From the IMG/VR virus record IMGVR_UViG_3300027672_001707: a DNA stretch of 64,000 bases, one strand, 5' to 3'. The DNA is from an uncultured virus (IMG/VR IMGVR_UViG_3300027672_001707) (lineage: Duplodnaviria > Heunggongvirae > Uroviricota > Caudoviricetes). This document shows positions 1-64,000 of the stretch, one piece after another; positions within the stretch are counted from its first letter, which is position 1; each line of letters begins with the position of its first letter. A model generated the notes under the pieces. That model was not told the DNA's origin. It searched no databases and saw only the letters and a program-made list of their open reading frames with translations. Both the position numbers and the translations under genes were made by a program.

Positions 1-75
1 ACACGAAGTAGAAGTATCTAGGTTGATACAAGTGTTTAACAATAACATCTGGAATCATAAAAGGAGTGTAAAATA

Positions 76-336
76 ATGGGTAGCATTACAAGTATATTCG
101 GAGCAATATGGTTTACAGTAGTTGGTGTTGCAGAAACTGGCGCAGTTACTGGTAAAGATATTTTAACTACTGGTAAAGTAATTTACCAAATTAGTGAAAA
201 AACAAAAGACGGAACCTGGGGAGATTCGGCACACGAAGAAGGTGCCCAAATTATTAAGGATATAGCAAGGGGCAGTAATACTCAGGGGAACCTAAATGCT
301 AATCCGTTACCAACAATACCAAAGGGGAACAACTAA
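76..336 (+). CDS. hypothetical protein
   Basis: AAGGAG RBS at about 62; TAATG-coupled to next ORF. Confidence 0.7.
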   Translation: MGSITSIFGAIWFTVVGVAETGAVTGKDILTTGKVIYQISEKTKDGTWGDSAHEEGAQIIKDIARGSNTQGNLNANPLPTIPKGNN

Positions 337-656
337 TGTATAAACCACTTCCAGACGGACTAACAATTAAAAAATCAGGAGTACAAGGCTTAGGCTTGTT
401 TGCTACAAAAGACTTTGAAGCATGGACGATACTAGGCATAGTGCATATATTAGATAAAAACTTTCCACATGGTAGCATAAGAACTGCCTTAGGTGCTTTT
501 TACAATCATGCAGATGATCCTAATTGTAAAAATGTAAAAGGATTTTGGCATCAATTACCTGTAAAATATTTGCAAACAATAAAGCCAATTAAAGCAGGCG
601 AAGAATTAACTGCAAAATATACATTGTACAATGACTTTGATGCAAACGGAAATTAA
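336..656 (+). CDS. SET-domain protein (lysine methyltransferase-like)
   Basis: SET motifs GLGLFA, FYNHADDPN, GEELTAKY. Confidence 0.85.
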   Translation: MYKPLPDGLTIKKSGVQGLGLFATKDFEAWTILGIVHILDKNFPHGSIRTALGAFYNHADDPNCKNVKGFWHQLPVKYLQTIKPIKAGEELTAKYTLYNDFDANGN

Positions 657-676
657 CAATCTAACAAAGGAGTAAA

Positions 677-907
677 ATGACAAGCACAATTGATACACTA
701 ATAAAGATGGCAATTTTAATATTGCTAGTTTATATTTCAATATCAGTTAAGCAGTTACAAGATGAAGTGTTCTGGGACCAGAGTATTATGAAACCAGCGA
801 TAGGCGAATATCAAGGATATAGAGATAACTCAAATGAATTAAGAGATAATGTTATCGGTCTATTGAACGGTGCTTTACAAAACGCAATTAACGAACAGGA
901 GAAATAA
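677..907 (+). CDS. small membrane-anchored hypothetical protein
   Basis: AAGGAG RBS; N-terminal hydrophobic stretch. Confidence 0.65.
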   Translation: MTSTIDTLIKMAILILLVYISISVKQLQDEVFWDQSIMKPAIGEYQGYRDNSNELRDNVIGLLNGALQNAINEQEK

Positions 908-908
908 T

Positions 909-1292
909 ATGAGTATAGACACAGATGTCTTTTTTACTAAAGAAGATTTAGGCAAAAACCTTTACTCTAAAAAAACTTATTACACAGTTATGATAGAACA
1001 ACACGTTCTAGCAAATGACAGTGATGACGCCGATAAGTTATTTTTAGATGGCGGTGGAATAGATTACGATAACGTTAACTCGAGCCTTGCAGAAGCAACT
1101 GGCGGAGTTGAAACAACTGTAGTAGATGCAAATTATACAGATTCGGATACTACGACTTTCTTAGGAAAAGTTGCATATGATGAAGATGATGAATATGCAG
1201 AAGAAGATGGTTCAGTTGTAATCGATACCTATGCAGAAGAAACCTCTCAACCCACAAATAGGGTAGAACAGATGGTAACATCACCGGAGTAA
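909..1292 (+). CDS. acidic hypothetical protein
   Basis: GGAG RBS before ATG 909, in frame with track ORF 870. Confidence 0.65.
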   Translation: MSIDTDVFFTKEDLGKNLYSKKTYYTVMIEQHVLANDSDDADKLFLDGGGIDYDNVNSSLAEATGGVETTVVDANYTDSDTTTFLGKVAYDEDDEYAEEDGSVVIDTYAEETSQPTNRVEQMVTSPE

Positions 1293-1295
1293 TAT

Positions 1296-1976
1296 ATGGA
1301 TAACCATACAAAGGCAGTTCTTAGGAAAATTAAAAAGTGGACATTGTGGACACTTTATCTTATGGTCTTTTCTTCCTCTGTATATGCAGTAGGAACATTT
1401 TATCCAAACAGTTGGGTAGTTAAACGAGTTACTACATTCACTGAAACTCAGATGATTAATGAATGGAAATCATACGGATACCAAGCACCAGAAATAGTGT
1501 ACAGTAGCAATACAGAATTTATAATAGCAGTGGGCAAGTGTATTAGTTTCCATAACCTAACATTAACACAAAAACAAAGAGTACACAGAGATATAATTGT
1601 GGCAATGGCTGTACTAGAAACAGGACACGGCAAAAGCAGATTCGCTTTACAAGGTAATAATTTATTTGGTATAAGAACATGGGATTCAAAGGTTCCGCAA
1701 CTAAAACCGTTGGATTTACCTAATGCAAAATTCGGTGTAAAAGTGTATAAAACTAAATGCGATAGTGTGCTTGATATGATTACTACTATTAATACACACC
1801 CAGCATACGACGGATTTCGCACTCTAAGAGACCAACAAATAGAGTCTGGAGTAATCGATTTAGATGCACAAATTGACCAATTGGACAAGTGGAGTACTAA
1901 CCCAATATACACTAAATTAGTTAAGAATAAAGCCAAAAAGATTGAAGAAATATTGGTAAAATTTTATGGAAAATAG
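1296..1976 (+). CDS. GH73 glucosaminidase (Bax/FlgJ-like) with N-terminal anchor
   Basis: AMAVLETGHG, NNLFGI, WSTNPIY motifs. Confidence 0.85.
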   Translation: MDNHTKAVLRKIKKWTLWTLYLMVFSSSVYAVGTFYPNSWVVKRVTTFTETQMINEWKSYGYQAPEIVYSSNTEFIIAVGKCISFHNLTLTQKQRVHRDIIVAMAVLETGHGKSRFALQGNNLFGIRTWDSKVPQLKPLDLPNAKFGVKVYKTKCDSVLDMITTINTHPAYDGFRTLRDQQIESGVIDLDAQIDQLDKWSTNPIYTKLVKNKAKKIEEILVKFYGK

Positions 1977-1989
1977 TGCATTTAGGGTC

Positions 1990-2042
1990 TTGACAGATAG
2001 AGCAAAGGTGCTATACTAGTAATATAAGTTAAACAAAAGGAG
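1990..2042 (+). promoter_or_regulatory. early sigma70-type promoter, 16-bp spacer, TAAGTTAA leader and RBS
   Basis: TTGACA 1990, TGc-TATACT 2012, TAAGTTAA 2025, AAGGAG 2037. Confidence 0.85.
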
Positions 2043-2048
2043 CAAAAA

Positions 2049-2330
2049 ATGACAATAGAAAAGAAACCAGAAGCAGTTGAAAATCTAGTTATTGACCTTG
2101 ATGGCCCAAATGGTAATGCATTTTATTTACTTGGTGTTGCAAAAGACTTGTGTAAACAAGCAGGACTTGATTTTACTAAAATTGAAAAGAAAATGACCGA
2201 AGGAGATTACATAAACTTAATAAAAGAGTTTGAAAGGTATTTTGGTCCAGTAGTTACATTGCAAACTAGCAATCCAGACTATTTAGATGCGTTTATGAGT
2301 CCAGACGTAGAAGAAACAGTGTTACATTAG
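2049..2330 (+). CDS. early hypothetical protein
   Basis: own promoter and RBS; IDLDGPNGNAF motif. Confidence 0.75.
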   Translation: MTIEKKPEAVENLVIDLDGPNGNAFYLLGVAKDLCKQAGLDFTKIEKKMTEGDYINLIKEFERYFGPVVTLQTSNPDYLDAFMSPDVEETVLH

Positions 2331-2333
2331 GGC

Positions 2334-2390
2334 TTGACAGATAGACGTAAGATGTTATAATAATACTATAAGTTAAACAAATAAGGAGAT
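2334..2390 (+). promoter_or_regulatory. early promoter, 16-bp spacer, TAAGTTAA leader and RBS
   Basis: TTGACA 2334, TGt-TATAAT 2356, TAAGTTAA 2369, AAGGAGAT 2383. Confidence 0.85.
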
Positions 2391-2397
2391 ACAAGAT

Positions 2398-2775
2398 ATG
2401 ATGAAATCAGAAGAATTAGTTAAATTTAATGGTGAATGTGCAGATCCTCAAATTATTTGGGACGAAGCCTGTAAGGCTGGTATAGCCGCAGTTGATGCCT
2501 TTACGGCAAAACATGGTGAACCTATGTACTGTGGTTTTGGTAGTGTAAACATTTATCCTGCAAGAGGACATTTTGTTAAGTTTCTTAAACAAAACGAAAT
2601 TGGTAGGAACGGTTATCCTAAGGGTTGGTCGTTTTCATATTATGCAGTAATGCCAAAAGATCATCCATTTAGGCATACACAATCTTTGGATATCAAAGAA
2701 GAATGTGTTAACGCAGTTGCTAATGTACTACAAAGTTTCGGACTTAAAGCATACGGAGTAGGAAGAGCAGACTAA
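2398..2775 (+). CDS. early hypothetical protein
   Basis: RBS and promoter; TAATG coupling to next ORF. Confidence 0.75.
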   Translation: MMKSEELVKFNGECADPQIIWDEACKAGIAAVDAFTAKHGEPMYCGFGSVNIYPARGHFVKFLKQNEIGRNGYPKGWSFSYYAVMPKDHPFRHTQSLDIKEECVNAVANVLQSFGLKAYGVGRAD

Positions 2776-3089
2776 TGAGTAAGTTAGCAAATTATATAAA
2801 CACTGCAACATCGTTGCAATTCTATGGAGACCCAGATCCTTTCCAAGTTAGGTTAGGTTTTGGGGACTACGAAATGAGTATTGTTAAGCATACTGGTTCG
2901 TATGGTAGCAAGATGGGTTTATATGAAATTGGTTGCTACAAAGACAACTTGATGGTTGAGATGCCTGGTATCACTGAAGATGGTAATACAGTAAAAGGAT
3001 TTCTAACAGAGTCAGCAGTTGACAGTTTAATAATTAAGATGTTTACAGTAACTGGTAAAGATCCTATACAAATTGTGGAGCAAGTATAA
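2775..3089 (+). CDS. hypothetical protein
   Basis: translationally coupled ORF. Confidence 0.7.
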   Translation: MSKLANYINTATSLQFYGDPDPFQVRLGFGDYEMSIVKHTGSYGSKMGLYEIGCYKDNLMVEMPGITEDGNTVKGFLTESAVDSLIIKMFTVTGKDPIQIVEQV

Positions 3090-3385
3090 TGCAAACTAAA
3101 GAATTAGAAATGGCAATCCAAGCCATACGAGCAATTCGAACACAAACAGATTTAAATGAACTTGCACAAGCATGGAAAAGTCAACAAACTTTTATTGCCA
3201 ATCGCATTGGACGAATGGTTAAGAAAGGCGACACTGTACAATGGGAAAACCGTGGTGTTGTTAAAACTGGAACGATTACTAAACTTAACAAAAAGACTTG
3301 TGAACTTAAAACCACAGGAGCAGGTAGTCAATACCAGATAACTAAAATCTACAATTCAATGATTGTAGGGAAGGTAGAGGCATAA
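3089..3385 (+). CDS. hypothetical protein with SH3/KOW-like C-terminus
   Basis: VKKGDTVQW...GTITKLNKKT pattern; coupled ORF. Confidence 0.65.
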   Translation: MQTKELEMAIQAIRAIRTQTDLNELAQAWKSQQTFIANRIGRMVKKGDTVQWENRGVVKTGTITKLNKKTCELKTTGAGSQYQITKIYNSMIVGKVEA

Positions 3386-3528
3386 TGATTAGACTTGCTA
3401 TTTTAATTGCAATATTTTTAGCAGTATATCCTATGATTGGGAATGGCTGGGAGCAGTTCAGTAATGACTTTGATGTTACTGGTGTGTTTGATTTTGTAAC
3501 TAATGCATTTGATAAGATAAAAGGGTAA
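3385..3528 (+). CDS. 47-aa membrane peptide (absent from ORF track)
   Basis: TAATG coupling; MIRLAILIAIFLAVYPMIG... Confidence 0.6.
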   Translation: MIRLAILIAIFLAVYPMIGNGWEQFSNDFDVTGVFDFVTNAFDKIKG

Positions 3529-3532
3529 TAAT

Positions 3533-3745
3533 ATGATAACAAATAAACAATCAAAAAATAGTTGGATTGATACAAACTATCTTCGTGAACGTGTATGTCG
3601 TTATACACCAGAACAACTTGTAGACAAATCATTCAAAGTTAAAAATTGGATGGATATGAATCCTGAGAATTGTTGGGTACAAGATGCTGGTAATGGAATT
3701 ATTAACAAACTTAATGCAACTTATACTATGGAAGGACACATTTAA
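3533..3745 (+). CDS. hypothetical protein
   Basis: fills operon gap. Confidence 0.6.
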   Translation: MITNKQSKNSWIDTNYLRERVCRYTPEQLVDKSFKVKNWMDMNPENCWVQDAGNGIINKLNATYTMEGHI

Positions 3746-3915
3746 TGAACGAAGTCTTAAATGATATCGAAGATTTGAATACGGCAATAACACTTCTTCA
3801 AGAAGGTGCAAGTGATGAAAAGCGACAAGGTATTACAATGTTGCAAAACATGGTTGTTGCTAAAGAAAGTCAATTCAAAGAGTTTGAAAAACAACTGGAA
3901 TTCGAATTAGTATGA
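3745..3915 (+). CDS. 56-aa hypothetical protein (absent from ORF track)
   Basis: TAATG and ATGA overlaps with both neighbours; MNEVLNDIEDLNTAITLLQEGASDEKR. Confidence 0.65.
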   Translation: MNEVLNDIEDLNTAITLLQEGASDEKRQGITMLQNMVVAKESQFKEFEKQLEFELV

Positions 3916-4169
3916 AAAATAAAGCCAGAGAAAATTATCTCGTACAAATGAAGAAACTCTGCGAACAAAGAACAACTGTTGCCCACCGGGGAATAGGAAC
4001 TTTATCTGCAATAGTTCAAATGAATGGCGAGAGACCAGATTATCAAATTACTCCAGGAGTAATGGAACTTATTGAAGAATTGGTTCATGATTACAATAAT
4101 TTTTCAGAACAAATTAAACACACAGATTTACTAATTGATTTAGTGGATCAGAAAATGGACGAAGCATAA
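3912..4169 (+). CDS. hypothetical protein
   Basis: coupled ORF. Confidence 0.65.
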   Translation: MKNKARENYLVQMKKLCEQRTTVAHRGIGTLSAIVQMNGERPDYQITPGVMELIEELVHDYNNFSEQIKHTDLLIDLVDQKMDEA

Positions 4170-4384
4170 TGGATAACGTAATAGACGTTAAAGGAATGTT
4201 TGCGGCAAAACAATTACAAGCAAGTGTTCAACGAGATGTAGACTCTTCGAAGTTTACAGTACAAGTCGAATATGATATCGTAGATAACAAAACGTATAAC
4301 TGGACTAATTTAGACTTTAAATTAATCGATAACAGAACTGGAAAAAAGAGTGAAATACCTATTACTAGTATTTGTAGCAATTAA
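4169..4384 (+). CDS. hypothetical protein
   Basis: coupled ORF. Confidence 0.6.
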   Translation: MDNVIDVKGMFAAKQLQASVQRDVDSSKFTVQVEYDIVDNKTYNWTNLDFKLIDNRTGKKSEIPITSICSN

Positions 4385-4715
4385 TCTAGGCGCCTGTTCG
4401 GCAACTACACAACCTACGAGTATTCACCGTACTAGTACGGCAGATATGAATTTTGAAAGAATTAATCACCTAGTGATTGACTGTAAGATAGCAAAAGCCC
4501 AATATGATTGGCTCGAAAGTGAAAAAAGCGGAAAGGTTGACAAACTAACATCTTCCGTGTATAGTAATACTAGAGCTGGACAAATATATGCAAGTTTTAC
4601 AGGGAAAACAAAATGGGCATACACAACAAGGAGTGGATTACGAAATGCAGTCATCGATTTTAAACAAGATCAAATTCGTGAGCATTGTTGGCCTACTGTG
4701 CCTATCGGGTACTAG
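4350..4715 (+). CDS. putative lipoprotein
   Basis: signal peptide with lipobox LGAC. Confidence 0.7.
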   Translation: MKYLLLVFVAINLGACSATTQPTSIHRTSTADMNFERINHLVIDCKIAKAQYDWLESEKSGKVDKLTSSVYSNTRAGQIYASFTGKTKWAYTTRSGLRNAVIDFKQDQIREHCWPTVPIGY

Positions 4716-5181
4716 TTACGCAAAAGAACGTTGCAACATAATATCTGCAACAGAAACAATTAGTGTAACAGAGATAAAGCAGTATGACAGTGTTACAAAA
4801 AGTGTTATACCAAATAATGATGGTACTTTACAATGTAGTGTAATGTTTAATGCTTTAATTAATGGACAATGGTATCCTGCTTATGGTAAAGCAGATGGAC
4901 ATACAAACAAAAACTTTGTTTGTAACCAAGCATTGGAAAATGCACAACAAGAAGTAGTGCGTATTGCAGGTGCTGAAACAATTATTAGTAACCAACACAT
5001 GGTGTGTGATGACAATAGTGATTATACACAAAAAACAGGTTACGAACCAGAATTTACTTACAAAGGTTTTAGATGTAAGTATTTCATGCAAACTATCGAG
5101 CAAGCCGGTAAGTTGTATAATGTAAGTCAACCCGCTTGTGAGATTGGTCCTGGACAATGGATTTCAATCGAAAACTGGTAA
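4645..5181 (+). CDS. secreted Cys-containing hypothetical protein
   Basis: AAGGAG RBS before ATG 4645; signal peptide ending SYA; paired cysteines. Confidence 0.65.
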   Translation: MQSSILNKIKFVSIVGLLCLSGTSYAKERCNIISATETISVTEIKQYDSVTKSVIPNNDGTLQCSVMFNALINGQWYPAYGKADGHTNKNFVCNQALENAQQEVVRIAGAETIISNQHMVCDDNSDYTQKTGYEPEFTYKGFRCKYFMQTIEQAGKLYNVSQPACEIGPGQWISIENW

Positions 5182-5191
5182 AGAGGAAAAT

Positions 5192-5758
5192 ATGAACAAA
5201 GCAACAACAATAATTGCGTTAGTAGGTGTAGTGTTTCTTTCGGCTTGTAGCACAATGACTCCTGGAAGTCCAGAGTCCCTTGCTAAATTGCAAAAGGAAA
5301 ACGAAAAAGCCAAAATGAAGGTACTTGAGGATCAACTCGACGATATGCCTAAATGGTATTTGAAAACACCAACAAGCGATTATGCCGTTTATGCCGCTGG
5401 TACTGGTATTTCAGAGGATCCACAATACAGTTTGGATCTTGCTATTTTGAGAGCAAAAGTTATGTTAGCAGACAGACTGCAAGGCGAACTTTCTCAAAAA
5501 TCTAATAGTGTAAAGACTCAAGGGTCTGAAGTAAACACACAAGCAACACAAAACATCATCGATGGTGTTAACGTTGCTGGCTATAAGGTTAAGCACAAAG
5601 TTCTGGAACTAGAATCTGGCAAGGTTAGAGCATATGTACTTCTTGAGTATCCAATAAATGGTACGAACGATGTCTTGGAATATAAGGCAACACAAGAAGC
5701 AAATGAGTTCAAGAAGAAGTTAGAAGCAGACGCTCTTAAAGACTTGAACAAACTATAG
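5192..5758 (+). CDS. LPP20-like lipoprotein
   Basis: lipobox LSAC; PKWY...YAAGTGIS...A...AK..LA pattern. Confidence 0.75.
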   Translation: MNKATTIIALVGVVFLSACSTMTPGSPESLAKLQKENEKAKMKVLEDQLDDMPKWYLKTPTSDYAVYAAGTGISEDPQYSLDLAILRAKVMLADRLQGELSQKSNSVKTQGSEVNTQATQNIIDGVNVAGYKVKHKVLELESGKVRAYVLLEYPINGTNDVLEYKATQEANEFKKKLEADALKDLNKL

Positions 5759-5767
5759 AATTACTTA

Positions 5768-5844
5768 CTGCCCTTAGCTCAGTTGGATAGAGCAAGTGCC
5801 TTCTAAGCACTAGGTCAGAGGTTCGAATCCTCTAGGGCAGGCCA
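5768..5844 (+). tRNA. tRNA-Arg (TCT)
   Basis: acceptor CTGCCCT/AGGGCAG; anticodon arm AGTGC-CTTCTAA-GCACT; GTTCGAATC; encoded CCA. Confidence 0.97.
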
Positions 5845-5850
5845 ATGCGT

Positions 5851-5885
5851 AGGCGGTGATACTTAATTGTGTCATCGCCTTTTTG
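5851..5885 (+). terminator. rho-independent terminator
   Basis: AGGCGGTGATAC/GTGTCATCGCCT stem followed by T run. Confidence 0.85.
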
Positions 5886-5890
5886 GGTGA

Positions 5891-5897
5891 ATAAATA
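5891..5897 (+). promoter_or_regulatory. T4-like late promoter (ATAAATA)
   Basis: same motif precedes genes at 15228, 16943, 19301, 22005, 24966, 25954, 36193, 39017, 40038, 44719, 45816, 51108, 51420, 57633; resembles T4 gp55 TATAAATA. Confidence 0.7.
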
Positions 5898-5921
5898 CTA
5901 ATATAATCCTAAGGTGAAAAA

Positions 5922-7055
5922 ATGAAGGCTTTTGTCATTAATCATGTAAAAGAAGATCAACTTCCTACATGGTTTTATCAGGTCGCCACCAATTACACAA
6001 AATTAAATTTTGATTACTGTATGGCAGACCGTTTTGAAGAAAATGCTGATTGGCATTTCTTTGAAACTACTAATCTAAACTATGAACATTTCATAGATTA
6101 TGATATGACAATCGTAGTTACGGCTGGAGTTATATTTCCTTATTCGTATTTCCAAAGAGTGATTGAACCACAGATTGGAAAATTTCGTTGGTATGATATA
6201 GGCCCAGATATTACAATTTATAATCCAAGTGGCACACACAATAATACAAAACTTGAACTATCTTATGACTTTCCTGTAGTTGATCCTTCAAATGCAGATA
6301 CTTTTAGTGCTACTCACGATAGTGCAATAGACATGGTTTTAAAGAACTCAAATCTGGCATATGTTGTGCATAATGAGATACCAAAGCCCGTGTACGGGCG
6401 TATTACACCTATACAATGGGCAATGACAGTGAGCTCCGGCTTCTATATTAACTATATTTTAGAAGATGGTGGCTTTACTGAAGATACTATTGTTAACCAT
6501 ATTGATATAAGCAAAAGCAGTATAGCAGTTCGAAAGTATACTATTGCTAATTGGGACGGGGAAGATTATCTATCCTGGTTGGACCATTTATATGAGAAGT
6601 TTCCACTATTAAGTACCTTTAATGGTAAACAATTTCAACGTGGACACAAGCCTACACATGAAGTATTGGACCATATGAACAAAAAATGGACACATGATGA
6701 ATGGATAACACATTGGACAACGTATAAGAAGTGTAAACACAATTTTTATGTTTGTAATTTAGGTGATCATACTGCACTCAAACGAATATTAGACGAACAT
6801 GAAGCATATGACTTTAGTGTATTCTGGTATAATGGTGCATTAAAGAGACAACCAGCAAATGTTAACAAAACTAGCCAACAAAGTTATACAAATGTAAAAC
6901 GGTTTATGAAAACCTTAGAATCATATAATCCTAAACTACTAGTGTATGGGTCAGATCATTGTTGCCATACATTTAATGGAACTAGTACTAAAGCCGCTTC
7001 AATAATGTTGAAAGACGGTGGCGATTCAAGAGCAAAATTATGGAAACGAGTGTAA
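5922..7055 (+). CDS. hypothetical enzyme, possible SAM-dependent transferase fold in C-terminal part
   Basis: AMTVSSG...VNHIDIS resembles Rossmann SAM motifs I/II (weak). Confidence 0.55.
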   Translation: MKAFVINHVKEDQLPTWFYQVATNYTKLNFDYCMADRFEENADWHFFETTNLNYEHFIDYDMTIVVTAGVIFPYSYFQRVIEPQIGKFRWYDIGPDITIYNPSGTHNNTKLELSYDFPVVDPSNADTFSATHDSAIDMVLKNSNLAYVVHNEIPKPVYGRITPIQWAMTVSSGFYINYILEDGGFTEDTIVNHIDISKSSIAVRKYTIANWDGEDYLSWLDHLYEKFPLLSTFNGKQFQRGHKPTHEVLDHMNKKWTHDEWITHWTTYKKCKHNFYVCNLGDHTALKRILDEHEAYDFSVFWYNGALKRQPANVNKTSQQSYTNVKRFMKTLESYNPKLLVYGSDHCCHTFNGTSTKAASIMLKDGGDSRAKLWKRV

Positions 7056-7627
7056 TACCACAACATAACAAGATTGGTGTATTGTTTAGCGGAGGTGCTG
7101 ACAGTTCACTTATGTTGTATCAAATATCTAAAACACACCCTAACAGTGAATTATACTTGTATGTAGGTTCAAGATTAGATGATGGGCAATATCATTTAGA
7201 CAATGTTGACAAAATACTAAACGAATTAAAGATAAGTAATATTAAAGCATATGCAATATATACTTTTAAAGATAGAGCCGAAGGAAAAGCAAAACGTGAC
7301 AAGTTACGAAAAAAGTTTGCAGAATTCCACAATTTAGATTGTTACATAAACGGCTTTACTCGAAACCCTTCCGAGTATCTTGGAGAAGGATCAGACGAAA
7401 CACGCAATCAAAAACTAGAAAAAGTAGTTACAACTAAAAACGGTTTAACTATGTATAGACCTTTAGCAGACTTAGATAAAAAAGACATTGCTAAACGTTA
7501 CAAAGAGTACAACTTACTTGAAACACTTTTTCCGTTAACTATAAGTTGCGAAGCAACACAGCCACCGAGACCATGCAAAGAATGTTGGTGGTGTAAAGAA
7601 AGGCATTGGGCCTTTGGAGAATATTAA
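7040..7627 (+). CDS. QueC-like PP-loop ATP pyrophosphatase
   Basis: SGGADS PP-loop; TISC...PCKECWWC zinc motif. Confidence 0.8.
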   Translation: METSVIPQHNKIGVLFSGGADSSLMLYQISKTHPNSELYLYVGSRLDDGQYHLDNVDKILNELKISNIKAYAIYTFKDRAEGKAKRDKLRKKFAEFHNLDCYINGFTRNPSEYLGEGSDETRNQKLEKVVTTKNGLTMYRPLADLDKKDIAKRYKEYNLLETLFPLTISCEATQPPRPCKECWWCKERHWAFGEY

Positions 7628-8430
7628 TGCAATTTTATGATTTAGAATTTAGTAGAGACCCATTGTCGATGTGGGAAAAACTAAAAACACAACCACCTGT
7701 AAGTAAAGATGGTTATAATAGTTTATACGATTTTTGTAAAGCAACAAGTAGATATCATTTCGATGAATCGAGAGATGATATTGCAGAATTAGATGGCGAT
7801 TGCCCACCAGTAATACCTGTTGGAAACTTTAGTGGTGACTGGGATCAAGCAGTTGCAGAATTAAGTGCAGAAACAAAACCAGCAGACTTTAAGTTTCGTA
7901 AACAAACAAGAAAAGACACGACAAACGACTGGGAAGAAAACGACTTTAAAAAATGGGGTTATGATATAGATGGTGGATACACTATTGCTAACAGAACATT
8001 ACACCCTAAATTAAAAGATAGTTTACAATACATTGTAGATGCATTTGGTTTTGAAAAGCCGGGTGTAGTAAAGTTTGATGTACAAAAGCCTGGACAATGT
8101 TTTTATTGGCATTTAGATAACTTTGGTGGAGTACTTAAAAAATCCAGACAAGAATATGATAATGCTGATAAGGGAGACTTGGATCAACGCAAAGTAATGA
8201 GAACAATGATATTTTTAGATGATCAACGACAAGGACAGATATTTCAATTAGGTAATCTATTAATAAAGTGGAAACGTGGTGATTGTATTACATGGCCCTG
8301 GAGAGATGTTCCACATGGAACTTGTAATTACGGACACAGCCCAAGACCCGTGTTAAATATAACAGGCATAGTAACAGATAAAACTAGAGAATTTTTAAAT
8401 GATGCAAGATACAGTAACATCAATATTTAA
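7627..8430 (+). CDS. 2OG-Fe(II) oxygenase-like protein
   Basis: WHLD...PHGTCN...R facial-triad pattern. Confidence 0.7.
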   Translation: MQFYDLEFSRDPLSMWEKLKTQPPVSKDGYNSLYDFCKATSRYHFDESRDDIAELDGDCPPVIPVGNFSGDWDQAVAELSAETKPADFKFRKQTRKDTTNDWEENDFKKWGYDIDGGYTIANRTLHPKLKDSLQYIVDAFGFEKPGVVKFDVQKPGQCFYWHLDNFGGVLKKSRQEYDNADKGDLDQRKVMRTMIFLDDQRQGQIFQLGNLLIKWKRGDCITWPWRDVPHGTCNYGHSPRPVLNITGIVTDKTREFLNDARYSNINI

Positions 8431-8944
8431 AGAAGGTAGTACAGACTTGTACAGATGGCCCGATTGTGCTGAACCTTTAATCGAAAAAGTAAACTCATTA
8501 AAGCCTTCAAAAGTATTAGACTTAGGCTGTGGTGCAAATTTATACAAAACAAGAATAGACAATTTAATTGGTATAGACATAGCAACACCAGAAGCAGACA
8601 TAATTATAGAAATAGAAAACTTAACGTTTGCAGATAACAGTGTTGATGTTTGTCTTGCACTAGGAAGTATTAATTTTGGTAAAGAAGACTTAATTAGAAA
8701 ACAGTTAGCACAAGTAAAACGTGTAACTAAACCTGGTGGTCATATATTCTTTAGAGTTATGTGCGAACATACACATAGGTTATATTATCCATGGAATGTT
8801 GAAAAAGTAAAACAATTTGCTAAAGAGTTTAATTTTACATTCGTAGATGGACCTAGAACTATATATAAAACCATCTGGGAAACTAGAGAAGACACAGTTG
8901 GTAACAGAGGACAGGAAAGGCTTTATTGGGAATGGACAGTATAG
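8399..8944 (+). CDS. class I SAM-dependent methyltransferase
   Basis: VLDLGCG, GIDI, FADNSVD, KPGG. Confidence 0.88.
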   Translation: MMQDTVTSIFKEGSTDLYRWPDCAEPLIEKVNSLKPSKVLDLGCGANLYKTRIDNLIGIDIATPEADIIIEIENLTFADNSVDVCLALGSINFGKEDLIRKQLAQVKRVTKPGGHIFFRVMCEHTHRLYYPWNVEKVKQFAKEFNFTFVDGPRTIYKTIWETREDTVGNRGQERLYWEWTV

Positions 8945-9561
8945 TATACAAAGGCACATCAGAAGCAGAACACCATTGTGTGTTGGAAGGTGTTGTGTGG
9001 GATAAACAAGAATTAATAAAATTCTACAAACAGTTCGACGACAGTTGTCACTTACCGTGGAACGAATTCAAAAAGAAGTACAACAAAGATAATCCGTATC
9101 GTAAAACACTTACAGACAAGTTTAGGCAAGTGTATGCTCCTAACTTCGAAGGTAAAGAGTTAATAGATTATCCTGTTATACAAAAGTTTATTAAACAGTT
9201 TAACTTTAAGGTTCCATTAGGAGTTACTGATGTACAAATATTAGCATATGAACCAGGCTTTTCGTTTGTACCTCATATTGATCAAGAAGTAGAAGTAAGT
9301 ATTATGTTACCAATTATTCCAGATGATGGCGGTGAACCTTTAACATTTTCAGAAGGTGACGACTTTCGTAACCCTGGCAAAGAAATTTATAAAGTTTACT
9401 ACAGTACAGAACACCCAACACTTGTAACAGGTAAAGTTATTCACAGTGTTGAGGAGATGAAAGGTTACAGAGTTGTTTTACGTTTTCGAACAAACGGAGA
9501 AACATACAATGACTTAATAGAAAAACACAAAAAAGGTAATTTTATTTTACCTTTAGAGTAA
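8932..9561 (+). CDS. 2OG-Fe(II) oxygenase-like protein
   Basis: PHID...IHSV...RVVLR. Confidence 0.7.
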   Translation: MDSIVYKGTSEAEHHCVLEGVVWDKQELIKFYKQFDDSCHLPWNEFKKKYNKDNPYRKTLTDKFRQVYAPNFEGKELIDYPVIQKFIKQFNFKVPLGVTDVQILAYEPGFSFVPHIDQEVEVSIMLPIIPDDGGEPLTFSEGDDFRNPGKEIYKVYYSTEHPTLVTGKVIHSVEEMKGYRVVLRFRTNGETYNDLIEKHKKGNFILPLE

Positions 9562-9568
9562 ATAGGTG

Positions 9569-9597
9569 TTGACACTAGCAAGTATCTTTGTTATTAT
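9569..9597 (+). promoter_or_regulatory. sigma70-type promoter of the tRNA cluster
   Basis: TTGACA-17-TATTAT with TG extension. Confidence 0.7.
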
Positions 9598-9618
9598 ACA
9601 TTATAAACGTTGAATAAT

Positions 9619-9693
9619 ATGGGTGTGGTGTTAACGGTAACACGTTGGATTCCAAATCCAAAATTTGCGGTTCGAATCCGTACACCTATGCCA
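9619..9693 (+). tRNA. tRNA-Trp (CCA)
   Basis: acceptor ATGGGTG/CACCTAT; TTGGA-TTCCAAA-TCCAA; T-loop; CCA end. Confidence 0.95.
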
Positions 9694-9707
9694 ACGTTGG
9701 GGAAATT

Positions 9708-9887
9708 ATGAAGAAAGAAAAAGAAAACATCTTTGATACAACAACAAAGATTCGCATACTAAACGAAGAAATAAAATATGCCAAGAGTTGTATAAGAGAA
9801 CATGATACTGGACATATACATACTGCTATTGGTTGGTTAGTTGATAGAGTAAACGACTTAAAAAGAAAAGCGAATTTGGGTGAGTAA
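9708..9887 (+). CDS. small hypothetical protein between tRNAs
   Basis: ATG 9708 after GGGGA; the track start at 9645 lies inside tRNA-Trp. Confidence 0.7.
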   Translation: MKKEKENIFDTTTKIRILNEEIKYAKSCIREHDTGHIHTAIGWLVDRVNDLKRKANLGE

Positions 9888-9889
9888 AA

Positions 9890-9975
9890 GCGAGTGTGGC
9901 GGAATAGGTAGACGCAACGGACTTAAAATCCGTTATCTTTAAGGTGTGTGGGTTCGAGTCCCTCCATTCGCACCA
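9890..9975 (+). tRNA. tRNA-Leu (TAA)
   Basis: GCGAGTG/CATTCGC; ACGGA-CTTAAAA-TCCGT; long variable arm; CCA end. Confidence 0.96.
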
Positions 9976-9996
9976 CCCAGAAATTAACAAAAACGT

Positions 9997-10070
9997 TGGG
10001 ATATCGTCTAATGGTAGGACAACTGGTTTTGATCCAGTCAATCGAGGTTCGAATCCTTGTATCCCAGCCA
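9997..10070 (+). tRNA. tRNA-Gln (TTG)
   Basis: TGGGATA/TATCCCA; ACTGG-TTTTGAT-CCAGT; CCA end. Confidence 0.96.
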
Positions 10071-10080
10071 AAATAAGTGC

Positions 10081-10108
10081 TTGACAACAAGTGTAAATGT
10101 GCTATACT
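10081..10108 (+). promoter_or_regulatory. early promoter, 16-bp spacer
   Basis: TTGACA-16-TATACT with TG extension. Confidence 0.8.
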
Positions 10109-10145
10109 AAAGTATAATTATAACAATAAAACAGAAGGACACATT

Positions 10146-10382
10146 ATGGGAAGAAACCACACTCAAGATACTATTGATACAACAGGTTATAATAAAAGTG
10201 AACTTATACTAGTATTAACTAGAATGGTCAGAAGTGGAATAGCAAAAAATGTAGGTGATGCCATTAATCAGTTAGATGAAGGTAAGCACGATACAAAAGC
10301 CTTGCTCGACCAAGTGATCCAACAATATCAGGAACCTACGCCAGAAGGCGAAGCCGATCCTTTATACGTTAAAGTGAGATAA
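10146..10382 (+). CDS. hypothetical protein
   Basis: AAGGA RBS before ATG 10146. Confidence 0.65.
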   Translation: MGRNHTQDTIDTTGYNKSELILVLTRMVRSGIAKNVGDAINQLDEGKHDTKALLDQVIQQYQEPTPEGEADPLYVKVR

Positions 10383-10384
10383 AT

Positions 10385-10573
10385 ATGTTTAATAAAGTAG
10401 GCGACTTTTTACAGTCGCGAAGTGAAAATAACGAAAGTAGAGCAGAACGTAGAGAAAATGCTCGTAAGGCTTATAAGTTAGCAAAGAAAATGCGTAAAGA
10501 ACTTGAAAAAGATCCGGAACTTGCAAAAGCAGTAAGAGAAGGTAACAAGGAACTTAAACAGCCAATCAAATAA
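10385..10573 (+). CDS. basic hypothetical protein
   Basis: operon spacing. Confidence 0.6.
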   Translation: MFNKVGDFLQSRSENNESRAERRENARKAYKLAKKMRKELEKDPELAKAVREGNKELKQPIK

Positions 10574-10575
10574 CT

Positions 10576-10857
10576 ATGAATAAAATTATAGACTGGCATA
10601 AAGATTATTGTGAGAGGCTTCGATTAATATTGAACGTATCTCATTATGCAATGTACTGGATGGCTTTTATAAAAGGAGCATTTTTAGTAGTATTAATCTG
10701 TATGCTGATGGGTTGCACGATAGGGAGCAAGAAAGTGAATCCACCACTAATGGTATTAGAGAAATTTTGGGACACTCTGGGATCAGGTGTGGATAAGACC
10801 AAATCCAAATCCAAAGATAAAGAAGTAGAAGAAAAAGAGTGGAATGAAGTTAAGTAA
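10576..10857 (+). CDS. membrane or lipoprotein-like hypothetical protein
   Basis: hydrophobic segment ending LMGC. Confidence 0.6.
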   Translation: MNKIIDWHKDYCERLRLILNVSHYAMYWMAFIKGAFLVVLICMLMGCTIGSKKVNPPLMVLEKFWDTLGSGVDKTKSKSKDKEVEEKEWNEVK

Positions 10858-11871
10858 ATGCAATGGTCAAAACGTGTACAATTCATTCAAGTAGACCCTA
10901 CTAGTTATTGTAACGCAAAGTGTGTCAGTTGTGTAAGAAACATAGACGGCGGAGACACAATACCTCATTTACAACTTAACCATATAGATCCAAAAGTATG
11001 GGACAGAGTTATGTCCAAAGATACAAAAGGATCACTATTCAAAAAAATTCATTTTAATGGAGTTTGGGGAGATGCGTGTATGCACCCTGAACTTATTGCC
11101 ATTTGTGAAAGCATTGTAACACACCACCCAGAAGCATCTATTGGCATTGCTACAAACGGAAGTATGCGTGATACTAAATGGTGGGAAAAACTATCTAAAG
11201 TATTACAACGTGCTAAATCACATAAGATTGAGTTTGCAATAGATGGATTAGAAGATACTCACCATTTATATAGACGTAATACAAGTTTCAAAAAGATATG
11301 TGAAAACGTTAAAGCATTTAATGATGTAGGCGGAAATGCCGAAATTGTTACTACTGCTTTCGACTACAATGTGGAGCAGTTAGACGCTATTACCCAACTA
11401 GCGACGGATTTGGGGTGTTGTAGCCACTGGATTCGACCTAGTTTTGCTAAGAATGAGACATTAGAAGTGTATGATAAGAGTTATAAAATATCACACGATA
11501 AAGTTAAAAACTTTAAACGTAAGAGCATAATACTTAAAGAAGACAAGTATAAAACAACATATATACCGGAACAAGCAGAACTAGATACTCCGTGTATATG
11601 GTATCAAGACATGAGAATACAAATAGATCCATGGGGAACAGTTTGGCCTTGTTGTTGGACAGCCACTAGAGCACCACAAGCCAAAGCAGAACCGTTCGAT
11701 ATGCCTGGATTTGATCCACAGGTTAACAACATATATGAAAACAAACTACTTGACATTCTATCCAATTCGTGGTATAATAAAAGACTATCCAGCATTATAG
11801 ACAATAGAGAGTCTGTAGTGTGTAATAAGTTTTGTATCAATAAAACTAAAGTAATGAATAGGACAAGATAA
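10858..11871 (+). CDS. radical SAM protein with Twitch/SPASM-like C-terminus
   Basis: CNAKCVSC (CxxxCxxC); C...IDPWGTVWPCC...CNKFC. Confidence 0.9.
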   Translation: MQWSKRVQFIQVDPTSYCNAKCVSCVRNIDGGDTIPHLQLNHIDPKVWDRVMSKDTKGSLFKKIHFNGVWGDACMHPELIAICESIVTHHPEASIGIATNGSMRDTKWWEKLSKVLQRAKSHKIEFAIDGLEDTHHLYRRNTSFKKICENVKAFNDVGGNAEIVTTAFDYNVEQLDAITQLATDLGCCSHWIRPSFAKNETLEVYDKSYKISHDKVKNFKRKSIILKEDKYKTTYIPEQAELDTPCIWYQDMRIQIDPWGTVWPCCWTATRAPQAKAEPFDMPGFDPQVNNIYENKLLDILSNSWYNKRLSSIIDNRESVVCNKFCINKTKVMNRTR

Positions 11872-11872
11872 T

Positions 11873-12304
11873 ATGACAATGCATTTAGTAGGTCCATATA
11901 TGACCACAACGAAATATAATCGTAAAAAGAAACAAAAAAATTTAAGTGTTTCACAACAAGAAAATCTTGTAAGACAGTGGAAAGCACATAATAAAGATTG
12001 TCGTAGACGACACATACATTCAGCACAGTTTGAAAAGTTTGAAGACTTTTGTGCATATGTAAATGGTACTTATAAAGCACCAAAAGTAAAGACAACTGCT
12101 AAAACCTACGAACCTCCAAAGGTACGTGAAGGAAAGGTTTATCCAAGTTTAGGTAATAATATTGGAGGACCTGCTTTAAGAAAAGAAGTTATGGTTTATA
12201 GCGGTGAAAGGAAACTTTTAGGCATAGCAACTATGCATAAGAGCAATCTAGTGCCCGTATTCAGCGAAGACGAAGCAGTTGAGCTGGCTCAAATGAGGCG
12301 ATAA
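11873..12304 (+). CDS. basic phage hypothetical protein
   Basis: own promoter TTGACA-17-TATAAT at 11750-11778 inside the upstream gene; GIATMHKSNLVPVF motif. Confidence 0.75.
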   Translation: MTMHLVGPYMTTTKYNRKKKQKNLSVSQQENLVRQWKAHNKDCRRRHIHSAQFEKFEDFCAYVNGTYKAPKVKTTAKTYEPPKVREGKVYPSLGNNIGGPALRKEVMVYSGERKLLGIATMHKSNLVPVFSEDEAVELAQMRR

Positions 12305-12322
12305 ACAGGTAAATAATACACA

Positions 12323-12550
12323 ATGGCAAAAGACGGCACCATTAACGTGCAGGGCGTAGTGACACAAGTACTACCAAATGCACAATTCAAAGTCAAAGTC
12401 GAAGGACACGATACATCCGTAGTCGCTCACCTAAATGGAAAGATGCGAAAAAATAACATTAAAGTTTTGCTACAGGATAAAGTAGACCTAGAGATAAGCG
12501 TCTATGATATGAACAAAGGACGAATAATCTTTAGGCATAAAGAAGGATAA
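12323..12550 (+). CDS. infA: translation initiation factor IF-1
   Basis: GVVTQVLPNAQFKV...GKMRKNNIKVL...DKV...YD..KGRIIFR. Confidence 0.95.
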   Translation: MAKDGTINVQGVVTQVLPNAQFKVKVEGHDTSVVAHLNGKMRKNNIKVLLQDKVDLEISVYDMNKGRIIFRHKEG

Positions 12551-12603
12551 AGGAAAACGAATTTTCTCTATCACTATTATAACAAAAAGAAAAGGAGTCA
12601 AAT

Positions 12604-12765
12604 ATGACAAATTGGATTAAAGACAGAATAAAAGAACGAACATCACATTCAGGTGCGGCACTAGTCGCAATAGGTGTAGTTGTCCTAATTGCAGGACCGT
12701 TTGCTAGTATGGCGGCTTATGCCGCAATTATCTTTGGCGCATGGCAAATCTATAAAAAAGGTTAG
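12604..12765 (+). CDS. 53-aa two-helix membrane protein (absent from ORF track)
   Basis: AAGGAG RBS; MTNWIKDRIKERTSHSGAALVAIGVVVLIAGPF... Confidence 0.75.
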   Translation: MTNWIKDRIKERTSHSGAALVAIGVVVLIAGPFASMAAYAAIIFGAWQIYKKG

Positions 12766-12771
12766 TCATTA

Positions 12772-13059
12772 ATGCCAATTCTAACAGCCTTGTATAAAGG
12801 CAAGAAGATTCAACGAGAATACACAGGCACGGACAATGTAATGATTGCTCTATACGACGATGTCGATTGGGGAACTTGCGGAGGTTCAGTAGCCTGTGGT
12901 TCATGTTGTTGCACAGTGTTAGAAGGTGAACAATATTTTAAAGAACCAAGTCAAGAAGAACAAGATATGCTTGACTTAGAAGGAAGACCTGGGCAAAGAC
13001 TAGGTTGTCAATTAGATTTGGACAATGCTCCAGACGGAAAGATTTTAATAAGGATATGA
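12772..13059 (+). CDS. fdx: 2Fe-2S ferredoxin (ISC/adrenodoxin type)
   Basis: CGGSVACGSC...EEQDMLD...RLGCQ. Confidence 0.88.
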   Translation: MPILTALYKGKKIQREYTGTDNVMIALYDDVDWGTCGGSVACGSCCCTVLEGEQYFKEPSQEEQDMLDLEGRPGQRLGCQLDLDNAPDGKILIRI

Positions 13060-13478
13060 CAGTAGCAATACAAGACTTTAACAGAAGTTCTAATAGCGAA
13101 GGTAGTTTTGATTTTAGTATTACAGATACAAATGTAAAATTAGATGATGTTAGAGAACAATTACGAACTGTTAATGATCCAGATATTCATATAAATATAT
13201 TTGAGTTAGGACTAATTTACCATTGCGATATAGTAGACGGTAAATGTAAGACTGTTATGACATTAACAAGTCCTTTTTGCCCAGTAGCAGGCGAAATGCC
13301 AGAATGGGTAAAAGACGCATTATTGAAAGTACCAGGAATTAATGAAGTAGATGTGGAAATGACATTTGAACCTACTTTTAACCCGGATCAAATGAGTGAG
13401 ATAGCACGTTTCACATTAAACCTTGGAGAGGACGAACATGAAGACGAATACGTTACCAACACCACCAGATTTAGGTAA
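13056..13478 (+). CDS. DUF59/SufT-type Fe-S assembly protein
   Basis: LRTVNDPDI.INIFELGLIY, MTLTSPFCPVA, FEP. Confidence 0.88.
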   Translation: MTVAIQDFNRSSNSEGSFDFSITDTNVKLDDVREQLRTVNDPDIHINIFELGLIYHCDIVDGKCKTVMTLTSPFCPVAGEMPEWVKDALLKVPGINEVDVEMTFEPTFNPDQMSEIARFTLNLGEDEHEDEYVTNTTRFR

Positions 13479-13848
13479 AAACATTGCTACTGATAAACCG
13501 GCTGTACAAAAGTTTAGTATGATACCGGCTATTACAGAAGCCGCAAAAGAATTTTTAATTAAAACTGCTGATAAACAAAACGCAACTAATGTATACTTTG
13601 GTGTACAAGGCGGCGGTTGTGCAGGTTTTAAATATAAGTGGGATTCTATCGAAACAGATAAAATTGATCCTGCTGATGAAGTTATTAAACTTAATGAAGA
13701 AAAGAATCTTATTATAGATAAGACAAGTTTATTTTATATTATGGGTACAACTATTGATTTACAAGAAGGCTTTGGAGGTTCTCAAATTGTTGTAGAAAAC
13801 CCCCAAGCAACTTCTTCGTGTGGTTGTGGAGAATCCGTAGGATTCTAA
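13438..13848 (+). CDS. iscA: A-type Fe-S carrier (IscA/HesB)
   Basis: GGGCAG and NPQATSSCGCGES. Confidence 0.92.
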   Translation: MKTNTLPTPPDLGKNIATDKPAVQKFSMIPAITEAAKEFLIKTADKQNATNVYFGVQGGGCAGFKYKWDSIETDKIDPADEVIKLNEEKNLIIDKTSLFYIMGTTIDLQEGFGGSQIVVENPQATSSCGCGESVGF

Positions 13849-14946
13849 TTACTTAGGAGGAGGAATACGCATAGGTGTATCCTCCTTTTCTTTTGGTTCC
13901 ACTTCCATTTCCACTGACTGAGACATCTTTTCTTCCATGTCCTTCCAACTACCTAGAACAAACTCTAGGGTTAACACTTCTCCCGATTCTATTGTAACCA
14001 CCTTTACCGTAACGGCATCTCCATCTAACTTTGTTTTTAGATACTTAAAGATGTCGCCATACTCTTGTACCTTAACACCATCTATCTCTGTTAGGTATGA
14101 TTCTTCAATCATTCCTGCTTTATATAGATTACTGTCAGGCGAGGCTTTTATTTTAACCAACTTCTTATCAACGTCGAAATCAACTTCGATGTTTAAAGCC
14201 GGTCTTCGTACTTCCCCGTACGAAATTATCCTGTCATAGACCCATCTTACATCATCAACGTGAATACTCATTGCCCAGGCTTGCGTCTTGGCATTTGGAT
14301 CTCGACTTAGAATCATTAGTGTATTGATGCCTATTAAATTACCTTTATTATCAAATAGTGGACCTCCACTATTGCCAGGCATTATTAATGCATCGGATTG
14401 GATCAGCCGTTGCCACGGCGAAGATACGAAACGTTTCGGATTGCTAACAACACCTTTGCTAACACTCCAAATCATACCTTGCGGATGACCAATGACATAA
14501 ATGTCGTCACCAAAATCAGGTTCTTTTCCCCACTCGATGTAGCGAAAAATATAATCTTCTGGTAAGTCGATTTTTATTACTGCAATATCCGATAATTTAT
14601 CGTAGCCCACGATTGTTGCTTCGTATTCAGTCATGGATTTGTCATCATGCATCCATACTGAAATTGTATTCCCTTTTTCTATAACATGGTAGTTAGTAAT
14701 AATATGTCCTTGTGGGGACACAATAATACCTGATCCCAATCCACCACTTTCCGGCATTGGAACCGGAGCAGTGTTATTAGTTGTTTCGTCTAATAAAGGT
14801 TTTACGTTTTTAATTGAAACTAGAACTGTTGATTTTAGATTATTATCGATATTCGCAAGACCACTATGAGCAGGTTGTATACTTGCTCCTACAAAAACGA
14901 AAAGACTAACGTAAACTACTAATAGATACCGTTGAACTTGCGTCAT
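13849..14946 (-). CDS. HtrA/DegP-like serine protease with PDZ-like tail
   Basis: GSG, TNYHVI, DIAV, GNSGGPL; signal peptide. Confidence 0.92.
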   Translation of the reverse strand: MTQVQRYLLVVYVSLFVFVGASIQPAHSGLANIDNNLKSTVLVSIKNVKPLLDETTNNTAPVPMPESGGLGSGIIVSPQGHIITNYHVIEKGNTISVWMHDDKSMTEYEATIVGYDKLSDIAVIKIDLPEDYIFRYIEWGKEPDFGDDIYVIGHPQGMIWSVSKGVVSNPKRFVSSPWQRLIQSDALIMPGNSGGPLFDNKGNLIGINTLMILSRDPNAKTQAWAMSIHVDDVRWVYDRIISYGEVRRPALNIEVDFDVDKKLVKIKASPDSNLYKAGMIEESYLTEIDGVKVQEYGDIFKYLKTKLDGDAVTVKVVTIESGEVLTLEFVLGSWKDMEEKMSQSVEMEVEPKEKEDTPMRIPPPK

Positions 14947-15184
14947 GTTTTAATGTCCTTTTTCTTAATGCACTATCTTTTTGTGCAAGTTTATAAACGT
15001 CTCCACACGAACCGCAGTAATGTTTGACATAACCATTTCTTTGACTCTTATTAAGTTCGCTTGAACTTTTAAGAATCATATTTTGGCAATTATCACATAT
15101 TAATGCGAATACTTGCAGTCGACGATGTGTTGCTTTTTGCAGTCGTTGATGCCATTGTTTGATATATGTATATCCTAAATACAT
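14906..15184 (-). CDS. small zinc-finger protein, leaderless late gene
   Basis: CDNC...CGSC; minus-strand ATAAATA 5 nt before ATG. Confidence 0.7.
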   Translation of the reverse strand: MYLGYTYIKQWHQRLQKATHRRLQVFALICDNCQNMILKSSSELNKSQRNGYVKHYCGSCGDVYKLAQKDSALRKRTLKHDASSTVSISSLR

Positions 15185-15268
15185 ACAAGTATTTATGTTA
15201 TTAGCGTTCGGTTACCAATTGTAGAGGATAAATAGTAGTACACAATATAATCTGCAGGAGTTATAACA

Positions 15269-15967
15269 ATGGCAAAACAAGCAATTAACATTGGAAGCAG
15301 TGCAAATGATGGTGCCGGTGATCCTTTAAGAACTGCCTTTACTAAAATTAACGAAAACTTCGTTGAAGTCTATACAGAATTAGGCGGATCAAGTTTAAGT
15401 AATATTAGTTTTACAGGTAATACTATTGGAACCGACGATACTAACGGAAATATTTTATTAAGTCCGAATGGTACTGGTGCAATCGTAATAGACACTTCCA
15501 AAAATTTACAATTTACGTCACATACTGACAATGCAATCTTAAAGTTTGATGCAAGTGGTAACGTGGCAATAAGTTCAATCGTTGACAACGGTACTACAGT
15601 CGTTATGGGCGACATAGCAGTAAACGGAACAACGTCTACACTTACAACAACAACTAATGATATTAATTTAGTACCAGGTGGTGGCGAAGTTAATGTTACT
15701 GGACACATTTTAAGTGATACAACAAACACAAGAGATTTAGGAACGTCAGCAAATGCTTGGCGTAGTATCTTTGGTACTAAACTAACAGCAACTGGCGACA
15801 GAATCAACATTTCTACAGTGCATACTCCAACAACAAATGCAGGCGCTTCAGGCGATTTGATAGGCGATATATCTGCAGATGCAAGTTACATCTATTATTG
15901 TACTGCTACTTGGGTAAGTCCAGGTTCAGCGGCAATATGGAAACGTGTAGCAATAGCAACTTGGTAA
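15269..15967 (+). CDS. virion baseplate/tail-fibre protein
   Basis: INIGSSANDGAGDPLRTAFTKINENF (T4 gp9/gp10-like); late promoter. Confidence 0.8.
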   Translation: MAKQAINIGSSANDGAGDPLRTAFTKINENFVEVYTELGGSSLSNISFTGNTIGTDDTNGNILLSPNGTGAIVIDTSKNLQFTSHTDNAILKFDASGNVAISSIVDNGTTVVMGDIAVNGTTSTLTTTTNDINLVPGGGEVNVTGHILSDTTNTRDLGTSANAWRSIFGTKLTATGDRINISTVHTPTTNAGASGDLIGDISADASYIYYCTATWVSPGSAAIWKRVAIATW

Positions 15968-15980
15968 TAGGAGATAGATT

Positions 15981-16940
15981 ATGGCTGGAACTAAAAGAGT
16001 AATTAACATTGGTACAAACGCAGACGACGGTACAGGCGACTTACTTCGTGCGGCATTTGAAAAAATCAATTTAAACTTCGACGATGTGTGGACATATGAT
16101 GCAGTTAATAGTAATTTAAATATTACTGCTGACAGTATCGCAGGAACAACTGATGTTATCATGAATCCTGCAGATTCAGGTGCTTTTAAAGTAACCGGCG
16201 ATACAATTATTAATCCAAACAACGGTAATTATAACTTTACTATTAACACAGACTTAGCAAGTAACGTTTTATATGTTAAAGGAAGCAATGGTTTTGTTGG
16301 TATTAAAAATAATGCTCCAACAGTAGCACTTGACGTAACAGGTGATATTACGAGTTCCGGAACAATGACTGCTGGTAGTTTTGTAGTAGGTAATACAACA
16401 CTTGGTGCCAGTGCATCAAACACTATTACATTTAATGCAAAATCAAGCACAGACTTTTTACCAGTAAGTACTACACAAAACCTTGGCGGAGGAACTAATC
16501 GTTGGGGAGCTCTTAACGTAGTAAACGTAGATGCTAGTGGTAGTATTAGTGGTACATTTACTGGTGTTATGACAAGTACAATGACAGCAGACATTAATAA
16601 CACTGACACAACTAGTGTTAACATAACTGCAACAGGTGCCACAAACGTTCAAAACTTAAACGTAGCGGGTAATTTAGTTGTACAAGGTACAACTACTACA
16701 TTAGAAACAACTGATGTTATAGTACAGAACCAGTTAACATTTGAAGGTGCAACTGCTGATGATTTTGAAACAACATTAACAGTTACAGACCCAACTGCTG
16801 ATAGAACAATTACATTTAAAGACGAAAACGGTACAGTAGCATTAGTAACTGATATCACAATTACTTTAGCAACGTTAAAATCAACTGTCGCGGCAAGTAC
16901 AGACTTCGCTGATTTTCAGACGAGAATAGCGGCACTATAG
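15981..16940 (+). CDS. virion baseplate/tail-fibre protein
   Basis: INIGTNADDGTGDLLRAAFEKINLNF; Thr/Gly-rich. Confidence 0.8.
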   Translation: MAGTKRVINIGTNADDGTGDLLRAAFEKINLNFDDVWTYDAVNSNLNITADSIAGTTDVIMNPADSGAFKVTGDTIINPNNGNYNFTINTDLASNVLYVKGSNGFVGIKNNAPTVALDVTGDITSSGTMTAGSFVVGNTTLGASASNTITFNAKSSTDFLPVSTTQNLGGGTNRWGALNVVNVDASGSISGTFTGVMTSTMTADINNTDTTSVNITATGATNVQNLNVAGNLVVQGTTTTLETTDVIVQNQLTFEGATADDFETTLTVTDPTADRTITFKDENGTVALVTDITITLATLKSTVAASTDFADFQTRIAAL

Positions 16941-16974
16941 TATATAAATACTAGTGTAATTAAAGGATAATTTA

Positions 16975-19293
16975 ATGGCGGCACCAGTTTGGTACACAAC
17001 CACAAGTAACCTAGGCGTAATACAAGAAGGTCAATTCTACAGATTCTCTTTAGACGCAAGAGACCCGTCTTCGGGTGTTATTGCGTATTCAGTTGTTTCT
17101 GGAACATTACCTGACGGTATCGAACTAGCAAGTAATGGTACATTATTTGGTAACCCTAGAAAGGTTATCCAAGGCGTACCTGTGGAAGTAAGCAGAGATG
17201 TTGCCAGCAAGTTCACTATTAGAGCAAAAGATTCAACCGGTATTGTTAACGACAAAACATTCCAATTAATCGTTACAGGACAAGACGTTCCAGTATGGGA
17301 AAGTGCATCAGATTTAGGTGACTTTATAGATTTCCAGTATATTAATAAAAAGATTATAGTAAATGACAGCGATAGTGAAGATACACTAACATACGAATTG
17401 TTAAGTGGTACATTGCCTGTTGGAACAAAGTTGACAACCGATGGTTATGTTAACGGATTTATTCAACCACAGTTAGTAGACGGATCAAGTGAAGCAGGAA
17501 GTTTTGATACTTCAGCATTTGATACAGTTATATTCGACTTTGGTACAGGTGTTGGTAGTTACAGTAAAAGACATCACTTTGTTGTTAGAGCAAGTGACGG
17601 TAAAGCATTTATCGTTAAGGAATTTAGTATATATGTATATGGTGCATTTGATTTAAAAGCAGATAGTAACACAATTACTGCTGATAAAGATGACAACTTA
17701 ATCCAATCAGATACAAGTAGTGCATATGGTCCAATTATTAGACACAGTGCAACTAAAATTGGAACATTCTTGCACGACAATATGTTTAGTTTTAAAGTAG
17801 ATGCTATTGACTACAGTGGCGCCGATATTACATACAGTATTGAAAGTGGAGCAACACCATCGGGATTAACTATTGATTCTGGAACAGGTTGGATACATGG
17901 TAAACTTCCATACTTAAACAAAGTTATACAAGATTATTCATTTACAGTTAAAGCGGCAAGAACAAGCGATGCGGCTAACTTTAGTGATACACATACGTTT
18001 ACAATGCAATTAATAACTAATAAAGATTTAGATATTACTTGGAATACTGTTAAAAATTTAGGCATATTACAAGCCGGTGCAGTTAGTACATTGTATGTAA
18101 ATGCAAGTAGTAAGAACAATACAAAACTTATATACGAACTACAAGCAGGTAGTAAACTGCCACAAGGACTACTACTAAACTCCACTGGAGAATTAGAAGG
18201 CAGAGCAAGTTTTAAAACATTCCAAATGGACTCAGGAACAACAAAATTAGATGTGGTAACTAGTTCAGCAACAACTACAGTTGATGGAACATATAATTTT
18301 ACAATTAAGGCAAGAGATAATACAGGTACATTGTACAATACTAGAACATTTAGTGTTGTAGTTAAGAACGAGTATAGTGCTCCTTATGAAGACTTATATA
18401 TCGACTTATTGCCTACACAAACTGATAGAAACATATGGGAAAATGTTATCTATAATAGACAGGATATCCCAGACGAAGATTTATACAGAGCAAGAGACAT
18501 TTACTTTGGTAGACAAGCATACCCAAGAATGTTGTTTTTACCAGGACTACCAGCAAACACATTGAGCAAGTACTTTGAAAGTGTTTATAGAAACCATCAT
18601 AACATAAATTTACGTTTTGGTGACTTTAAAACTGCAAAAGCAACTGACAACGATAACAATCATATATATGATGTTGTGTATGTTGAAGTACTAGACAAAT
18701 TCGACGCTCCAGCAGGAACAACGTTAACAACTAGTAACTTAGAAATTAAATACTCAAGTATTAATAACCCTATTACTGCTGATGAGTCTGCACACATTGA
18801 AAACTCTACATTAAGAGCAAGTGCAAACAATAACAAAATTTTATATCCAGCAAGTTTAAGTCGTATGAAAAAACGTGTTGAAGATAAACTAGGTATCCAG
18901 GATAGTAGAACACTTCCACGTTGGATGACTAGTGTACAAGATGATGGAACCATTTTAGGATTCACTAGTGCGTGTGTTATTGCATATTTGAAACCAGGTG
19001 CAGGTAAACGTATTCTTTATTACCTAAGTATTAACGATGGTGTTGACTTAAACAAGATTGATTTTACAGTAGATAGATATGTAGTTGACCAATACTTTAG
19101 TAAAAACTACGATAAAACTAGTAGTCCAACAGCATGGTTAGTAGGTGGAGAAACAACGTTTGATTCGACTACAACTAGTGTAGATAGTACAAATACAAGA
19201 TTTTTCCCTAATATCGACGTAAGACGCACAGATATTACCGAAGGTAATCATTATATTAAATTCCCAAGAGTTCAGATAATAGACTTACCTTAA
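16975..19293 (+). CDS. virion structural protein with repeated Ig-like (He_PIG-type) domains
   Basis: repeated GxLPxGxxL..xG...FTxxAxD units; TATAAATA at 16943. Confidence 0.8.
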   Translation: MAAPVWYTTTSNLGVIQEGQFYRFSLDARDPSSGVIAYSVVSGTLPDGIELASNGTLFGNPRKVIQGVPVEVSRDVASKFTIRAKDSTGIVNDKTFQLIVTGQDVPVWESASDLGDFIDFQYINKKIIVNDSDSEDTLTYELLSGTLPVGTKLTTDGYVNGFIQPQLVDGSSEAGSFDTSAFDTVIFDFGTGVGSYSKRHHFVVRASDGKAFIVKEFSIYVYGAFDLKADSNTITADKDDNLIQSDTSSAYGPIIRHSATKIGTFLHDNMFSFKVDAIDYSGADITYSIESGATPSGLTIDSGTGWIHGKLPYLNKVIQDYSFTVKAARTSDAANFSDTHTFTMQLITNKDLDITWNTVKNLGILQAGAVSTLYVNASSKNNTKLIYELQAGSKLPQGLLLNSTGELEGRASFKTFQMDSGTTKLDVVTSSATTTVDGTYNFTIKARDNTGTLYNTRTFSVVVKNEYSAPYEDLYIDLLPTQTDRNIWENVIYNRQDIPDEDLYRARDIYFGRQAYPRMLFLPGLPANTLSKYFESVYRNHHNINLRFGDFKTAKATDNDNNHIYDVVYVEVLDKFDAPAGTTLTTSNLEIKYSSINNPITADESAHIENSTLRASANNNKILYPASLSRMKKRVEDKLGIQDSRTLPRWMTSVQDDGTILGFTSACVIAYLKPGAGKRILYYLSINDGVDLNKIDFTVDRYVVDQYFSKNYDKTSSPTAWLVGGETTFDSTTTSVDSTNTRFFPNIDVRRTDITEGNHYIKFPRVQIIDLP

Positions 19294-19347
19294 ATAAATG
19301 ATAAATAAATATATTACAACATAAAGTAATACTGGAGTTAAAAAAAT

Positions 19348-20079
19348 ATGGCTAGTTCGATTAATACAACAAATATAGACGGTACGTTTCCAGTCGCAGG
19401 ACAGGATAACAGTTCACAAGGATTTAGAGACAACTTTACTAACGTAAAGACTAACCTAGGTTATGCTAAAACTGAGATTGAAGACTTACAAACAAAAGTA
19501 GTTTTAAAATCCGCATTAACAGGTACATCACTTGATAATGATATGGGTGGAAACACTATATATAACGTTGAGTTAAACAGAGCAGTTAGAACTAAAAACG
19601 CAATTGGTACTGTAACAGGGACTTTTACTGTTAACTATCAAAGCGGTGGTTACCAAACACTTACAACTAGTGGTAGTGTAACACAAGGTTTTAGTAACTG
19701 GCCCGCAACAGGCAAATATGCCGAAGTAGATGTTATGATTAACATCTCAAGTGTTGCACATACTTTAACTTTACCAGCGACTGTATCACATGGAACAGAC
19801 GCTTTACAAGGATACGCCTCAAACGTAGTCACATTCAGTGCAACAGGTAATCACTTGTTACGTTTTTCTTCAGATGACAATGGTTCAACTATTACAGTTC
19901 AATTATTGAGTGGCCCACAGGTTGCAAAAGGTGTAGTTGCATTAACACCAGCAACAAATGTTGGCGTAGCAGGACATACTGCAGGCATGGTGGCATACGA
20001 TGCCAGTTACCTATATGTATGTATAGCAGACTACGACGGCAGTACTGCAATTTGGACAAGAACAGCATTATCTTGGTAA
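19348..20079 (+). CDS. virion structural or fibre protein
   Basis: late promoter; C-terminal YDASYLYVC...W domain shared with 15269. Confidence 0.75.
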   Translation: MASSINTTNIDGTFPVAGQDNSSQGFRDNFTNVKTNLGYAKTEIEDLQTKVVLKSALTGTSLDNDMGGNTIYNVELNRAVRTKNAIGTVTGTFTVNYQSGGYQTLTTSGSVTQGFSNWPATGKYAEVDVMINISSVAHTLTLPATVSHGTDALQGYASNVVTFSATGNHLLRFSSDDNGSTITVQLLSGPQVAKGVVALTPATNVGVAGHTAGMVAYDASYLYVCIADYDGSTAIWTRTALSW

Positions 20080-20097
20080 TTCTTTTTTAGAATTTAC

Positions 20098-20126
20098 TTG
20101 ACTTCACTCTACGTTTGTATTATAAT
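20098..20126 (+). promoter_or_regulatory. sigma70-type promoter, 17-bp class
   Basis: TTGACT-17-TATAAT; same class at 26311, 50282, 58753, 63107. Confidence 0.75.
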
Positions 20127-20154
20127 TAGAATATAATATACCAACGGAGTTTCA

Positions 20155-21141
20155 ATGAAAATCATCGCAGGAAATAGCAATCAGGAACTCGCTAACGCAG
20201 TTGCTGAACATTGCTTCACTAACATTGTTCCCTCTAAAATATCTAAATTCGCTGACGGCGAATGTAGTGTTGAGTTTTTAGAAAATCTCAGAGGAGAAGA
20301 CGTCTTTATTATCCAATCTACAAGTTCACCAGTTAATGATAACCTTATGGAATTAATGGTTATGATTGATGCCGCAAAACGTAGTAGTGCTAAACGTATT
20401 ACCGCAGTTATTCCTTACTTTGGCTATGCCAGACAAGACCGTAAGAGTGCTTCACGTACTCCTATCACGGCAAAACTAGTAGCAAACTTAATTACAGAAT
20501 CAGGTGCAGACAGAGTTCTTACAATGGACTTACACGCAGGACAGATACAAGGATTTTTTGATATTCCTGTAGATGACTTAACAAGTCGTATTGTATTTGC
20601 AAAAGATATCAAACGTAGACTTGGTATGTACGACAACACATTTATTGAAACTGTATTTGTTTCACCGGATGCTGGTGGTACAGTACGAGCTAGAAAATTT
20701 GCAGAAATGTTTAATGGTGATATTGCTATTGTAGACAAACGTAGACCCAAAGCAGGCGAAAGCGAAGTAATGGGACTAATAGGAGATGTAGAAGGCAAAC
20801 ACGCAATATTAGTAGATGACATTATTGATAGCGGTGGAACATTATGTAATGCCGCACAAGTAATTATGGATCAAGGAGCATTATCTGTTAGAGCATACAT
20901 AACACACGGTGTATTAACACATGACGCTTGTAAAAAAGTAGAAAACAGTTGTTTAGACAGTTTAGTAATTACAGATTCAATCGAGTGGCGTTGCCCCGAC
21001 GAGTGTAAGAAAACAATTCAATTATCAACGGGTGCTTTGTTCGGCGAAGCAATCAGAAGAATAACAAATGAAGAAAGTGTTTCTTCATTGTTCAATACCA
21101 CACTAAAAAACGGAGTAGTTAATGCAGGTAGACCTAAATAA
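20155..21141 (+). CDS. prs: ribose-phosphate pyrophosphokinase
   Basis: FADGE, PYFGYARQDRK, DLHAGQIQGFF, VDDIIDSGGT. Confidence 0.97.
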   Translation: MKIIAGNSNQELANAVAEHCFTNIVPSKISKFADGECSVEFLENLRGEDVFIIQSTSSPVNDNLMELMVMIDAAKRSSAKRITAVIPYFGYARQDRKSASRTPITAKLVANLITESGADRVLTMDLHAGQIQGFFDIPVDDLTSRIVFAKDIKRRLGMYDNTFIETVFVSPDAGGTVRARKFAEMFNGDIAIVDKRRPKAGESEVMGLIGDVEGKHAILVDDIIDSGGTLCNAAQVIMDQGALSVRAYITHGVLTHDACKKVENSCLDSLVITDSIEWRCPDECKKTIQLSTGALFGEAIRRITNEESVSSLFNTTLKNGVVNAGRPK

Positions 21142-21529
21142 ATATCAAGAATTCGTAGAGAAGGTAACTTCTTTACAAAGTAACGAAACTGGTGGACTAA
21201 CTTCACAGTTAGAGAAACTAGAAAAAGACAGTGGTGTTAACATGGCATTACTATTAACAGGCTCGATTGGAATGGCGAGCGAAGGAGGAGAGTTTGCAGA
21301 AATTGTTAAAAAATGTATATTTCAAGGTAAACCGTTGGATAATGAAACTATCTTTCATGCTAAACGAGAACTTGGTGATATTATTTGGTATTGGATTAAT
21401 AGTTGCAGGGCATTGGGTATTGACCCTAATGAAGTAGTTGCAGAAAATGTAAACAAACTTAAAGCACGTTATCCAGGCGGTGAATTCGATGTTCACTATT
21501 CAGAGAATAGGCAAGACGGCGATTTGTGA
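21122..21529 (+). CDS. MazG-like NTP pyrophosphohydrolase
   Basis: EGGEFAE...ELGDIIWY...NKLKARYP. Confidence 0.9.
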   Translation: MQVDLNKYQEFVEKVTSLQSNETGGLTSQLEKLEKDSGVNMALLLTGSIGMASEGGEFAEIVKKCIFQGKPLDNETIFHAKRELGDIIWYWINSCRALGIDPNEVVAENVNKLKARYPGGEFDVHYSENRQDGDL

Positions 21530-22008
21530 TTGAAGAAATTAAAACATGGATTTTAAATTTTGTTTCTGTGCATAACGAAACAATAGGCACAGTGCCTTGC
21601 CCATTTGCTAAACAGGCTATGGCAGTAGATAAAATCCAGTATACTAAAGTAGATGCGGTTACGACTGCTTCTACATTAATTGACTTAATAGAATGGGACG
21701 ACAAGTACGAAGTTGTTGTATTGTATGCAGACACAAACACATTCACACCAAGCGAATTATCTTTATTAGTAAAGCAGTTTAATTTAATTGCTATGAAGAA
21801 AGATGTTGTAGCACTAGAAGATCACCCGTTAGATGAAGAAATTGTTAACGGAGTACACATGAACTTCGGTAAAGCGATATTAATACTAGTACAAAGATTA
21901 AGCAAATTAAATAATGCAAGTAAACACCTTGATAAACAAGGATATTACGATAACTGGTCAAAAGAGAACTATGATGATGTGGTCTCTTGGAGAACGGAAA
22001 AACCATAA
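21526..22008 (+). CDS. DUF1415-like protein
   Basis: W..NFV...CPFA...DHP pattern. Confidence 0.6.
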   Translation: MIEEIKTWILNFVSVHNETIGTVPCPFAKQAMAVDKIQYTKVDAVTTASTLIDLIEWDDKYEVVVLYADTNTFTPSELSLLVKQFNLIAMKKDVVALEDHPLDEEIVNGVHMNFGKAILILVQRLSKLNNASKHLDKQGYYDNWSKENYDDVVSWRTEKP

Positions 22009-22037
22009 ATACTACTTAATAATCAGGAGTAGTAACT

Positions 22038-22460
22038 ATGTCAGTATATGCCCGTGTTGATTTATCCAAGTGTAATTATAGTCCAATGGACAACTACAAA
22101 ATTCTCAAATCAGTTAATATACCAGAATTAAACGAAATCTACAAAAAGTACTGTAGGTACAAGAAGTTTAAAAGTGTTATGCCTATCTTCGAAAGTGATT
22201 ATACTAACAATGATGTTATAGGCTATTATGATAACGACAAGTTAGTAGCATTTAGTATTATTATCAGACAAGATAAAGAAAATGTAGAAGCACTACAGTT
22301 TGCTTGGGATTATAAAAATCCTAAACTATTTTTAGGCTTAAAGAGTTTAAGAAGTGAATGTGCAATATACAGAGATTTAGGTTTTAAGTATATGTACCTA
22401 GGTGAAGCACATTCGTATAAGAAACAAATAGAAGGATTTGAGGTATTAGGACCTTTATAA
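22038..22460 (+). CDS. GNAT-fold protein resembling the ATE1/Bpt aminoacyl-tRNA-protein transferase C-domain
   Basis: YYDNDKLVAFS...AWDY...LGLKSLRSEC...GFKYMYLG...YK..I.GFE. Confidence 0.65.
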   Translation: MSVYARVDLSKCNYSPMDNYKILKSVNIPELNEIYKKYCRYKKFKSVMPIFESDYTNNDVIGYYDNDKLVAFSIIIRQDKENVEALQFAWDYKNPKLFLGLKSLRSECAIYRDLGFKYMYLGEAHSYKKQIEGFEVLGPL

Positions 22461-22461
22461 A

Positions 22462-23700
22462 ATGACATATAGAATTAACGAAGCAAATGCATACAATGGA
22501 TGGGATCCATTAAAACAAGTAGTACTTGGTAACGTGTATAAGCCAGAGTTTTTTGAAGACATTAAAGATCACAAGTTAAGAGATTTACTGCAAAAACTAT
22601 TATACGAAACACATGAAGATTTAGACAATATCCAAAAGACGTTAGAAGACCTTGGAGTTGACGTTGTTCGTTTACACCCTAATTTAACACAAGCCGCAAC
22701 ATTGGCAGACACTAGCACACATGGTGTTGGGTATGACAATATTATGGAATACTACGAAGATACGAAGTCTGCATTTAACGGAATTCCTAAACCTGCATTA
22801 ATGCCTAGAGATTATCTTATAACAATGGGTAAAAAGATATTGTTAACACAACAGTATCCAGAGTTTCATAAGTTTATGACAACAAGTGGGCAAAACTTTA
22901 TTAATCCAGATTGCTTAGATTTGAGATTAACAGTTGATCCAAAGAAAAGAAAATTTAGAGGACCATTAATACCTAGAAAGTCTTATGTTGAATACGATAC
23001 AACATATAAAGCAGAATGGTTTGATCCAAGTATACCAGAAGGTACATTTACTAATGATCCTGAATACATTAAAGCAATGAGTTATACTTGGGGGTTCTGG
23101 GCACCAACAGTAACACGAGTAGGCGACACTTTAATTATCGACACAAAAGATGTTGAAAATTTAGATGACGCTATGGTGGAATTGTATCCAGAGTTTAAAC
23201 GTACTAATACTGCCAATGGCGGACATAGTGATGCAACGTTTAATTTACCAAAGCCTGGTCTTGTTATTGCCGCTTCGTATTTAAACAAAGATGATTTTAA
23301 AGAAACATTACCGGGTTGGGAAGTTTTACAAATTGGTACAGGTAAAGAGAAAACTATGGATTCAGAGTATGGCAGTTGGCAACAACAAAAGCACATAACT
23401 GATGGAAAATGGTGGACGCCCGATGCTAAAGATAATCCAGGATATACAAGTTTTATTGAACAATGGTTAAGTACTTGGACTGGATATTCAGAAGAAACAC
23501 AATTTGAAGTTAATATGTTAAGTGTTAATCAAAACACTATATTATCAATGAATTATCAAAAACAAGTACATGACAAGTTAAAACAACACAATATAGAACC
23601 AATCTACTGTCGTTTTAGACACAGAAACTTCTGGGACGGCGGTTTACACTGCTTAACACTAGATACAGTCAGAGAAGGTGGAATACAACGTTACTTTTAA
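22462..23700 (+). CDS. amidinotransferase-family (pentein) enzyme
   Basis: WDPLKQVVLG, PRD, HSD, GGLHCLTLD (catalytic Cys). Confidence 0.85.
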   Translation: MTYRINEANAYNGWDPLKQVVLGNVYKPEFFEDIKDHKLRDLLQKLLYETHEDLDNIQKTLEDLGVDVVRLHPNLTQAATLADTSTHGVGYDNIMEYYEDTKSAFNGIPKPALMPRDYLITMGKKILLTQQYPEFHKFMTTSGQNFINPDCLDLRLTVDPKKRKFRGPLIPRKSYVEYDTTYKAEWFDPSIPEGTFTNDPEYIKAMSYTWGFWAPTVTRVGDTLIIDTKDVENLDDAMVELYPEFKRTNTANGGHSDATFNLPKPGLVIAASYLNKDDFKETLPGWEVLQIGTGKEKTMDSEYGSWQQQKHITDGKWWTPDAKDNPGYTSFIEQWLSTWTGYSEETQFEVNMLSVNQNTILSMNYQKQVHDKLKQHNIEPIYCRFRHRNFWDGGLHCLTLDTVREGGIQRYF

Positions 23701-23717
23701 AAGGAGTAAATACTATT

Positions 23718-24179
23718 ATGCAAGATGTTAGTTTATCAATGGGAAGTGACCACAGAGGTGTAAAACTTAAAAACTTCATATATCAATATGTAGCACCAAA
23801 CAAAGAAGAAGAAGTTACATTATTCAACATTAGTGTATTAGCAGATGTTGGAGCATATGATGACAAGTCTGTAGATTATCCCGATATAGTACATGAAGTT
23901 GCAAATAACTTAGAATACCAATCCCATGGAATCATAATTTGTGGTTCAGGATTTGGTGTAACTATTGCCGCAAACAGATATCCGCACATTAGAGCGGCTA
24001 ACTGTAGAAATATTAGAGAAGTCCAAATGGCTCGTGAGCACAATGATATAAATGTATTGTGTTTAGGTTCAGATTTTGTTAAAATTACAGATGTTAAAGA
24101 CATGATTAAAGCATTCTTTACAACAAAATTTGAAGGCGGTAGACACGAAAAAAGAATAGGAAAACTACGAAATGTTTGA
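23718..24179 (+). CDS. rpiB: ribose-5-phosphate isomerase B
   Basis: GSDHRG, DYPD, CGSGFG, AREHNDINVLCLG, FEGGRHEKR. Confidence 0.95.
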   Translation: MQDVSLSMGSDHRGVKLKNFIYQYVAPNKEEEVTLFNISVLADVGAYDDKSVDYPDIVHEVANNLEYQSHGIIICGSGFGVTIAANRYPHIRAANCRNIREVQMAREHNDINVLCLGSDFVKITDVKDMIKAFFTTKFEGGRHEKRIGKLRNV

Positions 24180-24414
24180 TCCTAGAGGTGATGACCTATC
24201 TAAATTAAAAGAAGACGATTTAGTTGAACGTGTGAGTCAACTGCACAGTCGTATGAAGTTCTTTATGAGTATTGGCAATACACAAGCAATATTGCAGTTA
24301 AACGTTATGTTGGCTGAAGCAAATGAAGAACAATCTAGGCGTTGGAACAGACAGACCCAATTACAAGCCGAAAAACAAGAAGCAAAAGATAAACAAAATA
24401 TACTTGACAAGTAG
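24172..24414 (+). CDS. hypothetical protein
   Basis: overlapping ORF. Confidence 0.65.
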   Translation: MFDPRGDDLSKLKEDDLVERVSQLHSRMKFFMSIGNTQAILQLNVMLAEANEEQSRRWNRQTQLQAEKQEAKDKQNILDK

Positions 24415-24444
24415 TACCTAAATACTGTATAATACTAGTATTAC

Positions 24445-24969
24445 ATGGAAAGAAGTATGCACACAGACGAATACGGTATTGTTTACCATAACGAATTAGA
24501 GTTATTTGAAGCATTATATAAGAATCCTAAACTAGACATTGGCAAGTTCAATGTAACTGATCCGGATACTTATAATAATAGTGCGGATAAACTTTATAGT
24601 GAAGGTCCGCGATTACATAGCATTGAACCTCCTAAGATATCTATAGAAGATTTTGATAAAGAGAATCAAAGCATTTGGAATATGCCAAAAGAATATGCAG
24701 AGTTCGATATATGTGAATGGTTATTAGTACAGTGTGATAATGATGCTGAACTACAAAGAGTTGGTACAGAACTACTAATGTTTCAAGAACGTAATTTACT
24801 AAACTTATTAAGATTTTTAAAGTATTTTGTTGAAACTATGAGAAAAAACAATACAGTAATGGGATTAGGACGTGGTTCCAGTGTATCAAGTTTTGTTTTA
24901 TACAAACTAGGCGTCCACAAAGTTAATAGTATGTACTATGATTTAGACGTAGGTGAGTTCCTTAGATAA
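24445..24969 (+). CDS. DNA polymerase III alpha (DnaE)-like fragment
   Basis: RVGTELLMF...GLGRGSSVSSFVLYKLGVHKVN...EFLR; ends before the catalytic PDID motif. Confidence 0.8.
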   Translation: MERSMHTDEYGIVYHNELELFEALYKNPKLDIGKFNVTDPDTYNNSADKLYSEGPRLHSIEPPKISIEDFDKENQSIWNMPKEYAEFDICEWLLVQCDNDAELQRVGTELLMFQERNLLNLLRFLKYFVETMRKNNTVMGLGRGSSVSSFVLYKLGVHKVNSMYYDLDVGEFLR

Positions 24970-25000
24970 ATAATAGTAGTATATAATTGGAGATAAAAAT

Positions 25001-25528
25001 ATGGCAAAGTCATACAGAACTGCAAATGGCAAAATGGTTGATATCGAAACATTAGGTTTAAAAAATGAAACGATTATCGCAGTTGGCAATATGCGTGTAA
25101 ATGCACGTGGCGACCAATTAGGCCCAGGCGGAAAAATTCTTAAAACTAGAGATGACGTTATGAAAGAACATTATGACGTTAAAGGATCTGTTATACCAGA
25201 AGATACAGGTATGCCTAGAGATCCTAACATTGAGGGCGAAAATATTGCTCCTGTTTCTCAACAGCCGCAAGAAGAAATTCCACCAGCACCAACACCAGAA
25301 GCAAACAAAATAATCGAAGATGATCCGACAGGACCATTAGATGAACCAGCGTCTGAAGACGATTGGGTAGAAGACGAAGATGGTAACTTTGTAAGACCTG
25401 AAGATGTTGAAAAGACGTCTACTAAAGGTATTGCAGATGCACTTGCTTCGACTAAATCAGTGAGTGTTCCGATGGAGCAAACTCCGAAACAAAAAGCAAG
25501 ATCCAAAAAAGGGATTAAAAGAATATAA
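25001..25528 (+). CDS. late hypothetical protein
   Basis: late promoter 24966; AVGNMRVNARGDQLGPGG. Confidence 0.75.
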   Translation: MAKSYRTANGKMVDIETLGLKNETIIAVGNMRVNARGDQLGPGGKILKTRDDVMKEHYDVKGSVIPEDTGMPRDPNIEGENIAPVSQQPQEEIPPAPTPEANKIIEDDPTGPLDEPASEDDWVEDEDGNFVRPEDVEKTSTKGIADALASTKSVSVPMEQTPKQKARSKKGIKRI

Positions 25529-25529
25529 T

Positions 25530-25961
25530 ATGCAAGTAAATCACGCACCATCATACCAAGGCGTATATAAGATAGAGTCCGTAAGGGCATTACATGAAAA
25601 CGTACTAGTTAAAGATATGAACTTCGAAGAACGCAAAACACAAGGCGGTATTATCCTACGAAGTGATGACGGAAAATCAGAAGGCGTTCGACCACGTTGG
25701 GCTGAAATTTATGCAGTAGGTCCTAAAAACAAAGACAACTTAAAGCCTGGTCAATGGGTATATGTTGAACATGGTAGATGGACACGTGGCGTAATGGTCG
25801 AATTACCCAACGGCGAGCAATTTAAAATTCGTAGAGTAGATCCAGACGCACTACTGCTAGTATCAGATACAGATCAAAGTGATCATTCAAGTCATACTGA
25901 TAGTATGCCTGCTAAACGACCTGGTAAAGTTTCAGATGCATTAAAGGCTTTTGATAAATAA
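25530..25961 (+). CDS. GroES/gp31-like co-chaperonin
   Basis: ALHENVLV...ERKTQGGIIL...AVGP...LKPGQWV. Confidence 0.85.
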   Translation: MQVNHAPSYQGVYKIESVRALHENVLVKDMNFEERKTQGGIILRSDDGKSEGVRPRWAEIYAVGPKNKDNLKPGQWVYVEHGRWTRGVMVELPNGEQFKIRRVDPDALLLVSDTDQSDHSSHTDSMPAKRPGKVSDALKAFDK

Positions 25962-26035
25962 CACTGTACAATTTAGTACAATAAACTATACGCCTCGAGG
26001 TAGAAATACTAGAAGGATCTTAGGAGAATAATATC

Positions 26036-26290
26036 ATGGCAATAAGACATATAGCAGACTTAGTAACTAACAACGCAAACACATACGACAACACGGTACA
26101 GTTCATGTCAGAACACGGACCTTGTGGTAGTACTAACCCAGGTTGTACTTCAATTAACTTTGAAATGCAAGGTAATACTGGTGTTCGTAGAACAATCATA
26201 TTTGAAGATGAAGCTCAATTTCAGGCTTTCTTCCCAAATACTACCGACAAAGCGTTTACAGTAACTAAAATCGAAAAAGTAACTATATAA
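26036..26290 (+). CDS. hypothetical protein
   Basis: AGGAG RBS; late promoter 25954. Confidence 0.65.
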   Translation: MAIRHIADLVTNNANTYDNTVQFMSEHGPCGSTNPGCTSINFEMQGNTGVRRTIIFEDEAQFQAFFPNTTDKAFTVTKIEKVTI

Positions 26291-26372
26291 TAAAGATTTT
26301 TAAATAGTTCTTGACTTCATCACAAATATAGCATATACTGTAATTCAACTACTTAAATGAGACAGGCGTGAA

Positions 26373-27290
26373 ATGAAAGAATTATGGACAGAAAAATATA
26401 GACCCTCGACTGTAGGGAATTATGTGTTTCGTGACGAAGCACAAAAGAAACAAGTTGAATCTTGGGTTTTGTCTGGCGCCATACCGCACTTACTTTTTAG
26501 TGGTGCACCTGGTGTCGGCAAAACTACTTTAGCAAAAATCCTTATTAAGGCACTAAACATCGACGAGTATGATGTTTTAGAAATTAATGCTAGTAGGGAA
26601 AACTCAGTAGACACAATCCGTGACAAAATAACTGGCTTTGTACAAACAATGCCTTTTGGAGAGTTTAAGGTTGTACTACTAGACGAGGCGGACTATATTA
26701 GTCCAAATGGTCAAGCGGCATTACGTGGTGTTATGGAAACATATGCCAGTACTGCTAGATTTATTTTAACGTGTAACTATCCTAATAGAGTTATACCTGC
26801 ATTACATTCAAGGTGTCAAGGCTTTCATATAGATAAGATTGATTCAACTGAATTTACTGCACGTTTGGCAAAGGTTATGATTGACGAGAACGTAAAGTTT
26901 GAGTTAGATGTACTAGATAGTTACGTTAAGGCGACATATCCAGACTTGCGTAAGAGTTTAAACTTATGTCAGATGAATACTGTCGATGGTGAGCTACAAA
27001 GCCCAAAACAAAGTGAGAATACTACTGCTGATTATAAACTTGCAATGGTAGATATGTTTAAAGCGGGTAAGATCCGCGAAGCAAGGAAACTATTAACAAG
27101 CCAAGTAAGAGCAGACGAAATGGAAGACTTATTCCGTTGGATGTATGACAACTTAGAACTTTGGAGTGACACCGAAGAAGGACAAGACAAGGCAATCTTA
27201 ACTATACGAACTGGACTAGTTAATCACAGTTTAGTAAGTGACCCCGAGATCAATCTTTCAGCAACATTGGTTGAGTTATCTCAGATTTAA
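26373..27290 (+). CDS. clamp-loader AAA+ subunit (RFC small/gp44-like)
   Basis: WTEKYRP, GAPGVGKT, LLDEAD, SRC. Confidence 0.95.
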   Translation: MKELWTEKYRPSTVGNYVFRDEAQKKQVESWVLSGAIPHLLFSGAPGVGKTTLAKILIKALNIDEYDVLEINASRENSVDTIRDKITGFVQTMPFGEFKVVLLDEADYISPNGQAALRGVMETYASTARFILTCNYPNRVIPALHSRCQGFHIDKIDSTEFTARLAKVMIDENVKFELDVLDSYVKATYPDLRKSLNLCQMNTVDGELQSPKQSENTTADYKLAMVDMFKAGKIREARKLLTSQVRADEMEDLFRWMYDNLELWSDTEEGQDKAILTIRTGLVNHSLVSDPEINLSATLVELSQI

Positions 27291-27312
27291 TCTAAGACAA
27301 CCTATATAGAAT

Positions 27313-27379
27313 TTACAATTACAGGCACCGAAGGGTGTCTGTACTTGTGATGTTACTGTGACTCTACATAAGAGTTGCA
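27313..27379 (+). promoter_or_regulatory. two-hairpin 5' leader of the porin gene
   Basis: TTACAATTACAGGCACC-GAAG-GGTGTCTGTACTTGTGA and TGTGACTCT-ACATA-AGAGTTGCA. Confidence 0.6.
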
Positions 27380-27404
27380 ATTATTCATAATTAAAGGAAA
27401 CAAT

Positions 27405-28010
27405 ATGAAAAAAATGATGACAGTAGTAACGGCACTAACACTGATGGCAACATCAGCATTTGCTGAAAACTACGATAATGGTACTATGAAACTTACAGCA
27501 GTTTCAGAAGACTATTCAATCTCAGTAAAGACTCCTGAGACAGGTGCTAATCAATTTGCCTTTGGTACAACAGTTGGCCCTGTAGATGCTAGTGTAACAT
27601 ACTTCCAAAACGGTAGTGTAACAGACTGGCAATTAAAAGCAAGTAAGCAATTAAACTTCCCAATCGGTGGTGGCGTTGATATTGCTCCGTTGTTAGATAC
27701 ATATGTCGGTGCAGGCTTGGCTTACAAATGGGGTGATAGTTTAACACAAGAAACAATCACTGCTTCACCTTATGTAGGTGTAACAAAAACGTTTGGTAGA
27801 ATTTCTCCATTCGCAGAAGCAGGCTTTGATTGGAAAGCAGACTCTAATGATGCATTAGACTTTGATCGTAATGACTCTTATTTAGAATATGGTGCCTCAT
27901 TTGCAATGACTGATACTATGTCAGTAAAGGCATCTATTGTTGAAGACCGTTCTAAGAGCTTTGACCTTGAAGACAAGGAATTAGCAGTAGGACTTACAAT
28001 TAGTTTCTAA
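27405..28010 (+). CDS. outer-membrane beta-barrel (porin-like) protein
   Basis: signal peptide ending AFA; amphipathic strands; C-terminal Phe (VGLTISF). Confidence 0.8.
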   Translation: MKKMMTVVTALTLMATSAFAENYDNGTMKLTAVSEDYSISVKTPETGANQFAFGTTVGPVDASVTYFQNGSVTDWQLKASKQLNFPIGGGVDIAPLLDTYVGAGLAYKWGDSLTQETITASPYVGVTKTFGRISPFAEAGFDWKADSNDALDFDRNDSYLEYGASFAMTDTMSVKASIVEDRSKSFDLEDKELAVGLTISF

Positions 28011-28023
28011 CTATAATACAGCC

Positions 28024-28065
28024 AAAAAGAAACCCAGTATACAATTAAGTGTACTGGGTTTTTTT
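28024..28065. terminator. bidirectional rho-independent terminator
   Basis: AAACCCAGTATAC/GTGTACTGGGTTT flanked by A and T runs, between convergent genes. Confidence 0.88.
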
Positions 28066-28073
28066 ATGAGTTA

Positions 28074-28595
28074 TTAATCTTGTGTTTTGCGTTTCTTATC
28101 TTCGTTTGCTTTTAACTTGCGTTCTAGTTCTTTAATTCTTTTATCTTTAACTTCTTCATCAGCAATATCTTGTTTTTTTCTTAACTCGTCTGATTTCCAT
28201 ACTTGACTACACTTGTGTTTAAGTTCTTTAAAGTCGGGTCCTAGTTCAAGTCCTTTGTATCTACCACACATTTTCAACAATTCTAATTGCTGTCTTATTG
28301 CGGCATTTTCTGTTACAATACCTCTGTATCGTTTTGTACAAGTACTTTGTAAAGGTATGCTTAATCTTAATCCAATAGTGCCTCTGTTATCGTCGTATCC
28401 ACTATTAGATGTACCTGTACCATTATTGTCTGTCTTAGAATATTCTATGTAAGGTTCTAATCTAGCACCACTACAATGTTGATCAGAGTTTAAGTAATCG
28501 TTTCTTGCATGAGCAGGGCTAACAAAAAATGCAAATAAAGCCAAAGCCGCCAGTAGTAAAAATGTAAATCGTAAGTCCATCCTTGCACCCTCCAT
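28074..28595 (-). CDS. secreted or membrane-anchored hypothetical protein
   Basis: signal peptide ending AHA; coupled to upstream ORF. Confidence 0.7.
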   Translation of the reverse strand: MEGARMDLRFTFLLLAALALFAFFVSPAHARNDYLNSDQHCSGARLEPYIEYSKTDNNGTGTSNSGYDDNRGTIGLRLSIPLQSTCTKRYRGIVTENAAIRQQLELLKMCGRYKGLELGPDFKELKHKCSQVWKSDELRKKQDIADEEVKDKRIKELERKLKANEDKKRKTQD

Positions 28596-29014
28596 TAGTA
28601 ACCACCTGTCAGTTCACGTTTTAAATCTTTAATATCATACGTGAGTTGATTAAGTGAATCACTTAATTTGTAATAACTATCTTCTAATGCTCTTAGCTCT
28701 GCCTGACTAGCCATTTTGTATGATCCATCTCTAAGGGCTTCTGTTTTAACTCTAATTTCAGTAATTCGTGAGAATGCATCTGTCATTTGTATAACAAGTT
28801 CTTCACGTGCTTCGTTGTATTTTTGTGTTAGATTTTTTATCTCTATACCGTACTTCTCGTCAACAGATGCAATCTTTTGAGTATGTTCACTTAGAAGTAT
28901 AGTATGTGCGGCAATAGTGTTGTTTAATGTGGATACAACATTTATACCTGTGTAAAGAGAACCTATTAATGCAAGGGCAATAGGGAGCCATGTAAATACT
29001 TTTTTCAATTCCAT
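28595..29014 (-). CDS. membrane-anchored coiled-coil protein
   Basis: GAGG RBS; minus-strand TAAATA near 29046-29051. Confidence 0.7.
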   Translation of the reverse strand: MELKKVFTWLPIALALIGSLYTGINVVSTLNNTIAAHTILLSEHTQKIASVDEKYGIEIKNLTQKYNEAREELVIQMTDAFSRITEIRVKTEALRDGSYKMASQAELRALEDSYYKLSDSLNQLTYDIKDLKRELTGGY

Positions 29015-29084
29015 CGGTTTTCCTCGTTATGAATGCCCTTCAGTGTATTTACCTAAAAACAGCAAAAAACCCTGTCTTTTTAGG

Positions 29085-29135
29085 TTGACAATATGGCTAG
29101 ATGTGTTATTATATAGTATAACTTAAATAAAAGGA
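29085..29135 (+). promoter_or_regulatory. early promoter, 16-bp spacer, TAACTTAA leader
   Basis: TTGACA 29085, TATTAT 29107; spacer nearly identical to that at 32263. Confidence 0.8.
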
Positions 29136-29142
29136 TTACATT

Positions 29143-29319
29143 ATGAAAACATTTATATTTGAAGCAATGGGCAAAACGTTTACTGCAAAAGCAGAAAATG
29201 GGCTTGATGTAATGGAAGATGCTAATAGGTCTATATTGTGGCCAAATTGGAAAGACGGAAGATGGGATCAAGTATCTGATACAAAGTATGTTTGGGTATT
29301 AGGTAATTTTTTCGATTGA
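29143..29319 (+). CDS. 58-aa early protein (absent from ORF track)
   Basis: promoter and AAGGA RBS; MKTFIFEAMGKTFTAKAENG... Confidence 0.75.
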   Translation: MKTFIFEAMGKTFTAKAENGLDVMEDANRSILWPNWKDGRWDQVSDTKYVWVLGNFFD

Positions 29320-29358
29320 CACTTTGAGTAAAGATGCTATTATAGTATTATAAGTTAA
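29316..29358 (+). promoter_or_regulatory. early promoter, 16-bp spacer, TAAGTTAA leader
   Basis: TTGACA 29316, TATTAT 29338, TAAGTTAA 29351. Confidence 0.8.
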
Positions 29359-29399
29359 TAAACCTTAGGCTGGATATGCCGATAACAGAGGAAAATATA

Positions 29400-30539
29400 A
29401 TGAGTACACCATTTACTGCACACGCAGATATTGTAAATGCACAATATGAACATACAGAAAGTCACTTCGTATCGTTACAACAACGTATAGACGAAGCATT
29501 CTTACTAGCACCTAAATTCCAAGCACAACTCGAAGCAGTTGTAGAAGAATTCAAAAGACGTAATAAGGACAAATGGAAAGATTTTGCAGACATAAGTCTA
29601 GTAGAAGCCATTCCTGTAGATTTTAATAAAATACTAATTGACTCAACAATGCAACGTCCTGTTAATATGCGTCACGTTTTAAGCATACTAAATCACTTTA
29701 GCCAAACGATGGTAATGCCTATACAAGTTTACAAAGAAGGAGACAACTATATTGCATGGGACGGGCAACACACTGCTATAGCACTTTACATTATACTTAC
29801 AAAAGTATTTGGTGAGAGACAAGCACAAGCAATGGTCCCAGTTAACATTTATCCTATCAAACACAGGTTGGAAATTAGACGTAACTTTATTTTACTTAAC
29901 GGTGATGCAAAAGAGAAACTAGACTTTATCGATACTTACAAGCAAATGGTATACGGTGTTAAAGTTGATTTAAGTGATGATGAAATTTGGCAGGACACTG
30001 CTAAAATTAACGATATACTTAAAGAAGCAGGATTGTTTGTTACACATGATAAGTTTGGAGACGAACGCAAAGCAGGTGCATTCACTTTGTTGGCAGATAC
30101 TATTATGACAAAGAATTTAGCAAAACGTAAAGACGTTGATGTTACTCGTATGTTTGCAAAGTATTGGACATATATTAATGAAGAACGTCCTGTACAAGCC
30201 AAAGAAGCAAGGGTACTATATGAATTCTTTGATGCTTGTTTTAAAGATGGTATTAAAGTAGATGACAAATACCTATTAAACTTTGCATTGTTCTGTAAAG
30301 AGTACTTTGAAGCAAATTGGAGTGAAACAGGTTCATTCTGGAGTAAAGTAAAACTATCATATGAAACATGGTATGCACAAGCAAACGCAGATGAATACGC
30401 AGAAAATGGTTTAAAAGGTTTTACTACAGAACCTCGTTTTGGTATTCCGTTTCTTATTGCTCAAATGAAAAAAAGTACTACACTTGAAACTCCAAAGTAC
30501 AAACACTTGTTTGCAGTTGATGGAAAGGACTTGTGGTAA
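29400..30539 (+). CDS. ParB/Srx-superfamily (DndB/DUF262-like) protein
   Basis: IDSTMQRPV and AWDGQHT motifs. Confidence 0.7.
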   Translation: MSTPFTAHADIVNAQYEHTESHFVSLQQRIDEAFLLAPKFQAQLEAVVEEFKRRNKDKWKDFADISLVEAIPVDFNKILIDSTMQRPVNMRHVLSILNHFSQTMVMPIQVYKEGDNYIAWDGQHTAIALYIILTKVFGERQAQAMVPVNIYPIKHRLEIRRNFILLNGDAKEKLDFIDTYKQMVYGVKVDLSDDEIWQDTAKINDILKEAGLFVTHDKFGDERKAGAFTLLADTIMTKNLAKRKDVDVTRMFAKYWTYINEERPVQAKEARVLYEFFDACFKDGIKVDDKYLLNFALFCKEYFEANWSETGSFWSKVKLSYETWYAQANADEYAENGLKGFTTEPRFGIPFLIAQMKKSTTLETPKYKHLFAVDGKDLW

Positions 30540-30997
30540 TGTTAAGAGATCCTGCTAAAGACAAGTTTAAATCGTCGTCAGTACTAACTGAACAACAACT
30601 TAAGAACAAGTGTTGTATGTTAGAGGATTGTGATAACAAATTAAGTATGTTCGAAGGACCTGGTAGTCAAGTACTATGCAGAGAACATCAATTAGAATGT
30701 AATGCTTATGGTGGAATGGGTAAGCCAGAAAGACCACATACATTTTATAGAGGGTGGGAATGTACAACCTGCGGTTATGATCCACGTGAAGATACACTAC
30801 GATTTAACCATGAAGACCCATTTATACAAAATCGAGCCATGCGAGGCGTAATGCATGGTGACCATATCCACTTAAAAAGTCATGGTGGAGCAGATACACA
30901 GGATAATATTAATACATTGTGTGTATTATGCCATATGGCTAAAACGTATTTGGAAGGTGACTTCCTAGGCAAAAGAAAGGATAATATGGTAGTTTAA
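30539..30997 (+). CDS. HNH endonuclease with zinc motifs
   Basis: CTTCG...GDHIHLKSHGG...NINTLCVLCHMAKT. Confidence 0.88.
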   Translation: MLRDPAKDKFKSSSVLTEQQLKNKCCMLEDCDNKLSMFEGPGSQVLCREHQLECNAYGGMGKPERPHTFYRGWECTTCGYDPREDTLRFNHEDPFIQNRAMRGVMHGDHIHLKSHGGADTQDNINTLCVLCHMAKTYLEGDFLGKRKDNMVV

Positions 30998-31064
30998 TTA
31001 TTAATCTTAAAAAAAGATTCCTTACTATTTTTAACAATCGTTGATTTAGAAGGATTTTTAAAGG

Positions 31065-31092
31065 TTGACAGATTAAGCATATATGTTATATT
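31065..31092 (+). promoter_or_regulatory. early promoter, 16-bp spacer
   Basis: TTGACA-16-TATATT with TG extension. Confidence 0.7.
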
Positions 31093-31126
31093 AGTTAAAT
31101 GATGTTAAATACAATAGAGAACAGAC

Positions 31127-31624
31127 ATGAAAGTAACAGTAACAGGCGGGTTCAAAACCCAGAGAACTTACACCGAGTCTATAGCAAAATTCTGTGCAGA
31201 CTTGTTAATGTCCAAGCGACTCCAAAAAAACATAGAAATAGAAATTCAACTTGTTCCGAACTTAATGAAAAAGGAGGAAGTGTATGGTGATTCTTGTTGG
31301 GAAGACAACAACTGGAGACCACGTGAATTCTCTATTAGAGCAGACAGCAAACTACGAATGCGTAGAATGTTGGAAACTATTGCACACGAAATGGTACACG
31401 TTAAACAATTTGCTAAAGGCGAAATGGTTGACCTTGCTACCTCAGATAAAATTCGATGGTGTGGTAAAATGTTTGAAGAAAAAGAATCAAACTACTACGA
31501 CTATCCTTGGGAAATTGAAGCACATGGTAAAGAGATTGGTCTCTTTGTTCGTTGGGCTCAAGAGAACAAGTTGTCTAAGCAACCTTGGACAAAGAACGAA
31601 GACTACGCCGAAATCAAACAATAA
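31127..31624 (+). CDS. zincin-like metallopeptidase
   Basis: IAHEMVHVKQ (HExxH); PWEIEA. Confidence 0.82.
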   Translation: MKVTVTGGFKTQRTYTESIAKFCADLLMSKRLQKNIEIEIQLVPNLMKKEEVYGDSCWEDNNWRPREFSIRADSKLRMRRMLETIAHEMVHVKQFAKGEMVDLATSDKIRWCGKMFEEKESNYYDYPWEIEAHGKEIGLFVRWAQENKLSKQPWTKNEDYAEIKQ

Positions 31625-31657
31625 TAACAATCAATCACAACCGAAAGAGAGAAATCT

Positions 31658-31981
31658 ATGAATCCGATTAAATCAATCTACGACTTAACCTCCAACGAAA
31701 TGGAAGTAAGAGCATTTGGCAGAGATGTAATGGACTTATCCTTTATTGAAAAAGATGATGTTCGTGCTAATACACTGTCTGACCTGGGATACCGTTTAAG
31801 TAACTTTGGTGAACTGTTTGGTATGAAAGCAAAGGACATTACTCCAGAGGAAGAGCAGTTAATAAACTATGCTCAAAAGGAAGTCCAAGCACCTAAGAAT
31901 GCTAAAAAATTGCAACGTCTACGAGACTTGCAAAAAGAGAAACTTGAAAAAGCATTTATTCAATCTTCACCGGTAGAATAA
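31658..31981 (+). CDS. hypothetical protein
   Basis: GAGA RBS. Confidence 0.65.
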   Translation: MNPIKSIYDLTSNEMEVRAFGRDVMDLSFIEKDDVRANTLSDLGYRLSNFGELFGMKAKDITPEEEQLINYAQKEVQAPKNAKKLQRLRDLQKEKLEKAFIQSSPVE

Positions 31982-31983
31982 AA

Positions 31984-32130
31984 ATGTGGCAAGTTATCTA
32001 CACACCCAAAGTCGAAGACGAGGTCGTCATCGCAGAATTTGATACTGTTCAAGAAGCAGAAAAACATATGAACAGTATCTTTAAACAGAGCCCAAAGGCT
32101 CACCCCCATCACTATATCAAGGAGAAGTAA
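31984..32130 (+). CDS. 48-aa hypothetical protein (absent from ORF track)
   Basis: MWQVIYTPKVEDEVVIAEFDTVQEAE...; fills operon gap. Confidence 0.6.
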   Translation: MWQVIYTPKVEDEVVIAEFDTVQEAEKHMNSIFKQSPKAHPHHYIKEK

Positions 32131-32131
32131 A

Positions 32132-32257
32132 ATGAAATACTTTACATTACTATTAGTTTGCCTAACGTTAGGTGCTTGTTCAACAGTTGCAGGAGTTGGT
32201 AAAGACATTACGTCTGCCTCTGAATATACTAAAGAAAAGATTGGCAATCAGTTATAA
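32132..32257 (+). CDS. entericidin EcnA/B-like lipoprotein, 41 aa (absent from ORF track)
   Basis: AAGGAG RBS; MKYFTLLLVCLTLGACSTVAGVGKDI matches the C-x-T-x-x-G-x-G-x-D-I pattern. Confidence 0.8.
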   Translation: MKYFTLLLVCLTLGACSTVAGVGKDITSASEYTKEKIGNQL

Positions 32258-32262
32258 ACCGG

Positions 32263-32314
32263 TTGACAACATGGCTAGTTGTGTTATACTTGTAGTATAA
32301 GTTAAACAACGGAG
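32263..32314 (+). promoter_or_regulatory. early promoter, 16-bp spacer, TAAGTTAA leader
   Basis: TTGACA 32263, TATACT 32285, TAAGTTAA 32298, GGAG. Confidence 0.85.
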
Positions 32315-32320
32315 TTGCTC

Positions 32321-32608
32321 ATGGGATATTACACTTACACTAAAGATCCAATAGGATGTTTTACTGAAAAGGATCACGGTAACTATTTCGAATACTCACT
32401 TAATGATGATAGTATGGCATTATGCGAAGACTATCCACACAAAGTATGGGTAGGCAGTGGACAGATTGGCGGCGACTCAGGTTATCGTTATGCTATTGTA
32501 AAGAAGACAGTTGCATATGTTTGCGTAGACGAAGATGAGTTTGGTCTTCCTGTATTAGAGAAGTGGAACTTGACGAAGAACAAGACTTATGTAATTTACG
32601 GGAACTAA
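32321..32608 (+). CDS. early hypothetical protein
   Basis: promoter and RBS. Confidence 0.75.
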   Translation: MGYYTYTKDPIGCFTEKDHGNYFEYSLNDDSMALCEDYPHKVWVGSGQIGGDSGYRYAIVKKTVAYVCVDEDEFGLPVLEKWNLTKNKTYVIYGN

Positions 32609-32609
32609 T

Positions 32610-32795
32610 ATGAAGTACTTAACAGAAGTTACAGTTTGGGATTCACCTGTTCAGAATCATACATATATCATCAACGATGTAAATTGGTGTGTAGGTTATA
32701 TCAAACAAGGCACTACTAAAGAGATTATCTTCTCAAAGCCTATGAAACAATGGTCCAAAAGTTATCGTAAATTTATTCCATATAATAGCAAATAA
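32610..32795 (+). CDS. hypothetical protein
   Basis: operon spacing. Confidence 0.7.
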   Translation: MKYLTEVTVWDSPVQNHTYIINDVNWCVGYIKQGTTKEIIFSKPMKQWSKSYRKFIPYNSK

Positions 32796-32799
32796 AAGG

Positions 32800-32853
32800 T
32801 TGACAAGTACTGTAGATGTGCTATTATAAAGTATAAGTTAAACAACAGGAGAT
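32800..32853 (+). promoter_or_regulatory. early promoter, 16-bp spacer, TAAGTTAA leader
   Basis: TTGACA 32800, TATTAT 32822, TAAGTTAA 32834, AGGAGAT 32847. Confidence 0.85.
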
Positions 32854-32857
32854 ACTA

Positions 32858-33292
32858 ATGTTTACAGATACAGTTAAAAAAACACCAGAATACAAGTTTA
32901 ATGATGAATTTGGTGATATCGAATCCTTAAAATTCGAAGATGTTTCGCAATTTGAACTAGAACATGAACATTATGATGATCTTAAAACTTCATTAAACTA
33001 TGATACCGTTTGGAGTTTAGATAGTGGTATTCTTCAATTGGATCAAAAAATATTTATCGATAAGCCTTTTATTGTTACATACAAAGTAATCAAAGATATG
33101 TCTGATGATTTTCAAACTACTACCTATCAAACATTCACTGCCGTTACTAAAGATGGTACAGTAGGTGAACTTTGGAAAGCCGCTGAAAACTGCTTTCAAC
33201 AAGCCAAGTTAGCATTAAATGATTGGCACTACTTTGTCGAAGATCTTGTAATGCAAGAAGATGGAACACTACAACTAGTTACAGGAAGTTAG
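32858..33292 (+). CDS. early hypothetical protein
   Basis: promoter and RBS; DWHYFVE...LVTGS C-terminus. Confidence 0.75.
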   Translation: MFTDTVKKTPEYKFNDEFGDIESLKFEDVSQFELEHEHYDDLKTSLNYDTVWSLDSGILQLDQKIFIDKPFIVTYKVIKDMSDDFQTTTYQTFTAVTKDGTVGELWKAAENCFQQAKLALNDWHYFVEDLVMQEDGTLQLVTGS

Positions 33293-33422
33293 AATATGAT
33301 AAAACTTTTAATTAAGAAAATGTTATTAGGCGATAAGTCTGCTGAACAGAAATTAATTACCAACCACGGATTAACACAAACCGATATTGCTAAAATTAAG
33401 AAATATAGTTATAATTAAAAGG

Positions 33423-33451
33423 TTGACAAAGCCTTTAATTTGTTGTATTAT
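33423..33451 (+). promoter_or_regulatory. sigma70-type promoter, 17-bp spacer
   Basis: TTGACA-17-TATTAT. Confidence 0.7.
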
Positions 33452-33482
33452 AAACGTAGTTAAAAAATAGAGAGAATACAAA

Positions 33483-34214
33483 ATGAAAAAAGAAACTTTT
33501 ACATTTACCAAAGTATTAACACTAGCATTTGTGGCTCAACGTTTTAATAAGTCTTATAATAAGCACACTACATCATCTATGACTGCAAACGATACTATAA
33601 AGTATTCAGTTGCAAACAAACAAATTATGCGATTCCTAACTGGCAATGAGCAAGGTATGGAACTTGGTGTAATTAATCATTTAAAGAAGAACGAAAAGAA
33701 ACTTCGTATTACCGAAGCAGACGAAAAGAATACATCTGAAGCAGTTGAATGGTTAGAATCTCTTGCAATGGGAGTTCTTTCCGGAGAAATCAACGGCTTT
33801 GACAGTAGTATCTATATGACCTTTGAAAAAGGAGAACTTCAACATTTTGATTTTGGTTTAGTTGCATATATGCCACAAACTTATATCCGTAATGTTAAGA
33901 AAGAGAATTTAGAACTTAGAATTACACAACGTTGTGAAGACAGCGAATATATTTCTAAGCCTGGTCATAAGGTTAACCTAAACATTGAACTACAAACAGG
34001 TGTTTATAGTTCTAACTACAGTAGTTTCATTTATGTTGCAATAACAGACAATGATGAACTAGTTACGTTTTGGAGCCAAAAAGACTTTTTAGATGCAGTA
34101 GGTAAAACTGTTAATATCACTGCAAAGGTTAAAAAGCAAATGAGTAGTCGTTGGTATCAAGGTATTAACGAAACTCAATTAAATTATGTTAAATTAGTAG
34201 AGGAAAGCAAATGA
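33483..34214 (+). CDS. hypothetical protein with C-terminal OB-fold-like domain
   Basis: SEYISKPG.KV...ITAKVK...ETQLNYVK. Confidence 0.7.
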   Translation: MKKETFTFTKVLTLAFVAQRFNKSYNKHTTSSMTANDTIKYSVANKQIMRFLTGNEQGMELGVINHLKKNEKKLRITEADEKNTSEAVEWLESLAMGVLSGEINGFDSSIYMTFEKGELQHFDFGLVAYMPQTYIRNVKKENLELRITQRCEDSEYISKPGHKVNLNIELQTGVYSSNYSSFIYVAITDNDELVTFWSQKDFLDAVGKTVNITAKVKKQMSSRWYQGINETQLNYVKLVEESK

Positions 34215-34414
34215 CAGATAATGTACAAGAACGCATGATGGAACTTTGCGAGCCTATTGATGAAACAATAATGAGTCTAACAAATCACGAAGATGCCCTT
34301 ATGCTGGCGTGTGCAATGCTAGAGAAAGTGAAAACTATCTTAGATGCACAAATTGGTGTTAAAGGACGATATGAGATCATTGCATCTGCTAACACTATTA
34401 AATTAGATTCATAA
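34211..34414 (+). CDS. hypothetical protein
   Basis: GAGG RBS; ATGA overlap. Confidence 0.7.
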   Translation: MTDNVQERMMELCEPIDETIMSLTNHEDALMLACAMLEKVKTILDAQIGVKGRYEIIASANTIKLDS

Positions 34415-34419
34415 AGTTT

Positions 34420-34490
34420 ACGGTACGATCTCCTTCTTAACTTACGCCGAGCCTCTCAGAGTGGTACCGTCTCTGGGAGGTTCATTTTTT
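34420..34490 (+). ncRNA. candidate structured small RNA ending in an intrinsic terminator
   Basis: 13-bp stem 34449-61/34471-83 plus T6; loop GTACCGT pairs with ACGGTAC 34420-26; intervening segment GATCTCCTTCTTAACTTAC is anti-SD and anti-leader. Confidence 0.55.
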
Positions 34491-34516
34491 ATACACTCAT
34501 TGAAAGGAATACATAT

Positions 34517-34684
34517 ATGGCAATGACTGAAGAAGAAATAGTTAATTATAACGAACAAGTAAAACTATGGTTAGCAAAGGGCAATAAGATTACGCAATGC
34601 CCTGCAGGCGAACGTACAGAGGATATAACAAAGATAAATCGTTGGAAAGGACGACCAAAGAAAAAGGTTGACAAGTCGGCGTAA
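34517..34684 (+). CDS. 55-aa basic protein (absent from ORF track)
   Basis: AAGGA RBS; ...WLAKGNKITQCPAG... Confidence 0.7.
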   Translation: MAMTEEEIVNYNEQVKLWLAKGNKITQCPAGERTEDITKINRWKGRPKKKVDKSA

Positions 34685-34721
34685 TGTGTTATACTTGTAT
34701 AGTAAGTTAAATTAATAAGGA
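34668..34721 (+). promoter_or_regulatory. early promoter, 16-bp spacer, GTAAGTTAA leader
   Basis: TTGACA 34668, TATACT 34690, TAAGTTAA 34703. Confidence 0.85.
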
Positions 34722-34725
34722 AAGA

Positions 34726-35307
34726 ATGAAGTTGAAAAAAATTATATTAACAGATGCGGATGGTGTGCTTCTTAATTGGGAGTTTGCATTCAATTGTTGG
34801 ATGGAAAATCACGGATTTAAAACTACTAAAGGATATCAGTTCAAATACGATATGGCTGAACGATACGGTATTCCAAAGACTCAGGTTAAGACACTAATTA
34901 AGCAATTTAATGAAAGTGCAACTATTGGGTTTTTGCCTGCTCTACGTGATGCAGTACAGTACGTTACTAAACTAGCAGACGAAGGATGGGAATTCCATTG
35001 TATTACTTCTTTAAGTAATGACAAGTATGCACAACGTTTAAGGCAAAAGAACTTAGACAAGTTATTTGGTAAAGGAGTATTTACTAAATTAGTTTGTTTA
35101 GGAACTGGAGACGACAAAGACGAAGCATTGTCTGTTTACAAGAATTCTAAGATGTGGTGGATTGAAGACAAACCTGAGAACGCCGAAGCAGGCGCCAAAG
35201 CAGGACTTAAACCATTACTTGTAGAGCATGGTCATAATATGAACGGTGACTACAATTACCCTATCGTTAAAGATTGGGAACAGATTTATAACACAGTTAC
35301 AGCCTAA
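34726..35307 (+). CDS. HAD-family 5'-nucleotidase/phosphatase
   Basis: LTDADGVLL, ITS, IEDKPEN. Confidence 0.88.
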   Translation: MKLKKIILTDADGVLLNWEFAFNCWMENHGFKTTKGYQFKYDMAERYGIPKTQVKTLIKQFNESATIGFLPALRDAVQYVTKLADEGWEFHCITSLSNDKYAQRLRQKNLDKLFGKGVFTKLVCLGTGDDKDEALSVYKNSKMWWIEDKPENAEAGAKAGLKPLLVEHGHNMNGDYNYPIVKDWEQIYNTVTA

Positions 35308-35339
35308 TAAGGTTGCAGTGTCCGGAACACTGCACCTTA
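35308..35339. terminator. hairpin between convergent genes
   Basis: TAAGG-T-TGCAGTGT-CCGGA-ACACTGCA-CCTTA. Confidence 0.7.
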
Positions 35340-35355
35340 ATTAATAAGTTATTTT

Positions 35356-36081
35356 TTAATCATCATCACCATATATTTCTAACACTTCGGCAACTGCTGG
35401 ATGACGTTCTATGTCACTATGCGAAAACTGTACACATTCGATATGATTTGAATCTCTCGTTTGTACAAGTTGCATAAAGTTTAAAAGTCCGTTATCCTTG
35501 TTCTTTCGATCGGCTTGCTTAACATCTCCGGTTACTACAATTTTACTTCCTTCGCCTATACGGGTCAATAGCATCTTCATCTGATTTGGCGTTGCATTTT
35601 GCATTTCGTCAGCGACGATATATGCATTTTTAAATGTGCGACCACGCATGAATGCTAGGGGTGATATTTCGATGATTTGTTCTTCTAGCATCTTGGCTGT
35701 TTCTTTAGGGGAGTAATATTCATGTAAAACATCGAACAATGGACGAGTCCACGGTTCCATTTTTTGATTGAGATCGCCTGGCAAAAATCCATGTCTCTCG
35801 TCGTCAACACCGACCGCCGGACGTGTCATAATAATCTTATCTATTGTACCTTGTTTATAATGTTTAATAGCCGAAAGCATAGCAATCATAGTTTTACCTG
35901 TGCCTGCTGGACCTGATGCAAATACAATACTCTTGTTTGACGTGAGTAAAGCATCTACATAAGATTCTTGCGTTCTACTTCTAGGAATAATAGTAACATT
36001 TTTCTTATGTCGTTGGTTTTGATCGTTGGTATCTTGTGAGATATACATATATTCTTCTTTATTGCGTCTACGTTTGCCCAA
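35356..36081 (-). CDS. phoH: PhoH-family ATPase
   Basis: GPAGTGKT, GFLPGDL, FMRGRTF, DEMQN, GDVKQAD; AGGAGG RBS, TTG start. Confidence 0.95.
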   Translation of the reverse strand: MGKRRRNKEEYMYISQDTNDQNQRHKKNVTIIPRSRTQESYVDALLTSNKSIVFASGPAGTGKTMIAMLSAIKHYKQGTIDKIIMTRPAVGVDDERHGFLPGDLNQKMEPWTRPLFDVLHEYYSPKETAKMLEEQIIEISPLAFMRGRTFKNAYIVADEMQNATPNQMKMLLTRIGEGSKIVVTGDVKQADRKNKDNGLLNFMQLVQTRDSNHIECVQFSHSDIERHPAVAEVLEIYGDDD

Positions 36082-36230
36082 TTTGAACCTCCTGAGTTTC
36101 TGTTAGGGTATACAAATTATGTTGTATACTTAATAATATTTAACACTGTAGATCCAACAATAACCAATAATACATAAGGCCCAATGAAAAGGATAAATAC
36201 TTTGAGTAACGAAAAGACGGTAAGTAACAC

Positions 36231-36743
36231 ATGAAATCAAACAATATTGTAACAAACGTCAATAAGCTCTATCAAGCAGAGAGTTTTATGACAACATTAG
36301 TAGACTTTGAACGTGTCTTAGACAGTGTTCATTTATATGCCTACGAAAACTGGTTGAAGGGCGAATTAGTAGAGGGTCCTAAGGTTGATAAACACTGGGT
36401 AACTTGTACATTCATGTGGCCTCATAAGATGATGCCTGAGCCCCAAGGAGCAAAAAGACTCCTAGACTATAATATTAAAGTACGTTACAAAAAAGATATT
36501 CTAGAAAGTCCAGTCACTATTAAAGCACCAGAAGATATGGCCCCAGGCGGCAGGTATCCTAAAATGAAATCTGATCCTATTTGGTTAGTTGAAATTAGAA
36601 TGCCAAAAACAATCATGTCTGACATTTATCGTGGTACTATGGAACTAGAAGGTGAGAAAATTGATCTAGATGATATCAACACTGCATATCAACAAGATTT
36701 AGACTTTGATGGAACAACTGATGACAACACCGAAGCAGAATAA
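36231..36743 (+). CDS. late hypothetical protein
   Basis: late promoter 36193. Confidence 0.75.
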   Translation: MKSNNIVTNVNKLYQAESFMTTLVDFERVLDSVHLYAYENWLKGELVEGPKVDKHWVTCTFMWPHKMMPEPQGAKRLLDYNIKVRYKKDILESPVTIKAPEDMAPGGRYPKMKSDPIWLVEIRMPKTIMSDIYRGTMELEGEKIDLDDINTAYQQDLDFDGTTDDNTEAE

Positions 36744-37284
36744 ACAACTAAACGAAGGTCTTCGCAAAGGCGACTTGTACGACTTAATAGATCCTAATAT
36801 CTCTATTGACAGATACAAAAGTAAGATGGGCGACGACGATCAAATCGTTGTGGTCGGTTTAAAAGCCATGCACAAAGAAGCGGCAAAAGATTTAGTAGAC
36901 TTTATTGAGTCAGGATACGAATGGGTACTAGATGCCAATGAAAGTCCTGCAACAGATGAAAAAGGTAAAGTTACAGTATTTGTTGAATTCAATCGTAGAA
37001 CTACGGTAACAGATAGATTATTAGAATTGTTAAGCGACTTAGATCATTTAACAACTAAAATGGATTGGACGTTTTCATACTACAAAAACGATTACCCTTT
37101 AGAAGTTACTGAAGAGAATTTAAAAATTATCCCTAAAAGTCCAAAAGCATATAGGGACAGATTAATGCAAGAGCAAGAACTCGATAATATGATGATGCAG
37201 GCAGGACTGGATCCAAGTAAGCGATACGCAAAAGCGCCTGAAGATAAAGATATCTCATTCATACAGAGTATTGCCAAACAATAA
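36721..37284 (+). CDS. late hypothetical protein (possible head protein)
   Basis: LNE-G near N-terminus; SIDRYKSKMG motif. Confidence 0.7.
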   Translation: MTTPKQNKQLNEGLRKGDLYDLIDPNISIDRYKSKMGDDDQIVVVGLKAMHKEAAKDLVDFIESGYEWVLDANESPATDEKGKVTVFVEFNRRTTVTDRLLELLSDLDHLTTKMDWTFSYYKNDYPLEVTEENLKIIPKSPKAYRDRLMQEQELDNMMMQAGLDPSKRYAKAPEDKDISFIQSIAKQ

Positions 37285-37301
37285 AATAGAGGCAAAACCA
37301 G

Positions 37302-37811
37302 ATGCAAACCAATTATCAAAAATGTTTAGAAACTATACTTCATCATGAAGGTGGATATGTAAACCATCCTAAAGATCCAGGCGGGGAAACTAACTTGGGT
37401 GTTACTAAAAGAGTTTATGTAGAATGGGGCGGAAGCAAAGACATGAAAGACTTATTAGTCGAAGATGTTGCTCCAATTTATAAAAAGAATTACTGGGACA
37501 AAGTTAAAGGTGATGACTTACCAAGTGGATTAGACTTATGTGTATTCGACTTTGGTGTTAATGCAGGTCCTGGACGTAGTGCAAAATATCTACAAACTAT
37601 GATTGGAACAGTAGCCGATGGTGGCATTGGTCCTAACACACTTAAATGTGTTGACGAGTATGTAGACAAGCACGGACTAATAGACACAATTATCAACTTC
37701 CAAGAAGCACGTCAAAGTTACTACGAAAAGTTAAGTACCTTTGCAACATTTGGAAGAGGTTGGACAAGACGTGTAAACGAAACAACGGACTTGGCTAAAA
37801 GCCTAGTATAA
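37302..37811 (+). CDS. endolysin, GH108 lysozyme with PG-binding C-terminus
   Basis: HEGGYVNHPKDPGGETNLGVT; FGRGWTRR. Confidence 0.93.
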   Translation: MQTNYQKCLETILHHEGGYVNHPKDPGGETNLGVTKRVYVEWGGSKDMKDLLVEDVAPIYKKNYWDKVKGDDLPSGLDLCVFDFGVNAGPGRSAKYLQTMIGTVADGGIGPNTLKCVDEYVDKHGLIDTIINFQEARQSYYEKLSTFATFGRGWTRRVNETTDLAKSLV

Positions 37812-37815
37812 ATTT

Positions 37816-38301
37816 ATGTTTAGTGGATTAAAAATCGGACTACTCTTACTCGTACTTGCAGGAGCAGGTGGCGGGTTTTTGTATGTCAAAGGACTTAAAG
37901 CAGACTTGGCAGTAAGTGAAGCCAACAATGTGAAATTGGAAGACAGTGTAAACAGTCAACAAGCAGTCATTGGACAAATGAAAGCAGATTTTAATTCCAT
38001 TAATAAAGCCAATGAACAGTTAAGAAGTATGGTACAAGTACTAAATTCAGAACTAACTGCATTGGATCAAAAATTTAATAAAATTAACGGCAAAGGTGAA
38101 GCAAGAGATTTAGGCGACCTTGCTGTTAAGAAATCAAAAGTAATAGAGAAAATAATCAATCGAGGAACTGCTAATAGCAAACGTTGTTTTGAAATAGCAA
38201 TGGGTAGTGCCTTAACGGAGAAAGAGATCAATGCTACTAAGAAGTCACAAATCAATAGTGAATGTCCTAGTCTCGCTAATCCTAATTACGTTCCTTACTA
38301 G
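37816..38301 (+). CDS. i-spanin-like protein
   Basis: N-terminal TM plus coiled coil, directly after endolysin. Confidence 0.7.
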   Translation: MFSGLKIGLLLLVLAGAGGGFLYVKGLKADLAVSEANNVKLEDSVNSQQAVIGQMKADFNSINKANEQLRSMVQVLNSELTALDQKFNKINGKGEARDLGDLAVKKSKVIEKIINRGTANSKRCFEIAMGSALTEKEINATKKSQINSECPSLANPNYVPY

Positions 38302-38617
38302 TTGCTCATCAGCAGTTAAACAGTTGGAAATATTTAAGGTAGAAGAGAAGCGACAACCTCTTAATCTAGAAGCACCTGCTCAAGCACAATTAGATGATAT
38401 AAGTTGGATAATCATTAATAGTGAAAATGCAGAGGAAGTATTTGCTAAACTAGAAAAAGAGAATACAGATCAAGTTATATTCGGATTAACTGACGAAGGC
38501 TACGAAGCACTGTCTAAAAACTTTGCACAAATTAGAGCCTATATGATTAAACAAGACGCAATCATAAAACAGTATAAAAAGTATTACGAGTCTGAAGAAT
38601 CTAACAAAAAGGAATAA
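38231..38617 (+). CDS. o-spanin-like lipoprotein
   Basis: lipobox LTSC; overlaps 3' end of i-spanin. Confidence 0.7.
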   Translation: MLLRSHKSIVNVLVSLILITFLTSCSSAVKQLEIFKVEEKRQPLNLEAPAQAQLDDISWIIINSENAEEVFAKLEKENTDQVIFGLTDEGYEALSKNFAQIRAYMIKQDAIIKQYKKYYESEESNKKE

Positions 38618-38805
38618 TGAGTAGAAAAACTAATACAATGTTAATAGGCTTACTAGGTACAATCCTAATGGGATTGGCAACATGGACATTAGTTACATTA
38701 ATAGAATTACAACTTTTAGTATCTATGATTCAACAAGATTTATTCAGTATTGATAAACAATTTGGTAGAGTATATAGTTTTATAGATTCAGTTCGATCGA
38801 AGTAA
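38617..38805 (+). CDS. small membrane protein
   Basis: hydrophobic; coupled ORF. Confidence 0.6.
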   Translation: MSRKTNTMLIGLLGTILMGLATWTLVTLIELQLLVSMIQQDLFSIDKQFGRVYSFIDSVRSK

Positions 38806-39017
38806 TGAGACTTATGTGGTGTATAGCATTAGCCATGTTAATGAGCAGTTGTACAGTAAACTACAAAAAATGCAAACTAGACCCTACTCCTGAGATTAAA
38901 GTTGAAACATCAGAAGATGGTACGGAAACTACAACATCGAAAAAAGGAGATGTTGCAGAAATAGGTGATGCAACTATTAGTGTTAATCCTAAAGCAATCC
39001 TGTCTTGTCCATTTTAA
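38805..39017 (+). CDS. small lipoprotein
   Basis: lipobox-like MSSC. Confidence 0.6.
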   Translation: MRLMWCIALAMLMSSCTVNYKKCKLDPTPEIKVETSEDGTETTTSKKGDVAEIGDATISVNPKAILSCPF

Positions 39018-39047
39018 TAAATAATATTAACAAATAAAGGATACAAC

Positions 39048-39308
39048 ATGGATTATATTACAACAATGATTGGCGATATGTTTGGAAACCGCTTATGGAT
39101 ATGGACTGCAATCGCAGGTTCAATAGTTGGTTTAGCATTTTCAACATACTTCAAAAGTACACGAATAGGACTTTGGTTATATAGTAAGTTCGATAGTGCA
39201 GTAGATTTTCTAGTAAACCGTTGGGGTTGGACTTGGTTTCAACAACAGCCTACTAGACTAGATAAAATTGAAGAAAGACTAACAAGTTTAGAAAAGAAAA
39301 GAAGATAA
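39048..39308 (+). CDS. membrane protein (holin candidate)
   Basis: TM helix, basic C-terminus, late promoter 39017, next to lysis genes. Confidence 0.55.
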   Translation: MDYITTMIGDMFGNRLWIWTAIAGSIVGLAFSTYFKSTRIGLWLYSKFDSAVDFLVNRWGWTWFQQQPTRLDKIEERLTSLEKKRR

Positions 39309-40028
39309 ATGTTTAACCCTGGAATATATGATCCGGGGGTACAACAAGAATACAAAGACCATTTCGCTAACAAGGGCTGGTTAGCCGTAGACAACATCCT
39401 AACACACGAATTCATTACATCAGTTTACGCATCGGTACCTACACTCGAATACGACTACAGAGGCGGAGTTGGTGATTGGTATGAAACTGTACCTTCCACA
39501 AAACCTGCAGAAGGAGAACTGCTAAAGCAGAAAATCCTTCATGGCAATCCTAATAATGATAAGTTTTCCTATTTTCACAGAGTAGCAATGATTCGAAGAG
39601 ATGGTTATTTCGAATGTCAAAATACAGATGAGTTTGCATCCAATGTTGGAAATACTAAAGGTGACAGCACGTTTAAAGAATGGGTAGAAAATGTTACACA
39701 GTTTGATAACTTGTTTACTACATTCCCCACATTTAGTTACTATAGTTACGATAACTGGATCACCCCACATTATGATCCTACTAGAAAAGTTGCTTTTTTG
39801 TTTTACTTTAATGAAGAATGGAGAGCAGAATGGGGTGGACAACTATGTTTAACAGATGAACATAACAAAGTACACACTACAATAGCACCCGCAGGCAACA
39901 GATTAGTGCTCTTAGATGTGTCAAAGACGTCGTTTAACAAGCATTTTGTTAGTCCAGTTAGTTTTGTAGCACCTAAACCACGTTATAGTTTAGTAGGTTG
40001 GTATAGCGAAAGAAACCTTAAAAAATAG
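39309..40028 (+). CDS. 2OG-Fe(II) oxygenase (prolyl-hydroxylase-like)
   Basis: PHYD...WGGQL...HFVSPV...RYSLVGW. Confidence 0.85.
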   Translation: MFNPGIYDPGVQQEYKDHFANKGWLAVDNILTHEFITSVYASVPTLEYDYRGGVGDWYETVPSTKPAEGELLKQKILHGNPNNDKFSYFHRVAMIRRDGYFECQNTDEFASNVGNTKGDSTFKEWVENVTQFDNLFTTFPTFSYYSYDNWITPHYDPTRKVAFLFYFNEEWRAEWGGQLCLTDEHNKVHTTIAPAGNRLVLLDVSKTSFNKHFVSPVSFVAPKPRYSLVGWYSERNLKK

Positions 40029-40082
40029 CCATCTACGATAAATATCAGTGTAGTTAAGAAAACACACTAGGAGATCGTATCT

Positions 40083-40376
40083 ATGGATTCACAAACAAAA
40101 AAGATCAACATCGAACTTGAAGTTGATACCAAAACAGTAGACAGTAGCAAGAACCCTTTTCAATGGTTAATATTTTTAGCAAAAGCAGTAGACAGTTGGA
40201 GAATATTCCCAAGAGCATTTTTGACTGTATACATAGTATTACTATACAAAGTAGTATTATGGTACATGAATTTAGATGCACCGAGTATGGAACAATCAGG
40301 TCTTGTTTCAATCGTAGTTGGTGCTGGCGCGGCTTGGTTTGGTTTATACACTGGAACTTCCAAAAACAAAAGTTAA
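40083..40376 (+). CDS. two-TM membrane protein (holin-like candidate)
   Basis: two hydrophobic helices, basic C-terminal tail; late promoter 40038. Confidence 0.65.
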   Translation: MDSQTKKINIELEVDTKTVDSSKNPFQWLIFLAKAVDSWRIFPRAFLTVYIVLLYKVVLWYMNLDAPSMEQSGLVSIVVGAGAAWFGLYTGTSKNKS

Positions 40377-40419
40377 ATAAAGACTTGCATCTTTACTCTA
40401 GATGTAGTATAATATATTC

Positions 40420-41217
40420 ATGAGTAACTATTATACAACCTTAGGCGTTAACGCAAACGCCACACAGTCAGAGTTAAAGAAGGCATACAAAAAGTTAAGT
40501 ATGACTCATCACCCGGACAAAGGTGGTGATGCAGAACAGTTTAAGGCAATTAACGAAGCCTACTCTACACTTAAAGATCCTGCCAAAAGACAACAGTACG
40601 ATAATCCTGCACCACAAGGTTGGCAACAGGGTTGGGCCGCTGGCGAAGATGCACCTGATATTTCAGATATGTTTGCACATATGTTTGGTAAAGGATTTCA
40701 ACGTCCTGGACAAGCAGGACGCCGTGGACAAGATGTTAATTTAACAATGCCAATGACACTAGAGGAAATTGCTAGTGGTATAAAGAAAACTATATCAGTT
40801 ACAGTTGCAGGCAAAGAAAAGATTATACAAGTTGATATACCGCCAGGTGTACCAAGAGGACAACGAATTAGATATGCAGGTGAAGGTAATCCAGGTGCAG
40901 TACCAGGTGACCTATTATTAAATATCAAAGAGTTACCACATCATCGTTTTGAACGACAAGGTAACGACATATACAGTATGCAAGAAATAAGTGTATGGGA
41001 AGCATTAATAGGCACAGAGAAAGAACTTACAACTGTTAACGAACGTAAGATAAAATACAAGATTCAACCCGGTTCACAACCCGAAAGTCGTGTAAAATTA
41101 GCACATCAGGGCATAAACCAAGGACATCACTACATTATTCTTCATATTAATGTACCTAAGGACTTGACAGATCAGCAAAAACAAGTTATATTAAGTATAA
41201 TGAATGGACAATTATGA
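40420..41217 (+). CDS. dnaJ: DnaJ/CbpA-type co-chaperone (no zinc finger)
   Basis: J-domain HPD; GDL and C-terminal domain; leaderless after TTGCAT-17-TATAAT. Confidence 0.92.
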   Translation: MSNYYTTLGVNANATQSELKKAYKKLSMTHHPDKGGDAEQFKAINEAYSTLKDPAKRQQYDNPAPQGWQQGWAAGEDAPDISDMFAHMFGKGFQRPGQAGRRGQDVNLTMPMTLEEIASGIKKTISVTVAGKEKIIQVDIPPGVPRGQRIRYAGEGNPGAVPGDLLLNIKELPHHRFERQGNDIYSMQEISVWEALIGTEKELTTVNERKIKYKIQPGSQPESRVKLAHQGINQGHHYIILHINVPKDLTDQQKQVILSIMNGQL

Positions 41218-41687
41218 GACTAACAAAAGAACTGTTAAATATTACTACACAACCTGTGGTGTTTGATACCTTTGCACAGAAAATAGAAAACGAACGTTTA
41301 TCTGTTATTATGTTTGGATTTATGAGAGAATCAAATGGTATTGGACTAGCCGCAAATCAAGTAGGAATAGATACTAGTTTGTTTGTATCATTTGTAGACG
41401 GAAAATATAATGCTTATTACAACCCTGTGTTACTAGAATGGGGAGATGAATTAAGTAAGTTTGACGAAGGCTGTTTAAGTTTTGCAGGCGAAAGCATTAT
41501 AGTAGAAAGACCTGAATGGATTAAACTAGAATGGCAAGACCATAAAGGAAACAAAAGTAAGAAAATATTAGATGGGATAAATGCTAGAGTGTGTTTACAT
41601 GAATACGATCACTTAAAAGGCATTACGTTCCAACAAAGAGTTAACAATACAAATATACCGGAAGAGTTATTATATGTTAAGACCTAA
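41214..41687 (+). CDS. def: peptide deformylase
   Basis: GIGLAANQVG, EGCLS, HEYDHLKG. Confidence 0.95.
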   Translation: MRLTKELLNITTQPVVFDTFAQKIENERLSVIMFGFMRESNGIGLAANQVGIDTSLFVSFVDGKYNAYYNPVLLEWGDELSKFDEGCLSFAGESIIVERPEWIKLEWQDHKGNKSKKILDGINARVCLHEYDHLKGITFQQRVNNTNIPEELLYVKT

Positions 41688-44010
41688 CCCAGAAATAGAA
41701 ATGATAGTCGAAAAGGCTAGTGAGTTCGCGGCAAAATACGGACACACATATGTTACAACTGAACACTTATCACTTGCGTTAATCAACTATAAAAACTTTA
41801 GGATTATGATCGAAGAGTATGGCTCAGATTGGCAAGGACTTAATGATGCATTTGTAAAGTATCTTACAGAAAACAACTTTGGTAAAAAGACAGCAGAAGG
41901 TAAAGAGATTAAACTTCTAAGAACTCATGCATTAGAACGTGTATTCAACAGAGCATATACACAAGTGCTATTTGGTGGCAGAGAGCATATGCAAACGATA
42001 GATATCTTTTTAAGTATCTGTCAAGAGGACAAAGGTTATTCAGTATTCTTGTTCAAAAAGTTTGGTATTGGCAAACAAGCATTAGTTGATTTCTTTAATG
42101 AAACTTATGTACATGACAATCCACATATGGATGCATTAGATAAGGAAGAAGCAGAACGTACATTAGATGAGTTCTGTGTAGACTTAAACAAGTTAGCAAA
42201 AAATGGCGAAATTGATCCTGTTATCGGTAGACAGTTTGAAATTGATGAACTGTGTCAAATACTAGGTAAAAGAAACAAAAGTAACGTACTACTAGTTGGC
42301 GATCCCGGTGTTGGTAAAACTGCTATTGCAGAAGGACTAGCAAACAAAATTATTAATGGCGAAGTACCTGAGTACTTAAAAGAAGCAACAATCTACAGTT
42401 TAGATATTGGTGGATTAGTTGCAGGTAGTAAGTACAGAGGCGAGTTCGAAGAAAAAATTAAAGACGTATTTGAAAGTTTACAAGCCAAAAAAGGTAGTAT
42501 TGTATTCATCGATGAAGCACATACTATGAGAGGTGCAGGTGCTACTAGTGGTAGTGGTCCTGACTTTGCACAAATGGTTAAGCCTTATATTACCAGAGGA
42601 CTAAGAGTTATTGCAAGTACAACCTGGGAAGAATACAATACAAGTTTTGAAAAAGACAGAGCATTAATGAGAAGGTTCTACAGACTAACAGTAGATGAAC
42701 CAACTCCAGGTGTTGCTAAAGATATCCTTAAAGGATTAAAGAAATACTTTGAAGAGTATCATACTGCAAAAATTACAGTAGATGCAATTAATGCCGCAGT
42801 TGATTTAAGTGTAAGGTTCCAAACTGATAAACGTTTACCTGATAAAGCAATTGACTTAATAGATAGTGCTTGTGCTAAACAACGGTTATTAAACAGAAGT
42901 AACTTTAAAATTACAAAGCAACAAATACTTGAAGAATTAAGTAAAGCAGTTAAGATACCTGTAGACCAATTAGGTAGTTCTAGTAGTGGAGTCAAAGAAG
43001 AAGAAGATTTAGACGACATTCAAAGCAAAATTAAACACGAACTATACGGACAAGACAAAGCAGTTGACACAATTATGGATAGAGTAATTGTAACAAGAGC
43101 AGGATTAAAATCACACAGTAAGCCAGTCGGAAGTTACTTACTAGTAGGACCAACAGGTACTGGTAAAACAGAGTTGGCTAAACTATTAAGTGAAAACTTA
43201 CATATGAAATTGTTAAGATTTGATATGGGAGAGTACCAAGAGAAGCACACAGTGGCTAGACTTATTGGAGCACCTCCAGGATATGTAGGATACGAAGATG
43301 GTAACTTAGGTGGTGGTTTACTTGTAAGCCAAGTTGAAAAGAATCCTAATGCTATTATCTTGTTTGATGAAATTGAGAAAGCACACCCTGACGTTACTAA
43401 CGTATTACTATCGTTAATGGACGAAGGATTTGTAACAAGTACAAACGGTAAAAGAGCAGATGCTCGAAACTGTATTATATTGTTAACAAGTAACTTAGGT
43501 GCTAAAGAATCTGAGAAGCGAGGTATTGGCTTTAACTCTGCAGAAGAGAATGACAATGCAAGTACAGAAGAAGTTAAAAAGTTCTTTGCTCCTGAATTTA
43601 GAAACAGATTAGACGGAATGATTAAGTTTAATAAACTGGATCAAGGCATTATGCGTAAGATTGTTATTAAGTTTATTGACGAGATAAACGAACTAATGAT
43701 TGAAAAAGGATTGCACATTACTATTGGCGAAAGTGCAGTAGAGGAACTTGCTAAACGTGGGTACGATCCATTGATGGGTGCAAGACCTTTGAAACGTGTA
43801 ATTGAAAACGATATTAAAATTCCGTTATCCAAAGCAATTATAAAAGACAAGCCTATTGCAGGAACTAAAATTATGTTAAACTTTGTAAAAGACAAGTTCG
43901 ATTTTGAATATAAAGTTGAAGATAACATTGTTGATAAAGTTGCACCAGCACCAGGCGTTGACCCAAACGGGTTGATTGTACTGGATCAATTCAAACCAAA
44001 AGCAGTATAG
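41674..44010 (+). CDS. clpA: ClpA-type AAA+ unfoldase
   Basis: two Walker A motifs (GDPGVGKT, GPTGTGKT); GYVG pore loop; IGF ClpP-docking loop; no ClpB middle domain. Confidence 0.9.
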   Translation: MLRPNPEIEMIVEKASEFAAKYGHTYVTTEHLSLALINYKNFRIMIEEYGSDWQGLNDAFVKYLTENNFGKKTAEGKEIKLLRTHALERVFNRAYTQVLFGGREHMQTIDIFLSICQEDKGYSVFLFKKFGIGKQALVDFFNETYVHDNPHMDALDKEEAERTLDEFCVDLNKLAKNGEIDPVIGRQFEIDELCQILGKRNKSNVLLVGDPGVGKTAIAEGLANKIINGEVPEYLKEATIYSLDIGGLVAGSKYRGEFEEKIKDVFESLQAKKGSIVFIDEAHTMRGAGATSGSGPDFAQMVKPYITRGLRVIASTTWEEYNTSFEKDRALMRRFYRLTVDEPTPGVAKDILKGLKKYFEEYHTAKITVDAINAAVDLSVRFQTDKRLPDKAIDLIDSACAKQRLLNRSNFKITKQQILEELSKAVKIPVDQLGSSSSGVKEEEDLDDIQSKIKHELYGQDKAVDTIMDRVIVTRAGLKSHSKPVGSYLLVGPTGTGKTELAKLLSENLHMKLLRFDMGEYQEKHTVARLIGAPPGYVGYEDGNLGGGLLVSQVEKNPNAIILFDEIEKAHPDVTNVLLSLMDEGFVTSTNGKRADARNCIILLTSNLGAKESEKRGIGFNSAEENDNASTEEVKKFFAPEFRNRLDGMIKFNKLDQGIMRKIVIKFIDEINELMIEKGLHITIGESAVEELAKRGYDPLMGARPLKRVIENDIKIPLSKAIIKDKPIAGTKIMLNFVKDKFDFEYKVEDNIVDKVAPAPGVDPNGLIVLDQFKPKAV

Positions 44011-44038
44011 TACAATTACTAATACGATAAGTAGTAGT

Positions 44039-44722
44039 ATGAGTACCAATCAGAGATTATTTTATAATCGATTTAAGTATCGCATTAGGTTCAGTCTTAG
44101 ACGAGGAGCCAGTTTAATGCGAAGTTGTTATCACTACAAGGACGACTTGGAAGTTCTTAATACATTAGATCGTATGCGTAACACTGAACTCGAGTATGCA
44201 AACACTTCTCAAGGGTTTTTTACTAAAGGTGGTAATTGGGTTCTTGATGAGAAAGAAGTAGAGTACTTATTAAGCATATATGCTTTTAGACAAAATTTTG
44301 ATCCACAAGGTAAAGTTAGAGTCGAATGTCCAATAGTTGACTTTTATTCTAATAGTGAAGATTATGTTAAACGTGCCGAAGACACCGGTATACAAAATGT
44401 TGAAATCACTAGAAGCCTTACAGAAGATCCTAACGTTATTGTTACAGATAAACTGCCATATGGTGTGTACAATTTAAAGTGTATTACACGGTATTCCTGG
44501 GTACAAGAAGATGTTATTGATGCATTACTAAATTACCAAATGTCAGGGGATATTAGAATGCCCTGGACATGGGAAACAAGAAGAATGTATAATTATGGAC
44601 ACCCGTTAAAGGAAAAGCCATTACCAGAATACATATATGCTAAAGATAATGACAGCATTCTAATGCTTAACTTAATAGCAGGTGATGTTATCAATACGAT
44701 ATACACTTACCGAATAGCATAA
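44039..44722 (+). CDS. hypothetical protein, leaderless late gene
   Basis: ATAAGTA 5 nt before ATG 44039. Confidence 0.7.
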   Translation: MSTNQRLFYNRFKYRIRFSLRRGASLMRSCYHYKDDLEVLNTLDRMRNTELEYANTSQGFFTKGGNWVLDEKEVEYLLSIYAFRQNFDPQGKVRVECPIVDFYSNSEDYVKRAEDTGIQNVEITRSLTEDPNVIVTDKLPYGVYNLKCITRYSWVQEDVIDALLNYQMSGDIRMPWTWETRRMYNYGHPLKEKPLPEYIYAKDNDSILMLNLIAGDVINTIYTYRIA

Positions 44723-44747
44723 ATAGTTATACAATTAGGAATACAAC

Positions 44748-45110
44748 ATGACAACAACATTAATCACAAGTACAACACACGGTGCGGCATCCGGTAATTA
44801 TGACGGTTCAGCAACTTCTTTCTTTAGTATTAAGGCTGAAGGTGATGGATACTACGGATATACTGATGGCTTACATACTGTCGCAGTGTTTCCTAATGCA
44901 TTTGTAGGTATAATTACTTTCCAAGGTACATTGGCTACAGACCCAGCAGATACTGATTGGTTTGATATACCTGGAATAACAGTTGGCGATGGTTCGACAG
45001 GTACAAGTACTGCCGTTACTGGAAACATGACTGGCAACTTTATTTGGCTAAGAGCAAAAGTTACATCATTTACTGCTGGTTCAATTACTAAAGTACAATT
45101 CAATTACTAA
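44748..45110 (+). CDS. virion structural protein (beta-sandwich-like)
   Basis: late promoter; Gly/Thr-rich; FIWLRA. Confidence 0.7.
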   Translation: MTTTLITSTTHGAASGNYDGSATSFFSIKAEGDGYYGYTDGLHTVAVFPNAFVGIITFQGTLATDPADTDWFDIPGITVGDGSTGTSTAVTGNMTGNFIWLRAKVTSFTAGSITKVQFNY

Positions 45111-45123
45111 AGGCTAAACACCC

Positions 45124-45819
45124 GTGTTAGATTTCACCGACAATGATGTTTCGGCAATCCGGAACAGTCATATAAGTTTTATGGTACCCTGTTATGGCGG
45201 CGCCGTATTTGAAAGTTTCTTTGTTAGTTTCGTTAGAAACGTAATAGGGTTCTCAGGTAATAATTTAAAATTTTCATTAGAAACAATATCCAACGAAAGT
45301 TTAGTTACTAGAGCTAGAAACAATCTGATTGCCAAGAGTATGGCAAACCCCGAAGCAACACACTTCATGTTTATAGATGCAGATATTTCATTTGATGTTA
45401 CTGATGTGTATCGTTTGTTAACTGCAAACAAAGATGTTATCGGTGGTTTATATCCTAAAAAGAATTATCCCATACAGTATGTTACTAATACTATAAATGG
45501 CGAAGAACAACTAGAAACAGGTATACAAGAAGTTGAAGACATAGGCACAGGGTTTATGTTGATTAAACGAAGTTGTATTGAAAAGATGTTTACTAGGTAT
45601 CACGACTTAAAGTATAACAATCAACTCAACTTAGACGAGCGATTTGAGCCGTTTATGTATGCGTTATTCGACACATGGCTACTTCCAAATGGCAATTACA
45701 TTAGCGAAGACTATACTTTCTGCAAACGTTGGAAAGATATGGGCGGTAAAGTATATGCACACAATGATGTTAAATTGGGCCACAGTGGTTATCATACGTT
45801 CTCTTCATCAACAACATAA
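45124..45819 (+). CDS. GT2-like glycosyltransferase
   Basis: ESLVTRARN, FIDAD, GTGFMLI, SEDYTFC. Confidence 0.85.
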   Translation: MLDFTDNDVSAIRNSHISFMVPCYGGAVFESFFVSFVRNVIGFSGNNLKFSLETISNESLVTRARNNLIAKSMANPEATHFMFIDADISFDVTDVYRLLTANKDVIGGLYPKKNYPIQYVTNTINGEEQLETGIQEVEDIGTGFMLIKRSCIEKMFTRYHDLKYNNQLNLDERFEPFMYALFDTWLLPNGNYISEDYTFCKRWKDMGGKVYAHNDVKLGHSGYHTFSSSTT

Positions 45820-45847
45820 ATACACTATATAGGAGAATAACACAAGT

Positions 45848-47212
45848 ATGAATCATTTAGTAGTTTATCCAGGCAGATTTCACCCCTTTCATAAGGGTCA
45901 TGCTAGTGTGTATGCCGCATTAGTTAAAAAGTTCGGTGCGGATAAAGTATTCATTGCAACAAGCGATAAAGTTCTTCCACCTAAAAGTCCTTTTACTTTT
46001 GAAGAAAAGAAGAAGATGATGATACACACAGGTATTCCTGCAAGTGCTATTATACAAACTAAGAATCCATATCAAGCACAAGAATTAGTAGCAAACTACG
46101 ATCCAGCAAACACAATATTAATGTTTGCTGTTAGTGATAAAGATATGGCTGAAGATCCACGTTTTACATTTAAGCCTAAGAAAGATGGTAGCCCAAGTTA
46201 CTTTCAAAAAGCAGGCAAAGGCATGGAGTCATTAGACAAGCACGGATATATTGTATCAGTACCAACATTAAGTTTTAAAGTGTTAGGTGAGCCAATGAAA
46301 AGTGCAACAGAATTTAGAAGCAACTTTGCAAAAGCAGACGACGATATGCAGGAACAAATGATTACTGATTTATTTGGTAGTTACAATCCAGAGATACACG
46401 AACTGATGAAAGCAAAAATTACAGAGTTTGTTGTTAAGAATCCAGGTCGTAAAGAAACAGGACAATGGAAAAAAGATAAAAAGTTACCAAATTTAAAAAT
46501 TCAAACTAAACCAAGCAAGTTTGTAAAAAGAAAAGAACTTGAAAAAATGCCAGAACATAGCATTAGCGACTTGCATACCAAGTATAGCATGGAAGCCGCA
46601 GGTGCAGGCATTGTTACTAAACAAAATGCAACTAAAGATGTTCCTGTAGGTGGCGAATTTGATAATGTTAAGAAATTAAGTTTAAGTAGTAAAAAGAAAA
46701 AACCTTTCATTAGTAGAATGGAAGCAGTTATAAAAGAAGTACAACTTTTAAAACAAGATAAAACGTTAACGTTTGAAGATTCAAATAAAATTAATACTAA
46801 ACTTGAACAGTTAAAATCAGTAGTGCAAATACACAACAATACAGCAATCGTTGAAAGCCTTTACACATTAGACCGTGAAGACATTATGAACAGTGAAGTA
46901 CTAGTTCAAGGTGTTGGGCGTTATACTATTAAATCATTAATGGCAAACGTACACAGTAAGTTAAAAGATTTGGCTAGTAAAGCATCTACATTAACTAACG
47001 GCGGTATGCCAAGTGACTTTAAAGATATTAAAAGCCACTTAGATAGTGGAATAGTGCAACTAATGGTATCATCGTTGGAAACAGCATTTGATGATATTGA
47101 AAAGAAAAGACGTGCAGGCGGCAAACAAAGCCAAGGTATCCCTAAAAACGTATTTGATAGTTTTGAAACAGATTTAAGGGAATCTTGGATTAGAAAACAA
47201 AAGAGAAAATAA
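45848..47212 (+). CDS. HxGH nucleotidyltransferase fused to Glu-punctuated modules
   Basis: YPGRFHPFHKGH; late promoter 45816. Confidence 0.8.
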   Translation: MNHLVVYPGRFHPFHKGHASVYAALVKKFGADKVFIATSDKVLPPKSPFTFEEKKKMMIHTGIPASAIIQTKNPYQAQELVANYDPANTILMFAVSDKDMAEDPRFTFKPKKDGSPSYFQKAGKGMESLDKHGYIVSVPTLSFKVLGEPMKSATEFRSNFAKADDDMQEQMITDLFGSYNPEIHELMKAKITEFVVKNPGRKETGQWKKDKKLPNLKIQTKPSKFVKRKELEKMPEHSISDLHTKYSMEAAGAGIVTKQNATKDVPVGGEFDNVKKLSLSSKKKKPFISRMEAVIKEVQLLKQDKTLTFEDSNKINTKLEQLKSVVQIHNNTAIVESLYTLDREDIMNSEVLVQGVGRYTIKSLMANVHSKLKDLASKASTLTNGGMPSDFKDIKSHLDSGIVQLMVSSLETAFDDIEKKRRAGGKQSQGIPKNVFDSFETDLRESWIRKQKRK

Positions 47213-49468
47213 ATGTCCTATAGTTGGTTAAGAGAAAGTGGCAACGAAAGTCTACCAGTCACACAAGGCGATTTGCGATCCTTAGAAGATTACGCAGACC
47301 GTTTGTTTGCTAAAGTTGGAGTAGACGTAGAGTTTACTAGACACTTCCTTGACAGAGTAAATGATAGTCGCAACGAAAAACAAATCAACGTAGCAGAACT
47401 TATTAGAATCTTTAAGCAAGAGTACAAGTACTATGGCAAGAAGATTGCACAACTAGGACCTGATGCACAAGCAGTAATGAAAGACATGAGAACCGATGTT
47501 AACATACCTTTCGTTTTACAATGGGATAGTGCCAACAATGAACTAGACTTAATTGCAAAGACTGTAATGCGTAAGAAGAATTTTAAAACTAGTAATCCCG
47601 AGTTTACAGTAGAAGAATTTAGTTGGACTGACGAAGAATTAGATAACACACAAGCATGGCAAGAGTTATATGGTGACGTAGTAGTTGAAGCAACTAATAT
47701 GTTCGAAGAACTTGACGAAACTGCAGAACTATATGTAGACATGGACGGTGTACTTGCAGACTTTTTTGGTGAGTGGGCTAAACTAGTAGGTGTAAACAAC
47801 TGGAAAGACATTAAAGATGTTGATTCAGCATTAAACAAAATTAAAGAACAGCCTAACTTTTGGGTTAACTTGCCATTAACAAGTAATGCATTGCAACTGT
47901 TGTCAGCAATTAAAGCCTATAAAGGTAGATATAATATATTAAGTGCTCCACTTCCGGGAGACGCTAATTCCAAGCCACAGAAGATGGCATGGATAAAAAA
48001 GAACCTAAGTTCTTTCCCACCACAAAAAATTATACTAGACCATAACAAAGCCAAGTATGCTAAACAACCAGACGGTACTCCGAATGGTTTAATAGACGAC
48101 TATGGCAAAAATATTGCTAGTTGGACAGCGGCAGGTGGCATTGCTATTAAGCACGAAAACTCTAATGTACAACACACTATTGATAAATTAGATGACTATA
48201 TTGGCGAAGCAGAAACATTAAAACTTCCTAACATAGATGTTGGTGACGAAGTGATGGTTGGTAAGTTTAAGAATCGCAAAGCAACAGTTAAAGGCTTTGA
48301 TAAAGACGATCACAATCAACCAGTATTAAAAACTAACAAAGGCGATCAAAAGTTATTCAAACCACGCATTAGTAAACTAATGAAAGTTGAAGAAGCAACT
48401 TTAGATAATGAAGGTGTAGACTTAGTATTACCTAGAGGAAAAATTAAAGTTCTCAAAGCAGAAGATAAAGATTACGACAGAGGTGTACTTATAGAGTTAC
48501 TAGAAGACGGCGGATACGACATGGCGTATTGGTATGACGAGTTTAAAACATATCCAGTAGAAGTATTAGTAGACGGTATATCTATTAAGAAAGATGCTAA
48601 AAAAGTTACAATGAAATATCATCCAGAGCTAAAAGAAAATAACGATTATAGTTTCTTACGTGATGATGCCTTTGATGCTATACCTAGATTTATTAACAAA
48701 ATAACTAAACCGAAAACATATGCATATGCAGTAGAACTATTGCATTCAATCCTACAACGTAAAGAAAAAGAAGGATTGCACCATAGTTTAGGTTACTATG
48801 CCCAAAGTGTGGCAAACACTGTAAAAGGTGCAGACTGGCGTAACTTGGTAACATTATATCTTAAACACTACGGTGACCAAGCAGTAGTAACTGAAGCAGA
48901 TCTTAATGAAAACGGAATAATTACATCACAGAATACAACTGATGATGTTAAGCCTGGCGAGATTCAGAGACAAGCAAAAAAACTTGGTATGAGTATTGAC
49001 AGCAAAGGTAGTCCGCCACTACTACACAAATCGGCGGCAAAAAACAGTGACCCTAACAAACTATTCAATTTAGGACTTACAGAAGATGTTAACTATGTCA
49101 AGCCACAATTTGATGTAGAATGGGAAGAAGCAAATCGTTATACATACTTTAATAAACTAGGACAAACGGGTTGGGAAGAACTTGCAAGTACAGGCAAAGT
49201 AATTACACTAACAACAGACAGTGTAAAGAAAATAAGCAACACAGGTGCTGACGGTAGTGAAAGTTTAGATGACTTAGAGCCAGACAAAGTTGCAAGACTA
49301 CGAAAAGCAATGGACAGTGGTACAGTTGAAATGCCAATTGTAGTAAAACAACCTAATGGAAGTTTAGACTTAGTAGCAGGTAACACTAGACTAATAGGAC
49401 TTATTAGCACACAAGGTGAAGCAAAAGTTTGGTTAGTAGATGCTAGTGAGTTATCTGAAAATAAATAA
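47213..49468 (+). CDS. multidomain late protein (RNase-like, HAD nucleotidase, SH3-like and ParB-like domains)
   Basis: FTRHFLDRVND; YVDMDGVLADF...LIDD; IDVGDEVMVGKFKNR; MPIVV...LVAGNTRL. Confidence 0.8.
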   Translation: MSYSWLRESGNESLPVTQGDLRSLEDYADRLFAKVGVDVEFTRHFLDRVNDSRNEKQINVAELIRIFKQEYKYYGKKIAQLGPDAQAVMKDMRTDVNIPFVLQWDSANNELDLIAKTVMRKKNFKTSNPEFTVEEFSWTDEELDNTQAWQELYGDVVVEATNMFEELDETAELYVDMDGVLADFFGEWAKLVGVNNWKDIKDVDSALNKIKEQPNFWVNLPLTSNALQLLSAIKAYKGRYNILSAPLPGDANSKPQKMAWIKKNLSSFPPQKIILDHNKAKYAKQPDGTPNGLIDDYGKNIASWTAAGGIAIKHENSNVQHTIDKLDDYIGEAETLKLPNIDVGDEVMVGKFKNRKATVKGFDKDDHNQPVLKTNKGDQKLFKPRISKLMKVEEATLDNEGVDLVLPRGKIKVLKAEDKDYDRGVLIELLEDGGYDMAYWYDEFKTYPVEVLVDGISIKKDAKKVTMKYHPELKENNDYSFLRDDAFDAIPRFINKITKPKTYAYAVELLHSILQRKEKEGLHHSLGYYAQSVANTVKGADWRNLVTLYLKHYGDQAVVTEADLNENGIITSQNTTDDVKPGEIQRQAKKLGMSIDSKGSPPLLHKSAAKNSDPNKLFNLGLTEDVNYVKPQFDVEWEEANRYTYFNKLGQTGWEELASTGKVITLTTDSVKKISNTGADGSESLDDLEPDKVARLRKAMDSGTVEMPIVVKQPNGSLDLVAGNTRLIGLISTQGEAKVWLVDASELSENK

Positions 49469-49488
49469 TAAGGGCAGGGAGACTTGTT

Positions 49489-49791
49489 ATGGATTATCAA
49501 GACAGAGTACAATGGGTCATCGAGGAACTAGACAGTTTATTAGAAGACTTTACTGGAGCAGAGAAACCAGGAAGTAGACCAGGAAGTTTAAAACGCAAAG
49601 CGGCGGCTTACTTAGGTAAAGGCGCTGGAGACAAGATAAGTAAAACAGATTTAAAAAGACTTAGAGCCAAAGCAAACCATTTAAAAAAAAGCTCTAAGAA
49701 AACCGAAAGAGACAGGGGCAATCAGTTAGCAAAGCAAATTAACTTTGCTTACAATTTTAAGGTAGCCGAGGATACAAACAATGAGAATTAA
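49489..49791 (+). CDS. basic late hypothetical protein
   Basis: LLE-D followed by KPGSRPGSLKRK. Confidence 0.7.
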   Translation: MDYQDRVQWVIEELDSLLEDFTGAEKPGSRPGSLKRKAAAYLGKGAGDKISKTDLKRLRAKANHLKKSSKKTERDRGNQLAKQINFAYNFKVAEDTNNEN

Positions 49792-50272
49792 AGAACTATT
49801 ATCTGAAGTCGCAAAGATTAAGAATATAAAAGAAACAATGGTATGTAAGGATTGTGGAGACGAAATGCACAAACCTACTACAGACTGTGGACATGATTGC
49901 AATGACGAAACAGGTAGTTGGTGGACACCAAAGACTGAAGGCGTTGATGAAGCAAAAGCAACTGCGGGACCAGACAAGTGTTGGCCAGGATATAAAAAAG
50001 TTGGCACTAAACCGGGTACTGGCAAGAATAAAGGCAAAACAGTTAACGACTGCGAACAGGTAGGCGAAGCAAGATCAAGTGCATCAGACCAAGCGGCGAT
50101 GGCTGGCGCTTATAATGGTGGCAAGAGTATCCCTAAGCAAAAAAAGAAAGCCAAGGCAGAAGACCCTAAGTCGCAGGAGCGTAAAGACGCGGCTGTTGCC
50201 AAGATGGATGCTGAAGATAAAGCCGCCAGAAAAGCACAAGCAGATAAATTTGCCGCAATGAAAAGAAAATAA
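49781..50272 (+). CDS. late modular protein (putative internal head protein)
   Basis: MRIKELLSE N-terminus; CKDC and CWPGY...NDC modules. Confidence 0.7.
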   Translation: MRIKELLSEVAKIKNIKETMVCKDCGDEMHKPTTDCGHDCNDETGSWWTPKTEGVDEAKATAGPDKCWPGYKKVGTKPGTGKNKGKTVNDCEQVGEARSSASDQAAMAGAYNGGKSIPKQKKKAKAEDPKSQERKDAAVAKMDAEDKAARKAQADKFAAMKRK

Positions 50273-50337
50273 ACTTTCTTCTTGACTTTCTACCCAATCC
50301 CTAGTATATTAATAACATAATAAGGAAACAAATCCAT

Positions 50338-51105
50338 ATGGCACACAAAGACGACGACTTCACATCAGATGGTAAAAAGATTGAATGGGTTCCACAACGG
50401 AAGCATCAACCCAACTACCTAGGACATTATAACAAAGGCATTATGCCCGAGCCGACGTTAGAGGACATTAAGTGTGAGTTACAGTTAGACGCTATTGGAG
50501 ACTTTGTTCCTTTATCAATTAACTTTGATTTAAAACTGTTCAAAGAAGAAATGAAACAGTACAAAGATTCGTGGGTACCTTACTTACGCAGAGAAGGTAT
50601 CACTAACAATAGAGAAGGTTTATTACTTGTAGGTGCTGAAGGCGACAGTGTCGGTGACAGTCTAAGTATGCCTGAAGTTAGAAAACGTCTTGGAGAAAAA
50701 GACGGCGAACGTATTAACGAAATTGATTTACATTACCCTACTGAAGCATTTCATAATGTAACTGCTTTACACCCAATCACAAAAGCCTTTGATATGCTAG
50801 GCAGAACAATGCTAGTAAAATTAAACAAAGGCGGTTGGTTCCCACCACACAGAGATGCACCATTCTTAAGCAGAGATTGTTTTAGACTTGTTGGATTCTT
50901 AAGTGGCACAACAGGACACGGAAGTTTCGAATGGGAACACAACTATAGACGAGTCGATATCGAACCAGGAAGATGTTACTATGTGGATACAAGAAAAACA
51001 CACAGAACAGCCTGTTGGGGCGATGAAAGTATTCATTTAGTAATGAATGTTCCAAAGACATATGAAAACTGCTTAAAAGTACTATCTATGACTGAACATC
51101 ATTAA
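50338..51105 (+). CDS. Asp/Asn beta-hydroxylase-like 2OG-Fe(II) oxygenase
   Basis: GGWFPPHRD...DTRKTH...IHLV. Confidence 0.8.
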   Translation: MAHKDDDFTSDGKKIEWVPQRKHQPNYLGHYNKGIMPEPTLEDIKCELQLDAIGDFVPLSINFDLKLFKEEMKQYKDSWVPYLRREGITNNREGLLLVGAEGDSVGDSLSMPEVRKRLGEKDGERINEIDLHYPTEAFHNVTALHPITKAFDMLGRTMLVKLNKGGWFPPHRDAPFLSRDCFRLVGFLSGTTGHGSFEWEHNYRRVDIEPGRCYYVDTRKTHRTACWGDESIHLVMNVPKTYENCLKVLSMTEHH

Positions 51106-51120
51106 TGTATAAATACTAAT

Positions 51121-51348
51121 ATGAAAATTTGGGAAATAACATCACAAGACAACAATGTTGTAGAAGACGCAACACCAGGTGCTACTAGTAGTGCTGACGT
51201 GGCAGGAGCCGCTATTGCATTTCCATTGTTTGTTAGTCCTAAAAAGGCTCGTAAAGCAGTAGATCCATTTGGGCATACAACCCCAAAAGGTAAAAAGAAA
51301 ACTAAATTTCAGCCTTACACACAAAAAGTTAGCTCAATATTTGCTTAA
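51121..51348 (+). CDS. small late protein (putative internal head protein), leaderless
   Basis: TATAAATA-5 nt-ATG; MKIWEI...VVE-DATPGATSS. Confidence 0.7.
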   Translation: MKIWEITSQDNNVVEDATPGATSSADVAGAAIAFPLFVSPKKARKAVDPFGHTTPKGKKKTKFQPYTQKVSSIFA

Positions 51349-51456
51349 TACCACTGTTTACTACAGTGTATTAGTACCTATTGTAGTTTAATATAAGATA
51401 GTTTATTTGTTCTAAATGAATAAATACAACATAGTACAAAGCATATTGGAGTTATT

Positions 51457-51810
51457 ATGAGAGCAAAGCACTTTAAAAACAAAACATTAAACGAAGATTT
51501 GTCCTCTGACACACGTTCAATGGAATTAGATCACGAAGTTAGCATGGCTAAAGGGGATTTATATAAAATCGCCAAGTATGCAATAGAGCTTCATAAAATG
51601 TTACAAAACGTATCCGAAGAACAAGGCCTTGAAGGCTGGGTACAGGCAAAAATTACAAAAGCGGCAGACTACATGGGTAGTGTTAAGCACCACTTGGAAT
51701 ACCAAGAACAAGGTGACGAACTTAACATTGATGTAATTGCTGACGAACCAACTCAAGCACCAGAACCAGAAATGGTTACAATTCAACCAGAAGAGTCAAT
51801 TAAAGGGTAA
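51457..51810 (+). CDS. late protein (putative internal head protein)
   Basis: MRAKHF...LNE-D; HEVSMA...LEGWVQAKIT. Confidence 0.75.
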   Translation: MRAKHFKNKTLNEDLSSDTRSMELDHEVSMAKGDLYKIAKYAIELHKMLQNVSEEQGLEGWVQAKITKAADYMGSVKHHLEYQEQGDELNIDVIADEPTQAPEPEMVTIQPEESIKG

Positions 51811-51815
51811 TTAAT

Positions 51816-52499
51816 ATGTCAGATGATTTTGCAACACTAGTAAATAAACTTAACGAGATGTCGGAAGACAACTATACAGTAGCACCACAAACTAACACAA
51901 CTAGTTTGAACGAATCTGCTGATGATATGCGTGGCATATTAGATAGGTTTAATAAAGAAACAAAATCAGATGAAAGTATCCTTGCACAAAAAGGCAATAT
52001 TAAATTAGTTATGACAGAAAGTCATTCAGACCATTTTAATGTTGATGTGCATATTGACGAAGAAGTAGTTGCTAGTGGACAGTATGATAGATTAGATAAT
52101 GCATACACTATTGACAATGATGACTTTGCTAGTGCAGACGAAGTAGTAGAAGCATTTGCACAAACGGCGCATGAAGAAGGTAAAGAGTTTAAAGAAGCAC
52201 AAGTTGTTACAGAAGCAACACCTGAAGAAGCATATGTTGATAATATGTTTCAAAAGGCACAAGCAATGATTAATTCATTGGAAAAAGTATTTAGAGCAGA
52301 CGGACTAATGGCAAGAAAGATTGAAGCCATTGGCGGAGATGTTACAGGATTAATGGACGTAGTGACAAACTTGTCAAGTACTTACGAATCACTAGAGTCA
52401 GGACATTACGATGCAATGGGACACATTGCTTCTGAAGGTAAATTAAAAGCAGATTTAGATACTGCTATTAATACCGAAGAATCTACAGAGGAAAAATAA
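51816..52499 (+). CDS. acidic modular late protein
   Basis: LNE, VTE and NTE junctions; shares a module with 52501. Confidence 0.7.
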   Translation: MSDDFATLVNKLNEMSEDNYTVAPQTNTTSLNESADDMRGILDRFNKETKSDESILAQKGNIKLVMTESHSDHFNVDVHIDEEVVASGQYDRLDNAYTIDNDDFASADEVVEAFAQTAHEEGKEFKEAQVVTEATPEEAYVDNMFQKAQAMINSLEKVFRADGLMARKIEAIGGDVTGLMDVVTNLSSTYESLESGHYDAMGHIASEGKLKADLDTAINTEESTEEK

Positions 52500-52500
52500 A

Positions 52501-55200
52501 ATGAAGTTAACTGATATAGCAAAAAACAAACCAATACTAGAAGCTCGTAAGCCTATGTCAGTCGAAACTGCAGGCGAAGAAAACATGGCACAAGCAAAGG
52601 CTATGAGACCACAGTTTACAGACAAACAGATTAAAATGGCATTTGGAATTCTAAATGATCCAAGATACAAAGATGGTAATTATGATGGTGCCCATGCAAC
52701 TATTGAGAAATTAGCAAAAGGTCTATCAAAACATCCTAGTGTAGCAAACGCAATGAAACGTGCTAACGAAGATATAGTAACTGAAGCAGGCGGATATTAT
52801 ACACAACCAGTATACGACATGATCGAAAAGCATGGTTATGAAAAAGTAATGCACGAACTATTAACAAGTTTAGATGCTGATGTAATTCAAGACTTTATAA
52901 GCCGTGCAGATTTAGAAGAAGGCAAAAGCCCACATAAAAAAGGTACTGCAAAGTACAAGAAACATATGGCGGCTATGCACGCCGAAGAAGAATATAAACC
53001 ACACATGATGTACGATCCTAAAACAGGTGAAGGCAAAATGGCGAAGGTAGAAAAAGACCATTTAGATATGAAAGACATGGGTTGGACACACGATAATCCA
53101 AAAACTAAAAAAGTTGAAGAAGAAAAGCGTTGGAAACAGACTAGTATGTCTCCGGAAGATGCAATTAGAATTTGGGGTAAGAAAAACGTACAAGTTACAC
53201 CAGGTGGACTCAACAATGGCGATGACATGGTAGAAGTATTTGTTGAAGCAATGAATGAAATGAACAAGTACGGACTTACAGCAGTAAACAAAGAAGGCAA
53301 GTTTTACGCATTTAGACATGGTAAGATGGTAGGTGGACCTTTTGACACAATGCAAGAGTTATCAGACTTTCAATTAAAAAGTATTGAAAACGAAGCAAGA
53401 GATACTACAGGTGTTGCTAAAATACCTTATGTATTTGGCAAAAAAGAATTTGAAGAAAACGAACACTATAATATGCATACAGAAAATGCAATGGAACTTG
53501 TAAGAATGTTTGGTACTAGAAATGAACAAGAGCGTATGGAAATGATTATGAAAGCTCATAACCAACGTGGACATATTCTCGGTGATGAAATGGCTGAACG
53601 TGATGCTATAGTTAAAAAATATTACCCAATGTTAGAAGGATTAGACGAAGGTATGATGTCTGACATGGAAAAAGATTTAATGATGATGTATAGTGGTGAC
53701 GGCGAACCTGGACTTGCTGATGCAATGGGCATGAGTGAAAAAGAGTTTGCTCAAGCATATACAAAAGCAGGTAGCGATATACAAAAGATGATTAAGAATT
53801 ATGTTAAAGCGAACGAAGATATCAATGTAGAGATACCAGAAGATATGTACGAACGTATTAAAAACTACAGTGCTTCATTAAATGAAGCAGTTAAAGATAC
53901 ATTAATGGGAGTTGAAGATCCAGTAATTGTTATCACAAATGCACAAGGCAAGATTGTTGACAAACTACAGATGAGTATTGCGGCAAAGAAATATAAGTTT
54001 AATATGACTTTTATTAGACCACAGTTTAAACATCAAGGTAACGTTAAACATGGACAGTTTACATTAAGTGCACCGATGGCAGGACAACCTATGGAAAGCA
54101 CAAGTCCACCAGAAGTTATTAATCCTAGTAAAGATTCTTCAAAAGAAGATTTAAAAGCGGCTATCAAGTATGCAGAGTACATGATGGCAAAGATGAATGA
54201 CACAGGTAAAGCATCTTATGAAAAAGAAATTTCACAATATAAAAGTTGGTTAGACATAGATGAAGGATATTCAATTCTTCCAGATATGCCTTCCAAGTAT
54301 GTAGCAAGAGATGGACTAGAAGGTCCTATTATGACACGTTCAGGTAAAGTTGTTTATTACGATCCTAAAGAAGGCAAGTATTACGATCCAGACACAGACA
54401 TTTATCTAACATATGATGAATGGAAAGCATTTGATCCTGAGTTACCTATTAAGTCAGAAGCAATTGATGCCGTACTTGCACAAGCAGACGGGTATTCAGT
54501 AGTTAAAGACGATGGCGATGACATACATATTATGTACAATGATGAAATAATTGGCGGTGCTAGTTTTGATAGTGGTTCAGATAGTTTCTGGGTAAGCACT
54601 GGCGAAGCAGGACAAGAATCGTTTGACACTGCACAAGAAATAATTGACTATTATGCACAAAACAAAATTACAGAAATAGCAAGTCCAGATGAACAAGCAA
54701 CACATAGTAATGTAGCATTAGATACATTGAGAAAGATTGTTGCAGACAAGCAAAATATGCCTGTTAAGTTCGCAGACGGACAAATGAGTGTAGACTTGTA
54801 TAGTGCAAGTGCTATTACACAAGTATTTGATAAGATTAATCCACAAAACCAAGCAAAGTTACTTGGCATGATGGGTACTAAAGCAGGTATGATTAAAGTA
54901 ACAAACCTAGTATTTGGTATGATGAATAAAAAAGGTGACCATAGTGTTGCTGAAACAGAAGGACCAGTGTCAGAATACACAGGTGACTCAATTGGAGTTA
55001 AAGAAATGGAACAAATGTTAGTAACACTTGCTGATAAAAAAGTAAACAGTATAGCATACCAAAGATTTATATCTGGTTCGGACAAATACAAAGCCGATCC
55101 TGCTCTTGCTAAAGAACTCGAAGGCGACAAGCAAAAACTAGCCGCTGATGTAAACGAGAGTGTAGAGTTAGATAGAATTAAATACCTATCAGGATTATAA
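52501..55200 (+). CDS. 899-aa Glu-punctuated modular late protein
   Basis: many short modules separated by x-x-E sites; ends ESVELDRIKYLSGL. Confidence 0.8.
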   Translation: MKLTDIAKNKPILEARKPMSVETAGEENMAQAKAMRPQFTDKQIKMAFGILNDPRYKDGNYDGAHATIEKLAKGLSKHPSVANAMKRANEDIVTEAGGYYTQPVYDMIEKHGYEKVMHELLTSLDADVIQDFISRADLEEGKSPHKKGTAKYKKHMAAMHAEEEYKPHMMYDPKTGEGKMAKVEKDHLDMKDMGWTHDNPKTKKVEEEKRWKQTSMSPEDAIRIWGKKNVQVTPGGLNNGDDMVEVFVEAMNEMNKYGLTAVNKEGKFYAFRHGKMVGGPFDTMQELSDFQLKSIENEARDTTGVAKIPYVFGKKEFEENEHYNMHTENAMELVRMFGTRNEQERMEMIMKAHNQRGHILGDEMAERDAIVKKYYPMLEGLDEGMMSDMEKDLMMMYSGDGEPGLADAMGMSEKEFAQAYTKAGSDIQKMIKNYVKANEDINVEIPEDMYERIKNYSASLNEAVKDTLMGVEDPVIVITNAQGKIVDKLQMSIAAKKYKFNMTFIRPQFKHQGNVKHGQFTLSAPMAGQPMESTSPPEVINPSKDSSKEDLKAAIKYAEYMMAKMNDTGKASYEKEISQYKSWLDIDEGYSILPDMPSKYVARDGLEGPIMTRSGKVVYYDPKEGKYYDPDTDIYLTYDEWKAFDPELPIKSEAIDAVLAQADGYSVVKDDGDDIHIMYNDEIIGGASFDSGSDSFWVSTGEAGQESFDTAQEIIDYYAQNKITEIASPDEQATHSNVALDTLRKIVADKQNMPVKFADGQMSVDLYSASAITQVFDKINPQNQAKLLGMMGTKAGMIKVTNLVFGMMNKKGDHSVAETEGPVSEYTGDSIGVKEMEQMLVTLADKKVNSIAYQRFISGSDKYKADPALAKELEGDKQKLAADVNESVELDRIKYLSGL

Positions 55201-55206
55201 GTTACA

Positions 55207-55374
55207 ATGACTTCTAATTCTTGTCAAAATTGTGGACACCACAGCCATTGTGGAAGTCCGTTATGGCGAGAAGAAAAAGACTACCCTAGCGAACAACCAG
55301 CAGAATACAGACAAATTGAAGTCTGCAAACAGTGTAGATGTAAACAATGCTCAACGAACGACAACAGCAAATAA
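55207..55374 (+). CDS. 55-aa Cys/His-rich metal-binding protein (absent from ORF track)
   Basis: CQNCGHHSHC...CKQCRCKQC. Confidence 0.65.
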   Translation: MTSNSCQNCGHHSHCGSPLWREEKDYPSEQPAEYRQIEVCKQCRCKQCSTNDNSK

Positions 55375-56066
55375 TAGACAACACTTCACCGACAATCACA
55401 ATTAAAAACTTCTTATCCGAAGTTGAACAAATACACTTACTAAACATACATAAAGATAGACCGGACCATGAGAAGGTGTTTAAGAACACAGGTCCTGTTG
55501 TTAGTAAGTTACCTCATAAAAGTGATCATCATTATCAAAACATAATGAAACGTGTTGAAAGTGTACTAGATGCAAAAATTAAACCATTCGGTGGTAATTA
55601 CTTTACAGTAAGGAAACCACACATACTCCATAATGATGTTCCTAAAGATCATGCTATTATTCCGGGTAAATGTATTGTATTGCCTTTAGAAAAAGTATAC
55701 ACAACATACCAACTTCCTATGTTAGATGACGCAAAATTTTACATATTTGATCAAATGTATTTCGATAGACCAGTAAAGTGTTTTAAGAATAAAGATTCAG
55801 CACAAATGTATGAGAAAGGCAATGAGCCTATATTTGAATACTCCGGAGTACATAACTTACATCAAGACAATAGAATACCTAATACAGATACAGGACATAT
55901 GAAACAAGAATGGTTAGAAGGTTTTAGTATTGAATCAGAATGCCCTTGGGTACCAGGTGATGCTATTATATTTGATTGTGCTAGACTACATTGTGCTAGT
56001 AATTTTTTAGAAAACGGTATGGAAGAAAAAACAGGGTTAAGTATCTTTACAGAGTATGTAACATGA
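55347..56066 (+). CDS. 2OG-Fe(II) oxygenase-like protein
   Basis: LHND...WVPGDAIIFD..RLHC. Confidence 0.7.
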   Translation: MLNERQQQIIDNTSPTITIKNFLSEVEQIHLLNIHKDRPDHEKVFKNTGPVVSKLPHKSDHHYQNIMKRVESVLDAKIKPFGGNYFTVRKPHILHNDVPKDHAIIPGKCIVLPLEKVYTTYQLPMLDDAKFYIFDQMYFDRPVKCFKNKDSAQMYEKGNEPIFEYSGVHNLHQDNRIPNTDTGHMKQEWLEGFSIESECPWVPGDAIIFDCARLHCASNFLENGMEEKTGLSIFTEYVT

Positions 56067-56773
56067 TATTCACGTTTGGTGACAGTTGGACTGCAAAGTG
56101 GCAAGACCACACACCGTGGCCCGAATTACTAGACAAGGACTGTAAAAACTTTGCACGAGCTGGTGCCAGTAACAGACAAATAACAGATCAAGTAAGTGAA
56201 GCAAGTCTTGATTATCCAGACGAAGATGTTGAAGCAGTTATAATTGCATTTACTAGTATTAACAGAATGACTATAAACATCAGTGTTAATAGTGAACTTT
56301 GTATATCACAACACCCAGACCCGTGGTATGCAGATGCACAAAAGAGAGTGTTTGATGACAATGTAACTGTAAAGAATGTTATGGACTATTCGTTATATAA
56401 CTTTCATGCAATTGAATGTATAGTGGCTCAAGTATGGGATTGCCCAGTACACTTTATACCTGTATTTGAAGATACAGAATTTTGGAGAAAACAAGAAACA
56501 TTCTTGCCACACAGTTTAATTAATGTATTGTACTTCGAAGAAAAGCAAAGATACTTTATGTACGACTGTCCAGTATATGAATTAGGATATTTACAAGAAC
56601 CTAATACGTTTGGACAAGCATGGCTAGATAAAAATGTAGACAGTAACTGGCGTAAAGCACACTTCGAAAGAACAGACTTTAGTATGACTAGTAAACTATT
56701 TGATAACACGCAACACCCTAATCAGCAAGGACACAAGGCTCTAGCAAACTACTTTAACAAAGTCTTGAACTAA
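56063..56773 (+). CDS. SGNH/GDSL hydrolase-fold protein
   Basis: FGDSWT, GASN, HPNQQGH. Confidence 0.8.
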   Translation: MIFTFGDSWTAKWQDHTPWPELLDKDCKNFARAGASNRQITDQVSEASLDYPDEDVEAVIIAFTSINRMTINISVNSELCISQHPDPWYADAQKRVFDDNVTVKNVMDYSLYNFHAIECIVAQVWDCPVHFIPVFEDTEFWRKQETFLPHSLINVLYFEEKQRYFMYDCPVYELGYLQEPNTFGQAWLDKNVDSNWRKAHFERTDFSMTSKLFDNTQHPNQQGHKALANYFNKVLN

Positions 56774-56781
56774 ATACTAAT

Positions 56782-57357
56782 ATGAAATATACAGAATTAT
56801 TACCCATTTCCGAAGGTGTACAATATCACCTAAAATCTAATACTCCACTGCACGAAAGCGTCTTTCGTTTAGGTAGTGATGAGTACTTTAATATGTTTAA
56901 AGAAGCAAGGTCTCTTTACACAGAAGGTAAGTTAAACGACTTACATTGGTTTGATGAAGAGATTCTTCGTGACACACAACTGGGTGAATGGGTTAACTTA
57001 AAAGAACATGGCAGAGTTCCTTTAGATATGATTATTAGTGAAGACAACATGAATGTCCACGAAGCAGAGTATCAAGGTAAAAAAGTAGATTTAAATAAAC
57101 CCAAACGTGGTGGTAGTAAAAAGTTCTATGTATACACAAAGAACAAAAAAGGTAACACAATTAAAGTATCATTCGGTGCGGCAGGTGGCGGCGGTAATCT
57201 TGCAGTTAAACTAAAAGACCCTAAGGCTAAAAAAGCATTTAAAGACAGACATGATTGCGAAAACAAGAATGATAAAACTAAAGCAGGATACTGGAGTTGT
57301 CGTTTACCACGTTATGCAAAAAGTTTAGGATTATCTGGTGGCGGAACTTGGTGGTAA
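56782..57357 (+). CDS. late protein (putative internal head protein), leaderless
   Basis: TAAATA-5 nt-ATG; MKYTELLPISE; EAEYQGKKV...HDC...YWSC. Confidence 0.75.
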   Translation: MKYTELLPISEGVQYHLKSNTPLHESVFRLGSDEYFNMFKEARSLYTEGKLNDLHWFDEEILRDTQLGEWVNLKEHGRVPLDMIISEDNMNVHEAEYQGKKVDLNKPKRGGSKKFYVYTKNKKGNTIKVSFGAAGGGGNLAVKLKDPKAKKAFKDRHDCENKNDKTKAGYWSCRLPRYAKSLGLSGGGTWW

Positions 57358-57625
57358 TGTTTTTCCTTTCGTAGAGAAAACAATTTCAAACAATAGAAAA
57401 ATTAGGACATTTCCAGAGACAATCTGGGAAGACGACTTAGTATGGCATCGAGATAACGAAGACCGTACTATTAAAGTTATCAGCAGTGATGGTTGGCAAC
57501 TACAAATGGATAACAGTATTCCTAAAGTTTTAGTAATGGGCGAGACCCATTTTATACCCAAGGAAGTATATCACAGGATTATTAAAGGTGTTAATGACCT
57601 AATCGTTGAGATACATACAAACTAA
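57338..57625 (+). CDS. cupin-like small protein
   Basis: LVWHRD.EDR...YHRIIKG. Confidence 0.65.
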   Translation: MAELGGNVFPFVEKTISNNRKIRTFPETIWEDDLVWHRDNEDRTIKVISSDGWQLQMDNSIPKVLVMGETHFIPKEVYHRIIKGVNDLIVEIHTN

Positions 57626-57661
57626 TAAAGTGATAAATACTTTATACAATAGGAATAAACA

Positions 57662-58726
57662 ATGCGAGCCAAAGATTTTTTAATAGAATATACAGATTTA
57701 AATACTGCTAAAGCAGAGATTTTGAAGAGTATAAATGCTATTGACCCTGACACACAAGACGAAGATGCTCGTAAAACAGCAGAGCAAGTGCTTGACAAAA
57801 TTTACACTGTTTTAAACAAGAACCAAGTGTTAGATAGATTCACATCAGTACTACCATCCATACTCAAAGGTGAATACAACGATACGCAAGTAATGAAGAT
57901 TGCTGGAGAAATATCTAAAGCACCATTGTCATTTGCAGAGAAAATGAAGTTCACAGAGAATTTAGCAAGTAACAAAGTTATTAATCCTAAAGTATTAATT
58001 ACCCCAGGTACATACACTATTGACAAGTTATGTTATGATAGTGCCGTTAACAAAGAAGTATTTTTACACATGAAGAGCTTCGGTGTTGGTCAACTTATGA
58101 AAGGTCCAATGGAACACGCATTGGCTATTCTAAGTAGTGATATTGGTATTAAAGGTAAGGGAGATGTTACAGTAGGCAATACACCCGTTGAAGTTAAAGC
58201 GGCTATTGGCGAGAAAAAAGGTTCAGGCGGTGGACGTTTTGGAGAAACTGGTGCATTACCTAGCAGAGATAAAATGCTTGGCATTTGTACAAGTTACGAA
58301 TGGTTAGCAGGTCCTATTAATGAATACTTAGAAGGACAAGCAAGTTTAAACGTTGAAAACTTTGTAAGTATTGTTAACAATGCAAATCCTGAAGCAAGTG
58401 AACGTAAAGCACTTGGACAAGAATTATTCAGCGAGATCTTCCAAGGTCACGCAACCGAAATTATAAACATCTTTTCTAAACCCCAAGCAGATCCTAATGA
58501 GGTTAGAAAAGCATATATTAGAGCCAACTTCGAATGGTACAAAGACTCAGACATGGGTGGTGCTTGGCAAGTATTGGTGGGCATTAGCATGGCAGATAAT
58601 TCCGTAGGAGTTATGAGTACTGGTGAAGACTTTAATAAAGTAAGCACAGCCAAGAAGAACCCTGCTATCATAACTACTGGAAAGCCACAAGAAATGCTAT
58701 TCCAGTTCAATCCTAAACTTTCATAA
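57662..58726 (+). CDS. late protein with PD-(D/E)xK nuclease-like motif
   Basis: MRAKDFLIE N-terminus; GPMEHAL...KGDV.V...VEVKA. Confidence 0.6.
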   Translation: MRAKDFLIEYTDLNTAKAEILKSINAIDPDTQDEDARKTAEQVLDKIYTVLNKNQVLDRFTSVLPSILKGEYNDTQVMKIAGEISKAPLSFAEKMKFTENLASNKVINPKVLITPGTYTIDKLCYDSAVNKEVFLHMKSFGVGQLMKGPMEHALAILSSDIGIKGKGDVTVGNTPVEVKAAIGEKKGSGGGRFGETGALPSRDKMLGICTSYEWLAGPINEYLEGQASLNVENFVSIVNNANPEASERKALGQELFSEIFQGHATEIINIFSKPQADPNEVRKAYIRANFEWYKDSDMGGAWQVLVGISMADNSVGVMSTGEDFNKVSTAKKNPAIITTGKPQEMLFQFNPKLS

Positions 58727-58827
58727 TATCCTAAAATAAGTTGCAATAAAGGTTGACAAGTCGTCATCTTTGTTGTATTATAGTAACAATATATAAACTA
58801 TATTAACTTTTAAAAGGAGTCAGATGT

Positions 58828-59106
58828 ATGAGTGCAGATAAAGTATTTAATCCAGAAGAAAAAGCAAAACTTACTCAAGTTATCAATGAAGGCATCAGTG
58901 TGATGCAAGAAGTCGAAGACTTGAACGAAGGTCTATCCGATACTGTTAAAGCGATTGCAGAAGAAATGCAAATTAAACCAGCAGTATTAAAAAAAGCAAT
59001 AAAAACTGCCCATAAAGGCAACTTTGACGAGAACGCAGAAGATTATGGTAGCCTGGAGAATATCCTTGCAACTGTAGGTAAAATCGGCACTATAAGTTCT
59101 TATTAA
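58828..59106 (+). CDS. T4 DsbA/GapR-like dsDNA-binding protein
   Basis: helical EVEDLNE.LSD.VK.IAEE..IKPAVLKKAIK; promoter 58753. Confidence 0.65.
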   Translation: MSADKVFNPEEKAKLTQVINEGISVMQEVEDLNEGLSDTVKAIAEEMQIKPAVLKKAIKTAHKGNFDENAEDYGSLENILATVGKIGTISSY

Positions 59107-59387
59107 TGGAGAAGATTAGGTCGTTTTGGGTAAATTCATACAAAAGTGATACAACTGCTTTTGGACTTGAATTAATAAGTTTTGTATTTACAGTAGGTGC
59201 AAGTTTGACTTTGGCTATCAATGCTAAAGATCCAAATATGCTTATTGTTTATCCAGGCTTCTTTGTCGGATCAATAACACAATGTTATGCAAGTTATCGC
59301 AGAGGTGCGGCTTGGGTAACACTACTAACATTTTACTTTGGTCTCGTAAACGTATTTGGTTACGGTGTTGCGGCACAATGGTGGTAG
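59106..59387 (+). CDS. small multi-TM protein
   Basis: three hydrophobic segments. Confidence 0.7.
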   Translation: MEKIRSFWVNSYKSDTTAFGLELISFVFTVGASLTLAINAKDPNMLIVYPGFFVGSITQCYASYRRGAAWVTLLTFYFGLVNVFGYGVAAQWW

Positions 59388-59419
59388 AAACAACTAGCAA
59401 TAAACAACAGGAATAATAT

Positions 59420-59971
59420 ATGAAACCAGGCGTAATAATCCCGCTATTAAAATTTAATGTCAGAACAGGCGACACTGTACTTGAAAAAGGTTGCAGTTTT
59501 GCAGACGGTAAATGGCATACAGAAACAACACATGATTACTTTAAAGATAAACGTGTTGTATTGTTTAGTTTACCAGGGGCATTTACACCAACGTGTACAA
59601 GCACACAACTACCAGGGTTTGAAGATAATATGGAAGAGTTTCGTAACTTAGGCATCGATGATGTTTATGTTAGTTCAGTAAACGATTCGTTTGTTATGAA
59701 TGCTTGGAAAGAAGTATTAGACATTAAGCACGTTAAAGTTATTCCTGACGGAAATGGTGACCTTACTAAATGTTTAGGTATGCTTATTAATAAAACTCAC
59801 GTAGGCTTCGGCAATCGTTCGTGGCGTTTTATGGCAGTTATCAATAATGGAGTTATTGAACAATGGTGGGAAGAACCCGGCATCAATAACGTCGGTTCTG
59901 ATAGCGATCCATATGAACAGACAACACCAGAGAATGCTATTGCCTTTCTTAAGGAAACAGCAAAAGTATAA
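59420..59971 (+). CDS. peroxiredoxin (Prx5/Pgdx type)
   Basis: SLPGAFTPTC, VNDSFVMNAW, GFGNRSWR. Confidence 0.93.
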   Translation: MKPGVIIPLLKFNVRTGDTVLEKGCSFADGKWHTETTHDYFKDKRVVLFSLPGAFTPTCTSTQLPGFEDNMEEFRNLGIDDVYVSSVNDSFVMNAWKEVLDIKHVKVIPDGNGDLTKCLGMLINKTHVGFGNRSWRFMAVINNGVIEQWWEEPGINNVGSDSDPYEQTTPENAIAFLKETAKV

Positions 59972-60171
59972 TGAGTAGTATAGGAGGTTACGATAAAGCA
60001 GATGAGCAAGACACAGAACTGCTTACTTATAACCTCCTTATTACTAAAGGCAATAAAGTAACAAAAGAAACAGTAACAGATACATTTAAAAAGGTTGTAA
60101 AATTAGTGGAAAGACATTATAATAAAGGAGCAGATGCAGTAGAGATGGAGTTAATGGAATGGAAAAAGTAA
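59971..60171 (+). CDS. hypothetical protein
   Basis: coupled ORF. Confidence 0.6.
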   Translation: MSSIGGYDKADEQDTELLTYNLLITKGNKVTKETVTDTFKKVVKLVERHYNKGADAVEMELMEWKK

Positions 60172-60395
60172 AACCATATCAAGGACTCGCATGGACTGGC
60201 ACTGCAATATTACTAATCGCGGCTACTATGGCAAGTTTCAATATGTATCCGTACTACAGTTATGCATTTTGTTTGGCAAATGCTATCTGGGTAGTGGTAG
60301 GTGTATTATGGAAAGAAAAGAGTTTGATTGTATTAAACGCAGGACTTACTTTAATATACATAATTGGAATTATACAAAGTTTAATCGCTCAGTAG
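60159..60395 (+). CDS. small three-TM protein
   Basis: hydrophobic helices; W...SLIVLN. Confidence 0.7.
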   Translation: MEKVKPYQGLAWTGTAILLIAATMASFNMYPYYSYAFCLANAIWVVVGVLWKEKSLIVLNAGLTLIYIIGIIQSLIAQ

Positions 60396-60441
60396 AGCAT
60401 GAATCACAGTTAGTTGGCTATAAGCAACAAAGGAAAAATAT

Positions 60442-63099
60442 ATGTACGTTGATGCACTCTTTGATAGAGACAAGGACTTAATACAAATAGTCGAACGAAA
60501 TAAGCACGGTAAACGTGTGTATAAAGATTATCCCGCAAAATATGTATTCTATTATGATGATCCGAAAGGTAAACATAAAAGTATCCACGGCAACACTGTT
60601 AGTAGAATCCAGTGCCGTTCGATAAAAGATTTCCGTAGAGAAATAAAACTAGTAGGACAAAAGCGACTTTATGAAAGCGACTTTAATCCTGTATTCCGTA
60701 TTTTAGAAGAAAACTATCTAGGACAAGAAGCACCTAAGTTGCACACTTGTTTCTTTGATATTGAGACTGACTTCGATAAGGAACGAGGTTTCTCTCCGCC
60801 TGAGGATCCGTTTAATCCTGTAACTGCAATTAGTTTGTACTTACAATGGACTGATCAACTTATAACACTTGCAATTCCGCCTAAAGGAATGAGTAAGGAA
60901 GAAAGCGATAAGGTTTGTGCAAAGTATGAAAACTGTTTCTTCTTTGAACAAGAGTCGCAATTACTAGATACATTCTTAACACTTATTGATGATGCAGATA
61001 TTTTATCTGGTTGGAACAGTGAAGGTTATGATATTCCGTATTTGGTAAACAGAGTTAAACGTGTACTGAGTAAAGATGATACAAGACGTTTTTGTTTATG
61101 GGGTGCATTACCCAAGTCGAGAACGTTTGAACGATTTGGTAGTGAAACACTAACGTTTGATACTATTGGTCGTGTACACATGGACTATATGCAACTGTAT
61201 CGTAAGTATACATACCACGAAATGCATAGTTACAGTTTAGATGCTATTGGTGAATATGAATTAGATGAACGCAAAGTTCAATACACAGGCACACTGGATC
61301 AATTATATAACAATGACTTTGAAACGTTTATTGAATATTCGAGACAGGATACTGCACTACTAGATAAACTAGATAAGAAATTAAAATTTATGGAGTTGAG
61401 TAGTGAACTAGCACACAGTAATACAGTGTTGTTACAAACAACAATGGGTGCTGTCGCAGTTACAGAACAAGCAATTATTAACGAAGCACACGAACGTGGG
61501 TTAGTTGTTCCAAGTCGTAAGAGTAGAGATGAACTTGGTAACACACAGGCGGCTGGTGCGTATGTGGCATACCCACAAAAAGGATTGCATGATTGGATTG
61601 GTAGTATTGATATTAACAGTTTGTATCCTTCGGCTATTCGTGCTCTTAACATGGGAAATGAAACTATTGTAGGACAGTTGCGTCCGGACTACACAGACCG
61701 ACACGTTAAAGATAGCATGGCTGACAAGAAGAGTTTTGCAGATTCTTGGGAAGGTATGTTTGGTAGTATCGAATATGAACTAGTTATGTCACAAGACATC
61801 GAAAAAGAAATTGTACTTGAATGGGAAAACGGTTCGCATGATATAATGTCTGGTAAAGAGATCTATAAACTTATATTTTTAAGTAAAAAACCTTGGATGT
61901 TAAGTGCAAATGGTACTATATTTAATTCGCAAATAGAAGGTGTTGTACCTGGACTATTAGCACGTTGGTACAGAGAACGACAAGATATACAAAAAGTAAA
62001 AGCAAGTGCAACAACTCCGGAAGAGAAACAGTTTTGGGATAAACGACAGTTAGTTAAAAAGATTAACTTGAACAGTTTATATGGTGCGATTCTTAATCCA
62101 GGTTGTAGATTCTTTGATAAACGTATTGGACAAAGTACTACATTGTGTGGCAGAAGTATTGCAAAACACATGGACGCATATGTTAATGAATGTTTAACAG
62201 GCGTGTATGATCATAGAGGTGAAACTATTATATATGGTGACACAGACTCTGCATACTTTAGTGCATGGCCCGTTCTTAAAGAACGTGTTGAGAAAGGTGA
62301 ATTAGAGTGGAACAAAGATACTTGTACTGCTTTATATGATTCTATTAGCGACAAAGTTAACGAAAGTTTTCCAGGCTTTATGAAGAAGGCTTTTAATGCA
62401 CCTAGGGAAAATGGAGAGATTATTGTTGGTGGTAGAGAAGTATGTGCAACCAAAGGTTTGTTTATTACAAAGAAACGTTATGCATTACTTATATACGACA
62501 ACGAAGGATATCGCACAGATAAAGACAGTCCGGGAAAGATTAAAGCAATGGGACTTGACCTTAAACGGTCAGATACACCTAAGATTGTACAAGACTTTCT
62601 TAGTAACATCTTAACAGGAGTGTTAACTGGCGATGATAGAGATACTGCACTTGAGAAAGTAAAGTTGTTTAAAGAAGAATTCATGCAAAAGCAAGGTTGG
62701 GAAAAAGGTAGCCCAAGACGTGCAAATAACATGACAAAATTCCAAGCACTTGAACAGAGGCAAGGAAGAGCAAATATGCCAGGACACGTCAGAGCTAGTA
62801 TGAACTGGAATAGATTGCGAAAGATGAACAGTGACAGATATAGTACCGAGATCAAAGACGGTCACAAAGTTATTGTTTGTAAAATGAAGGCAAATCCACT
62901 AGGATACACTAGTGTGGCTTATCCAGTTGATGAACCGCATTTGCCACAATGGTTTAAAGAATTACCGTTTGATGATAGTGCAATGGAAAGCACTGTAATT
63001 GACAGTAAGATTAACAACCTATTAGACGTATTGGGGTGGGACTTGACGCTAGATTCCAATACTAACACTAAATTTAATGATTTGTTTAGTTTTGAATAA
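60442..63099 (+). CDS. family B DNA polymerase (gp43-like)
   Basis: DIET exonuclease motif; DINSLYPS; KINLNSLYG; YGDTDS; KKRY. Confidence 0.97.
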   Translation: MYVDALFDRDKDLIQIVERNKHGKRVYKDYPAKYVFYYDDPKGKHKSIHGNTVSRIQCRSIKDFRREIKLVGQKRLYESDFNPVFRILEENYLGQEAPKLHTCFFDIETDFDKERGFSPPEDPFNPVTAISLYLQWTDQLITLAIPPKGMSKEESDKVCAKYENCFFFEQESQLLDTFLTLIDDADILSGWNSEGYDIPYLVNRVKRVLSKDDTRRFCLWGALPKSRTFERFGSETLTFDTIGRVHMDYMQLYRKYTYHEMHSYSLDAIGEYELDERKVQYTGTLDQLYNNDFETFIEYSRQDTALLDKLDKKLKFMELSSELAHSNTVLLQTTMGAVAVTEQAIINEAHERGLVVPSRKSRDELGNTQAAGAYVAYPQKGLHDWIGSIDINSLYPSAIRALNMGNETIVGQLRPDYTDRHVKDSMADKKSFADSWEGMFGSIEYELVMSQDIEKEIVLEWENGSHDIMSGKEIYKLIFLSKKPWMLSANGTIFNSQIEGVVPGLLARWYRERQDIQKVKASATTPEEKQFWDKRQLVKKINLNSLYGAILNPGCRFFDKRIGQSTTLCGRSIAKHMDAYVNECLTGVYDHRGETIIYGDTDSAYFSAWPVLKERVEKGELEWNKDTCTALYDSISDKVNESFPGFMKKAFNAPRENGEIIVGGREVCATKGLFITKKRYALLIYDNEGYRTDKDSPGKIKAMGLDLKRSDTPKIVQDFLSNILTGVLTGDDRDTALEKVKLFKEEFMQKQGWEKGSPRRANNMTKFQALEQRQGRANMPGHVRASMNWNRLRKMNSDRYSTEIKDGHKVIVCKMKANPLGYTSVAYPVDEPHLPQWFKELPFDDSAMESTVIDSKINNLLDVLGWDLTLDSNTNTKFNDLFSFE

Positions 63100-63164
63100 A
63101 AAGAACTTGACTTTGAACCTAAATACACATATAATTATATTATTAACTGATGGAGAATAAATCT

Positions 63165-63896
63165 ATGAAAGACTATCTAAACGATATTGTTCAGCATACA
63201 CACAGCCTAGGCTTTATTGACTTGGTAAAAATTGAAGGTAGTGATGTTGCAACAACACTAGAAGGACTTGCAGATGACAGAAGTGTTATCGTACAAGCCA
63301 AATTTAAATCGCCGTACGCAGAGTTTATGGGTACGTTCGGTATGCCTAATTTAAGTAAATTAGCAATACTACTTGGTATTCAAGAGTATAAAGCAGATGC
63401 TAAGATTACAATTAGCAAACAAGAACGCAACGGAACAGATGTTCCAGTTGGGTTATACTTTGAAAATGTTAGGGGCGACTTTAAGAACGACTATCGCTTT
63501 ATGACAAGTGAAGTAATTAACGACAAACTTAAAACTGTAAAGTTTAAGGGTGTTAAGTGGGACGTTGAAATTAAGCCAAGTATGGCGGCAGTACAACGTT
63601 TAAAAATGCAGGCACAAGTGCATAGTGAAGAAACAACTTTCATCGCTAGAACAGAAGATGGCAACTTAAAGTTTTACTTTGGTGACCATAGCACACACGC
63701 AGGTAACTTTGTATTCCAACCAGATATTACTGGTTCGTTGAAGCACGGTTGGCAGTGGCCCATTAACCAAGTAATTAGTATTTTGAGCCTCCCAGGTGAA
63801 ATTACTATGCGATTCTCTGATGAGGGTGCTAGTATGATTTCAGTTGATTCTGGACAGATTCAATACGATTATATCCTTCCAGCACAATCTAAATAA
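63165..63896 (+). CDS. putative sliding clamp (gp45/PCNA-like)
   Basis: about 243 aa, follows PolB, YDYILPA C-terminus; clamp loader elsewhere in window. Confidence 0.65.
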   Translation: MKDYLNDIVQHTHSLGFIDLVKIEGSDVATTLEGLADDRSVIVQAKFKSPYAEFMGTFGMPNLSKLAILLGIQEYKADAKITISKQERNGTDVPVGLYFENVRGDFKNDYRFMTSEVINDKLKTVKFKGVKWDVEIKPSMAAVQRLKMQAQVHSEETTFIARTEDGNLKFYFGDHSTHAGNFVFQPDITGSLKHGWQWPINQVISILSLPGEITMRFSDEGASMISVDSGQIQYDYILPAQSK

Positions 63897-63907
63897 AGGG
63901 GAAGTCA

Positions 63908-64000
63908 ATGAAGACTAACCTTACAGATGCACAAAATGACTACGCAGTATTTCTGCCAGCATTAAGTACATTCTACGCACTCTTTGTAGGCAGACAACGT
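63908..64000 (+). CDS. N-terminus of a gene truncated by the window end
   Basis: GGGG RBS; MKTNLTDAQNDYAVFLPALSTFY... Confidence 0.6.
   Translation, partial: MKTNLTDAQNDYAVFLPALSTFYALFVGRQR

Follow-up and report, generated by a model that had tools for sequence, protein, structure and literature searches.

A conserved structured RNA family of marine jumbo phages with a predicted antisense match to phage mRNA leaders and ribosome-binding sites

Phages P1 and P7 encode the c4 antisense RNA, which is excised from a longer transcript; the CI RNA of phage P4 is comparable in this respect. To our knowledge, the phage antisense RNAs described so far come almost entirely from temperate phages and have single genes as targets. 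The timing of gene expression in large virulent phages is usually credited to proteins, which act by sigma-factor replacement, modification of RNA polymerase, or as nucleases. Outside phages, CpxQ and SroC represent the bacterial base-pairing sRNAs that are derived from 3′UTRs, and an anti-Shine-Dalgarno (anti-SD) motif in the 3′UTR of icaR from Staphylococcus aureus acts on its own 5′UTR. For c4, the available text of a 2025 review describes sequences of this trans-acting RNA, presented in loops, that pair around the ribosome-binding site of the ant mRNA and so prevent its translation (PMC12197685).

The element analysed here lies in a window of 64,000 nucleotides, by which we mean the whole stretch of DNA under analysis. 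The source record is an IMG/VR virus genome of 306,714 bp with an estimated completeness of 87% and a G+C content of ~35%, in which nearly all genes are on one strand. The DNA polymerase of this phage is 41–49% identical to those of Atu_ph07, Phosso, and 121Q-type jumbo phages, which are only distant protein relatives, and a megablast search of 33400–35400 against GenBank phages returned 0 matches, and thus no close DNA relative. The phage DNA occurs in marine metagenomes, and the phage that hosts the element is apparently a large, virulent marine jumbo phage. The original prediction had proposed that a short non-coding element of the window is a trans-acting RNA that could block ribosome loading on a class of early phage genes sharing a 5′ leader, thereby serving as an early shut-off switch. 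The segment 34417–34490 on the plus strand is a member of a new, conserved, structured RNA family.

Structure and conservation of the element

The element begins shortly after ORF 34211–34414, the stop codon of which occupies 34412–34414, and everything that the original prediction had stated about its letters was found correct on re-reading. Its 5′ edge is a conserved flank at 34417–34419 (plus strand), AGTT-T/A-A before ACGG, and RAGTTnACGG is present in 12/12 homologs; judged by what we take to be the RNase E-type consensus, this flank may be a processing site. It is followed on the same strand by the 5′ arm of the proposed pseudoknot, ACGGTAC (34420–34426), which is the complement of the loop sequence GTACCGT (34464–34470), and by a single-stranded seed at 34427–34448 (plus strand), which consists of an anti-spacer GAT, an anti-SD CTCCTT(C) at 34430–34436, and an anti-leader stretch TTAACTTA at 34437–34444. 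The letters of 34427–34445 are GATCTCCTTCTTAACTTAC, with CTCCTT at 34430–34435. The hairpin (34449–34483, plus strand) has 13 bp including two G-U pairs, with its arms at 34449–34461 and 34471–34483 and a 9-nt loop, TGGTACCGT, at 34462–34470. A T6 run directly 3′ of the hairpin (34485–34490, plus strand) forms an intrinsic-terminator tail in the window phage, giving the GC-rich hairpin and subsequent U-tract of a rho-independent terminator. A simple terminator scan left this hairpin unlisted because its rule takes loops of 3–8 nt, whereas the loop here has 9 nt. The element is present in one copy per genome.

The plus-strand RNA folds with an energy of −23.9 kcal/mol (z = −2.70; 4/200 shuffles as stable), leaving 34427–34448 open, and the fold of the minus strand is no better than chance (z = −0.40; 69/200 shuffles). 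The computed probability that the seed is unpaired is 0.84–0.86 in clade A and 0.47–0.62 in clade B. The element had been held not to be an inverted gene start, and this is borne out by the minus strand, which reads only ATG-AAT-CTA-ATT-TAA. A minus-strand gene start or RNA was rejected as a candidate, as it has no promoter, no start codon within SD range, and a fold no better than that of the shuffles.

Homologs in G001–G003, together with one contig identical to the window, were obtained by an exact 17-mer search, and covariance-model searches plus two pattern scans added G005 (identical to G044), G012, G043, and five metagenome variants. The family amounts to 12 distinct sequences, all from related marine jumbo-phage contigs. 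Rfam at the gathering threshold recognised only four tRNAs in the window, and at E values up to 10 over 34330–34580 it gave three noise matches far below the cut-offs and no family, C4 included. Three further matches were discarded: that of covariance model R1 in G004 (20.8 bits) is an unrelated terminator, that of model R2 in G033 (E 0.068) showed no hairpin on inspection, and L277 is a chance match. In a loose pattern scan of viral contigs, 4 of 80 loci fit the model, among the matches listed.

Standard pairs fill 99.1% of the cells in the 12-sequence alignment, compared to 78.2 ± 1.8% in shuffles and 35–44% in slid controls, and both-side changes are found in 12 of 19 pairs; none of 500 shuffles reaches any of these measures. 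For the hairpin alone, 11 of 12 stem pairs carry a compensatory change and 98.6% of the cells are paired, although these counts are favoured by the fitting of the alignments to the hairpin model. The proposed pairing of the loop with the element's own 5′ end is supported, with seven of seven pairs formed in all 12 sequences and compensatory changes at the last pair. The arm/loop forms are ACGGTAC/GTACCGT in eight sequences, ACGGTAG/CTACCGT in two, and ACGGTAA/TTACCGT in two, so that the last pair is C-G, G-C, or A-U. The covariation expected of an H-type pseudoknot is therefore found through one pair in three standard forms, at a position that was left free in the search patterns and in a pseudoknot that lay outside the model. 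The other six pseudoknot pairs are invariant, which was partly imposed by the two search patterns. Matched arms pair with their loops at −9.0/−8.9/−7.3 kcal/mol and swapped arms at −7.0/−7.1. On the opposite strand, the recurrent G-U pairs would become A-C mismatches, indicating that the function resides in plus-strand RNA. A run of at least four T residues after the stem is found in 7 of 12 homologs, is weak in two, and is absent in three; termination is thus not the conserved feature of the family, and a discrete 3′ end is not assured in the three homologs that have no U-tract.

The genomic surroundings of the element differ among relatives. In clade A, it lies between a 240-aa gene and a gene for a 55-aa basic protein, ORF 34211–34414 being an insertion specific to the lineage of the window. 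The G005 element is located 3′ of a cold-shock-protein (csp) gene, ends in a U-run, and has its own promoter, TTGACA-17-TGTTATACT, ~75 nt upstream with no intervening ORF. The same csp gene lies upstream in G012, where the element runs straight into a secreted-protein gene, and in G043 the element begins 17 nt past a tRNA-Leu(UAA). Because of the promoter in G005, the tRNA neighbour in G043, and the differing flanks, the element can be regarded, on the basis of sequence context, as an independent RNA gene and as more than a terminator. The gene for the 55-aa basic protein (34517–34684, plus strand) follows the element in all clade-A relatives, as judged from synteny, and its start region does not come out as a target (ddG −4.5, with 114/200 shuffles as good). 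Cis control of this downstream gene by SD sequestration was considered and rejected, since the energy is no better than that of shuffles and the downstream genes differ by clade.

The family is confined to a sub-clade whose DNA polymerases are at least ~70% identical to that of the window phage. Among 22 loci reached via the neighbouring HAD-like gene, only the four closest carry the element; on 37 further related records, the sole real match of model R2 was G012; and no homolog was found in the complete G004 or the 91%-complete G016 of the next clade, which means that the mechanism is not shared by the phage group as a whole. A search for an anti-leader analogue in G004 and G016 was negative, the only match of one word being the leader itself on the other strand. 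This negative is weak because the promoter-plus-leader pattern matched nothing where at least one match was expected.

The leader class and its match to the seed

The genome contains very strong sigma-70-type promoters of the form TTGACA-16-TGnTAnnnT, including seven with 11/12 matches at 29–35 kb, and a promoter, TAAGTTAA, and an SD are combined at 16 plus-strand loci genome-wide. In the leaders of this class, the −10 box is followed by a few nucleotides, TAAGTTAA, a short A-rich linker, AAGGAG(AT), and the start codon. As a bare word, TAAGTTAA is unenriched (11 matches versus 9.16 expected, with 11 reached in 32/100 shuffles). Six of its eight plus-strand copies lie 5–7 nt past the −10 box of 11/12-match promoters, and its non-randomness thus consists in its position after promoters, not in word frequency. 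Apart from the element, the genome contains no inverted copy of TAAGTTAA plus SD that lacks a promoter. All six positions that the original prediction had named for TAAGTTAA do carry it, usually with an SD as claimed; at 29351 the SD of the leader is not clear.

Several members of the class, all on the plus strand, illustrate the predicted pairing. The promoter and leader at 1990–2052, with TAAGTTAA at 2025, has a ddG of −10.9 (4/200 shuffles as good). The region 2334–2400 comprises a promoter, the leader TAAGTTAAACAAATAAGGAGAT, and the start of ORF 2398 (ddG −13.2; 1/200 shuffles; rank 19 of 409 start regions). Another promoter and leader is found at 32263–32320, with TAAGTTAA at 32298, and the region 32800–32860 contains a promoter, the leader TAAGTTAAACAACAGGAGAT, and the start of ORF 32858 (cofold ddG −10.4; 1/200 shuffled targets). 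The leader pairing had been given as 8 + 8 nt at 2369 and 8 + 7 nt at 32834, and both counts are correct. For the HAD-like gene immediately downstream of the element, the promoter and leader (34668–34728, with GTAAGTTAA at 34702) have a ddG of −11.1, yet this value is equalled by 31/200 shuffles and is not significant.

Unrestricted RNAduplex over the whole genome and both strands gave 1268 windows at or below −11 and failed to discriminate the leaders, which lie at −11 to −17 and are surpassed by many random windows (−17 to −24). Taken alone, this result speaks against the original prediction, which had named pairing energies no better than those of shuffled controls as a ground for its rejection. 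The leaders stand out only in scans confined to start regions or in comparisons with shuffles. On 27 own promoter leaders, the clade-A seed has a mean of −10.96 kcal/mol versus −6.06 ± 1.00, and 0/1000 shuffled seeds are as low. The mean of the window seed is −10.79 on 18 leaders of G001–G003 and −7.45 on 13 clade-B leaders, and clade-B seeds reach −8.8 to −9.4 on B leaders versus −7.9 to −8.5 on A leaders. Cofolding of class leaders with the whole element gives −10.4 to −13.2, with 1–4 of 200 shuffled targets as good. The leader pairing as such is modest (−10 to −13 kcal/mol) and interrupted, with 8 + 8 bp around an internal loop of 3–6 nt. Start regions were called crudely, 409 in the genome, and the 21 that belong to the leader class have a mean of −11.70 versus −6.54 for the rest (Mann-Whitney p = 2e-8), and the class holds 11 of the top 28 ranks (2, 3, 4, 6, 11, 12, 14, 15, 19, 25, and 28). 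In six of six genomes (G000, G001, G003, G005, G012, and G043), the best targets are promoter leaders or the membrane-protein start region. Conserved or co-varying target sites, as expected for a base-pairing sRNA, are therefore present, with sparse data in clades B and C.

The 26-nt core ACGGTACGATCTCCTTCTTAACTTAC is identical in seven clade-A variants carrying at least five different stems, and the neighbouring proteins are less conserved than this core (52–62% identity for the 55-aa protein and up to 87–88% for others). This constitutes the conserved, accessible, single-stranded seed that is typical of base-pairing sRNAs. The complement of the seed is GTAAGTTAAGAAGGAGATCGTA, i.e. GTAAGTTAAG-AAGGAGATCGTA, in clade A, GTATAGTTAG(A/T)-TAAGGAATAA in clade B, and GATGTAAGTTTTAAAGGAGATAA in clade C; the seeds of clades B and C differ from that of clade A, yet they remain antisense to leader and SD. 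Clade B phages have GTATAGTTA leaders, and their element carries CTAACTATAC. Clade-B transcripts that begin with GTATAGTTA(G/A) are found twice in G005, once in G012, once in G043, and twice in G011; one GTATAGTTA leader lies ~150 nt from the G005 element, and another heads the G043 unit that contains the element. Under a relaxed promoter rule, the promoter-proximal words number 31 TAAGTTA versus 4 TATAGTTA in clade A genomes and 3 TAAGTTA versus 6 unique TATAGTTA in clade B fragments. The data for clades B and C come from genome fragments that are 11–24% complete and have few promoters, and clade C offers a single leader with a partial match to the seed. Covariation in relatives, which had been proposed as a check, supports the original prediction in part: the stem changes are compensatory, and seed and leader type vary together across clades. 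Judging from these sequences, seed type follows leader type, on data that are sparse for clades B and C.

These observations bear on two other explanations. A GC-rich 13-bp stem with T6 directly after a stop codon could be an ordinary terminator or a 3′ stabiliser hairpin, with an anti-leader spacer that arose by chance or is a relic of an inverted leader copy; such an origin would agree with the lack of overall enrichment of TAAGTTAA and with genome-wide duplex energies that do not single out leaders. However, no part is more conserved than the spacer (26/26 nt in seven variants), whereas the stem accumulates compensated changes; the loop co-varies with the 5′ arm, the U-tract is missing in 3/12 homologs, and the seeds of three clades differ and are all anti-leader, with 0/1000 shuffles as good on leaders, all of which makes a mere terminator highly improbable. 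The second explanation is a structured RNA with another job, e.g. one that has the pseudoknot at its functional core and binds a protein of the phage or its host, or, as a variant, an inverted operator copy at the DNA level that overlaps the leader. In its favour, it is the arm and loop that are invariant, along with the letters UCCUU / UAACU; the leader motif itself could be a DNA or protein site; and the next gene after the element in clade A encodes a conserved basic protein of 55 aa. This protein has a language-model resemblance to SutA RNAP-binding domains (score 0.84), which serves as a lead only, and Pfam support was obtained in 0/5 homologs. Clades B and C show no linkage between its gene and the element, the G-U pairs and compensatory changes favour RNA over DNA, and the seed changes between clades in step with the leaders, for which a fixed protein site would have no need. 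We therefore consider another job of this kind quite unlikely.

The strongest predicted target, expression, and a proposed mechanism

No start region is predicted to pair better with the element than that of a 97-aa membrane protein gene (40031–40085, plus strand), in which the GATAAATA motif is followed by GTAGTTAAGAA, a 9-nt gap, AGGAGATCGTA, TCT, and ATG. The gene (40083–40376, phrog_10198) encodes a two-helix membrane protein of unknown function. The element provides 9 + 11 nt of exact complement to this region, reaching into the 5′ arm, with a cofold ddG of −25.2 (0/200 shuffles), and in the ranking it comes first of 409 at −25.5, which lies 5.8 SD from the mean. The orthologs in G001 and G003 also rank first, the energies across the three clade-A genomes being −25.5, −23.3, and −26.6, and the 11-mer at the gene start is kept in G002 and G003 and has a one-base insertion in G001. 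The GATAAATA motif, a T4-late-like ATAAATA motif that presumably resembles the T4 late promoter TATAAATA, is located upstream of 40 of the 409 start regions, those of very large genes included. The only other GGAGATCGTA in the genome is found in a start region behind TATAAATA, at rank 7. A strongest target that is a late-type start region and not an early leader counts against the simple early shut-off idea of the original prediction.

The outstanding energy of this start region, the best target by far in three of three clade-A genomes, suggests a regulator devoted to a single membrane-protein gene or to a few such genes, either similar to a type I antitoxin or acting as a brake on lysis timing, with the likeness to the leader class as a by-product. 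The same idea draws on G005, where the element lies directly upstream of a promoter and the gene for a 55-aa hydrophobic protein, whose leader is the rank-1 target (−20.8), and on G043, where the homolog of this protein, ~550 nt from the element, has rank 2. Furthermore, 10 nt (AAGGAATAAA) in the G005 ortholog of the 97-aa gene match the altered seed. This ortholog ranks only 7th, however, at −9.3, the top targets in clade B being promoter leaders. The two membrane proteins are unrelated, and no homolog of the small one was found in clade A, the genome of the window included. Membrane proteins are unenriched among the top 20 targets (0.20 versus 0.137 overall), and the TTAACTTA part of the seed matches at least 16 other leaders. 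A regulator dedicated to membrane proteins is thus unlikely in our estimation.

Since the transcript of the 240-aa gene ends in the element in the window and in clade A, a further alternative is a cis-acting 3′UTR element of the icaR type, whose anti-SD would bind the leader at the 5′ end of the mRNA that carries it and tune the translation or decay of its own operon only. The leader of the 240-aa gene in G001, GTATAGTTAAGAAGAAGGAGAG, ranks third (−17.7, with two 10-nt matches), and the rank-1 leader of G043 heads the unit containing the element. In the window, by contrast, the unit that ends in the element has its nearest upstream promoter, TTGACA-17-TATTAT by sequence scan, and its leader at 33423–33482 (plus strand), and this leader is no better than shuffles (ddG −10.4; 23/200 as good; not significant). 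The G005 element has its own promoter and finds its best targets in other units, and the element sequence is kept while the upstream gene varies between the 240-aa gene, the csp gene, and a tRNA. Control of its own operon is accordingly given a low probability.

Pieces of 33300–35500 are present at 100% identity in four marine metatranscriptome runs from three studies. One contig, X17, from an RNA library (depth 2.8) spans 34318–34501, i.e. the ORF end and the whole element, and ends 11 nt past the T-run. Such contigs carry no strand, end, or level information and may include DNA carry-over, and uncovered parts are not evidence of absence; X17 is therefore a weak hint of a discrete RNA.

Base-pairing control in trans could operate as follows. 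Transcription from the sigma-70-type promoter at 33423 (or 32800) would yield an early transcript with the RNA at its 3′ end, and processing just upstream of ACGG would probably release the RNA; in the relative G005, it may be made from its own promoter. The 7-nt 5′ arm and the loop of the 3′ hairpin would form a pseudoknot-like lock, the hairpin doubling as an intrinsic terminator in the window phage. Together, lock and hairpin may keep open a seed of ~20 nt that comprises the anti-spacer, the anti-SD (UCCUU core), and the complement of the 5′-terminal leader motif. This seed would pair with the extreme 5′ end and the Shine-Dalgarno sequence of phage mRNAs and block 30S binding, and the duplex might also be marked for RNase III. 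Pairing is predicted with the TAAGTTAA leaders that early promoters share and, at its strongest, with the start region of the late-type membrane-protein gene at 40083. Because the exposed conserved stretch mirrors the leader start and the ribosome-binding site, translation control by pairing is probable, and we lean towards base-pairing control of phage start regions in trans as the role of the element. A broader scenario would have early mRNAs tagged by a common 5′ leader, so that the accumulating RNA silences the class and holds back the late holin-like membrane protein, as a protein-free switch in which leader and seed co-evolve between clades as lock and key; in this full form, it is doubtful.

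Comparison with known regulatory RNAs

The element shares with CpxQ and SroC its position at an mRNA 3′ end, a terminator hairpin, and a conserved single-stranded seed just upstream of it, and the possible RNase E-type site at its 5′ edge is a further likeness. Unlike these bacterial sRNAs, it is encoded by a phage, its predicted targets are phage genes, and in relatives it has its own promoter or a tRNA neighbour. With icaR, it has in common a pyrimidine anti-SD motif in a 3′UTR, which in icaR can pair with an SD and repress translation and may do so here. It differs in that the leader of its own transcript is a poor partner in the window and that the seed adds specificity for a leader motif of many mRNAs. 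The type I toxin-antitoxin RNAs, such as IstR-1/tisB and Orz/zor, are encoded next to their targets, and the G005 element resembles them in that it adjoins a promoter and a gene for a small hydrophobic protein and complements the leader and SD of this gene. However, this neighbour gene is missing from clade A, and many further targets are predicted; the adjacent small hydrophobic toxin gene that is characteristic of such systems is seen only in G005 and, at a distance of ~550 nt, in G043.

An RNA of a virulent phage directed against the leader of a promoter class was not encountered in a search of the full-text literature, subscription journals and supplements aside, or in the available text of the 2025 review (PMC12197685). 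If the proposed control is true, an uncultured marine phage would encode a regulon-wide post-transcriptional switch, and the conserved leader would be explained as the address of an RNA. The design is compact (~70 nt), with a swappable seed between a pseudoknot lock and a terminator, and the new RNA family is now searchable in phage metagenomes.

In function, the closest known system appears to be the c4 antisense RNA of P1 and P7. Both are structured RNAs encoded by phages with exposed segments directed against a ribosome-binding site, as far as c4 is covered by the available text of the review (PMC12197685), the action of the element in trans being what we infer. There is no sequence or Rfam relationship between the two. 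Whereas c4 serves the immunity of temperate phages and has ant as its single target, the element belongs to an apparently virulent marine phage. Moreover, unlike c4, it has a seed that matches the leader of at least 16 promoters plus a late gene and that is held between an arm/loop pairing and a terminator hairpin.

Sequence variation in the window and clade-B homologs of the element

The window and the genome record differ at only nine single bases (for example, 1307, 10636, 30486, and 32329), none of which lies inside the predicted antisense RNA at 34417-34490 on the plus strand, and they are thus near-identical variants. In the clade-B relatives, which have a different seed and different leaders (L034, L140, L262, and L279), the 5′ arm region GGTAGTTA is also complementary to TAACTAT in the anti-leader part of the seed, and this alternative pairing can form a small hairpin with the anti-Shine-Dalgarno segment in its loop. 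The unpaired probability of the seed is 0.47-0.62 in these four elements, compared to 0.84-0.86 in clade A. In the related phage G043 (L262, 2398-2483), the RNA begins 17 nt downstream of a tRNA-Leu(UAA), suggesting that it could be released by tRNA-processing enzymes. This tRNA-adjacent arrangement is reminiscent of the T4 tRNA cluster, which includes small stable RNAs.

Neighboring and target genes

A gene for a 55-aa basic protein (34517-34684) is found downstream of the element in all clade-A relatives, and the protein has the invariant pattern WLAKGNKIT-C...RWKG..KKVDK. No Pfam match was obtained for any of five homologs; a language-model comparison gave the RNAP-binding domains of SutA as look-alikes with a score of 0.84, to be taken as a lead only. 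In the relative G001, a 41-aa ORF (L004, 574-699) lies upstream of the 240-aa gene, as the same ORF does in L006 and L009, and in all three loci it carries a lipoprotein-type signal (…LSLGAC|STVAGVGKD…); we take it to be a putative entericidin-type small lipoprotein.

The start region at 40083, the strongest predicted target of the element, belongs to a 97-aa protein (phrog_10198; 40083-40376) that has two hydrophobic helices and whose C-terminus is charged, a topology that gives the impression of being holin-like. Its gene is flanked by a 2OG-Fe(II) oxygenase gene and by DnaJ and peptide deformylase genes. These three are among the host-like auxiliary genes seen at 39309-44010 and 35356-36081, together with those for a Lon-type ATP-dependent protease (phrog_4871) and PhoH, the last of which is on the minus strand, atypical in this genome.

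A possible late-type promoter motif

A second promoter-like motif, NATAAATA, was found no more than 70 nt upstream of 40 of the 409 crudely called start regions genome-wide, including those of very large genes; examples in the window are at 40031-40040, 16940-16975, and 36195-36231. The motif resembles the T4 late promoter, TATAAATA, and its occurrence suggests that a T4-style late class coexists with the sigma-70-type early class in this genome.
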